Of a stretch of 64,000 nt of DNA, positions 1 to 64,000 are shown one piece after another. The notes under the pieces were generated by a model. That model did not search any database, was not told the DNA's origin, and worked only from the letters and a program-made list of their open reading frames with translations. Both the position numbers and the translations under genes were made by a program. Position 1 is the stretch's first letter. Each line of letters starts with the position of its first letter. This DNA comes from Octopus vulgaris (Eukaryota). Where the stretch lies: positions 35,464,001 to 35,528,000 of the forward strand of contig OX597840.1 in the NCBI GenBank assembly GCA_951406725.2, read 5' to 3'.

Positions 1-144
1 AAATTATGTTTGTTTTAAAACTTGAGATTACATAGAAAGTATTTTGCGTAGGATATGAGCAGTTCCCTTGAGCACTATCTTTTGAATTTCTGCCATTATG
101 GGGTTTCCTGTTGTCTGAGTTAGGTAGCAATCAGCCCCTTTTGC

Positions 145-148
<4 letters not shown>
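1..148 (-). mobile_element. 3' end fragment of a Dong/R4-clade (RLE) non-LTR retrotransposon
   Basis: Minus strand reads IAKGADCYLTQTTGNPIMAEIQKIVLKGTAHILRKILSM*, matching the C-terminus of the RLE element at 35.8 kb (IQKIALLGTAHILR). Abuts (ATT)n. Confidence 0.7.
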
Positions 149-199
<51 letters not shown>

Positions 200-268
200 T
201 ACTTTCAATCTGCATGTTTGTTAAAATCACTCGCCGAGACACACCCAGCGTCCTAGGGCGAGCGAAAG

Positions 269-312
<44 letters not shown>

Positions 313-377
313 CGTTATTGTTGTTGTTGTTGTTGTTTTTGTTGTTGTTGTTGTTGTTGTTATTACTATTGTTATTA

Positions 378-414
<37 letters not shown>

Positions 415-596
415 CGTTATTGTTGTTGTTGCTTTTGTTGTTGTTGTTGTTGTTGTTATTACTATTATTATTATCATTATTATTATTATTATTATTATCG
501 TTATTGTTGTTGTTGTTGTTTTTGTTGTTGTAGTTGTTGTTGTTGTTGTTGTTATTATTATTATTATTATTATCATCATCATCATCATCATCATCA

Positions 597-660
<64 letters not shown>
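146..660. repeat. Compound trinucleotide microsatellite (ATT/GTT/CAT)
   Basis: Directly visible. Confidence 0.95.
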
Positions 661-971
661 GGTGAGGTGGCAGAATTATTTACTGCGCTGGGGAAAATGG
701 TTTGTATCATTTCTTCCGTTCTTTATCTTCAAATGCCACCGTTGTGGCTGTTGTTGTTGTTTCTGTCCAGTTCACTTGACATCTAGCAGAAACTATTGCG
801 ACAAACTTCGCATTGGCATCAACCAATGTATTGATGACTATCTGCTTATATTTTTAATTTTTTTTTTTTTGGCATTTAGCTTTGTTTAATTAGCATTAAC
901 CTAAGACGTCTATAACAGTCCTTCCTAATCTAGTCTTTAATTTGATAAACGTTTCTGATAAATGTAAGTTA

Positions 972-1405
972 TACTAGCCATCTCAATATGGCTAACCACT
1001 AAGGGTGGGTGTTACTGTAGCTTGTAGCCCCAGGAGAACATCGTCTCCAGCTGGCTTTAGGCACACTTTCTGTGCTCTTATGGTATTTGCAAAGGGAGGT
1101 CATCCCTCTCTCGTAAACCTAAGCGACACGCACGGACTGCAGTCTCTAGGTATTTGCCTGTCTTCAGGCAAATATAAGGATTTGTATTGGGACTCCCTTC
1201 ATCAAAAACCGGTGATTGTCGTACGCTGAAGAAACTGCAGTCCGTGCGTGTCACTTAGGTTTACGAAAGAGGAATGACCTCCCTTTGCAAATTCCATAAG
1301 GGCACAGAAATTGTGCCTAAAGCCAGCTGGAGACGATGTTCTCCTGGGGCTACAAGCTACAGTAACACCCACTCTTTGTGGTTAGCCATATTGAGATGGC
1401 TAGTA
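972..1405. mobile_element. Palindromic MITE with ~175-bp inverted arms and TA flanks
   Basis: Arms ~970-1147 and ~1230-1407 are near-perfect reverse complements (tactagccatctcaatatggctaacc... / ...ggttagccatattgagatggctagta). TA on both sides. Confidence 0.8.
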
Positions 1406-1516
1406 TACTTTACGTTGTCGAGCAGTTACTGTTTACATCTCGTTCAGAGATTTATTATTACTTCTGATAAATGTTTAACCAGAAATGCTTGGAATCTTGT
1501 GTCATGGAGGATTTTC

Positions 1517-1558
<42 letters not shown>

Positions 1559-1682
1559 TGTTTGCACCGTTTGGCCCGCATCTGTTACTCTAGTCTTCTA
1601 CGATTCGTGTTCCGATGCCGCTGTTTTGAATACTGTCATCCGTGATGGTGCCTTCGCTGTCCATACACTTATTCTTTTATTC

Positions 1683-1863
1683 TTTTACTTGTTTCCGTCA
1701 TTTTGACTGCGGCCATGCTGGAGCACTGCCTTTTTAAGTCGAGCAAATCGACCCCGGGACTTACTCTTTGTAAACCTAATACTTATTCTATTGGTCTCTT
1801 TTGCCGAACCCCTAAGTTACGGGAACGTAAACACACCAGCACAAACACAGACACACAAACACA

Positions 1864-1954
<91 letters not shown>

Positions 1955-1989
1955 GTTGACTAGAAAGGATTAAAAAAAGTAGACTTCGT

Positions 1990-2049
<60 letters not shown>

Positions 2050-2214
2050 TACTATGGGCTTCTTTCAGTTTCCGTCTACCAAATCCACTCACAAGGCTTT
2101 GGTCGGCCCGAGGCTATAGTAGAAGACACTACCCCAAGGTGCCACGCAGTGGGATTGAACCCGGAACCATGTGGTTGGTAAGCAAGCTACCTACCACACA
2201 GCCACTCCTACGCC
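1683..2214 (-). mobile_element. tRNA-derived SINE family A (octopus type) with internal (CA)/(TA) expansion
   Basis: Reverse complement of the full copy at 21820-22240; A/B-box head near 2140-2210. Confidence 0.85.
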
Positions 2215-2476
2215 TTCTATACAATTCTTGTACTTCTCTTACCGTTGGTGCTGCCTTATTTTCTTTATTCCTTAATTCTTTTACTTGTTTCAGGTCATTT
2301 AACTGCGGCCATGGAAAACCCCTTATTTCTATGTTATTTTTACCAAATTCTTTACAAATTCATTTTAGGGTTAGAGTCGAACTATTATTTGTTCTCTGTC
2401 GTTCTTTTACACCAACGGATTCTTTGGGATTTAGCGAGTATTATTTTTTTCATGCGGCCTTTGATTTTGAATACTG

Positions 2477-2582
<106 letters not shown>

Positions 2583-2669
2583 ATATATATGTATATATAT
2601 GACCTCGTGTGTACCATTGGCGATTTTTTTTTCCTCTGTCTTCCTTCTCTGGATCTTTCCGTCTCCTAT

Positions 2670-2704
2670 GTTTCCGACGAAGAGCTCCGCTCGAAACGTT
2701 AAAC
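2670..2704 (+). ncRNA. Minimal hammerhead-like motif (core CCGACGA) in a ~210-bp element between (TA)n tracts
   Basis: gttt-CCGACGA-a-gagc-tcc-gctc-GAAA-cgtt-aaac: stem I gttt/aaac, stem II gagc/gctc, palindromic AACGTT in place of stem III. Confidence 0.6.
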
Positions 2705-2800
2705 CCTCCTTCTTTCCTTCTTTCCCGAGCGTCCAATAATACCATATTTGTTCCACGTCCTCTCGTTGTTGTGTTTTTATGTGCTTTCTTGTTTGGATTA

Positions 2801-2903
<103 letters not shown>

Positions 2904-3132
2904 TTCATATTTTCATCTCCATCCATCCATCTATCTGTGATACACGATCCCTAATGATCGTTTTTTTCTCTTTTTTTCTTTCTTTTCTCTTTCTCTTTCT
3001 TTTTTCTTTCCTTTTTACGATCCCTTTTGATCGAAAACCTAACCCCATCATTTTTTTTCACCCCAAAAAGAAAAGCTCTACCTTGTAATTTGTCCCGTTT
3101 GTGTGCAGCCCTGTGTGGCTAATAAAGAAACA

Positions 3133-3205
<73 letters not shown>

Positions 3206-3918
3206 GTCTGTCTGTCTGTCTGTCTATCAAAATAAGCAACAAGGATATCCAGAGATAATGGATATCCTTGTTGCTTATTTTGATTTTAATCACCTTATTT
3301 TGAGATTGTATGGATAATACCATACTAAATTCTGGTGCCTTTAACTTAAGTACCATATTCATTCGAATCTAAATTTTTATTGAACTTATTTATCTATCTA
3401 TCTATCTGGCTTCCGGTCCCCTATAAAAACCATTTGGCGCATAGCTTAGAGCGCAGACGCCCAACAGACCACAAATCTCCTCAGAGATTTGCGCAAATGA
3501 CCGTGTATCTTTGCGTTGTCACGCAAATATCCTTCTATAATTTACAGAGCGGTTTTTCTCTCTCCCAGTCGACCATTATTAATATGGTCATCGTAAATAG
3601 TAAACACTCAATGTTTTTACGTCCGTCAATAAATATTTCAGTTTAATGTTCGCGACTTTGCATCAGTTATTATTCACGAAGTCAACGACGTAGATATTTA
3701 TTGATCAACGCAATTTGAGCGACAGCAACCACCAGAGACATTGGAGACCCTCGGCTTACGAAAAGGCCATGTCGCTGGGGGAAACTGCTGTCGTACGAAC
3801 TGCGTTGGTCAATGGAAACATATTTCGTTGGCTGCATAAATAATATCTGAGGTAAAGTCGCAAAAATTTGTCTGAAATATTTGTCTGAGTATAGGATATA
3901 TATAATGTATGTATATAT

Positions 3919-5268
3919 ATTTCTTTACTGCCCACAAGGGGCTAAACACAGAGGGGACAAACAAGGACAGACAAACGGATAAAGTCGATTATATCAACCC
4001 CAGTGCGTACGTAACTGGTACGTAATTTATCGACCCCCAAAGGATGAAAGGCAAAGTCGACCTCGGCGGAATTTGAACTCAGAACGTAGCGGCAGACGAA
4101 ATACCTATTTCTTTACTACCCACAAGGGGCTAAACACAGAGGGGACAAACAAGGACAGACAAACGGATTAAGTCGAATACATCGACCCCAGTGGGTAACT
4201 GGTACTTAATTTATCGACCCTGAAAGGATGAAAGGCAAAGTCGACCTCGGCGAAATTTGAACTCAGAACGTAACGGCAGACGAAATACCTATTTCTTTAC
4301 TGCCTACAAGGGGCTAAACACAGAGGGGACAAACAAGAACAAACAAACGGATTAAGTCTATTGAATCGACCCCAGTGCATAACTGGTACTTATATAATCG
4401 ACCCCAAGAGGATGAAAGCAAAGTTGGCCTCGGCGGAATTTGAACACAGAACTTAAAGACAGACGAAATACCTATTTCTTTACTATCCACAGAGGGGACA
4501 AACAAGGATAGAGAAACGGATTAAGTCGATTATATCGACCCCCAGTGCATAACTGGTACTTATTTAATAGACCCCGAAAGGATGAAAGCCAAAGTCGACC
4601 TCGGCGGAATTTGAACTCAGAACGTAACGGCAGACGAAATACCTATTTCTTTACTGCCCACAAGGGGCTAAACACAGAGGGGACAAACAAGGACAGACAA
4701 ACGGATTAAGTCGATTATATCGACCCCCAGTGCATAACTGGTACTTATTTAAAAGACCCCGAAAGGATGAAAGCCAAAGTCGACCTCGGCGGAATTTGAA
4801 CTCAGAACGTAACGGCAGACGATATACCTATTTCTTTACCACCCACAAGGGGCTAAACACAGAGGGGACAAACAAAGACAGACAAACGGATTAAGTCGAT
4901 TATATCGACCCCAGTGTGCAACTGGTACTTAATTTATCGACCCCAAAAGGATGAAAAGCAAAGTTGACCTCGGCGGAATTTGAACTCAGAACGTAACGGC
5001 AAACGAAATACCGCTCAGCATTTCGCCCGGCGTGCTAACGTTTCTTATTTCTTTATTGCTCACAAGGGGCTAAACACAGAGGGGACAAAGAAATTGAGTC
5101 GGTTACACCGACCCCAGTACGTAACTGGTACTTGATTTATCGACCCCGGAAGGATGACAGGCAAAGTCGACCTCGGCGGAATTTGAACTCAGAACGTAGC
5201 GGCAGACGAAATACGGTTACGCATTTCGTCCGACGTGCTAACGTTTCTGCCAGCTAGCCGCCTTCATG
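3919..5268 (-). mobile_element. Head-to-tail heptamer of tRNA-derived SINE family B (Meta-like central domain)
   Basis: Seven ~175-220-bp units; one full head (ggcggctagctggcagaaacg on the minus strand) at ~5262. 18-bp direct flank tataatgtatgtatatat at 3901-3918 and 5269-5286. Confidence 0.9.
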
Positions 5269-5324
5269 TATAATGTATGTATATATTCATCTACCTCGGT
5301 TTGAATGCGTGTGTGTGTGCGTGC

Positions 5325-5381
<57 letters not shown>

Positions 5382-5406
5382 TTTGTGTTTGATTCTCTGC
5401 TTGTCT

Positions 5407-5459
<53 letters not shown>

Positions 5460-5484
5460 GTAGATAGATGTATTTTTATTGAAC

Positions 5485-5526
<42 letters not shown>

Positions 5527-5978
5527 GTCTGTGTGTCCTCCACTTAACAATTGTTGTTTTAGGTACTCAGATATGTCGGTTTGTGCACGCGCGTGTCTGT
5601 GTGAACGTGTGTGCATGCGTGCGTCCGTGCGTGCGTATGCGTGTGTGTGTGTGTGTTCGTGTGTGTGTGTTCGTGTGTGTCCGTGTGCGCACGCTTCTGT
5701 ACTTCGCTGTGATCGTGCGTCATAGCTCGGCGCCTGTCTCCTCCAGACTACAATCGCTGGTTGTTTTAGCGACTCAATTATCTCCGCAAAGGAATGACAG
5801 GCAATCCTCAAAGAAAGACAAAACAAAACAACAAAATAATAGACAATGAATAAAACAAAACAAAAAAATAAATAAAAGTAAAGCTGGAAAATTCTCCTCA
5901 ACCGAGATTCGATCCCAGATTGATGGATGTCAAATAATCCATCAATTCCCATCAACACTTTGTTCCTTTCTATCCTCG

Positions 5979-7490
<1,512 letters not shown>

Positions 7491-7930
7491 GGATGGCGGT
7501 GATGTTTCTGTTGTTGCTGTTGAAGCATCCGGCTTTCATAGGAAGCAGAAACGGCAGAAAGTTGGCACAGTTTACCGAAGGGGAGTTCCCGCCTGCCACC
7601 ACCACCCCCTCTCTCAGAACAACAACAACAACAACAGGAGCAACAACAATAACAACAACAGGAGCAACAGTAACAGTGGGAACTTACCGGAGTGCTTACG
7701 GAACCGTGCAACCTGTCAAGAAATAGCAGCCAAAATCCTTTCAAAATTCGTATCTTACTGCTTTTAAAGAGAAAGAGAAGAAGGCATGTTGGATAGCGTG
7801 AGCCGAGATGGTTTGTAACAGATGCGTGGAGGGTTGAGTGCTGAATGGTCGCAGCTGGATAAGGAATGGGTTTTGACAACATGACAGTTCCTTAGGAGAG
7901 AGAGAGAGCGTGATAGATAGATGGATAGGT

Positions 7931-7982
<52 letters not shown>

Positions 7983-7985
7983 ATG

Positions 7986-8039
<54 letters not shown>

Positions 8040-8045
8040 AAGAAG

Positions 8046-8108
<63 letters not shown>

Positions 8109-8553
8109 GGATAGAGAGAGAGAGAGGGATAGATAGATAGACTGATAGATAGATCGGGAGATAGATAGATAGATAGAGAGATAGATAGATAGAGAGGGAG
8201 AGAGAGAGAGAAAGGGTGTGTGTGAGAGAGAGAGAGAAAGGGTGTGTGAGAGAGAGAGAGAAAGGGTGAGAGAGAGAGATAGAGAGAGGTTACAGTTTCA
8301 TACTCGTGCGAATTGCAATACTTCTGGAAGGAAAAACTCTGTAAGGACTCCGTATTGTTGACTGAAGTGGAATAACATTTAGTGATAACATGATAATCCT
8401 GAGTGTTAGTCCAAGTTTCTCATTCTCGATTGCCTTCCTGCGCGTGAACACGGAAGAAAATACCCCTCCACCACGACCACCACCACCAAAACAACAGCAG
8501 CAGCAACAGTAAGAAGTAACGCAAGAACAGGACAGCGGCAACACACTCTTGGC

Positions 8554-9058
8554 ATGCCTGTAAGCAGTGCCATTTCTATAATGGACCTGCTCTACCCTAG
8601 TCCACCGCCTCCTCTATCATCATCATCATCACTATCATCAACAACGCTAACCATAACCGCAACACCACCACCAACACCATCGCCTTCGACTTCAATCTCG
8701 TCATTATCTCCCCTCTACTATTCTTCCCCTGTCTCCTCGCCTGCTTTCCCGTCTCTCATCAATCGCCGCCTCATCGCCAAGTCACCCGAGTCTGCCGACA
8801 CGCTGTACACTCTGCAAGCGGTTCTGGTCACCTTCTACCTGTTGATCTTCCTGTCGGCCGTATCGGGTAACTGCTTGGTCATTCTGACCCTCGTCCAGAA
8901 CAAACGGCTCCGGACTGTCACAAATGTTTTCCTCTTCAATTTGGCCGTCAGCGATTTACTCCTGGCCGTATTTTGTATGCCATTTACCTTGGTGCCGTTT
9001 CTCTTGAGGAATTTCATCTTCGGAACTGCCATGTGCGTGATGATACGTTACCTGCAAG
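8554..9058 (+). CDS. CCKR: Cholecystokinin/sulfakinin-type receptor (class A GPCR), coding exon 1 (N-terminus, TM1-TM2, start of TM3)
   Basis: Translation GNCLVILTLVQNKRLRTVTNVFLFNLAVSDLLLAVFCMPFTL...NFIFG..MC..IRYLQ is typical of CCK receptors. Donor CAAG|GTAAGT at 9058/9059, phase 1. Start could instead be ATG 8581 or an upstream exon. Confidence 0.92.
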
Positions 9059-9074
9059 GTAAGTCGTTCTCTAA

Positions 9075-9107
<33 letters not shown>

Positions 9108-9241
9108 CGTCTGTCTATCTATCTGTCTGTCTGTCTGTCTGTCTGTCTGTATCTATCTAGCTAGCTAGCTGTCTGTCTGTCCGTCTGTGTCTGTGTGTCT
9201 ATCTATCTATCTATCTATCTACCGACCTACTTATCTATCTA

Positions 9242-9298
<57 letters not shown>

Positions 9299-9435
9299 CT
9301 ATCTATCTCTCTCTCTCTCTCTCTCTCTCACACTTTCTCTCTATCTACCTACCTACCTACCTCCCTACCTATCTACCTACCTACATACCTACCTACCTAC
9401 CTATCTACCTGTCTATATATCTATATCTATATCTT

Positions 9436-9483
<48 letters not shown>

Positions 9484-9495
9484 CCTACCTATGTT

Positions 9496-9539
<44 letters not shown>

Positions 9540-9842
9540 TAGCTAGCTAGCTATCTACCTATGTCTGTCTGTCTCTATCTATCCATCTATGAATGAACGC
9601 ATGTACTTAAGTATCTTTTATCCTTTTACTTGCTTCGGTTATTAGACTGCGGCCATGCTGGGGCACCGCCTTTAAGAATTTTTAGTTGAAACAATACTTA
9701 TGTGTTTTTTTTTTAAACCTGGTTCTTTCGTTCTCTTTTTGCCGAAACGCTTGAGTTACGTGGATGTAAACACACCAACACCGGTTGTCAAGCGGTGGTG
9801 GGCGACAGACATAGACACGCACACACACACACACACACATAT

Positions 9843-9877
<35 letters not shown>

Positions 9878-9915
9878 TACAAAATTACAGCTACACACAC
9901 ACACACACACATACA

Positions 9916-10116
9916 CGAGGGAGTACTGAAAAGTTCCTGGCTCTGGATTAAAGAAATTCCAAGAGGATCAGTTAATTATGATTCTATTCAGCATATTCCC
10001 CTCTCGGATTCACACATTTATTGCAGTGGTCCTTCAGTTTTTCTAAGCCCTGCAAAAAGAACACGGAAGGCCTTTCACGATGCCCCTAAAGCCATGAACT
10101 TTTCAGCAACCCCTCA
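9916..10116. mobile_element. Mariner-derived MITE
   Basis: TIRs cgagggagtactgaaaagttcctggct / agccatgaacttttcagcaacccctca. Minus strand retains a mariner-like C-terminal NKCVN..GEY motif. Confidence 0.7.
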
Positions 10117-10345
10117 TGTGAACACACACACACGCACACATATGTGTGTGTGTAATATATATATATACATATGCATGTATGTATACATATGTATATATAT
10201 ATGTATGTGTATGTGTGTCGGTATGAGTTGCGGGTTAAGTAACCCAATTAATAAACAGATATAATTAAATGTTTTCAGGCTGATGTTTGTCGATTGTTTA
10301 TCCTCTCCACATTCTTATTCGCCTTATAAATATATATGTATATAT

Positions 10346-10470
<125 letters not shown>

Positions 10471-10877
10471 CGTGTATATATATATGCATGTGTATAGGTG
10501 AGTGCACGCATCGATGTATATATGTATGTGTGTATGTATTTGTGAGTGTACATATGTATATATGTACGTGTGAATGTACGTATATATGTATGCATATATG
10601 AATGTATGTATATGTGTATATATACACGGTATCATTGTGTGTGTGCATATATATATATATATACATATACATACATACATACATACATACATACATACAT
10701 ACATACATGTATATATGTGTGTGTGTGTACGACAGGCTTCTTTCAGTTTCCGTCTACCAAATCCACACACAAGGTTTTGGTCAGCCCGAGGCTATAGCAA
10801 AAGACACTTGCCGAAGGTGTCATGCAGTGGGACTGAACCCGGAACCATGTGGTTGGTAAGCAAGCTACTTACCACAA

Positions 10878-10932
<55 letters not shown>

Positions 10933-11572
10933 CATATGTACACGTATTGTTTTTATCGTTTACTATTTTATTTATTATTTCCTCTTCCTCTTTTTTCTTG
11001 TTCTTCCTCCTCTTCTCTTTCTTCCTCCTTTTGGTGCTTCTCTTTCTCCTTTTCCTTCTTTTCTTTCGTTTCATCATCATCATCATCATCATCACCATCA
11101 CCATCGTCGTCGTCGTCGTCGTCATCATCATGATCATCATGATCATCATCATCATATTCTTCTTTTTCTTCCGTACTCTTCTTCCAATCTTCTTAACTCT
11201 CGTTGTTTAGCCCCAGGTCAAGCCTGATCCAAAGTCTTCCAACCATGGCCATCCTGTCTTTTAATCTGTCTGCATATCCCATACCCTATTACCCAATGTG
11301 TACTTTATTTTCAATTTAGTGAAGCTGTTATCTATAGATTTGGCTGTTCTTTCTAGCAGATCTAATGACCTCGTAGAAGCTCTTCCGTATTCGTTTGTTG
11401 ATATGGGTGATGGTGGTGGTGGTGATGTGATGGTGGTGGTGGTGGTGGTGGTGGTGATGTGATGGTGGTGGTGATGTGATGGTGATGGTAACGGCGGTGG
11501 TGACCACTAGGTTGTTGGGGTTTTCCTCTCACCTGAACCCTACCGGTCTTCCTGGCGGTTGCACATTAATAC

Positions 11573-11621
<49 letters not shown>

Positions 11622-11633
11622 GTAATTATAATA

Positions 11634-11721
<88 letters not shown>

Positions 11722-11756
11722 TGATGATGATAATAATAATAATAATAATAATAATA

Positions 11757-11789
<33 letters not shown>

Positions 11790-11929
11790 GTTATAATTAT
11801 TATAATTCCGTTTATTGGCCACAAGGGGCTAAGAGTATAAAGGACCATGTCAAAGGACAAGATACAACACACAAAACACAAAACAGATGGAGTTCCCATC
11901 GATCAACGGGACATACAAGAAACTCTTTC

Positions 11930-12077
11930 GCCCCAACTTTCTCTCACTCTCTCTCTTCCTGTTTCTTGGGTAACGCTGCGATGGACTGGCATCCCATCCA
12001 GCTGGGGGGAACACATACGCCACAGAAACCGGGAAACTGGGCCCATGAGCCTGGCTAGGCTTGGAAAGGGCGCATGA
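11930..12077 (+). mobile_element. SINE fragment with V-domain-like core
   Basis: gggtaacgctgcgatggactggcatcccatccag resembles the V-SINE conserved domain (from recall). Confidence 0.5.
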
Positions 12078-12092
12078 AAAAAAAATATTATC

Positions 12093-12920
12093 AGGCGGTT
12101 AGCTGGCAGAATCGTTAGCACGCCGGACGAAATGCCTAGCGGTATTTCGTCTGCCGCTATGTTCTGAGTTCAAATTCCGCCAAGGTCGACTTTGCCTTTC
12201 ATCCTTTGGGGGTCGATTAAATAAGGACCAGTTACACACTGGTGTCGATATAAACGACTTAATCCGTTTGTCTGTCCTTGTTTGTCCTCTCTGTGTTTAG
12301 CCCCTTGTGGGTAGTAAAGAAATAGGTATTTCATCTGCCGTTACGTTTTGAGTTCAAATTCCTCCGAGGTCGACTTTTCCTTTTATTCTTTCGGGGTCGA
12401 CAAAATAAGTACCAGTTAAGCCCTGTTCCGATGTAATTGACTATAGACCCTCCCCAAAATTTCAGACCTTGTACTTATTGTAGAAAGAATTTTAAGCTTG
12501 CGAGCTGGCAGAATCGTTACCGCGCCGGACAAATAAAGCTTAGCGGCATTTCTTCTTGGTTTCAATCTCTGCCGACGTCAATTTTGCCCTTCAACCTTTC
12601 GAGGTCGATAAAATAAGTACCAGCTGAGCACTGGGGCTGATATAATCGATTAGACTCCATCTCCCAAAATGTCAAGCCTTGGGCCAATAGGAGAGAGGAT
12701 CATTATTGTTAAAGCGGCGTGATGGCTGAATCGTTAGCGCGTCGGACAAAATGTTTAGCGTCATTTCTTCCGCTTCCGAGTTCAAATTCCGCTGAGGTCG
12801 GTTTTGCCTCTAATTCTTTCACGGTCGATAAAATAAGTACTCGTCGATCCCCCGGGAGAGGAGGACGTAATTGACTTACCCGCACCCTTAGAATTACTAG
12901 CCTCGGGCCAAAACTTGAAA
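12093..12920 (+). mobile_element. Cluster of SINE family B copies (one dimer plus older diverged copies)
   Basis: Repeated gctggcagaatcgttagc...gagttcaaattccgccgaggtcgactttgcctttcatcc...aagtaccag. Confidence 0.8.
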
Positions 12921-12945
12921 CCTTTATTGCTGTTGTTTTCGTGCT

Positions 12946-13104
12946 CACTAGCGTAGCTAAGGGGACGGGGCGGTCCTCTCCTAGCGGTACTTTTAAAGGG
13001 ACGGCACCTTTGGGTCTGCTGTAGGCAATATGTGTTTTTTGCGGGGTTCGGGGGCGGCAAACAGAAGGGCCGCCCGGGCGTCACACAGTTTAGTTACGCT
13101 AGTG
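12946..13104. mobile_element. Short MITE, probably hAT-like
   Basis: TIRs cactagcgtagcta / tagttacgctagtg; TSD degenerate. Confidence 0.5.
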
Positions 13105-13369
13105 CTTGTGGTGTTTCTGCTATAAGAAACCCTCCCAATGGTTCTTTGTGGTTCCCCCTGTTACCATTTTTGGCCTGTATCTCGAACTCTCAGCCATAAA
13201 TATTTCATCCACTACTTTTAAAGACATTTTAATAATTCTCTATAATTTTGTAGCTGAAGTAAATTATATTGGAAGGTGTTTATATTATGAGAACGTAGAA
13301 ACATCGAAAAATATGAAGTGGGTTACTTTTTTATAAGTGAAACTCTAAGTAGATAAAACAATAAGTAGC

Positions 13370-14005
13370 GCTTTCTAATTTTGAGAGGAAGGGCAATAAT
13401 TTTGAGGGGAAGGGCAATAAGTCAATTACACCGACCCCAGTACTTGACCGCCACTTTACTTTATTATGTCGATCCCGAAAGGATGGAAGGCAAAGTTGGT
13501 GTCGGCGAGCTGGCAGAACCGTTAGCACGCCGGGCGAAATGCGTAGCCGTATTTCGTCTGCCGTTACGTTCTGAGTTCTAATTCCGCCGAGGTCGACTTT
13601 GCCTTTCATCCTTTCGGGGTCGATTAAATAAGTACCAGTTGCACACTGGGGTCGATATAATCGACTTAATCCGTTTGTCTGTCCTTGTTTGTCCCCTCTG
13701 TGTTTAACCCCTTGTGGGTAGTAAAGAAATAGGTATTTTGTCTGCCGCTACGTTCTGAGTTCAAATTCCGCCGAGGTCGACTTTGCCTTTCATCCTTTCG
13801 GGATCGATAAATTAAGTACCAGTTGCACACTGGGGTCGATATAATCGACTTAATCCGTTTGTCTGTCCTTGTTTGTTCCCTCTGTGTTTAACCCCTTGTG
13901 GGTAGTAAAGAAATAGGTATATGAAGTCAGAATATAAAGAGCCGGAAAAAATGCCACAAAGCATTTCCTCCGGCTCTCCTTAACCTAACAATTCTAGCAG
14001 CTCGT
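13370..14005 (+). mobile_element. SINE B dimer (+, ~13503-13919) nested in an older minus-strand SINE B copy
   Basis: Head plus two units joined at aaagaaataggtattt. Flanks 13370-13500 and 13920-14005 are the two halves of an inverted copy. Confidence 0.75.
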
Positions 14006-14927
14006 CTATAGATATTATGTAGACTATTGGGCTTTAGAAAAAAAACCTAAGATACAAAGAAAAAGAATTGAAGGCTTCCTGTGAGATTTGAACCCACTTC
14101 TGCTGTATCCATAACAGACTTTCTAACCATTATTCTCTTTTACTCTTTTACTTGTTTCAGTCATTTGACTGCGGCCATGCTGGAGCACCGCCTATAATCG
14201 AGCAACTCGACCCCGGGACTTATTCTTTGTAAGCCCAGTACTTATTCTATCGGTCTCTTTTGCCGAACCGCTAAGTGACGGGGACATAACCACACCAGGA
14301 TCGGTTGTCAAGCAATGCTAGGGGGACAAACACAAACATACACGCACACACATATATACATATATATATACATATATATGCATATATATACATCTATATA
14401 CATATATACGACAACAAAAACATGGAAGATTTCGAGTACTTTTTTCTATCCAGGAGACTTCTTAAACCCAGTATTACACACGCTATTTTGTAACTATTAT
14501 TTATAGCTTTATCTGCTTCGAGCTCCACCGTTAAAAATACACCTGTTATCGCGTCTTCCGGTTTAACACCTCCCTTAGCTATCTTTAGAGGAACTTATAT
14601 CGGTCACATGACTGTCAGTATGTCGCTCTTGTCTAAGGAAAGCTAACTCCACATCTTAAACCGATGCTGCCGCCTGCAACAACCCGTAAGAAAAATGCAC
14701 CGTCGAAAGGTAATTTACTGCGGTACTCGTCCAGAGATGGGGGCAGGCATAGTTGTGTTGTTAACAAGCTTGCTTTACAACAACGCAGTTTCCGGTTCGG
14801 TTCCACTGTGCGGTACCTTGAGCAAATGTCTTCTGCTATAGACCTGCTGGTGTGACTAATGCGCTGTGAGTGAATTTGGTGAGCGGAAACTGCTTGGAAG
14901 CCTATCGTATGAGTTGACATACATACA

Positions 14928-14999
<72 letters not shown>

Positions 15000-15013
15000 A
15001 ATATATATATATA

Positions 15014-15526
15014 TCTATATATATAAAACTGTAGTTGTGTGAGTGTCTGTCTCCTACGATTTAGATTCCTAACTCCTCCCACATTTTGCGGTGCAGTTTA
15101 ACCAAATTCGGGTATCTTATAGTCGTGATTCATATCGAGCCCGTCTGAGTATTAGCGCGCGTCTACGATGAGTCTACGATTTTAAAAATAATTTAACATC
15201 ATTTTTTATTCCATTTTAATGCATAATTTTTCGTGTGTCGATGGCGGCGGAGTTGGCGTCCATGGTCACACCTGCACCTGTGTTGCTTCTCCCCCTTCTT
15301 CCCTCCCTCGTGAAGCTGTGGGGAAGGGAGTGTAAGGAAATCAACGTCGTAAAGCGTTGTCAAGGAGACCAGCGTTCTTTTAGAACAACGACTTCATGGC
15401 TTGAAGACACCAAAACAGAAATGGCGAAGAAAGCCCGAATTGGCATCTATAAGGGAAGTAACTCTCTAAAATGCTTATATAGTTATTTCCCTTACAAACC
15501 CGAGCAACGCCGGGCGATACTGCTAG
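15014..15526 (+). mobile_element. Non-autonomous Helitron
   Basis: A|TCTATATATATAAAA 5' end; 3' hairpin cccgagcaacgccggg then CTAG|T; no TSD. Splits a SINE A copy (14745-14910 / 15655-15800). Confidence 0.8.
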
Positions 15527-15813
15527 TATATATATATATATGTATGTATGTATGTATATGTATGTATGTTTGTAAATGTATACCTATACACACACATACG
15601 TATACTGTGTGTAAAAGTATACGAATGTATATGTATAAGTATGTACGTGCTTGTGTTTGTACTCTCACAACTGCTTGACAACCGGTGTTGGTTTATTTAC
15701 GTCCCCCTAACATAGCTGTTGCGCTTTGGCAAAAAATATCGATAGAATAAGTACCAGACGTTAAAAAAGACATCCCATATGGACGTGCCGTGTTCAAAAA
15801 CACAGCATATATA

Positions 15814-15848
<35 letters not shown>

Positions 15849-16758
15849 TTTTTGTGTTTGGTTTGCGAGATTCTTTATGTGGGAGTCAACAACATTTGAA
15901 GAGTTGTAGGAAGTAACGAAAATGTTTGGAAAAAAAAGGTAAATAAGTAAATGAGTGGAAATTGAACCAGTGAGTGTGTTAATTAATAAGGCATTAAAAC
16001 AGAATGACCCTCCCCAACATCGATATCCCTCCCTCTGTCTGTGAAATCTTGTATCCCTGCCGTAAGGCTTCATTTCCACACACGCCAGCTTAATTTAATT
16101 CGTCCTAAGTCGAAAGACACCTGTTGTTATGTCCTGCTATTGTTATTATTATTATTATTATTTTTATTGCATTTGTGTAACATTCTCCGTTTTTTTCGTC
16201 CTTGTTTTTGTATAAATTTGCTGCTTTCTTCCAAGGAATCTAATGTTCTTAGCTTAGTTTTTCCTTGGCGCTGACCAGATTGGAGCAATCTCGAGTATAA
16301 CCAGCTGAAATTGCAAAGATAATCTGGAAGCTGACTGAGGAAAGAAAACTCCGAATGACCCGTCCTTATTTTCTTTGTATCGTCTATCTGGATGTTTTGT
16401 TGTCCCTTTTTTGTATCACCTAACTGCCTGGATGTTTTGCGTTCTTGTCCCATTTTGTACTATATATATATACTAAGTACTTGTCGAGGTACCGTATTAA
16501 TTTAAACAACCATAATATGCTACAAAGTATATTAAACGCTTTTTATTAGTCAACACTGTGTCCTACTGTGTTAGCAGTGCTATTAGAACTGAAAAAAGTG
16601 TAAGAACTCCCGAAACACGAATATACACCAATTGCCTATTTTTTCCATCTTCGATCGCATTGTTTCTCTTACATAAGGCATACTCGCATACGACACGCCG
16701 TAACAAATCATTGCTGGGTATATTTTTAGTAGAAAATCTAGAGAGATAACCCTAACAA

Positions 16759-16823
<65 letters not shown>

Positions 16824-17591
16824 GTGGTTACCACTTCCTTTTCTCATCACCCCCGTTACCAGTTTTAGATTTGAGTTTCTGCGTAAAGCCCAAAGGACCT
16901 TCTCCACTTGCTATTCGGGATAAGCTTTGAACTCGGTTATTACATTCAGTCTGTGATATTTCTAGAAGAAACTGTTCCTTGTAGTACAAGAAGCAATAAA
17001 TAACAAATTTAATAAGCGCCATAAAGATAACATGGCTGTGTATTTTATAAATCTTTTAGTGGAGAGTTTAAGGAGCGACGAGGAATGGTGGGGGAAAGAG
17101 TGTGTGTTCATGTGTGTGTGTGTGTGTGTGTGTCTGTGTGAGCGTAATCGATTTTTAGATGGTCTTTTTGGAATTTCCCAAGTCTTTTTGTTTGTTTGTT
17201 TATACTTCTTATTTTAATATTTGCTTCTGTCTCATAACTTAGTTTTTACATAAACTATAACTACCGTACGTATGCATGCCTACATATACATTCGTATATA
17301 CATACATATATACACGAATACATACGCATACATAGTTAGATATATATATATACATATATATACATTCAGACACACTAAAATTTAATGGAAGCTTTCGCCA
17401 AATGCAATTCAGAGTTTGACATCCTAACTACTCTCAAGTTGTTTATGATCGCCTTCCCATATAAATGTATATACAAGCACACACACACATATATACATAT
17501 ACACACATACATACATTCATACATACATATTTATATATATATATATGCATACATATACGTGTGTATAAACACACATAATATACATACTCAG

Positions 17592-17687
<96 letters not shown>

Positions 17688-17839
17688 TTGTGGTCCTGTA
17701 TATGTTTTCTGAGTATATGTATGTATGTATGTATGTATACATATTTTATTTTGATTTTCATTCATAAATATATATATATATACATAAGTTTGTGTATGTG
17801 TATAAATGTATATATGAATGCATGTGTAAATATATATAA

Positions 17840-17872
<33 letters not shown>

Positions 17873-18120
17873 CGTGCGTGTGTGTGTGTGTGTGTGTGTG
17901 TATATGTATGTATATATATATGTGTGGGGGTGTATGTGTGTATGACTGTAGGTTGTTTATGAGCGTCTGTTAAGTCACATGGAACTGTTCCACACGATTT
18001 CACTCCAAATTTATGTGAGAGAATTGTTTCCTTGCATTGTCTGGTCTCACCAGTGATTGCTGCTAGTGACTCCCGCTCGATGGTACCCACAGAATCTTGG
18101 TATGCATGCATGTATGTCTA

Positions 18121-18156
<36 letters not shown>

Positions 18157-18442
18157 TGTATGTATGTATGTATGTATGTATGTATGTATGCATGCATGTA
18201 TGTATGTACGTATGTATGTATGTATGTATGTATAAATGCATTTGTGTATTATGTATGTATGTATGCTGTATTGTACATAAATATATGTATTGTGTTTAAA
18301 TATCTATATCTATATGCATATGCATATATGTTATATAATGCTTTTTCACACCTTCTATATGTATATCGTATGATATATATATTATATAATGTTCATTTTA
18401 CATATTGTTCGCTATTAAGTACCATAATATATCCGATATAAA

Positions 18443-18630
<188 letters not shown>

Positions 18631-18666
18631 GATAACTATTAGTGTGCGTTTGTACGAATGTACACA

Positions 18667-18729
<63 letters not shown>

Positions 18730-19046
18730 GTTATATAACTGAAATAATGAGCATTATGTGGTGTGTATACATATGAATGTGTGTATTTATGTATACATGT
18801 ATATATGTGGTATGTATACCATATGTGGTATGTGTGTGTTAGGTTGCGCGTATGTGTGTGCATGCATTCATATATGGTAGGTAGGTAGGTAGGTAGGTTG
18901 GTAGGTAGGTATATACACATACATATATATAATACTTTATTATGTAATGATCCTTGTATTTTTTTTTATCTTAAATATATTCTGCTCTTATGCTCTTACG
19001 TCTTAACACCAGAGGCCAGAGAGGAATTCGCTTTATATATACAGAG

Positions 19047-19097
<51 letters not shown>

Positions 19098-19101
19098 GGG
19101 G

Positions 19102-19152
<51 letters not shown>

Positions 19153-19693
19153 CATACATGTTCATATCGTATGTGTGTGTAGGTTTTGTATGCATGCATG
19201 CTTGGATGCCTCTACACATATATATTTGTAAATGTTCCAGACTGCAGTTACAGAATGAAAATGTCTATGGAATTTTTAAACAATTGAATCCCATGTTGCC
19301 AAATATAGATAAATAAATAAATAAATAAAGAGGAGAAAAAGCAAAAAAAAAACGACAAAAAATACTCGCATTGCTTTAACCATAGGCTAAAACTTATTTT
19401 ATAAACCTCCCCATCTCCACCACCATCACCACCATCTCTACCACCAACTCCACTACACGGGTGGAGCCGAATCGGGGTTAGAGTCGATGTGGGGTATATT
19501 CACAAAAGCAAAGTAATGTGGAAAAAATGGACATTAGTAAAATTCCCCGAAAAACCCACATATAATTCGCTTTTCTGCTAAATTCTACAATCTACAATCC
19601 GACCAACAACCAAGCCAGCCAGCCAGCCAGCCGACAATTTCTCCATCGATTTCTTCGTCGCCCACCCTTCCACGCCCACCACCACTCAAATAA

Positions 19694-19724
<31 letters not shown>

Positions 19725-21819
19725 ATGAATAAGAGTTTAAAGTATCCCTAATTGAAAATCTGCAACTCACCCCCGCCGCCGCCGCCGCCTGGAAAGGAAG
19801 CAGATGATAATAATGATAACAGTTCGTTTATTGATTCTTCAAAGAGATTCGCCAAAAACAGTGATATCGGAATAATGGACCATCTGTACTTCTTCCACGT
19901 AAAAGACCATTTCTATGATGCGATTCTCTGAAATCAAATGAAAGCCATGGAAATTCCCGTTAAAAAGTAAAATGGTAAATTATCATGAACGCAAGAATTG
20001 TTTGGTTTCTGATGGTTTAAGCGTAGAAGTAGCACGAACGCTTGGACATCAAAGGCGGGTTTTAGTGCCAGAGCGATTGGTGCCGGGGTTAGGAATATCG
20101 CTTTGCAACCACGTGGACTTGAGTTCAGTCTCACGGCGCGGTACCTTCGGCAAGTGTTTTCTGTTATAGCTAGGCTCCGAGTGGGCCGACCGGTGCCCTG
20201 TGAGAGAATTTGGCAGACGGAAACTGTACGGAAGCCCATCGTATATAATATATTTTATCTTTCGCTTGTTTCAATCACAGAACTGTCTCTATGCAAACAT
20301 ACATACATAAATACATTTACATATATACATGCATGCCTACACACACACTCACACACACACACACACACACACACGCATACATATATTCACATGCAATACA
20401 CACGCACATGTATGTGTGTTTATGTGATATCTTGGGAGAGTCGTTTTTCCGATAAAGATACACGTATTGGTTTGATTTCTTTTTCTTCTTCTTCTTCTTC
20501 TTCTTCTTCTTCTTCTTCTTCTTGTTCTTGTTCTCCTTGTTCTCCTTCTTCTACTTCTTCTCCTTCTTCTTCTCCTCCTCCTCCTTCTTCTTCTCCTTCT
20601 TCTCCTTCTTCTTCTTCTTTTTCTTCTTCTTCTTCTTCTTCTTCTTCTTCTCCTCCTCCTCCTCCTTCTTCTTCTTCTTCTTCTTCTTCTTCTTCTCTTT
20701 CTTCTTCTTCGTCTTCTTCTCTTCTTCTTCTCTTCCTTCTGCTTTTTCTTCTTCTCTTCCTCCTTCTTCTTTTTCTTCTTATTCACCTCCCCCTCCTCCT
20801 CCTTCTTATTTTTTTTCTTCTTCACCTCCCCTCCTCCCCCTTCTTTTTCTTTCTTTTTCTTCTTCTTCTTCTTCTCCTTCTTCTTCTTCTTCTTCTTCTC
20901 TTCTTCTTCTTCTTTTTCTTCTTCTTCACCTCCTCCACCTTCTTCTTCTTTCCCTTCTTCTTCTTCTTCTTCTTCTTCTTCTTCTTCTTCTTCTTCTCCC
21001 CTCCTTCTTCTTCTTCTTCTTCTTCTTCTCCTTCTTCTTCTTCTTCTTCTTCTTCTTCTTCTTTCTCTTCGTCTTCCTCTTCTCCTTGATCTTATTCCTC
21101 GTAGAATTTATGTGGGTGGCGAGTTACTTCTTGTAACCTTTGATATCCACACGATTTTAATTAAGCCTTCAAGTACTCAAAACCTTTCCGCCGATCTTTC
21201 TTCGTTAACTATTTAATCATCTAAACTAATCGATAACTCGGCTAATCATTTAATCAATCAATCAGTCAACGGGTTGCTATGTCGGAGACATTTCGTCACC
21301 GTTGCAGATGAGATCCTGTTCTTTCGTAGTCTGAAATTTCCAGCTGAACGACTTGTGCAAATGATTTGTTTATAATTATCAAGTGTATGTGCCGCACATT
21401 AGCTCACTCTCTTCATCAAATCAAGATTGCCTGGACAGGTGCACGGTGTGCCGCGCCTCAGGTGTCAAAGTGATCGCGGGAGCAGCGAGAGATGAAGTGT
21501 TTTGCTCAAGACCACAAAACATCGTCCGGTCCTATTTGGGAATCGAACCAACGGCATCGCAATCGTGAGCACAACGCCCTAACCACTACGCCACACATCT
21601 TCACAGTCACAGGTATATCCCCGCCTCACCTCCACCCCGAAAGCAATTTGAAATCAAAACCTTACTTCCGAGATCAAAGCCGATTAAGGTCGGATTAGGT
21701 AAACACCAAAAACTGGAATTGCCAGAGAATTTTTTCTTCTTTTCCTGAAAAAAAAATCTTCTCTGATTAAAACATTAACAATCAAAGAAAATTCCAGAAT
21801 TAATTCCAAATTTCAACAG

Positions 21820-22240
21820 ATAGGCGCAGGAGTGACTGTGTGGTAAGTAGCTTGCTTACCAACCACATGGTTCCGGGTTCAGTCCCACTGCGTGGCATCT
21901 AGGGCAAGTGTCCTCTACTATAGCCTCAGGCCGAACAAAGCCTTGTGAGTGGATTTGGTAGACGGAAACTGAAAGAAGCTCGTCGTATATATATATATAT
22001 ATATGTGTGTGTATGTGTGTATGTGTGTATGTTTATGTGTCTGTGTTTGTCCCCCCTAACATTGCTTGACAACCGATGCTGGTGTGTTTACGTCCCCGTA
22101 ACTTAGCGGTTCAGCAAAAGAGACCGATAGAATAAGTACTGGGCTTACAAAAGAATAAGTCCTGGGGTCGATTTGCTCGACTAAAGGCGGTGCTCCAGCA
22201 TGGCCGCAGTCAAATGACTGAAACAAGTAAAAGAGAAAAG
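21820..22240 (+). mobile_element. Full-length tRNA-derived SINE family A
   Basis: A-box-like gtgactgtgtgg, B-box-like ggttcagtccc, central microsatellite, tail gactgaaacaagtaaaagag. More than 15 full or partial copies in the window. Confidence 0.9.
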
Positions 22241-22480
22241 AGAAGAGAGAGAGATGCAATGTTTATTAGAGTAGATTCATAAAACCCATGGTGTCATCTT
22301 ATGTATGTAGGACTGCACTATATAATCTGTCCTTGGTGTTTTTTAAGGTGGTCTGAAGGAATTTGGCTGCTATTTCTAACAGATAAAATGGTTATGTGTT
22401 CGAGTTTTTTCTTCCATTGTTTGGCTTACAATTTCCTACAGGCAAAAACCATGTCATTGGAAAAAACGCTGGCCTTAAGA

Positions 22481-22549
<69 letters not shown>

Positions 22550-22795
22550 TGCAGGTGTGTGTGTGTATGTGTGTGTGTGTGTGTGTGGCGTTACTGGTTT
22601 TCGAATCAGTAACACAAGACCATTGTACAAATGAGTACAAGATACATGGACACACACACACACACACACACGTATATATATATACATACATATTCATATA
22701 CATACATACATGCATATACATATTCATATATGTGCGTATGTATGTACACATATATATATATATACACACATATACATATATACACATACATATAT

Positions 22796-22872
<77 letters not shown>

Positions 22873-23481
22873 TATAGATAAATAGATATGCAAACACACA
22901 CACACATATATATACGTACATATATATATATACATATATATATACATATGTATACATATATACGTACATTATTATCACATGCATACATGCATACATATAT
23001 ATACGTACATACACACATACATACATACACACATACACTCTCACATGCATACATACATACATACTTGCATACATACATACATACTTGCATACATACATAC
23101 ATACATACATACATACATACATGCATACATACATATACATACATACATACATACATACATGCATACATACATACATACATACATACATACATACATACAT
23201 ACATACGCACACATACATACATACATACATACATACGCACACATACATACATACATACATACGCACACATACATACATACATACATACATACATGCATAC
23301 ATACATACACATACATACATACATACATACATACATACATACATACATACATACATACATACATACATACATACATACGCACACATACATACATACATAC
23401 ATACATACATACATACGCACACATACATACATATATGCATACATTCATACACACAAACATACACACACACACAAAAACATA

Positions 23482-23517
<36 letters not shown>

Positions 23518-23786
23518 TACATACGGGCGCACTTGTATCAGCGAACGTTTTGAATGTCCGCCTATCCATGTCTGGCTGTGTGCACGAAATGTCGCCTCCG
23601 AGTTTCGTGCGAGGCGTCACAAAGGCTCCGAGCAGGGGAAACCAGTTGCTTTGTGTTTGCATACAATGAAGGTGTTCTGGTAATACAGTGAGAGCACAGC
23701 GCCGAACAATGGGCGGACGAAGGGCGAAACGCCGCTGCCGCATACATGAATTATCAATGGGAACATGAATAGTCTTGGGCGTGCAG

Positions 23787-23823
<37 letters not shown>

Positions 23824-24516
23824 ATGGTATGTGCGCGTGATTGAGAGAGTGAGAGAGCGAGAGAGAGAGAGTGGATAGAGCATGCGTGTAAGGTCTGTGT
23901 GCGTTTTTTTCCTTGCGTATGTAGCGTTATACATTCATACATACATTTATATATACATACAAGTGTACATACATTCATACATACATACCTTCATATATAC
24001 ATATATGCGTTCATACATGCATACAACCATAAATATATATACATACATACATTCATACATACGTACATACATTCATATATACAAACATACATATATATAT
24101 AGATACATACATTAATATATACATACATACATTCATACATGCATACATGCATACATTCAAATATACATACATTCATGCATACATACATTTATATATACAT
24201 ACATACATTCATACATTCATGCATACATACATTTATATATACATACATAAATTCATACATACATATATACATACATACATACATACATACATATATGCAT
24301 ACATACGTTCATATATGCATACATGCATACAAGCATACATTCACATATACATACATACATACATACATTCACATATACATACATACATACATTCATACAT
24401 ATATACATACACATACATACATTCATACATACATACATACATACATACATACATACATACATACATACACACACATACATACATACATACATACATGCAT
24501 ACATACATTCATACAT

Positions 24517-24549
<33 letters not shown>

Positions 24550-25080
24550 TACATACATACATACATACATACATACATACACACACATACACACATACAT
24601 ACATACATACATACATACATACATACATACATACATACATACATACATACATACATACACATACATATGTATATATATATACACACGCGTGTGTGTGTAT
24701 ATATATATCGTAATTCAATTAGCAATCAGCTTTCCCTGTTTTTTGTTGTGTTGTTGTTTATACTTTTACTTTCTACATATTTTTTCTTTTCCATTTTATA
24801 TTTACTAAGCTTAGTCATTGGCCCACGGCCATACTGGAGCATAATGCCGCCACTGTTTGGTGGTTTCAGTAAATTGCAATTTTTTCTTGCCTGTTTTTTT
24901 TTTATCTTGTTCGTTTTTCTCTTTTTTTTTGCTTTCTTTCTTCTCCTTTCAGTCAAGTACTTGTTTTTATTGATCTCTATTTGTCGAATTGCTATATTAC
25001 GGGATATCTGGTTACTCAACCTGTACAAAAACCGGTTTGAAAGGCTGTGTCAATAGAAACGCAGACAAGGAGATAGACAA

Positions 25081-25151
<71 letters not shown>

Positions 25152-25259
25152 CACACATTTAATACACACAAACGTGTGTATGTGTATTTATATTCACGTG
25201 TTTGTATATATGTGTGTGTTTGTATGTGTCTTTATATGTATACACATACACATATATAT

Positions 25260-25291
<32 letters not shown>

Positions 25292-25355
25292 ATACACATA
25301 TATATGCATATGTAAGTATATGTGTACATGCATGTGTATATATATACATACATCT

Positions 25356-25405
<50 letters not shown>

Positions 25406-26278
25406 GTGTGTGTGTGTGTATGTCAGTATGTATATATACACATATATATGCATATATGATTGCATGAATGTATATATATATATATATGGGTGTGTATGTA
25501 TGTATGTATGTATGTATGTATATGTGTCGGTTACTATGTATGTATGCATGCATGTGTGTATGTATAAGTGTATGTATGTATGTATGTATGTATGTATGTA
25601 TGTATGTATGTATGTATGTATGTATGTATGTATAAGTGTATGCATGTATGATTGTATGTACGGAGGCCTTTCACACAGTTTCCGCCGACCAAATCCCCTC
25701 ACAAAGGCTTCGGTCAGCCGTGGGCTATAACAAAAGGCTCTTGGCCCCAAAGTACAAAACAAAACGTCTTGAACCCGATGCCAGATATCAGTGGATGCCC
25801 TTACATGATAAGTGAGAATATGGAGTGCATTGAAGCGGGGGTGGAACGTGAAAGTAAGGGACCGACAGTCAAGAGAAATAAGCAGAGATGGGGAGAGAAA
25901 GAGGGGGTTATATCAAAGTTTACACAACTGTCGAAGGAGGAAATGGAGAGAGAAAAAGAGGGAGGGATAGTTATAGTAATTTAAAAGAGTAAATAAAAAC
26001 GTGGGGTGTAGAGTGATATATATATATATATACATATATACAAAATTTAGAGGACTGACCACTAAAAGTGGGCAGCCTATATGCTAAACATAGACGTCAA
26101 ATCGCCATTTACCATGAAGAATATGGCGATTTGACATCTATGTTTATCATTATAGGCTGTCCACTTTTAGTGGTAAGTCCTCTAAATTTTGTATGTAAAC
26201 AATTTTTAATCTTCCGATTTTTTTAAAAATATGTCAAGCCACTGGTTTTAATTGATTAATATCAATTTCTACCCTCAT

Positions 26279-26331
<53 letters not shown>

Positions 26332-26344
26332 CATATATACGAAC

Positions 26345-26390
26345 AAAACTGTCCGACGAACGGGAACGTGAAACTCAAAGTAACAGTTTT
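26345..26390 (+). ncRNA. Type I hammerhead-like motif (core CCGACGA, GUA site)
   Basis: aaaactgt-CCGACGA-acg-ggaa-cgt-GAAA-ct-caa-agt-A-acagtttt: 8-bp stem I, stems II and III pair; AATAAA follows at ~26413. Confidence 0.75.
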
Positions 26391-26418
26391 TGTGATATTT
26401 TTGCTGCTTTTTAATAAA

Positions 26419-26467
<49 letters not shown>

Positions 26468-26581
26468 CCTGCTCGCTTAGCCAGCGGGGTGGCATTATTT
26501 GAAGGATAAAACAATGCGAAGCGCATTGTGACCAGCGATGTGTAGCAACATCTGATAGCCTGGTCGGTCACGGTGATCACG

Positions 26582-26663
<82 letters not shown>

Positions 26664-27696
26664 CATATATACTAACAGCCCCGGGAGAACAGCTTGTAGG
26701 TTTTTGGATAAATAAATCGAATTTGTCTACAAGATACAGTAGAATGGTTCGAGTTCGCTTTCCAGTTGAGAGGAAAACCAAAGACAATTTACGAACAGAT
26801 TTCATTTCTCCTGGCAAAATGTCTTTAGTCAACACTTTGTAATAAAGAGCCTTCAACACAATTTACAGATTGAGAAGGATAACTCTTGATATTCATAGAG
26901 TATTTGGAGAAGTTGTTGGATTTAGGACTGAGTTTATTTCCATATGTCGTCACCAGAACAAATTTACTCTGCGGAGCTTTATTCTACCCATAAACTAAAT
27001 ATATTGCAATTTTATTGATACCGTTCCTGTAGAATTCTTTTATATTTTTCTTTCTTTTCTCTTTTTTCTTTTTTTTTTTTCTATGAAAATCCTTGAATTT
27101 CGGTAAATATTAAATGAATGTTTAGCGTTATTTCCATCGGAAGAATTTCGAAACTTCCAGAGATATGAAATATGTTGTTTTTAAAGTTGGTGGTAGAAGT
27201 AGATGACGCTAAAATAATAGCATGTAGATTATTGGGTAAAACAACCCCTTCGATGCGGGTTCGTGTCGTACGGACAACCTTCGACGTTTTTTCAACCCGA
27301 GGGTTTTTTCTCGCCCGGTATTTTTTTACATGCTATTATTTATACAGGGAAGGAAAGATGATGCTATATAAAGAGTTTTTCTATAACGGCGGAACTCGAA
27401 GCAGATAAAGCTATAAATAGTTCTTTCTAATTTTAGTTCAAATCCAGCAATTTTGTGACTGGCGTCGACTACATCGACCCCCAGTGCTCAACTGGTCATT
27501 ATTTTATCGATGCCTTTCATCCTTTCAGGATCAATGAAACAAATACCAGTTCAACGCTGGGGTCAGTGTAATCGACCAACACACCTCCACTCAAAATTGT
27601 TGGTCTAGTGCGAAAACTAAAAAGGTTTATAGCTTTATCAACTTCGAGTCCATCCGATAAAACGATTTAGTTAGCATCATATTTCTTAAGCACACG

Positions 27697-28405
27697 AAGG
27701 TACGTGGCTTAGTGGTTAGGGCAGTTGGTTCACGATCGTAAGGTTGCGAGTTCGATTCTCGGCGGTGCGTTGCGTTCTTGAGTAAGACACTCTTTATTTC
27801 ATGTTGTTTCAGTTTATTCAGCTGGCAAACATGAGTCGTACCAGTAATTTATATGGGACCAGCTTTGTCGTATTCTGTGTCACGCTGGGTCTCCCTGAGA
27901 ACTACATTCGTTTACGGCTTGGCTTAAGCTCTGAGAGAAACGTGTTGACCACTGGGGCAGGTTCAATCAGGTATCGACGTCATTCGACGTCGTCACTGTC
28001 GTTGGCGTCATCACCATCAACCTCGTCATCGTCGTCGTCATCTCGCCGTCGCCCTCGTTGCTGTCACCATCATCGCCATCGCCCTCGTCATCGTCACCGT
28101 CGTCTCGCCGCCGTCGTCGTCTCGCCGCCGTCGTCGTCTCGCCGCCGTCGTCGTCTCGCCGCCGTCGTCGTCTCGTCATCGTCGTCTCGCCGCCGTCGTC
28201 GTCTCGCCGTCATCGCCATCGCCCTCATCATCGTCATTCGTTGTCACCGTCGTTGTTGCAATCGTTCATAGAAACGCAAGCGACGGGAAGGCTACGTGTG
28301 TCTGTGAAGTACTCAGCCACTTTGCACGTCAATTTCACGAGCAGGCTGTTCCGCTGATCGTATCAACAGGAAACACACGCATCGTCGTCGCAACCGACGG
28401 AGTGC
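27697..28405 (+). mobile_element. tRNA-derived SINE family C (CORE-like), interrupted by an insert containing a 17-bp GC-rich repeat
   Basis: Homologous to 34132-34450; insert ~27910-28290 contains (cgccgccgtcgtcgtct)n. Confidence 0.7.
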
Positions 28406-28776
28406 CCCGGCCATCTTCCCCTAAATTGCGATCTCTATCTGTTATCGATAATTTGAATTATCAGTAAAACCAAAAACTGTTTTTGATAGCATTAAGTGAT
28501 GAGAGACAAACCTCTCCCTGGAGAGGACGCTAGTCTACCGCAGCGAGTTTTATTTTCTTTTAGAAGGAATTGAATTTCATACTAACATGTTGCTGAATCC
28601 CACAGCACACACACACACACACGAACACATACACACAGAGGCACACACACGAACACACACACGTTCACACACACACACACACGAACACAAGCAATTTCCT
28701 ATTAAAAATACACTAACAACTTCACACATATACGCACATCTCCAAATACATAAAATTCAACAATTCCGCACACACA

Positions 28777-28816
<40 letters not shown>

Positions 28817-29351
28817 GACACTCATGTACACACATATACACACACGCACAAATACATATACATGCGCGCACCATTCACACACATATACATACACAATAAC
28901 AATTCCATACAAATCGATCACTCCACACACACACACACATACACACACATACACACACACACACACACATACACACACACACACACCAGTTCCATTTATA
29001 TACACTTACAACACACCATATATATATACACACACACACTCATTACACAAGCAAATACCACCAACTATACATATACGCATAACAGCTTATAAATACACAC
29101 ACACACACATACACACACACTACATTAATTCTACACATACACACAATAAGAGCACATAAACACACACACGTCAACAACTATACACACACATACACACACA
29201 AACATATACACACACAAATGCATACAAACGCACACACACAAACACATACACACATACCCGCACATACAAACGATGCCATATACACATTCACACCACACAC
29301 ACACACACTAACAACTCCACACATGCACGCACGCATCAGTAACAGCTCCAC

Positions 29352-29399
<48 letters not shown>

Positions 29400-29524
29400 T
29401 AACAAATCTCACATACCCACACCGCCTCCGCCACAACCCCCTCCTATCCACACACATTATCAAATTTACATATACATACAACAGCACGTGCACACATGCA
29501 CACACACACATACGCACACACACA

Positions 29525-29940
29525 CACACCAACGACTACACACACACACGCGCGACTGTACATACACACACGCACGCACGCACACACACCAACGACTATA
29601 CACACACATACACACACAGATACACACACACACACACACACAGATACACACACACGACTGTACATACACACACGTACGCACGCACACCAACGACTATACA
29701 CACACACAGATACACACATACACACGACTGTACATACACACACGCGCGCTCACACACACACCAACGACTATACACACACACACACAGATACACACACGCG
29801 ACTGTACATACACACACGCACGCACGCACACACACCAACGACTATACACACACACACACAGATACACACACACACACACACACAGATACACACACGCGAC
29901 TGTACATACACACACGCACGCACACACACACACCAACTTC
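29525..29940. repeat. CA-rich minisatellite (ccaacgacta...cagatac...gactgtacatac units)
   Basis: Five ccaacgacta anchors separated by variable (CA)n. Confidence 0.8.
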
Positions 29941-30631
29941 CACATACACACCCACGCCCCAACAAATCTTGCAAACTCACGCCCACAACCTTCTCCACCA
30001 CACACCTCCCACACCACCACCACCACCACCCCGCCACCATTCCTGCTCCCCCTTCTTCCATCCATGCCCACCCCCACAGCCATCACTTAACGCTGCGGCG
30101 CAATGGCCATGAAAACAACGTTTATTAAAAGGGAACCGCGTTAATTATACGGTTTCACGGAAATAAGGGCCGCACCGCCCCCACCCTCCACCCCCTATCA
30201 CACTCCACGCCTCTGCAGTTCCCATTACTGCCACCAGAGGGAGCACGTGCCAATGGGTAGGCTTCTATGTGGTCGTTTCGTTTGCTAGAAACAGGAGTTA
30301 ACTCTCTCTCTCTCGGATTTGCACGCTTCCGTCTTAAAAATCCGGACTCGGTGGGTAATACGAAAAGGACTGGGCGGGGGTGGTCACGCTTGGAATGCCG
30401 TTGATTACAGATCCGCTCGATCGGGGCTGACCCTGAGCTCATCCTCATCATCACTGTCATCATTGTCATCATCATCATCATCGTCGTCGTCGTCGTCGTT
30501 GTCGTCGGTCTCTTTTGCCGAACCGCTATTTTACGGGGACGTAAACATACCAGCATCGGTTGTCAAGCTATGCTGGGGTGATAAACACAGGCACACAAAC
30601 ATATACACACACATGCATACATACATATGTG

Positions 30632-30690
<59 letters not shown>

Positions 30691-30722
30691 GCTAGCTAGC
30701 TGTCTGTCTGTCTGTCTATCTG

Positions 30723-30766
<44 letters not shown>

Positions 30767-30831
30767 GCTCGCTGTCTGTCTGTCTGTCTACTTACTTATT
30801 TGTCTATCTGTCTGTGTGTCTGTATGTATGC

Positions 30832-30864
<33 letters not shown>

Positions 30865-31014
30865 TGCATATATGTATGCATGCATGTACGTACGTATGTA
30901 TGTATGTATGTTTGCATGTATGTAGAGAATTCACAAAAACAACAACAAAAGACGAAGACAGGTGGTGTACAAACAAACAGATGTATTAGTATAGCGCTCG
31001 GGAAGTGAAAAAGT

Positions 31015-31050
31015 CTTTAACATTTCGAGCCTACGCTCTTCTACAGAAAA
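31015..31050 (-). ncRNA. Hammerhead-like motif, CUGUAGA family (copy 1)
   Basis: Reverse complement ttt-CTGTAGA-a-gagc-gtag-gctc-GAAA-tgtt-aaag, within a ~175-bp element (30925-31100). Confidence 0.5.
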
Positions 31051-31467
31051 GAACACAGAAAGAAACAAAGAGAGAAAATAAAGAATGTGTAGTGGCTAGC
31101 GATATGTATGTATGTACGTAGGAAGGCAGAGAAAGACATAGTTTGGTGCCCCACCTTCCAATTCGATTCTAATATATTTCTTCTAAAAAATACACATATC
31201 TTATGAAATTTTGCAAAGGCAGGTTTTTTTTGGATGAAGTCGATTGTGATTACATTGCTAAAATTTAGAAAACTAATTACATATATTTATTAGAAATATA
31301 CGGTTGAGAAATACGTTTTATTTCATTTACTTTAGGCTAATAAATAATTTTCTTTTCAAAATTAGTGAGCGTTTTTGAAAAAAGTGTTCACTTCGTATGA
31401 GAACCAAGAAATTTAATAAAAGTCGAATTATAATTATTGTATGTATACTTCCTGAATGGAATCCGAA

Positions 31468-32710
<1,243 letters not shown>

Positions 32711-32715
32711 CTAAA

Positions 32716-32763
32716 CAAAACTGTCCGACGAACGGAAACGTGAAACTCTGAGTAACAGTTTTG
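32716..32763 (+). ncRNA. Type I hammerhead-like motif (core CCGACGA), paralog of 26345
   Basis: caaaactgt-CCGACGA-acg-gaaa-cgt-GAAA-ct-ctg-agt-A-acagttttg. Differences from the 26345 copy fall in the loops. Confidence 0.75.
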
Positions 32764-33566
32764 TGATATTTTCCTGCTTTTTAATAACGCATATTACTCT
32801 ACCTCTGGTATTCGAGTACTATTTTTTCCATCTTGTTTCGCATTAATCTGCTTACTCTGGTATACATACACACATGCATACATACATACAGATATACATA
32901 CATACATACATACATATATATAAATATATATATATATGTCTGTGTGTGTATATATGTATATATATATATATATATGTGTCTGTGTGTATATATATATATA
33001 TGTATGTATGTATATATGACATATTCAGTCATATTTGAACTAGTACAAAGAACGGTTTCTTGTATCCTAAATTGTAATAAAAATGTTCACTTCATAAACG
33101 CCACTCACAAGACATGGCTATGGCGGAGTTTATAACATTTTGATTGCTTTACGCAGGAAAACGAAAGTGCTTTATATATGTATATATATATATATATATA
33201 TGTGTGGGGGGTGTATATGTTTGGGTGTGTATATAATCGATCTTGATAAGGTCTTTTCGAATATTTTATAGTTTTTTTATGGTTGTAATTTTTAATATAA
33301 GTTCTTTTATATATATACTGTAATTGCTGTATATTCATACATACATCCGTATAAGCATACATAAACACACACACACATATATTCATATACATATTTATAT
33401 GAACATATACATATACATATATATGTATGTATGTATGTATGTATATACGTATATATATATATATGTATATATATATATGTATGTATATGTATATATGTAT
33501 GTATATATGCATGGGCACATATATATATGCCCACGTATGTATATGTGTATATGTGTGTATATATAT

Positions 33567-33624
<58 letters not shown>

Positions 33625-33629
33625 TGATT

Positions 33630-33709
<80 letters not shown>

Positions 33710-33776
33710 CAGAGAGAAACAAACAGGATAGACAGAAGCAAAGCACACACACGTATACACACACACACACACACGA

Positions 33777-33838
<62 letters not shown>

Positions 33839-34131
33839 CGGACCTATATACGAGAACCACATGTCAGAGAGACTTAATGAAAACGGATACGTCTGGGCTG
33901 AGCAAGTGAAATGTCTGCGCATCAGCAAGACAAGAAACGATTCATAGAAGCGAGGACAGGACTCCATAATTGAAGAGGTGAGCGCCACCCGTTGGCCGTC
34001 TCCTTAACGAATATCCCGTTGCGAGTACATTCAGTATGGTTATGTTGAGGTTAATTAACTATTACGAGGCAAAGGATTAAAACAGATTATAGACATCGCT
34101 GCTTGCGTAATCTGTCTAGTTATCCTTTAGT

Positions 34132-34450
34132 GAGGGCGCGTGGCTTAGTGGTTAGGGCATTCGGCTCATGATCGTAAGGTTGTGAGTTCGATTCCCGGCG
34201 ACGCGTTGTGTCCTTGAGCAAGACACTTTATTTCACGTTGCTCCAGTCCACTCAGCTGGCAAAAATGAGTTGTACTTGTATTTCAAAGGGTCAGCCTTGT
34301 CACTCTCTGTGTCACGCTGATTATCCCCGAGAACTACGTTAAGGGTACACGTGTCTGTGGAATGCTCAGCCATTTGCACGTTAATTTCACGAGCAAGCTG
34401 TTCCGTTGATCGTATCAACTGGGACCCTCGTCGTCGTAACCGGCGGAGTC
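34132..34450 (+). mobile_element. Full-length tRNA-derived SINE family C
   Basis: A box tggcttagtgg, B box gagttcgattcc, CORE-like tgtgtccttgagcaagacactt. Other copies at 27.7 and 59.05 kb. Confidence 0.85.
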
Positions 34451-34556
34451 TGAAGAAAGTTATCCTTCAGTGGTTTATTTGTTTAACGCATTGGATTGCC
34501 ATCCATGCTGGAGCACCACCTTGAAACGCTTTTGGTGGAACAAAACGACCCTTGTG

Positions 34557-34593
<37 letters not shown>

Positions 34594-35124
34594 CAGTACT
34601 TGGAGAAGAAGAAGAACGGAACGAAGTGAACGAATCGAATCGAATCGACGCGAGGGCGCTGTCAAACAATAGTGTAATAAATAAATATATGCATACATAC
34701 AAACATATATGTACGTACCTACATCTACATGTACATATATATGCATATATGAATATATACGTGAGTACAGGACACCACAACTAGACGTAGAACTCAACGA
34801 GAAACGAAAACGGAAAAACAAACATGGAACAAACCAATTTTTTTACAACAGAAAAACAGAGTACAAGACAAACTACACAAGGAAAATATATATATTCTTT
34901 TACTTGTTTCAGTCATTTGACTACAGCCATGCTGGAGCACGATTATTATTATTATCATTATTATTATTTTGAACTCAAAACGTTCGTCTGCCGTTACATT
35001 CTGAATTCAAAATCCGACTTTGGCGCCTTTGATCCTTTCGGGGTCGATGTAATCGACTTAATCCCTTTGTCTTGTCTGTCCTTGTTTGTCCCCTCTATGT
35101 TTAGCCCCCTGTGGGCAATAAAGA

Positions 35125-35940
<816 letters not shown>

Positions 35941-35979
35941 TAAAAATAATAATAATCATCATCATCATCATCATCATCA

Positions 35980-36031
<52 letters not shown>

Positions 36032-36163
36032 CATTGCTTTAAGTAATGTTTGGTATTTGTTCCGTCGGTTTCTATTGCCGAAGCGCTAAGTTAAGCGGTG
36101 AGAAAAGCTAGTGCTATGGAATTAGCAGATGTGGAAGAGGTTAAGAAGAAAAAAAGCCACGTA

Positions 36164-36220
<57 letters not shown>

Positions 36221-36405
36221 TATGTATATATATACATACATAGGTGCAGGAGCGGGTGTGTCGTAAGTAGCTTGCTTAGTAACCACATGGCTCCGAGTTT
36301 AGTCACATTGCGTGGCATTTGGGCAAATGTCTTGCCTCGGGCCAACTAAATCCTTGTGAGTGAATTTGGTAGATGGAAACTGAAAGAAGCGCATCGTGTG
36401 TGTAT

Positions 36406-36529
<124 letters not shown>

Positions 36530-37160
36530 TGTGTTTGTGTTTGTGTCTGTGTTTATCCTCCCAACATCGCTTGACAATCGATGTTGGTGTATTTGCCTTC
36601 CCGTAACTTAATGGTTCGGCAAAAGAGACCGATAGAATAAGTACTAGGCTTACAAAGAATAAGTTCTGGGGTCGATTTGCTCGACTAAAGGCAGTGTTCT
36701 AGTATGACCGCATGGTTAGTTCCAGGCATAGCGTAGGCACTAAAAGACGAATACAAATAGGGATTAAAACTTTCTACAGCTGTTTCGGTAGTATTTTATC
36801 GATATTTTCATAAATTACATATTAGCATAAATTTACATATTAGCATAAATTTACGATGTATAAACAGGCAAAGTAAAACCGAGAAGATGACCTGATCAAT
36901 AACTAAAATGATGAATTAGAGATATTTTTAATAGGAACAAACAAATTATCTAGTTAGGAAATTCTCTATAAGAGATCCAAACTATACTTATACTGAGAAG
37001 TAGCGTTTAAGGCCACTCAAACACGGGTGTTCCCTAGGAACTGACGATACTGTTATTTTAACCCCAGGAGGACGCCTCCTCCAATTGGTTATACAGTGCA
37101 TTCTCCACTCGATGTATATTGCAAGCAGGGAGAGAACTCCCTACTATTTTTGCCCCGAGA

Positions 37161-37209
37161 CCATCAGACCGTGCGATTTCGACACTCTTATGGTCATCCT
37201 CGGTGATGG
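37161..37209 (-). ncRNA. Type I hammerhead-like motif (core CCGAGGA, GUC site)
   Basis: Reverse complement ccatca-CCGAGGA-t-gac-cataagagt-gtc-GAAA-tc-gcac-ggt-C-tgatgg. Confidence 0.7.
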
Positions 37210-37623
37210 ATACTCGTCCGCTAGACATAGCAGTAGTTTACTCCAGCTTGCAAAATATCGAAAAAGAAGTGACAGACACTCGCTGGTCTTGTAACAAGCA
37301 AACTAGTTAATGAAAAGAATCTCTCTGAGAGATCAAAGTAGAATTTATACGTAAACTAATAAGGGGAGTACAGGAGGCGGTCGAAAAAGCCAGCTTCTAT
37401 ATATGGCTGAAGCGGGAAGACCAAAAATGGCTTGAAAGTCATAAACACGCGACGGGAAATAACATCACTAGGTGAGACAAGCTGACTGACAGGTGACGGT
37501 CGTTTAGAAAAAGCGCGGGCTAAAACTACGCACCTTCACTAGTCAGTTAAGGTGAGACAGTGTCACGTGACAACTTGCTGGGGCTGCCTACTGGAGCCTA
37601 TGCGGCAGGTATTTAAAGGGAAA

Positions 37624-37860
37624 GGCGGCGAGCTGGCAGAAACGTTAGCACGCCGGGCGAAATGCTTAGCGGTATTTCGTCTGCGTTACGTTGTGAGTTC
37701 AAATTCCGCCGAGGTCGACTTTGACTTTCATCCTTTCGGGGTCGATAAATTAAGTACCAGTTACGCACTGGGGTCGATGTAATCGACTTAATCCGTTTGT
37801 CTGTCTTTGTTTGTCCCCTCTGTGTTTAGCCCCTTGTGGGTAGTAAAGAAATAGGTATTT
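37624..37860 (+). mobile_element. SINE family B monomer with TSD
   Basis: 17-bp direct repeat aggtatttaaagggaaa at 37607-37623 and 37853-37869, overlapping the SINE tail. Confidence 0.9.
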
Positions 37861-38602
37861 AAAGGGAAAAATTTGACAAGACAGTCAGTCACCGGCTGAC
37901 ACTCGTTGATGCTACATCGAAGAGGCCAGGGAACAGAAGAAAGAAGACACGCACCCAACACCAGAGCTGAAGACACCTCCGAAAAGATGGGGGCCCGCCA
38001 TGTCAAAACGGTAGAGGAGTAGGGGCCAAAACCGGACGTGGTTCCACCTGATGATGTCTTGGGATAACTGGATCCTATAAAGGAGCTGTTGTGGTAGCAG
38101 ACCACGAAACATGGTTGTAATTCCCCGCCACCTAAACACGAATGTTTCCCGGGAACCGACGATACAGCTATTTTTTTACCCTCAAATCGAGTGCAGTGTG
38201 CACGGAACAACCAGTTGGAGAAACTGTCCTCGTGGGGTTAAAATAGCAACGTTGTCGGTGCTTAGGTGGTGTTAAACAACACTTCTAAATAAGAACAATC
38301 GAATTTTCAGAGAAAATGGAAAAACTAAATGGACGTTTGAGGAGCCAGGAGGTCAAAGCAATCCTATTTATCAATTTGTTGCCTTAATTAGTTTGCTGTC
38401 ACGATTTGCTGTGAAGACAGACAGGAAATCGGTAGGGCTTCCAGAAGACATCAACGAAGATCAGTAAAATCAGATTCGGTGGGTTGGGGTGTGGTGGGGT
38501 GGGGTGGGTGGGGGGATGAAACTACATAGAACTGTCATCATCATACAACATTTGTAGATACACACACACAAATATCTGTGTATATATACAAATATATATA
38601 TA

Positions 38603-38646
<44 letters not shown>

Positions 38647-38647
38647 A

Positions 38648-38706
<59 letters not shown>

Positions 38707-38721
38707 TATACAGATAGAGAC

Positions 38722-38764
<43 letters not shown>

Positions 38765-39043
38765 TAGATAGATAGATAGATAGAGAGATAGATAGATAGG
38801 TAGATAGATTCGTTTATTTACTCTTTTACTCGTTTCAGTCATTTGACAGTGGTCATGCAGGAGCACCGCCTTTAGTCGAACAAATCGACCACAGGACTTA
38901 TTCTTTGTAAGCCTAGTACTTATTCTATTGGGTCTCTTTGGCCGAACCGCTAAGTTACGGGGACGTAAACACACCAACATCGGTTGTCAAGAGATGATCG
39001 TGGACAAGCACAGACAAATATACACGCACACACAAACAAACAA

Positions 39044-39075
<32 letters not shown>

Positions 39076-40313
39076 GTGTGTGTGTGTGGCAGGCATTCGG
39101 TGAACGTATCTCGTTGCGAAAATATATAGAATAATCTTTCTACTAAAGATAACAAGGTCTGAAATTTACTGGCGGTGGGAGTAGTCAATTACATCGACCT
39201 CAGTATATCACTGGTACTTCATTTATCAACCACAAATGGATGAAAGCCAAAATCGGCATCGGCGGAATTTGAACTCCGAACGTAGTGGCGACGAAATACC
39301 TATTTCTTTACTACCCACAAGGGGCTAAACACAGAGAGGACAAACAAGGACAGACAAACGGATTAAGTCGATTATATCGACCCCAGTGCATAACTGGTAC
39401 TTATTTAATCGACCCCGAAAGGATGAAGGCAAAGTCGACCTCGGCGGAATTTGAACTCAGAACGTATCGGCAGACGAAATACCGCTAAGCATTTCGTCCA
39501 GCGTGCTAACGATTCTGCCAGCTCGCTGCAATCGAGATATACAGAATAATGGTGTCTCTCCAGTCTCTGATATAACAAATATCCCGCAGTTTTATTAAAA
39601 CGTAATCGCGACGAAAGCGAAATTAGTACGAAAAGGAAGCCAGGATCAACGTGACATACTTAATATATGTGTGTTGTTAAACGCTTTTAGGCTGCCATAT
39701 TTCATCCAAGGAGAGTTCTCTTAAAGACGTAGAGTGTTGACAAAAACACGGCGTACATCAAAACCGTGCAAAACGAATCAGACCGGAAGTGAAGGAGAGC
39801 AGCAGACATCGATGTCTCGCAGTTATTTCTGTTTATTAGTGTCGTCTGTTTGATTCATTCTCGGAACAAATTCGAAGTATTGGCCTGAAATATCACTGGA
39901 ACTGTAAACATTTGTAAAACTCTCCGGAATGGGCGTAAGAGTGGCTGCGTGGTTGGTAGCTTGCTTACCAACCACATGTTTCCGGGTTCAGTCCCACTGC
40001 GTGCTACCTTGGGCAAGTGTCTTCTACTATAGCCTCGGGCTGACCAAAGCCTTTTGAGTGGATTTAGTGGACGGAAGTTGAAAGAGGTCCGTCGTATATA
40101 TGTACATACATATATATATATGTGTTTGTGTGTGTGTGTGTGTGTGTGTATCTGTGTTTGTTCCCCCAACATCGCTTGACAACCGATGCTGGTGCGTTTA
40201 CGTCCCCGTAACTTAGCGGTTCGGCAAAGAGACCGATAGAACAAGTACTAGGCTTACAAAAGAATAAGTCCTGGGGTCGAATTGCTCGACTAAAGGCGGT
40301 GCTCCAGCATGGC

Positions 40314-41395
40314 CGCAAGTTGACCAAAATTGAGAGTATGATAGAAGGCTTGCTCTTCATTCTGTAGAAGATAAAATTCAAATCGGACCATGTTAATGCC
40401 AAAAATTATTTACATCAAAAAGGTGCTTTTTTTCTATGAAAATCCATATTTTTTACGATTTTTTGACCGCTATGTCGCCATTTTTCGGTGTATTTCAACT
40501 AGAAAAATATTCACTTAAAGAGAATAACAAACTACATAATGCAAAATGTTTACTTTTCCAAAATTCCAATTCTAAAGGGTCAAAACAAACCCGAGCAAAG
40601 CCGGGTGATACTACTAGTCTATATATATAACACTGAAGTTGTCTGTGTATGGCAGGTTTGATAGCCTTCAACTAACACTATCTCCACCGAGACCCTGCGG
40701 CGCAAGTTGACCAAAATTGAGAGTATGATAGAAGGCTTGCTCTACATTCTGTAGAAGAAAAAATTCAAATCGGACCATGTTAACACCAAAAATTATTTAC
40801 ATCAAAAAGGTGCTTTTTTTCTATGAAAATCCCTATTTTTTACGATGTTTTGACTGCTGTGTCGCCATTTTTCGGTGTATTTCAACCAGAAAAATGTTCG
40901 CTTAAAGAGAATAACAAGCTACATAATGCAAATTTTTTTTTTTCAAAAGTTCCAATTCTAAAGGGTCGAAACAAACCCGAGCAAAGCCGGGTGATACTGC
41001 TAGTCTATATATATAAGACTGAATTTGTCTGCGTATGGCAGGTTTAGTAGCCTTCAACTAACACTATTTCCTCCGAGACCCTGCGGCGCAAGTTGACCAA
41101 AATTGAGAGTATGATAGAATAAGGCTTGCTCTTCATTCTGTAGAAGATAAAATTCAAATCGGACCATGTTAACACCAAAAATTATTTACATCAAAAAGGT
41201 GCTTTTTTTTTCTATGAAAATCCCTATTTTTAACGAGTTTTTGACTACTCTGTCGCCATTTTTCGGTGTATTTCAACCAGAAAAATGTTCACTTAAAGAG
41301 AATAACAAGCTACATAATGCAAAATTTTTACTTTTCAAAAATTCCAATTCTAAAGGATCAAAACAAACCCGAGCAACGCCGGGTGATACTGCTAG
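40314..41395 (+). mobile_element. Tandem array of three non-autonomous Helitron units
   Basis: Exact CTAG|TC junctions at 40617/40618 and 41003/41004; units of 386 and 392 bp; first unit 5'-truncated. Confidence 0.85.
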
Positions 41396-42008
41396 TCTTG
41401 AAATAGAACTGAATAATGACATACATACAAGCAGTCATTGCGTATGCTTGTACCTTTGTGTGTGCACATGTGCATGTGTGCACGATAAGCATGCACACAT
41501 GCATACGAGGGAATGTGGCATAGTGGTTAGAGGACGGGACTTATAATCGTAAGTTCGTGGTTTCTAATCCCGGACGGGGCGGTTAATTAATTTTTTTTTT
41601 CTTAAGCAAAGCCAACTTCATTTCGGTGTTGCTCTACAATCACTTGGACATGTGACGTGCGGCACAGTGTGCCGCGAGTATGGGTGATGTCCATTTGACG
41701 GACAGAATGAGTTAATAATGTACAGCACAAACGTTTGGCCACAATAAACAGATCGTCTTTGTAGTTTCTTCATAAAAGAAATTGCAGAACTCTCACCTGT
41801 CATTTCTGACAGGACACTCCTCCCATGACACACACACACACACACACACACACACTCCTCCCATCACACACACACACACACAGTCTTCCAGCAAACACCT
41901 CCTACACACGCACACATACATATATATATATATATATACATACATACATACATACATATATACATACATACAAATATATATACATATATACATGCATGCA
42001 TATATATA

Positions 42009-42062
<54 letters not shown>

Positions 42063-42075
42063 ATATATATGTATG

Positions 42076-42110
<35 letters not shown>

Positions 42111-42250
42111 TTAAATATATTCATATATATATGTATATATATATGTATATATATGTATATATATATATACTATATATATATATATATACATACATACATA
42201 CATATATACATACAAACATATATACATATATACATGCATGCATATATATA

Positions 42251-42342
<92 letters not shown>

Positions 42343-42425
42343 TTAAATATATTCATATATATATGTATATATATATATGTATATATATGTATATATATAT
42401 ATACTATATATATATATATACATAC

Positions 42426-42539
<114 letters not shown>

Positions 42540-43396
42540 GGGGTAGAGAGGTAGAGAGAGAGACGGTGAGAGAGAGGGGGACGGAAAGACGTGTGTAGGA
42601 AGAAAAGAAAGGAAAGAGAAACCAAGAAAGAGAAGGAGAGATGAGAGTGGGAGTAAATGGGAAAGATAGAGAGAGAGGAAGAGAAGGAGCGGAAGAAGAG
42701 AAAAGAGGAAGAGAAAAAGAAAAGATGGAGGCAACACGCAACAGCAACAACAATAAACAATAAACAATAAACATATAACAACAACAACGAAAAACCAAAA
42801 AAAAAAATGTTTATTTTCAATAAACGTCATCGTTTGTTGATCAGCAAATAAACGATGGCCGCTGAGGCTTTAAATTAATTGATTCCCTTGTGTAAAGAAA
42901 AAGGAAGGATTTTCTAATTGAACTGTAAAATGGCCGCTGCCAAAATACGACGACAGCTGTTGCAGTCACATATTCAAATATTCATCAAATCATAACGTTT
43001 TTGCATTCATATCTTCTTCGTTTTCCGTCCGAGACTCTAAGCTACTTCGGCGCATGCGCAGAAAATTGTTGCTAATCTCTCGACAAACCGAAACCGATGA
43101 ATTTGCAATGACACGGGGGGAAAAATTTTTTTTTTTTTCTTTTCTTTTAAATTTTCCTAAGGGCGTCTTCTGCATAAAAAATATACAGTAAAGCGCAACC
43201 TAACACACTCGGTGCAGGAATGGCTGTGTGGTAACAAGTTTGCTTCTCAATCGCATTGTTCCAGGTTCGCTTTCACTGTGTGGCACCATGGCAAATGTCT
43301 CGCATTCTTGCCCCGTATCAACCACAGCCTTGTGAGTGGATTTCGTAGACGGAGACTGAAAGAAGCCCGTCGTATATTTGTATATATATGTGTGTG

Positions 43397-43451
<55 letters not shown>

Positions 43452-43683
43452 TCATATACATATATACATATATATAATGGTGTCACTGAGACCCAAAGGT
43501 GTCAGGTAAATCCTCATTAAGTGCTATAGACAGACCAGAGTTAAGTTCCAGATTCGGTAATATTGCGAATAAAGGGTTCAACGTTGGTTCTATGTCAGCG
43601 TGTGTATATAAGAATTTTTTGCGTAATAAGATAAAAAAAAATCCCAAGGCTGTGTAGATATTAGAGCATTTATAGATAGAAGG

Positions 43684-43733
43684 TCTTACAGCTGTTTCTA
43701 GGATATTAATCAATAATATCCCTTCATCGGAGA
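43684..43733 (-). ncRNA. Penelope-type minimal hammerhead-like motif (core CCGAUGA, GAAACAGCUGUA)
   Basis: Reverse complement tct-CCGATGA-ag-ggatatta-ttgat-taatatcc-ta-GAAA-c-agct-g-TA-aga; palindromic loop III. Confidence 0.7.
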
Positions 43734-43760
43734 GAACTCCCAACTATTTTTGCCCCGAGA

Positions 43761-43809
43761 CCATCAGACCATGCGATTTCGACCCTCTTATGGTCATCCT
43801 CGGTGATGG
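43761..43809 (-). ncRNA. Type I hammerhead-like motif (core CCGAGGA), paralog of 37161
   Basis: Reverse complement ccatca-CCGAGGA-t-gacc-ataagag-ggtc-GAAA-tc-gcat-ggt-C-tgatgg. Confidence 0.7.
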
Positions 43810-44042
43810 ATACTCGTCCGCTAGACATAGCAACAGTTCACTCCAGCTCGCAAAAATCGAAAAAGAAGTGACAGACACTCGCAACAAGCAAAATAGTTAA
43901 TGAAAAAATCTCTCTGAGAAATCAAAGTAGCATTTATACGGAGAAGTGTTTAACGCCACCTAAACACGATTGTTTCGATATATAGTCTGCTGAAATGAAT
44001 TGATAGGTCCGCATATAACATCTCAAGGTACGTCTTTATTTA

Positions 44043-44138
44043 TTCTCTGATGAAATTATGTTCATGTTAAATAAATGCAAACTTGATGTACAAATTTGTA
44101 ATTCAATCAATGAGAATTAATTGAAACGGTTGTAAGAA
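44043..44138 (+). ncRNA. Hammerhead-like motif with canonical core and long stem II
   Basis: ttct-CTGATGA-aatta...(~60 nt)...taatt-GAAA-c-ggtt-g-TA-agaa; AATAAA at ~44151. Confidence 0.6.
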
Positions 44139-44467
44139 GCGAATATGACCAATAAATTAATAACAAATGACTGTTAACTTCCTAATCTCCATTTTCTTTT
44201 CTTTTTTTAACTATGTGTGTCTATGTGTGTATTCTTTTATTCTTTCACTTGTTTCAGTCATTTGACTACGGTCATGCTGGAGCACCGCCTTAAAGGGCTT
44301 TTTAGTCAAAGAAATCGACCTCAGGGCTTATTTTTTTATAAGCTTAGTACTTATTCTATCTGTCTCTTTTGCCGAACTGCCACATTGCAGGGACGTAAAC
44401 ACACCAAGAACGGCTGTCAAGCGTTGGTGGGGGGTAGTGACAAATACATACGCACACTCATAAGCAT

Positions 44468-44547
<80 letters not shown>

Positions 44548-44627
44548 ATATATATTATAAATAATAATATATATATCATATATATATATAATATTATATA
44601 TATATATAATATAATATATATATACAT

Positions 44628-44660
<33 letters not shown>

Positions 44661-44685
44661 ACATACATATATATATATATATTAT

Positions 44686-44716
<31 letters not shown>

Positions 44717-44717
44717 C

Positions 44718-44832
<115 letters not shown>

Positions 44833-45059
44833 CACACACGCGACGGGCTTCTTTCAGTTTCTGTCTGCCAACTTCACTCACAAGGTTTTGATCGGCCCGA
44901 AACTACAGTAAAAGACATGCAGTGGGACTGAACCCAGAACCATGTGGTTGGGAAGCAAGCTTCTTACCACACAACCACGTAAATAATATTTAACCAGATC
45001 AAAAATAAAAACAAAAAAATAGGAAAAAGAACAAAAGTCAAAAAGACTTCCATAGTGAA

Positions 45060-46200
45060 TATATTAGGCTCACGGGATGCGACGCTCCGATCATGACTCT
45101 TCGTCAGAAAGACGAAAGAGGCAAAAGTTCAAAGACAAGGAAAAGAATAGTTCTAGAAAAGCGCGTGTGTCGTTACATGGCTGGAAAATAACTCCGTATT
45201 CGAAAACGGGGATTTTGGGTGAAAAAATAATTTTTTTTAATTAACAAATTTGGGAGAAAATGGGGTGGGGATGGGCGGAAGTCTTTCCTAAGTATGTAGT
45301 GTGTGAAAATAAATTAATACATGAACTTGAAAATAAGAAAATTGAAAAATTGAATATAAATTAAAAAATTAAAAGTTTGCAAAATAAATTCTAAAAAATC
45401 AATTGAAAAAAATTAAATGTAGAAAAATTAGATTAGATTAAAAAATTGAAAATTAAAAAATAAAATGAAAATTAAATTAAAAGATAATTAAAAAGTTTTT
45501 AAATTTTTTTAATTTTTAAAATTAAATTTAAAATGATTTTTTTAAAGTTTTAATCGAAAAATAAAGTAAAATAAAAATTATAATTAAAACCAAAAATAAA
45601 AAATGAAAAATAAAAATGTAAAAAATAAAATGAAACAATAAAAAGTTGGGGAATGAAAGTAGAAGCTGTTACAAGTAGATGGGGCGTTAAGTCCAAATGG
45701 TGTATGTGTTCGAAGAGTGAAGATGTAGCACTGTTCATGGCGAAGTCTAGTGGTGCAAGGCCAGGCCGAAGACAGTGAAGTGTTCGGTAGAGTGGTTTGT
45801 AGATGAAAGATGACGGGCGACGGGGATATTTTTGGGGGAGGGGGGATGCGGATATCCCGTAGATGTTCAGCAAATCGGTCGCTAACCAATGGTCAGATTG
45901 ATCAACATGTAGAGAGTCGCAAAATGTACATTTAAGTCGATAAATAATGCTAGAAGAGACGCAAGAGAAAGAGTCTCGGGTGTAAATAGTGTGTTGGCTG
46001 GTTCCATTGGGGGAGGTGGTGTTGGAGATGAACAGACAGGTGTGGCAACGGGGCCTGGAGCAAGGGAAGGATCCAGGGTGTGAGGGGGTGAAGTAGGGGA
46101 GAGGGCTATTGAGCAATAAGTCCCGCGAAGTCGTGATTGGTCAAATTTTGTTGATGACGTGGGAAATATTCTAGCGAATCGTGATATCGGGCGATTGCTG
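45060..46200 (-). mobile_element. Penelope-like element relic (Neptune-type Zn-finger + GIY-YIG endonuclease, degenerate pLTR hammerhead)
   Basis: Frameshifted FPCSRPRCHTC...FSCVSSSIIYRLKCTFC...DRFAEHLRDIR...EQCYIFTLRTHTPFGLN. Downstream on the minus strand ctt-t-CTGACGA-agagtcatgatc-GGAG-cgtc at 45081-45110. Confidence 0.85.
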
Positions 46201-46644
46201 AATATTCCTGCTACACACTCATAAAAAAAAAACAGAAAATGATCCGGGTTTTCAACGTTTCGGATTAAAAGTTATCAAACTAGTTAATCCATAATCGGTG
46301 AAATCGAACGACCGATATTTATACAGAACCAAAAAGCAGCGTGTCTGTGTTTTTATTGATGAGTGCCTCGGGGATTATGTCTGTGTGTCTGTGTCCGCCC
46401 GCGTGATTTATCGATCTTTGCTGTCCCTACCTTCCGTTCCTTTCAAATCTGATCAGTTCTTTTCGGAGGATCTTCAGAATCTCTTTTGTTCAAAGACCGG
46501 CCAGACCTGTAGAACACAGAGTGCTTTTATGGATTGCGTGTTGATAGTCATACATACGGATACGTGTGCGTATTTATATATATATATATGTATTTATATA
46601 TATATATGTATTTATATATATATATGTATTTATATATATATATG

Positions 46645-46698
<54 letters not shown>

Positions 46699-46824
46699 TG
46701 TATATATTATATATGTATATATATTATATATATATATGTGTGTGTGTGTGTATGCATGCAAGCATGCATGTATGCACGTATGTATGTATATACATGTGCA
46801 TACACACACACACATATGTGTATG

Positions 46825-46856
<32 letters not shown>

Positions 46857-46867
46857 TATATATATGA

Positions 46868-47251
46868 CTAGCAGTATCGCCCGGCGTTGCTCAGGTTTGT
46901 AAGGGAAATAACTATAAAGCATTTTTAGAGAGTTATAGCAAAAAAATAGCAAAAAAATGGAAAAAAAATGATGGTAAATTTTTTTGAGAGTTAAAAAGGT
47001 GGAGTTGCGTCCCCTAGACGGTCTGTGGTTTGGGTTTCTGATTCTCGACCCCATGTCGAATTTATCGATTTTTTTTCAGAACTGGGGGAACTTTTCAAAA
47101 TTTTCGCTGCGTTAGTTTTGAATTATGACATTGGGCTGTGTGTGTGTCAAGTTTCATCAGAATCGGTTGAAAGCCGTGGTCAGGGTGAGGGTACAACCAA
47201 ACAGACACACAGAAACACGCACAGACAAACTGCCGTTTATATATAGAGAGA
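46868..47251 (-). mobile_element. Non-autonomous Helitron sharing its 3' end with the 15-kb copy
   Basis: Minus-strand TC...hairpin...CTAG termini; last ~55 bp match 15470-15526 but the 5' body differs. Confidence 0.75.
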
Positions 47252-47430
47252 TATATATATGTGTGTGTGTGGTAAGTAGCTTGCTTACCAACTACGTGGT
47301 TCTGGGTTCAGTCCCACTGCGTGGCACCTTGGACAAGTGTCTTCTACTATAGCCCCGGGCCAACCAAAGCCTTGTAAGTGGATGTGGTAGGCGGAAACTG
47401 AAAGAAGCCCGTCGTATATAACTGTGTGTA

Positions 47431-48289
47431 CAAGGTGTGATCAATAAGTATCCGGACTGGTACTCTAAAAACAAAACTACAACACGTACCAATTTGGCAT
47501 TAAATCTCCGTCAAAGTAGTCCCCTTCGGAAGTCACAGACTTAATCCAGCTCTGTTTCCATTGATGGAAGCATTCCTGGAATTCGTTTTCTGGGATAATC
47601 AAAAGCTGCCTCGTGGTATTCACTTTGATTTCCTCGACATTCTGAAATCTTCCTTTCAAGCGGGTTTTGATTTTTGGAAAGAGAAATAAGTCGCAAGGGG
47701 CGAGATCTGGGAAAATTCGGTTGCTGTGGGACCTGATGAATGCTGTGCCCAGCCAAAAACTGCTGCGCAAACTGCGCTGAACGTGCAGGTTCGTTGTCAG
47801 TTGAAAGTAGTTTGGGGCACAAACTTGGCAGACGCGCATTTCATACCCAAATCTTCAGTAATAATGGACTGAACTGAACCATAACTAATCTGCACATCCT
47901 CTGATAACTCACGAATGGGGTTCCGATGATTTCCCTTCATATCTGCACGGACATCTGCGATGTTTTTTTCAGTTCTGTTGGTTGCGGCTCTCCCAGAACG
48001 TTCGTCCGTATTGACATTTTTTTCGGTTCCATACACTCCTCTCCATACACTTACTGCAACTTTGCGTAGGCCTCTGAGCAGGCATCGCCAAGCTTTTGGC
48101 AAAAGTTGATGTAGTTTCATGGTCAATGCGACGAACACACACTACACACCTTCCTTCCGAGCACTGCTGTAAACAGCGGAAGTGAGCTAGAACGTCAAAG
48201 CTTAGTGCGCATGCACAGCTGAGTTAGCTTCACTCTGCGTGCTTTAACTTCGTTACTGTGGCAACAGTCCAGATACTTATTGATCAGAC

Positions 48290-48293
<4 letters not shown>
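47431..48293 (-). mobile_element. Internally deleted mariner transposon (863 bp)
   Basis: 29-bp TIRs caaggtgtgatcaataagtatccggactg / cagtccagatacttattgatcagacctca; TA TSD; transposase remnants DERSGR and PDLAPCDLFLFPKIK. Confidence 0.9.
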
Positions 48294-48364
<71 letters not shown>

Positions 48365-48583
48365 GCACACATTTGTGCAAGGTGCTAACAGTGGGACTGA
48401 ACCTGGAACCATGTGGTTGGAAAAAGGAAACTTCTTAACCACACAGCCATTCATACACACACATACACACACAAATATATATGATATATGTGTGTTTATG
48501 TATATGTGTGTGTGTGTATGTATGTATGTATATATATATATATGTGTGTGTGTGCATGTGTGTATATGTATGTACATATATAC

Positions 48584-48695
<112 letters not shown>

Positions 48696-49829
48696 TTCTT
48701 ATATATATACATATTTGTGTATGTGTGTGAATATGTGTATCTACACATGTATATAAACAAGTGCATAATACGCACACACACACACACTACGCACACGCGC
48801 ACACACACACGTACATTATTGGTGACTGATTTTCTGAGTTAATCGGGTTTCGATCCTAGCGGTCATGTTCACAATTAGTGCATGTGTGTGCGTATGTGCG
48901 CGTGTATGCGTGGTTGCTTGCTCGTGTGCATGTCTATCCGTGTGTATATGTGTGTGTGTAACGATACATATGTGTATATGAACATGTATATACATACATA
49001 TATATATATACACATATTCATAGACACACACACACACACACCCAACACACACACACACACACACACACATTGGTTTGTCTAAGTTTGTAGGTAAGACATT
49101 AATGACCGGTCATTTTGAAAAGGTAAAACAACGATGGCTGCAGGTGTTAACATTGCTGATGTTGATGATGATGATGGTGGAGGTGGTGGTGGTGGTGGTG
49201 GTGGTGATAGTGGCGGCGGTGATGCTGGTTATGGTGGTGGTTGGCGCAATAATGACGGTAGTAGAGGTGGTATTGGTGGTGGTGTTGGTAGTGGCGGTGA
49301 TAATGATCGTGATGATTATGAAGACAATGATGATTATTACAGTTTCAGTTTTTCTTTCCGTCAGCCTCACCTCTCTCTCTCTCTCTCTCTCTTCCAATCA
49401 TCATTTCATCATAACCGTCATCATCACTACTATCAGCATCATCATCACTATCATCAATCCTCGTCGCCATTGTCGACGTACACGTCATCATCGTCCCCGC
49501 TTTCAATTCAAGTCCAAACTACACAATCGGATGTAGAGGTGAGCCCGTCATCACTGTAAAGCCTACCAAACCTTGAACATTCGCGCCAGTCACACTCTAG
49601 GTGACCAACCATTTGCTAACCATTCCTTGCTTTTTATTACTAAGAATATGGTGCCGGATAAGACATCCCACCTTCGCCTCCACCATCTCCATCGTCATAA
49701 TTAGCCTTCTTCTTCTTCTTATTCTTCACCTGGTTTACAATATTTGTTGTGGCTCCTTAAGTTCTGAGTTTAAATACCGCCGAGGTCAACTTTGCCTTTC
49801 ATCATTCCGAGGGCGAGAAAATAAATCGC

Positions 49830-50154
49830 GGATCTTTTCACTTTGACCGGCAGATTTAAAAAATAAATTTCTTTGTAACTAAACACTTTCAAACTTCGTA
49901 GACTGGTAGAATGTGTCACATAAAACATCTTTTTCTCTTGGCGTTCTTGAGAAAAGTCTGTAGTTTGTAAGCTATTTCTTGTTAAATTTCTCGTATTTCG
50001 GCAATTTCAACCAATCAATGACGTCTATTAAGGTGAATACAATTACTGCTGTTGCTTGTCAACAAGAACTTCCGGCGGTGTATATTTCGTTTGCCGAAGT
50101 TTAAAAGTTACAAAAAATTATTTTTTAAATCTACCGGTCAAAGTGAAAAGATCC
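49830..50154. mobile_element. MITE with ~50-bp TIRs, GG termini and 8-bp TSD (Merlin-like)
   Basis: ggatcttttcactttgaccgg / ccggtcaaagtgaaaagatcc; TSD taaatcgc/taaatcac; inserted in a SINE B copy. Confidence 0.8.
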
Positions 50155-50321
50155 TAAATCACTAGTCACGTACTGGAGTCGATGGTATCGACTAACACTT
50201 TTCCTACAGCCTCTGGTTCGTGTTCACCCGGGACTGTTTGTGCGGGGTTTATCCCGAATTACCCTAAGTGCTCTACCCCTTACTGGGGATTCTATTTGTT
50301 AACTATTTATTTTTCTAATTT

Positions 50322-50375
<54 letters not shown>

Positions 50376-50465
50376 GGAAAGTTTGCGAACAGAAAACAAA
50401 AGACGAAGGCAGGTGGTGTACAAACAAACAAATGTATTAGTATAGCGCTCAGGAATAAAAACAAG

Positions 50466-50503
50466 TCTTTTACGTTTCGAGCCTACGCTCTTCTACAGAA
50501 AGA
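50466..50503 (-). ncRNA. Hammerhead-like motif, CUGUAGA family (copy 2)
   Basis: Reverse complement tcttt-CTGTAGA-a-gagc-gtag-gctc-GAAA-cgta-aaaga. Confidence 0.55.
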
Positions 50504-50710
50504 TATACAGAAAAAAAAACAAGGAGAGAAAAACAATGTGTGTAGTAGCTGTGTATTACATATATTGATAAAACTGGTAAGACAACAAAAGAATGAAAGA
50601 AACCTCGATATTATGTAAATGGAGGAATTTATCTGTAAATGTAATATGTGACAATTATTCGGTAGCCATTAAAAAACTCCGAGTTTCGGATGCCGAAGGC
50701 ATTTTTACGA

Positions 50711-50784
50711 TGGCCGGATAACTGAAGAGATGGCGGCGTGGATTTCCACCTGCGCATCCGAAACTCGGAGTTTTATCATGGCTA
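50711..50784 (+). ncRNA. Type I hammerhead-like motif with canonical core (CUGAAGA, GUU site)
   Basis: tggccg-gataa-CTGAAGA-gatg..gtgga-t-t-tccac..catc-c-GAAA-ct-cgg-agt-T-ttatc-a-tggcta. Confidence 0.7.
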
Positions 50785-50806
50785 CCGAATAATTGTCACA
50801 TATTAC

Positions 50807-50902
<96 letters not shown>

Positions 50903-52437
50903 TTTTGTCATATCCTTCAATGCTGTAGTGTCTTCGTTTGTCTTGCATATATAATCGGGTTATCTTCCATTTAAATACTTCAGACATTATGTTGTCTGTA
51001 GCAGCTATTCTATTGATAGCGGTGGGGTATTGTCTACTTTTCTGGATGTTCTTGATTACAATATCTGGTAGATTAGCCATGAACTCTTTGTCGTTGCGGA
51101 TTAGTGTATCACAGATAAAGGGATTTGTTAATCTGCACGACCACCTCCGCTACCTCAACTAACCACACCAACACGGAACATCACCACCACTGCAACGACC
51201 ACAGTTAACATGACTAACACCACCACCAACTACTACTACTTCTACTACTACTAACAGTACCACCCTCACTACCAACACCACTACCACCACCGTCACTAGT
51301 ATTACTACAACTACTACCACTACCACCACCATCACCACCATAACCATCACTACTATTAGAACTACCACCACCACCACCACCACCACTACCACCACCACCA
51401 GCCGTCCAAGAATTTGAACCTGGAGATCTCCAATTCCAGCGACTTCGAGGGCCACCTCCCAGTGGTGTCGGGCGTCAACGAAGAGCCCTCGACTACAACA
51501 AGACGACCAAAGTTTTTCTTTTTCCAAGGTCTGGGGTCTCCCGCCTATAAGCCCCTAGACCATCACCTAATCACCCTTGCCCATCTTGTTGCTTAACAAC
51601 CACCACCACCACCACCACCACCACCACCACCAACACCACCACCACCAACAACTCCATGAACTCTTTGGAACTTCTGGGTTCAAATTCCGCCGAGGTCGAC
51701 TTTGCCTTTCATCCTTTCGGGGTCGATTAAATTAAGTACCAGTTACGCACTGGGGCCGATGTAATCGACTTAATCCCTTTCTCTGTCCTTGTTTGTCCCC
51801 TTTGTGTTTAGCCCCTTGTGGGTAATAAAGAAATATATTATTACTACAACTACTACTACTACCACCACCACCACCACCACCACCACCACCACCACCACCA
51901 CCACCACTACCGCCACCACCACCACCACCACTACCACCACTACCGCCACCACCACCATCGCCACCACTACCACCACCGCCACTACCACCGCTGCCGCCAC
52001 CACCACCACCACCTTAATCGAATTCAATACGACTGCACCCGTATGTCGGTCCAACCTGTTGGTTGTCTTCTTCCGCCAACAATACGGAGATATTGTCTCT
52101 CAAAGTTGGTGACTCTGGGCTGGATTCAAAAACAATGAACAGAACAAATAAAGGAAGACAAGAGGAGTGGATTGGGGGTGGGGTGGGGCGGGCGGGGGAC
52201 AGATGTCAGCGGTAATGGAGTCTGAGTAGGTTTCTAGACACAAGTAGATACGTACATATAAACGAACACTTTTGTGTTTGTGTAAATATACGTGTGTATG
52301 TATGTGTGTATGTATGTATGTATGTATACAAATCTAATACACATACGTACATACATACATACATGCACACACACACATATGAATGTACATACATTATATT
52401 TACATGTGCATATATGTGTGTATGTGTGTGTGTGTGC

Positions 52438-52481
<44 letters not shown>

Positions 52482-52528
52482 CTCTCCTTTTTTTCTCTCC
52501 TTTTTTCTCTCCTTTTTTCTCTGTGTCC

Positions 52529-52564
52529 CTTTCTGTAGAAGAGCATAGGCTCGAAACGTAAAAG
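52529..52564 (+). ncRNA. Hammerhead-like motif, CUGUAGA family (copy 3)
   Basis: cttt-CTGTAGA-a-gagc-atag-gctc-GAAA-cgta-aaag; element ~52480-52657 flanked by (TA)n. Confidence 0.55.
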
Positions 52565-52653
52565 ACTTTTTCAATTCCTGAGCGTTATACTAATACATCT
52601 GTTTGTTTTGTACACCACCCGTCTTCGTCTTTTGTTTTTTTCGTGAACTCTCC

Positions 52654-52713
<60 letters not shown>

Positions 52714-52945
52714 ATGAAGTTGACGAAGGATGAAATATACGAGAATGATTATACGCAGTGGGACTGAACCCGGAACCATGAGGTTGGGAAGTAAGCGTGT
52801 TACCACACAGTCACACCTGCGATATATATATATATATATAGCAAAAATTTAGATTCAGATGAATTGGGTAATATGTTGAGGTACCAGAATTTAGTAGGGT
52901 ATTATCCATACAATTTCAAAATAAGAAACAGGATATCAAGAGGTA

Positions 52946-53033
52946 ATGCAGTACGATCGTTTCATGCAACTCCATTTAATTGAACAATGTAATCATTACA
53001 TCAATTTAAATGCAGGGCAATCCTCAGCTGCAT
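52946..53033 (-). ncRNA. Penelope-type hammerhead-like motif (CUGAGGA, long stem II, palindromic GAUC loop III)
   Basis: Reverse complement atgcag-CTGAGGA-ttgc...gcat-GAAA-c-gatc-g-TA-ctgcat. Confidence 0.7.
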
Positions 53034-53363
53034 AAACACATAGAATTAAATTAAATTAGAACAGATGGACGCATTAGTATAATTATACCTAAAATCTCCA
53101 AGAAGTTAAGGAGATGCTGTCTCATTCCAGCATAGAAGTTACTAAGTTTTCAAGAAGATATATATTGTTATAGATTCTGCCTGTGACTGATTTTTTTTTT
53201 GTTTTTATGGGGTCAGTTTTAATTTAGAGACTAGTTTATCAAATCCCATGTAAATCTAAGGCTGAGAGAACAGAGGGCAGTATCTGTTAGGGGTAGGGCT
53301 GAGGGAGCAGACAGACATCATAGTTGGTGAGTAGCAGAAGTAGTAGTAGTAGTAGTAGTAGTT

Positions 53364-53421
<58 letters not shown>

Positions 53422-53534
53422 CAGTAGTAATCATACATTCGTGTTTATTTGTATAATTTAATCTATTGACTATGTATTGATATTTCTCTTCTTTCTCTCC
53501 TTTTTCTTTTTCATACCCACACACACACACACAG

Positions 53535-53906
53535 GTGTTTCCGTTTCCGTCAGTTGCTTCACCTTGGTCGCCATGTCTCTGGAACGCTACTTCGCCATCT
53601 GCCATCCTCTCTACTCCCGCCAATGGCAGACCCTGTCGCATGCTTACAAGACTATTGCCGCTTGCTGGCTGCTTGCCTTCGCCGTGGTAATTCCCATAGC
53701 CACATACACCAAACTAGTGTCCACCTGGAATGGTCAGATACATTTTTGCAGAGAGATATGGCCGACTAAACTGGGCAGCCAATTGTACACCGTTTTTCTC
53801 GACTGGATTCTCTTGATTGTACCTATTCTCATCATGTCATGTTCATATGGACTAATTGTACGGACATTGTGGTTAGGCATCAAAATGGACGAAAAAATTC
53901 AAAAAG
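53535..53906 (+). CDS. CCKR: CCK-type receptor coding exon 2 (TM3-TM5)
   Basis: Acceptor ACAG| at 53533-53534 after a pyrimidine tract; G+GT=Gly restores frame. VSVSVSCFTLVAMSLERYFAICHPL-SR-WQTLSHAYK, ECL2 Cys (CREIWP), TM5 VPILIMSCSYGLI. Donor AAAG|GTAAGC at 53906/53907. Confidence 0.95.
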
Positions 53907-54329
53907 GTAAGCCCTTTCTTTATTGAATTATAATTTCATTGTAAAATATTTATTTGTGACAGAGGCAATATTAACGCCGAGAGGTATTTTTTATCCCCAC
54001 TTAATCGTGACCACCTGGTCAAACGATTTCGACTTTTCTTGGTCCTGTCAATGATGGACGCTCGACTGCTAGAGAGAGCAGCGATTTATCGTCCCGCCAG
54101 CGATATATAGCAGTACAGTGCAAGAACAGGCGCTGGTGTAGAAGTACAGTGTCAGAACAGGCAGTGAGCTTGTTGAAAAATATTCATTGGGACAGAAGCA
54201 GTATTTGTATCGACAGGTAAGGTTTGTTTCCATTTAAACGTCGATGTTCCGTTAGAACAAACTATACTGTAGTACTTTTGTGTATATTGTTAGCAGGGAG
54301 ATAAATCCCTGCAACCTCGAGTGCTGAGA

Positions 54330-54376
54330 CCATCAGATCATTGGATTTCGACCTTCCTTGATCTCATCAATGATGG
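54330..54376 (-). ncRNA. Diverged hammerhead-like motif of the 37161/43761 family
   Basis: Reverse complement ccatca-TTGATGA-gatc-aaggaa-ggtc-GAAA-tc-caat-gat-C-tgatgg; a more decayed copy lies at ~54010-54058. Confidence 0.6.
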
Positions 54377-54477
54377 GCACTTGAACGCTATAAATGGCAG
54401 AGAATCATCTCTACAACAGTAATATATATAGAAAAACAGTACTAGAAGAGGTACCGGTATTGCAATCAGCCAGTGAA

Positions 54478-54514
<37 letters not shown>

Positions 54515-54901
54515 TATAATCAGCCAGTGAGCTTATATATACGTGTCTGAGACATTAACCCCCCCCCCTGCCTGGACAATACCCCTTCCCCAGGACAATT
54601 ACCTCTGAGGACAACAGATGATGGTTTAAAACTTCTTAATATATTGGGGAGGGGGCAATTAACCAAGGGGGTAATTGTCCTAGGAAGTAGTTGTCCGGGG
54701 GAATTGTCCTATGGACTGGAGCAACCCCTTGAAGGGTTTAGTAGGTTAGCGTCTACCAACTGGTAATATTTCAGATGTTCAATTCGAATTTCACTAATTT
54801 TGTATAGCCTTGAAAACCATGTGTTAACATATATTTTCGAGGACATTAATATTAATTTTAATATGCTCTCTCTCTCTCTCCCTCTCCCTATCTCTCTCTC
54901 T

Positions 54902-54947
<46 letters not shown>

Positions 54948-55444
54948 AACAACTACAAAATAGCTAAGCTAAGATTCGAAACTGAATCCACATTTTCCCA
55001 CACTGTCAAACAAGTCATCATCCCATTGTCTTGACCTTTTTTTGGAACTCAGAGATTAACGAGAATGGGCTGACCTTTCAGACCTCTTCAGGGTATTCAT
55101 GGGTCAAATCCGATACAGACAAAGAACCCCCATTGTTTTAGCTGACCTAGATCTCTTCCCAGCAAATTACAAAAAAAAACTCAAACCAAACACTTTTCAC
55201 TCTCCTTGGTTACTGGCTCACACCGATGAGCACTCCCTCTTCCGACGAAAAGAAGAGGCACAACGGAACAACACGCTGAGTATACTTCGTGCTTGACAAT
55301 ACAATCTTAGTCTCTCCCTGTCTCTTGTTGAACACACAGAAATGAAACTAACTGCTGTCCGTACACAATGGAACCAGGGACAAATGGTCTACTCCATCTA
55401 CGAACAAGGGGCATGCACTAACAATTCGACGAGGTTGTGTAGCT

Positions 55445-55648
55445 CAGTGGTTTTCAACCACCAGGGTTCCGCCAGTACAGTCCAGAGGTTCCCCAAGAAG
55501 TTACAAAACTGCTAAAATCGGCAGTAATTTTTAATTCTCCTGTGCAGATATGTGTACATAAAACTATTAAATTATTGCACAGGGGTTTCTCGAGCCAGTG
55601 GAATGTTTCCTTGGGGTTCCGCTCCAGCAAAAAGTTTGAAAAGCACTG
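55445..55648. mobile_element. hAT (Charlie-like) MITE
   Basis: TIRs cagtggttttcaa / ttgaaaagcactg; perfect 8-bp TSD gtgtagct. Confidence 0.9.
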
Positions 55649-55759
55649 GTGTAGCTTATATACTAAAACGACTAATATTCGGATCTATCTTAATAAATGG
55701 CCAAATTAATAATCAAATCTTATTCTTTCTGTCATTTCTCTTTTGTCAATTCTCTTTTT

Positions 55760-56160
55760 CTCTTTTTACTTGTTTCAGTCATTTGACTGCGGCCTTGCTG
55801 GAGCGCCGCCTTTAGTCGAGCAAATCGACCCCGGGACTTATTCTTTGTAAGCCCGGTACTTATTCCATCGGTCTCTTTTGCCGAAACGCTAAGTGACGGG
55901 GACGTAAACACACTAGCATCGATTGTCAAGCGATGTTGGGGGGACAAACACAGACACACAAACACATACACACACAAATATATATATACATATATACGAC
56001 GGGCTTCTTTCAGTTTCCGTCTACCAAATCCACTCACAAGGCTTTGGTCAACCAGAGGCTATAGAAGAAGACACTTGCCCAAGGTGCCACGCAGTGGGAC
56101 TGAACCCGGAACCATGTGGTTGGTTAGCAAGCTACTTACCACACAGCCACTCCTGCGCCT
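55760..56160 (-). mobile_element. Full-length SINE family A
   Basis: Reverse complement of 21820-22240. Confidence 0.9.
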
Positions 56161-56170
56161 AGTTATTATA

Positions 56171-56212
<42 letters not shown>

Positions 56213-56729
56213 AATAATATTTGTCAGCCGGTGTTGGTCTGTTTACGTCCCCTTAACGTGGCCGTTCAGCAAAATTAAACCAATGAAATAAGTACCGGGC
56301 TTAGAAATATATATATAAAAAAAAAACGGAATAAATAGTTTATCCGACAAAACCACCTCCATTCATGATGTGTCCCAACATGGCCGCAGTCGAATGACTA
56401 AAATAAATAAAAATTAATAAAAATAAAAAGTGACCGGACAATAAAAGGCCCAAAACCAAACTCTGGAACCATCTTCCCAATCGGCATTCATTACTAAACT
56501 ACTTTCGACCATTATTAACTTACATTTCATTAAATTTCTATTCCCGTTATTCCCATTCAAATGCTTTCATTTTCCCAAATGGACGATTTCAACAAAGCAG
56601 ACGACCGCAAATATCACTGAACTTAACAACTCATCGCTTTTTCTTTCCTTGCTTTTTCTCAGTAATTTTTTGTTGCTTTTGTTTAGTTATTGATTTGTTT
56701 AGTTTTATTAATTAATTTATTTATTTCTA

Positions 56730-57089
56730 TATTTCGGAATGGTCATTTTGCCAGTTTAGCCAATAAAAACACACGCACTATATATTTGGTGTTACTTTGC
56801 TTCAGTGTTATTTATTTTTTACATTAATTTTAATCTTATTTCGGCCAGAGTTCTTTCGTCACACTCCTGTGACCGCATCAGTGGCTGACGGTTAGTAAGG
56901 AGAGACACAAATAAGAAAGAAGAAAACAAAGGACCACTGATGCGGTCACAGGAGTGTGACGAAAGAACTCTGGCCGAAATAAGATTAAGATTAATGTAAA
57001 AATCTAAATAACACTGAAGCAAAGTAGCACCAAATATATAGTGCGTGTGTTTTTATTGGCTAAACTGGCAAAATGACCATTCCGAAATA
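56730..57089. repeat. Fold-back: ~155-bp inverted arms, each carrying a hammerhead-like motif
   Basis: Arms 56730-56884 and 56934-57089, 49-bp spacer; cca-CTGATGC-g-gtcaca-ggag-tgtgac-GAAA-gaactc-tgg at 56934-56973. Confidence 0.9.
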
Positions 57090-57206
57090 CAATATCTGTT
57101 TCAACACACGACTTCACATAAAAAATCTTGCACAACAAATATATAAACGTACTTTATTTATTTCGTCCTCGTTTTATTCCTTCTCACTTTTTGAAAAAGA
57201 AGATTG

Positions 57207-57421
57207 GGCCATCTTTCGGTACAAGTACCATAACTGCCAAGTGTGTTTGTTTACATTTTAAGAAGATGATCGTCACTTTCCGTAAAACTTTATTTTTTTA
57301 TATATGTGGGGTTAGGGTTAGGGTTAGGGGTGGGAGAAAAGGGTTTCTTTTTCTTCAGAAATGTAAATAAACCCACTGGCTTTATAATTGGCAGTTATAG
57401 TACTTGTACCGAAAGATCGCC
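57207..57421. mobile_element. MITE with 34-bp TIRs, 8-bp TSD and internal (TTAGGG)3 (Merlin-like)
   Basis: ggccatctttcggtacaagtaccataactgccaa / ttggcagttatagtacttgtaccgaaagatcgcc; TSD gaagattg/gaagattt. Confidence 0.8.
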
Positions 57422-57487
57422 GAAGATTTTTAAGGCGCTGATCCAGTATGGCCGCTGCCTAATGACTGAAACAAGTAAAACGATATA

Positions 57488-57871
57488 TCTATATATATAT
57501 AAAGCTGAAGTTGTCTGTGTATGGCAGGTTTGGTAGCCTTCAACTAACACTATCTCCTCTGAGACCCTGCGGCGCAAGTTGACCAAAATTGAGAGTATGA
57601 TAGAAGAAGGCTTGCTCTTCCTTCCGTAGAAGAAAAAGTTCAAATCGGACCATGTTAACACCTAAAATTATTTACATCAAAAAGGTGCTTTTTTCTATGA
57701 AAATCCCTATTTTTTACGATTTTTTGACTGTTGTGTCGCCATTTTTCGGTGTATTTCAACCAGAAAAATGTTCACTTAAAGAGAATAACAAGCTACATAA
57801 TTTTTACTTTTCAAAAATTCCAATTCTAAAGGGTTGAAAGAAACCCGAGCAACGCCGGGCTATACTGCTAG
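57488..57871 (+). mobile_element. Non-autonomous Helitron monomer (same family as the 40.3-41.4-kb array)
   Basis: A|TC...hairpin...CTAG|T; collinear with the array units. Confidence 0.85.
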
Positions 57872-57901
57872 TATATATATATTATTTGATTTCTTTTGCA
57901 G

Positions 57902-58890
57902 ACGCAGAGAAGAGCAAAAAGAAGGAAAAGGAAAGTACGAAGATGATCGTGTGCAATGAAACGACCAAGATAAACCAAGGAGGTGACCTCAAGAAACACG
58001 TTAAAAAATATACGGAAAATAACCCGCGTCACGATGGCGCCGACCGGAAGCAGGTATCGAAACGAAACCCGAAACGTAAGTGTAACCAGAGTGTGACCCC
58101 AAACCATAATTCTAATTTGAATTCGAGTTCCTGCTTGCAGCATCGGAAACGTCGGCGGTTGAACGTTGGAGGGGGAGTTCGTCAGTCTAATATGGGGAAA
58201 AGCGTGACCACCAAGAAGCGCGTTATTAAAATGCTGTGTGTGATAGTCCTTGAGTTTTTCGTCTGTTGGTGTCCCCTGTTTTGCGTTCAGACCTGGAAGG
58301 CCTTTGACCCGCGGGGTATTCGCCGCCACTTGACCGCCGTCGGTATGAATTCCATTTATCTTCTCGCCTATCTCTCGTCCTGTTGTAATCCGATCACGTA
58401 TTGTTTCATGAACGAGAGCTTCCGGAAGGCTTTCCTGGCCACGTTCCACTGCGTCACCAAACGCCTGCCCGGCAGCAAGGAGCGACAGCGGCACCGTCAC
58501 CAGCAGCTGCAGTTGCTGCAACTTGAAATGCAGGATCGGCAGCAACAACAACAACAGCAGCAGCAGGAGAAGGATCAACAGCTACAACAACAAAAACAAA
58601 AACAACAACAACAAGAATACCAAGAACAACAACAGCAGCAGGAACAACAACAACGGCACTTATTACAACAACAACATTGTCATCTCGAAAAACAACAGCA
58701 AGACGTCGAAAGCGAAGTGTCGAGTGACACGACGAAATTCGAACCCGAGAACACCAGCACCGAAGCTGATACTATAGAGATATTCGACAATGACGACGAC
58801 GATGATGATGACGATTATGATGATGATGATGACGATGACGTCAACACCTACAGCAGTGATTCAGAGACTTTCTCCAAACAATCACACTAA
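57902..58890 (+). CDS. CCKR: CCK-type receptor coding exon 3 (ICL3, TM6, TM7, polyQ/polyD C-tail, TAA)
   Basis: Acceptor TTTTGCAG| at 57900-57901; G+AC=Asp in frame. KKRVIKMLCVIVLEFFVCWCP (TM6) and SSCCNPITYCFMN-SFRKAFL (TM7/helix 8). Exons sum to 505+372+989=1866 nt = 621 aa + stop. Confidence 0.93.
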
Positions 58891-59049
58891 AAAAACAAAA
58901 GACAATAATGAACATTTTGCGACATCTCAAATCTTATTATTCCCCATTTTTTCTTTCTTATTCTCTTCTCGTTCGTTCTTGGCTTCTTCTCTTCTGTATT
59001 TCTTTCCCTTCTTTCTCCTTTTCCTATCATATTTTTACTTTCTTCTTAG

Positions 59050-59415
59050 TGGAGGCGCAATGGCACAGTGGTTAGGGCAGCGGACTCGCGGTTTCGATTC
59101 CCAGACCGGGCATTGTGAGTGTTTATTGAGCGAAAAACACCTAAAGCTCCACGAGGCTCCGGCAGGGTGTGGTGGTGATCCCTGCTGTACTCTTTCACCA
59201 CAACATTCTCTCACTCTTACTTCCTGTTTCTGTTGTACCTGTATTTCAAAGGGCCGGCCTTGTCACTCTCTGTGTCACGCTGAATATCCCCGAGAACTAC
59301 GTTAAGGGTACACGTGTCTGTGGAGTGCTCAGCCACTTACACGTTAATTTCACGAGCAGGCTGTTCCGTTGATCGGATCAACCGGAACCCTCGTCGTCGT
59401 AACCGACGGAGTGCT
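59050..59415 (+). mobile_element. SINE family C variant in the probable 3' UTR
   Basis: tRNA-like head ggcgcaatggcacagtggttagg; 3' half matches 34270-34450. Confidence 0.8.
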
Positions 59416-60189
59416 TCCATCCATTTACTTTCTTTTCAGCTTCTCTTTTTCCCTAGTTTTTCTTCCTTTCTCTCCTTTTTCTCCAACATTTCTCTCCTTT
59501 TTCAGTTTCCTTTTCCCGCCTCTTTTTCTTTCTCATTTTCCCTCCTTTTCTACTCTTTCTCACCTTATCTCCTCTCTTTTTTCCTTCTTTCTCACCTTAT
59601 TTCTTCTCTTTTATCTTCCTTTCTCTCCTTTTTCGCTTTCTTCCTTTTTCTCCAACATTTCTCTCCTTTTTCCCTCTTTTTTTCAGTTTCCTTTTCCTGC
59701 CTCTTTTTCTTTCTCATTTTCCATTTTTTCCAGCTTTCTCACCTTATTTCCTCTCTTTTATCTTTCCTTCACTCTCCTTCTCTCCAACGCCCCATTCACC
59801 TCACTACACACACACACACACACAATCTTATAAACCATTCCATAAAAAAAAACAATATTGTTAAAAATTCTCAGATCAATGCAAAAAATACAGACCTTTC
59901 CTAATAATTATTACCATCGCCATTTCAGACTCGGTAAAAAAAAAAAATACCCAGTAATACACTGGGGTTTATTTAATTGACTGAGCTCTCCGTCAAAAAC
60001 TTTTCAAAAGTGAAAAGGTAAGTGTAAGCGTATAACTGACAATTAAAGGGAGTTAACTCATTCGAGTAAGTTCAAACGAATGAAGTGACTACTTTCTGTG
60101 TAATTTCCACAATTTTATAAAGGCGTTGCTTATTAAAGTTCTTGATCTGTTGACACGTTACGCTTGGTTCTGGAGTTTTTTTTTTTTTA

Positions 60190-61125
60190 TTACTTGTTTT
60201 CAGTCATTTGACAGCGGCCATGCTGGAACACCACCTTTAATTGAGCAAATCGACCCCGGGACTTATTCTTTTTTTAGTAAGCCCTGTACTTATTCTATCG
60301 GTCTCTTTTGCTGAACCGCTAAGTAACGGGGACATAAACACACCAGCATTGGTTGTCAAGCAATGCTAGGGGGACAAACACAGACACAAACGCACACACG
60401 CATACATATGTATATATACATATATACGACGGGCTTCTTTCAGCTTCCGTCTACCAAATCCACTCACAAGGCTTTGGTCGGCCCAAGGCTTTAGTAGAAG
60501 ACACTTGCCCAAGGTGCCATGCAGTGGGACTGAACCCGGAACCATGTGGTTGGTAAGCAAGCTACTTACCGCACAACCACTCCTGCGCCTTGGTATCGAA
60601 GAAGTTGATTGCAATACAATTGATCAAAAGCAGCTGCTTGTAAAATACAATTCGCCGAGAATTTACAAAATACTAAAAATAGGAAAAATACTGTTTTTAT
60701 TCATGTTTCAGTCGCTATTTCCGGTTAGTTCACCGTCATCAATTCACGTTTTTTTTTAGGAATGGCTGTGTGGTAAGTAGCTTGCTTATGAACCACATGG
60801 TTCCGGGTTCTGTCCCACTGAGTGGCACCTTGGGCAAGTGTCTTCTACTATAGACTCGGGCCGACCAAAGCCTTGTGAGTGGATTTGGTAGACGGAAACT
60901 GAAAGAAGCCTGTCGTATATATATACATATGTTTGTGTGTCAGTGTTTGTCCACCCAACATCGCTTGACAACTGATGCTGGTGTGTTTACGTCTCCGTAA
61001 CTTAGCGGTTCGGCAAGAGAGACTGATAGATTAAGTACTAGGCTTACAAAGAATAAGTTCCGGGGTCGATTTGCTCGACTAAAAGCGGTGCTCCAGCATG
61101 GCCACAGTCAAATGACTGAAACGAA
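60190..61125. mobile_element. Inverted pair of SINE A copies (60190-60590 minus; 60758-61125 plus)
   Basis: Both align to 21820-22240, in opposite orientations. Confidence 0.88.
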
Positions 61126-61635
61126 TAGAAGAATAATCCAACTTTGTTCAAATTCTTTCCTTCCATCACCCACTGCTTCCCTCCAACATCAATGATCTTG
61201 AGTGAGGTTTCCTTGTTCATTTCCCAAGATTTTGACTTCCTCCAATCTTCAAACACACATTTTTATGCAAAGATGACTCATATCCATTCTTTGGACACAG
61301 TTTGAAAATCCAGAATTGGCAAAATGTTGTTATTGCTGTTGTTTAATGTCTATTTTCCATGCTGGCATGGGTTGGAGGATTTGACAGCAGCTGGTGAGGA
61401 CGGAAAGCAGTACCAGGTTCCATTCTTCTTGCATGGGTTCTATAGCTGGATGCCTTTCAAATTGCCAACCACTTTACCGAGTGTACTAGATGCGTTTTAT
61501 GTGCCACCATGGAGCTGGTAGGGCCAGGAGGAACTGTACCTCGTTCCATTCTCTCTTGTGGCAAGGGTTCTATGGCTGGATGCCCTTCCTAACGCCAACC
61601 ACTTAGAGTGTACTAGATGCTTTTTATGTGATACC

Positions 61636-62033
61636 TATTTCTTTACTGCCCACAAGGGGACACAGAGAAGACAAACGGACTAAATCGATTACATCGACCC
61701 CAGTGCGTAACTGGTACTTAATTTATCGACCCCGAAAGGATGAAAGGCAAAGTCGACCTCGGCGGAATTTGAACTCAGAACATAACAGCAGACGAAATAC
61801 CTATTTCTTTACTGCCCACAAGGGGCTAAACACAGAGGGGACAAACAAGGACAGACAGAGGGATTAAGTCGATTATATCGACCCCAGTGCATAACTGGTA
61901 CTTATTTAATCGACCCCGAAAGGATGAAAGGCAAAGTCGACCTTGGCGGAATTTGAACTCAGAACGTAACGGCAGACGAAATACGGCTACGCATTTTGCC
62001 CAGCGTGCTAACGATTCTGCCAGCTCGCCGTCT
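61636..62033 (-). mobile_element. SINE B dimer with a single TSD
   Basis: Two units and one head; tttttatgtgatacc at 61621-61635 and 62034-62048; inserted in a ~120-bp ggatgcccttcctaa tandem repeat. Confidence 0.88.
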
Positions 62034-62479
62034 TTTTTATGTGATACCATGGAGCTGGAAGGGCCAAGAGCTGTACCTTGTTTTATTGTCTGCTGTGGAA
62101 TGGGTTCTATGGCTGGATGCCCTTCCTAATGCCAACCACTTTACAGATTGGACTATGTGCTTTTTTTTTTGTGACAACAACACACACACACACACATGAA
62201 AAAAAACAAAATAAAATTTAATTTCATCACAGTTTATTTAAAACAGTAAAATTCATTTTTTATGTACAAATAAAACCATTCATGTTAATGTGTGTATATA
62301 CAATAAAACCTAGTAAAACAATAGAACATTTCTGCTGGGGGAGAAACCATTGTGTGCATACATGCACAGCGGTGTATGAGTGTGTGTGTGAGCATGCAGG
62401 TGTATATGGTGTGTGTGTTGCACACACAGATGTGTGTGTATGTGTGTACATTATACACATAGATGTGTGTGTGTATGTG

Positions 62480-64000
62480 TGTGCAAAGAGACAGTAGGGT
62501 GTACACATCCAGGTTTGTGTGTGTGTGTGTGCGTGTTGTACACATAGATGTATGTGTGTATGTGTGTGCAGAGACAGTAAGGTGTACACATTCAGGTGTG
62601 TGTATGTGTGTGTGTGTGCATGCATTGAATATGTGTGTGTTGTACACATAGGTGTGTGTGTATGTGTGTGCATACAGACAGTAGGGAGTACACATCAAGG
62701 TGTGTGTGTGTTGTACACATCCAGGTGTGTGTGTGTGTGTTGTACACATCCAGGTGTGTATATATGTGTGTATGTGTATGCATACAGACAGTAGGGTGTA
62801 CACATCAAGGTGTGTGTGTGTGTTGTACACATCCAGGTGTGTGTGTGTTGTACACATCCAGGTGTGTATATGTGTGTCTATGTGTATGCATACAGACAGT
62901 AGGGTGTACACATCCAGGTGTGTGTGTGTTGTACACATCCAGGTGTGTATATGTGTGTCTATGTGTATGCATACAGACAGTAGGGTGTACACATCCAGGT
63001 GTGTATATGTGTGTCTATGTGTATGCATACAGACAGTAGGGTGTACACATCCAGGTGTGTGTGTGTTGTACACATCCAGGTGTGTATATGTGTGTCTATG
63101 TGTATGCATACAGACAGTAGGGTATCCACATCCAGGAGTGTGTGTGTTGTACACATCCAGGTGTGTATATGTGTGTCTATGTGTATGCATACAGACAGTA
63201 GGGTGTACACATCCAGGTGTGTATATGTGTGTCTATGTGTATGCATACAGACAGTAGGGTATCCACATCCAGGTGTGTGTGTGTTGTACACATCCAGGTG
63301 TGTATATGTGTGTCTATGTGTATGCATACAGACAGTAGGGTATCCACATCCAGGTGTGTGTGTGTTGTACACATCCAGGTGTGTATATGTGTGTCTATGT
63401 GTATGCATACAGACAGTAGGGTGTACACATCCAGGTGTGTGTGTGTTGTACACATCCAGGTGTGTATATGTGTGTCTATGTGTATGCATACAGACAGTAG
63501 GGTGTACACATCCAGGTGTGTGTGTGTTGTACACATCCAGGTGTGTATATGTGTGTCTATGTGTATGCATACAGACAGTAGGGTATCCACATCCAGGAGT
63601 GTGTGTGTTGTACACATCCAGGTGTGTATATGTGTGTCTATGTGTATGTATACAGACAGTAGGGTATCCACATCCAGGTGTGTGTGTGTTGTACACATCC
63701 AGGTGTGTATATGTGTGTCTATGTGTATGCATACAGACAGTAGGGTGTACACATCCAGGTGTGTGTGTGTAGTACACATCCAGGTGTGTATATGTGTGTC
63801 TATGTGTATGCATACAGACAGTAGGGTGTACACATCCAGGTGTGTGTGTGTTGTACACATCCAGGTGTGTATATGTGTATGCATACAGACAGTAGGGTGT
63901 CCACATCCCAGTGTGTGTGTGTTGTACACATCCAGGTGTGTATATGTGTGTCTATGTGTATGCATACAGACAGTAGGGTGTACACATCCAGGTGTGTATA
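62480..64000. repeat. 81-bp minisatellite (25+56-bp subunits sharing tacacatccaggtgtgt), runs off the window end
   Basis: Directly visible; produces the 27-aa periodic ORFs. Confidence 0.95.

Follow-up and report, generated by a model that had tools for sequence, protein, structure and literature searches.

A seven-unit tRNA-head SINE array enclosed by a single target site duplication in Octopus vulgaris, and its possible growth by self-targeted insertion

The region analysed here, a 64,000 bp stretch of the Octopus vulgaris contig OX597840.1 (hereafter the window), contained an array between 3901 bp and 5286 bp consisting of seven head-to-tail units of a short interspersed element (SINE) with a tRNA-like head. 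All units, which we have designated H1 to H7, lay on the minus strand, with exact 18 bp direct repeats outside them. The corresponding element monomer is a 232 bp tRNA-head SINE-like repeat. The array was organised as follows, in the direction of the element:

5269–5286 bp, minus strand: 18 bp target site duplication (TSD) copy on the 5′ side of the array, an exact match to 3901–3918 bp
5264–5268 bp, minus strand: five extra bases between the TSD and the head
5046–5263 bp, minus strand: H1, the sole unit with a full head; internal site CGTATTT; AATAAAG-type tail joining H2 at AGAAACG
4829–5045 bp, minus strand: H2, starting at element position +17; intact internal GGTATTT at 5012 bp
4644–4828 bp, minus strand: H3, headless; three exclusive changes in common with H4
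4473–4643 bp, minus strand: H4, headless; 14 nt tail deletion; sister of H3
4290–4472 bp, minus strand: H5, headless; the most decayed unit, with 16 non-family changes
4106–4289 bp, minus strand: H6, headless; closest relative is the monomer at 37,622 bp (locus D, 3.8%)
3918–4105 bp, minus strand: H7, the 3′-most unit; no GGTAT after the tail
3901–3918 bp, minus strand: TSD copy on the 3′ side, overlapping the tail by one base

Alignment of the two TSD copies showed 18 of 18 bases to be identical with no further extension, and the 18-mer occurred twice in the whole window. In a control for this TSD, 12 of 1500 random pairs of 40 nt windows set 1370 bp apart shared an 18-mer. The enclosure of seven SINE units by one 18 bp TSD, claimed in a preliminary description of this DNA, was thus borne out. 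The same description had assigned a full Pol III head to one unit alone. Pattern matching, with A-box and B-box patterns that follow the general consensus of these motifs, agreed with this and revealed a single A-box-like motif in the array, in H1 (5252–5241 bp), and a B-box-like motif in all seven units; the ‘headless’ units therefore retain the B box. Five of the array junctions were at GGTATTT (element position +50), where H3 to H7 begin (GGTATAT in H3), and one was at AGAAACG (+17), where H2 begins, as previously reported. The private indels also reported were found in H1 (deletions), H4 (the 14 nt deletion), H5 (a 1 nt deletion) and H7 (a 4 nt duplication), but H3 and H4 shared a 1 nt insertion and two substitutions. 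TRF analysis of 5012–3918 bp gave a period of 184 with 6.0 copies and 88% matches. As the units are 3.5–16.6% apart, the array is unlikely to be an assembly artefact.

Sixteen copies or units with this tail were found in the 64 kb. Those outside the array were located as follows:

12,093–12,495 bp, plus strand: locus A, a head and young unit A1 (to 12,324 bp) followed by an older sister-family unit, A2, from GGTATTT
13,495–13,915 bp, plus strand: locus B, a dimer within an old antisense copy, adjoining GGTAT at 13,916–13,920 bp; no TSD found
34,983–35,128 bp, plus strand: copy C, 5′-truncated, its AATAAAG-type tail running into (AAT)n; no GGTAT
37,607–37,869 bp, plus strand: locus D, a full monomer at 37,622–37,853 bp
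39,122–39,550 bp, minus strand: locus E, a head and young unit E1 (39,529–39,301 bp) followed by an older sister-family unit, E2 (39,300–39,128 bp)
51,671–51,835 bp, plus strand: copy F, 5′-truncated, with an AATAAAG-type tail; no GGTAT
61,621–62,048 bp, minus strand: locus G, a dimer at 62,034–61,636 bp with a 15 bp TSD starting with GGTAT

The TSD of locus D (37,607–37,623 bp and 37,853–37,869 bp) was 17 bp and starts with AGGTATTT. The outer flanks of locus E carried a decayed direct repeat matching at 13 of 14 positions (39,550–39,537 bp and 39,135–39,122 bp). TSD lengths therefore varied (18 bp, 17 bp and 15 bp at the array, D and G, and the decayed 13/14 repeat at E), and no TSD was found at A, B, C or F. 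The region from 12,093 bp to 12,925 bp held four related SINE units head to tail, namely A1 and A2, together with older copies at 12,500 bp and 12,711 bp that have full heads.

Analysis of the sequence following the tail revealed GGTAT in 12 of the 16 copies or units, AGAAA in one and AT-rich sequence in three. The exact tail followed by GGTAT had 12 matches in the window, nine of them unit-to-unit junctions and three free 3′-ends, compared to none in 100 shuffles. The junction was fixed rather than random: nine of the ten unit-to-unit junctions in the window were at +50, including those at 12,325 bp, 13,732 bp, 39,300 bp and 61,801 bp, where its recurrence had been pointed out before. A search for recurrence of the AGAAA junction gave a single exact match in the whole window, the array included, and none among the 15 of 511 read-run joints listed. 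The +50 site itself reads CGTATTT in H1 and in the upstream units of dimers B and G. A hairpin was predicted between the A and B boxes (−19.6 kcal/mol for 42 nt), with +50 on the 3′ side of its loop, and folding of the whole monomer gave z = −2.25. ARAGORN detected no tRNA genes and no intact tRNA. Pattern scans for the element returned no matches in metagenome contigs and none in viral contigs.

GGTAT adjoined three of the six free 3′-ends (B2, D and G2) and was absent at H7, C and F. Outside the copies it occurred at 59 of 119,386 positions (0.05%), which gives P of about 2 × 10^-9 for three of six free ends, the motif having been picked post hoc. At D and G it was present in both TSD copies, and at all three of these free ends it is part of the target. 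The host of dimer G is one unit of an approximately 127 bp tandem, and the neighbouring unit is empty and reads GGTGG. The SINE therefore often inserts at targets starting with GGTAT(TT), a word that it also carries at its own +50, and targeting is the best explanation for the fixed position of the junction.

Four of 24 listed public sequencing runs (X1, X13, X22 and X23) were aligned to monomer D and its flanks. The alignments gave 511 joints, of which 15 were listed, and 412 between-letter rows, of which 12 were listed. The X1 evidence consists of short assembled contigs rather than loci, and the identification of X13 as RNA is a guess, as it may be DNA or pre-mRNA. In X1, 532,081 contigs aligned to monomer D. 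Eight of the 15 joints listed leave the tail end, and among these the joints to just after +50 ranked top in both assembled runs, with contig sums over the counted joints of 169 in X1 (34 to the head start) and 110 in X13 (eight to the head start). Beyond the tail and GGTATTT, the +57 sequence was found in 587 X1 contigs (agreement 0.58) and 212 X13 contigs (agreement 0.78). Six X1 contigs skipped the insertion at D and resumed at the same AGGTATTT, which implies that the GGTAT-type target, in paralogs of the repeat hosting D, is older than the insertion. A further X1 joint, from 37,684 bp to 37,622 bp with one C between, comprised 15 nt of the +50 site and then a new head; it is a single row with a summed depth of about 500 and no contig count. 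It fits a full-length copy nested at +50 and flanked by a TSD of the usual kind, the 15 nt duplication agreeing with the window TSDs of 15–18 bp. Sister-family cores followed by a new head were seen in 54 X1 contigs. Of the 12.9 million reads in each raw-read run, 19 (X22) and 218 (X23) aligned, and the flanks received none; both runs carry the species label of X1 yet almost none of this repeat. On 37,788–37,860 bp, 42 X23 reads ran a few bases past the tail and GGTATTT and then jumped to the region before the tail, which suggests that this junction has also given rise to a short satellite-like unit.

The downstream units at 12,325 bp (A2) and 39,300 bp (E2) had a different tail and belonged to a sister family. 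Core sites that differed numbered 30 of 117 between A2 and E2 and nine of 118 between the upstream units A1 and E1 (Fisher p = 2 × 10^-4). Loci A and E do not stem from one recent heterodimer. In A2 and E2, decay set in no more than about 10 nt past the junction, an observation that speaks against a long tract of conversion. Thus, at both loci young units stand before old bodies at the +50 site. It had been proposed that the single TSD marks one insertion event. This was not supported: a nested insertion keeps the first TSD, and locus E (39,128–39,529 bp) combines one head and one outer TSD with units of two ages, the downstream one being old, so that a single TSD need not signify a single event.

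Comparison of the units, leaving aside copy C (short and gapped), gave a mean distance of 9.6% within H1–H7, 8.0% from these to eight outside units and 6.5% among those eight. The units were mostly not copies of their neighbours, as four of the seven (H1, H2, H6 and H7) had their nearest relative outside the array. H3 and H4 were mutual nearest relatives, and H5 was about equally near H3 and E1. The three changes exclusive to H3 and H4 were non-CpG and in no other row of the alignment; sharing by chance had a probability of 2 × 10^-5 per pair in a simulation (120 pairs). Because of these changes, one unit of this pair probably arose by local duplication, with reuse of one RNA as a less favoured source. 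The earlier exclusion of local unequal crossover fails for H3 and H4. Non-family changes in H1 to H7 numbered 11, 6, 5, 7, 16, 4 and 5, respectively. A test of equal age gave p = 0.02, or 0.07 and 0.13 if two or five changes, respectively, are subfamily variants, so that unequal age of the units is borderline. In a maximum likelihood tree of 16 units, none of the 13 branches was supported. The units differed at sites that are polymorphic family-wide in the public runs (37,750 bp and 37,779 bp), which argues against a single circular template. Units B1 and B2 differed at one of 98 sites in the 3′ half and at seven of 86 in the 5′ half, a pattern that suggests local conversion or a mosaic.

Taken together, we consider it reasonably likely (probability about 0.6) that the array grew stepwise by self-targeted retrotransposition, with at least one local duplication. 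A partner LINE would prime reverse transcription at +50 of a resident copy or, alternatively, at a GGTAT-type junction or TSD that an earlier copy had produced. Since the target overhang exposed in this way is identical to the +50 sequence of the new cDNA, the two could then anneal, with loss of the new head; pairing of the cDNA head with the resident head would give the same product. Each event would add one body-plus-tail unit of approximately 184 bp at the fixed junction, while one head and the TSD of the first copy would stay, so that the outer TSD would date the first copy only. H7 is the probable first resident copy, H3 and H4 would reflect one later duplication, and H1 may have been added at +17 by an AGAAA-primed event. 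For LINEs, the available parts of published accounts describe annealing of the target 3′ overhang to nascent cDNA, giving 5′-truncated inserts (PMC4245944), as well as an RNA 3′-end that pairs with its target (PMC6007223). Since the +50 site of H1 and of the upstream units of B and G reads CGTATTT, these cases would call for a copy added at the 3′ flank through only 5 nt of pairing, for a replaced head, or for the arrival of a ready-made multimer. Also against stepwise growth, H7, the presumed oldest unit, carries five non-family changes compared to 11 in H1 and 16 in H5.

More speculatively, the target preference may be RNA-borne: a copy lying before GGTAT would yield a read-through RNA whose 3′-end could pair with the next GGTAT. 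A sequence-specific endonuclease or hairpin nicking would also fit the preference. As a tentative extension, to which we give rather less than even odds, the SINE may be self-homing. A founder would have landed at +50 of another copy, its read-through RNA would have gained a 3′ target guide, and its descendants would inherit the preference from the flank; a second lineage would have arisen likewise at +17 via AGAAA. If so, target choice would be an RNA-encoded, acquired and self-reinforcing trait, and a dispersed SINE family would act as a genome-wide generator of satellite seeds.

Three other origins were weighed against stepwise growth. The array, as a heptamer or hexamer, may have been built elsewhere and moved in one event as Pol III read-through RNA from the H1 head, in which case the TSD would date the move. 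We regard this as unlikely, although several features are in its favour: the perfect 18 bp TSD encloses the whole array, decay is greatest in H1 and H5 rather than in H7, and dimer G combines a perfect TSD with a head that lacks the target word. Runs of four T, of which the window consensus has none, number just three in the array, in H2 and H3. Junction-bearing contigs also occur in X13, which would support transcription of such arrays if that run is RNA as guessed, but not if it is DNA or pre-mRNA. The source array would still have needed to gain units at a fixed site, and transfer leaves A and E unexplained, where the downstream units are far older than the upstream ones. A purely DNA-level origin is less probable still. 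The internal GGTATTT would recombine with a GGTAT-type TSD at the 3′ end, by microhomology slippage or by unequal crossover, to give a dimer, and unequal exchange and ectopic gene conversion would then expand and mix the units. Every monomer with a GGTAT TSD already has the required direct repeat, the near-identity of B1 and B2 in their 3′ half and the exclusive changes of H3 and H4 point the same way, and unequal recombination is the published account of similar bivalve arrays, as far as the accessible text of PMC11481361 goes. On the other hand, H7 lacks a GGTAT flank, four of the seven units are closest to outside copies, and local duplication cannot set a young unit before an old one with a different tail. 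Moreover, A2 and E2 have no young-like conversion tract past the junction, and the GGTAT start of the TSDs is left unexplained.

The least probable of the origins considered, and in our view a very improbable one, operates on RNA: the hairpin loop of the transcripts would be cleaved just before +50 and the pieces ligated or circularised, or else the reverse transcriptase would switch templates, and the multimeric cDNA would be inserted once. The fixed junction and the position of +50 next to the predicted loop are compatible with this, and GGTAT-type TSDs would also be expected if multimeric RNA were primed at one of its inner junctions. RNA ligation before retrotransposition is reportedly the subject of one published study (PMC6789731). 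The units are, however, different family haplotypes, which one circle could not supply. The Rfam scan (to E = 10) gave no ribozyme match, its one hit being a chance match to osmY, and the CTGANGA hammerhead core was absent from both strands. The old and decayed A2 and E2 would also have to be transcribed and packaged, and retention of the head after the 15 nt duplication of +50 (the X1 joint) is not predicted. A circular or concatemeric template made from one RNA, among the sources proposed in the preliminary description, therefore does not fit, given the polymorphic sites and the missing hammerhead core.

Tandem Alu insertions reuse one target, which is generic, A-rich and external to the element, and each keeps its head, whereas the present SINE carries its target within its own head. 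R2 elements have homology-joined 5′-ends, the 5′ junction being set by pairing with upstream DNA. The present element has the features of a tRNA-derived SINE: A-box-like and B-box-like motifs, variable-length TSDs, and short, non-coding, dispersed, high-copy units. With one TSD, one full head and repeated head-truncated units, the array also corresponds to the TSD1-(SINE)n-TSD1 structure as defined in the accessible text of PMC11481361. That text (Martelossi et al. 2024) describes arrays in Scapharca broughtonii that, as here, have one outer TSD, one complete tRNA-related head and repeated units with an identical head truncation; they comprise 4–15 units, some of mixed families. The inner units of those arrays are also 3′-truncated, and unequal recombination was proposed, whereas the units described here have full tails. 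Unlike in Scapharca, as portrayed in the same text, the junction word here also starts TSDs at unrelated targets, and the units come from several subfamilies. The architecture is thus already known from bivalves, and the mechanism here probably differs from the earlier proposal.

The squamate satellites sSat1–3 (Vassetzky et al. 2023, PMC10702118) likewise repeat part of a tRNA SINE head to tail, and the array is comparable to their loci at an early stage. According to the accessible sections of that account, their units are 70–290 nt, some with both SINE termini, and re-insertion at the same locus is named as a possibility; no TSD, target-site or microhomology analysis was seen in those sections. 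That account sets a minimum of four middle monomers of partial SINE origin, and the array has five (H2–H6). The sSat arrays reach hundreds of homogenised units, whereas the dispersed loci here contain two to seven heterogeneous ones, and the present array is not a homogenised long one, its units being more distant from each other than from outside copies (9.6% and 8.0%). Metazoan non-LTR retrozymes (PMC7761336, in part) are likewise non-autonomous, TSD-flanked tandems of 150–300 bp units. Their multimers stem from reverse transcription and need hammerhead ribozymes and circular RNA; the units here are not copies of one monomer, and a retrozyme was rejected for want of a hammerhead in the searches given above.

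The octopus SINEs OK, OR1 and OR2 (Ohshima and Okada 1994, as cited in later work) are described as having a tRNA-like head with A and B boxes, and they sit, as in the window, in a genome rich in SINEs and microsatellites. The OK/OR1/OR2, CORE and Meta families are treated in the accessible parts of PMC4758252, PMC4824008 and PMC5804259. By eye, the element showed no likeness to the Meta central domain in the BivaMeta and BivaMD alignments of the portion of the PMC4824008 supplement consulted, and three core motifs had no matches in that same supplement file. A literature search with motif strings of the element gave no match, and the consulted portion of the O. vulgaris repeat annotation (PMC13282606) made no mention of SINE arrays or target preference. 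Neither these arrays nor any SINE that targets itself turned up in the literature searched; subscription papers, repeat databases or supplements may describe them.

For the origin of tandem arrays from dispersed SINEs, published accounts, in the parts available, appeal to unequal recombination and give no test of it at the junctions. Insertion of a SINE into its own copies at a preferred site, with clipping of the head, would be a concrete and testable route. If it is correct, repeat counts, ages and consensus building would be biased in genomes rich in this SINE family. The host of dimer G (61,410–62,175 bp) is a tandem of approximately 127 bp units of another repeat family and, since this host is itself tandem, other repeat families here may form headless arrays too. 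Between 40,314 bp and 41,408 bp lie three head-to-tail copies of a further repeat of approximately 388 bp, about 93% alike, adjoining the tail of a tRNA-head SINE that starts near 39,929 bp. Each copy ends in a short hairpin followed by CTAGT, which we take to be a Helitron-like 3′-end. Microsatellites were very dense in the window (217 TRF rows), and many other dispersed repeat families were present.
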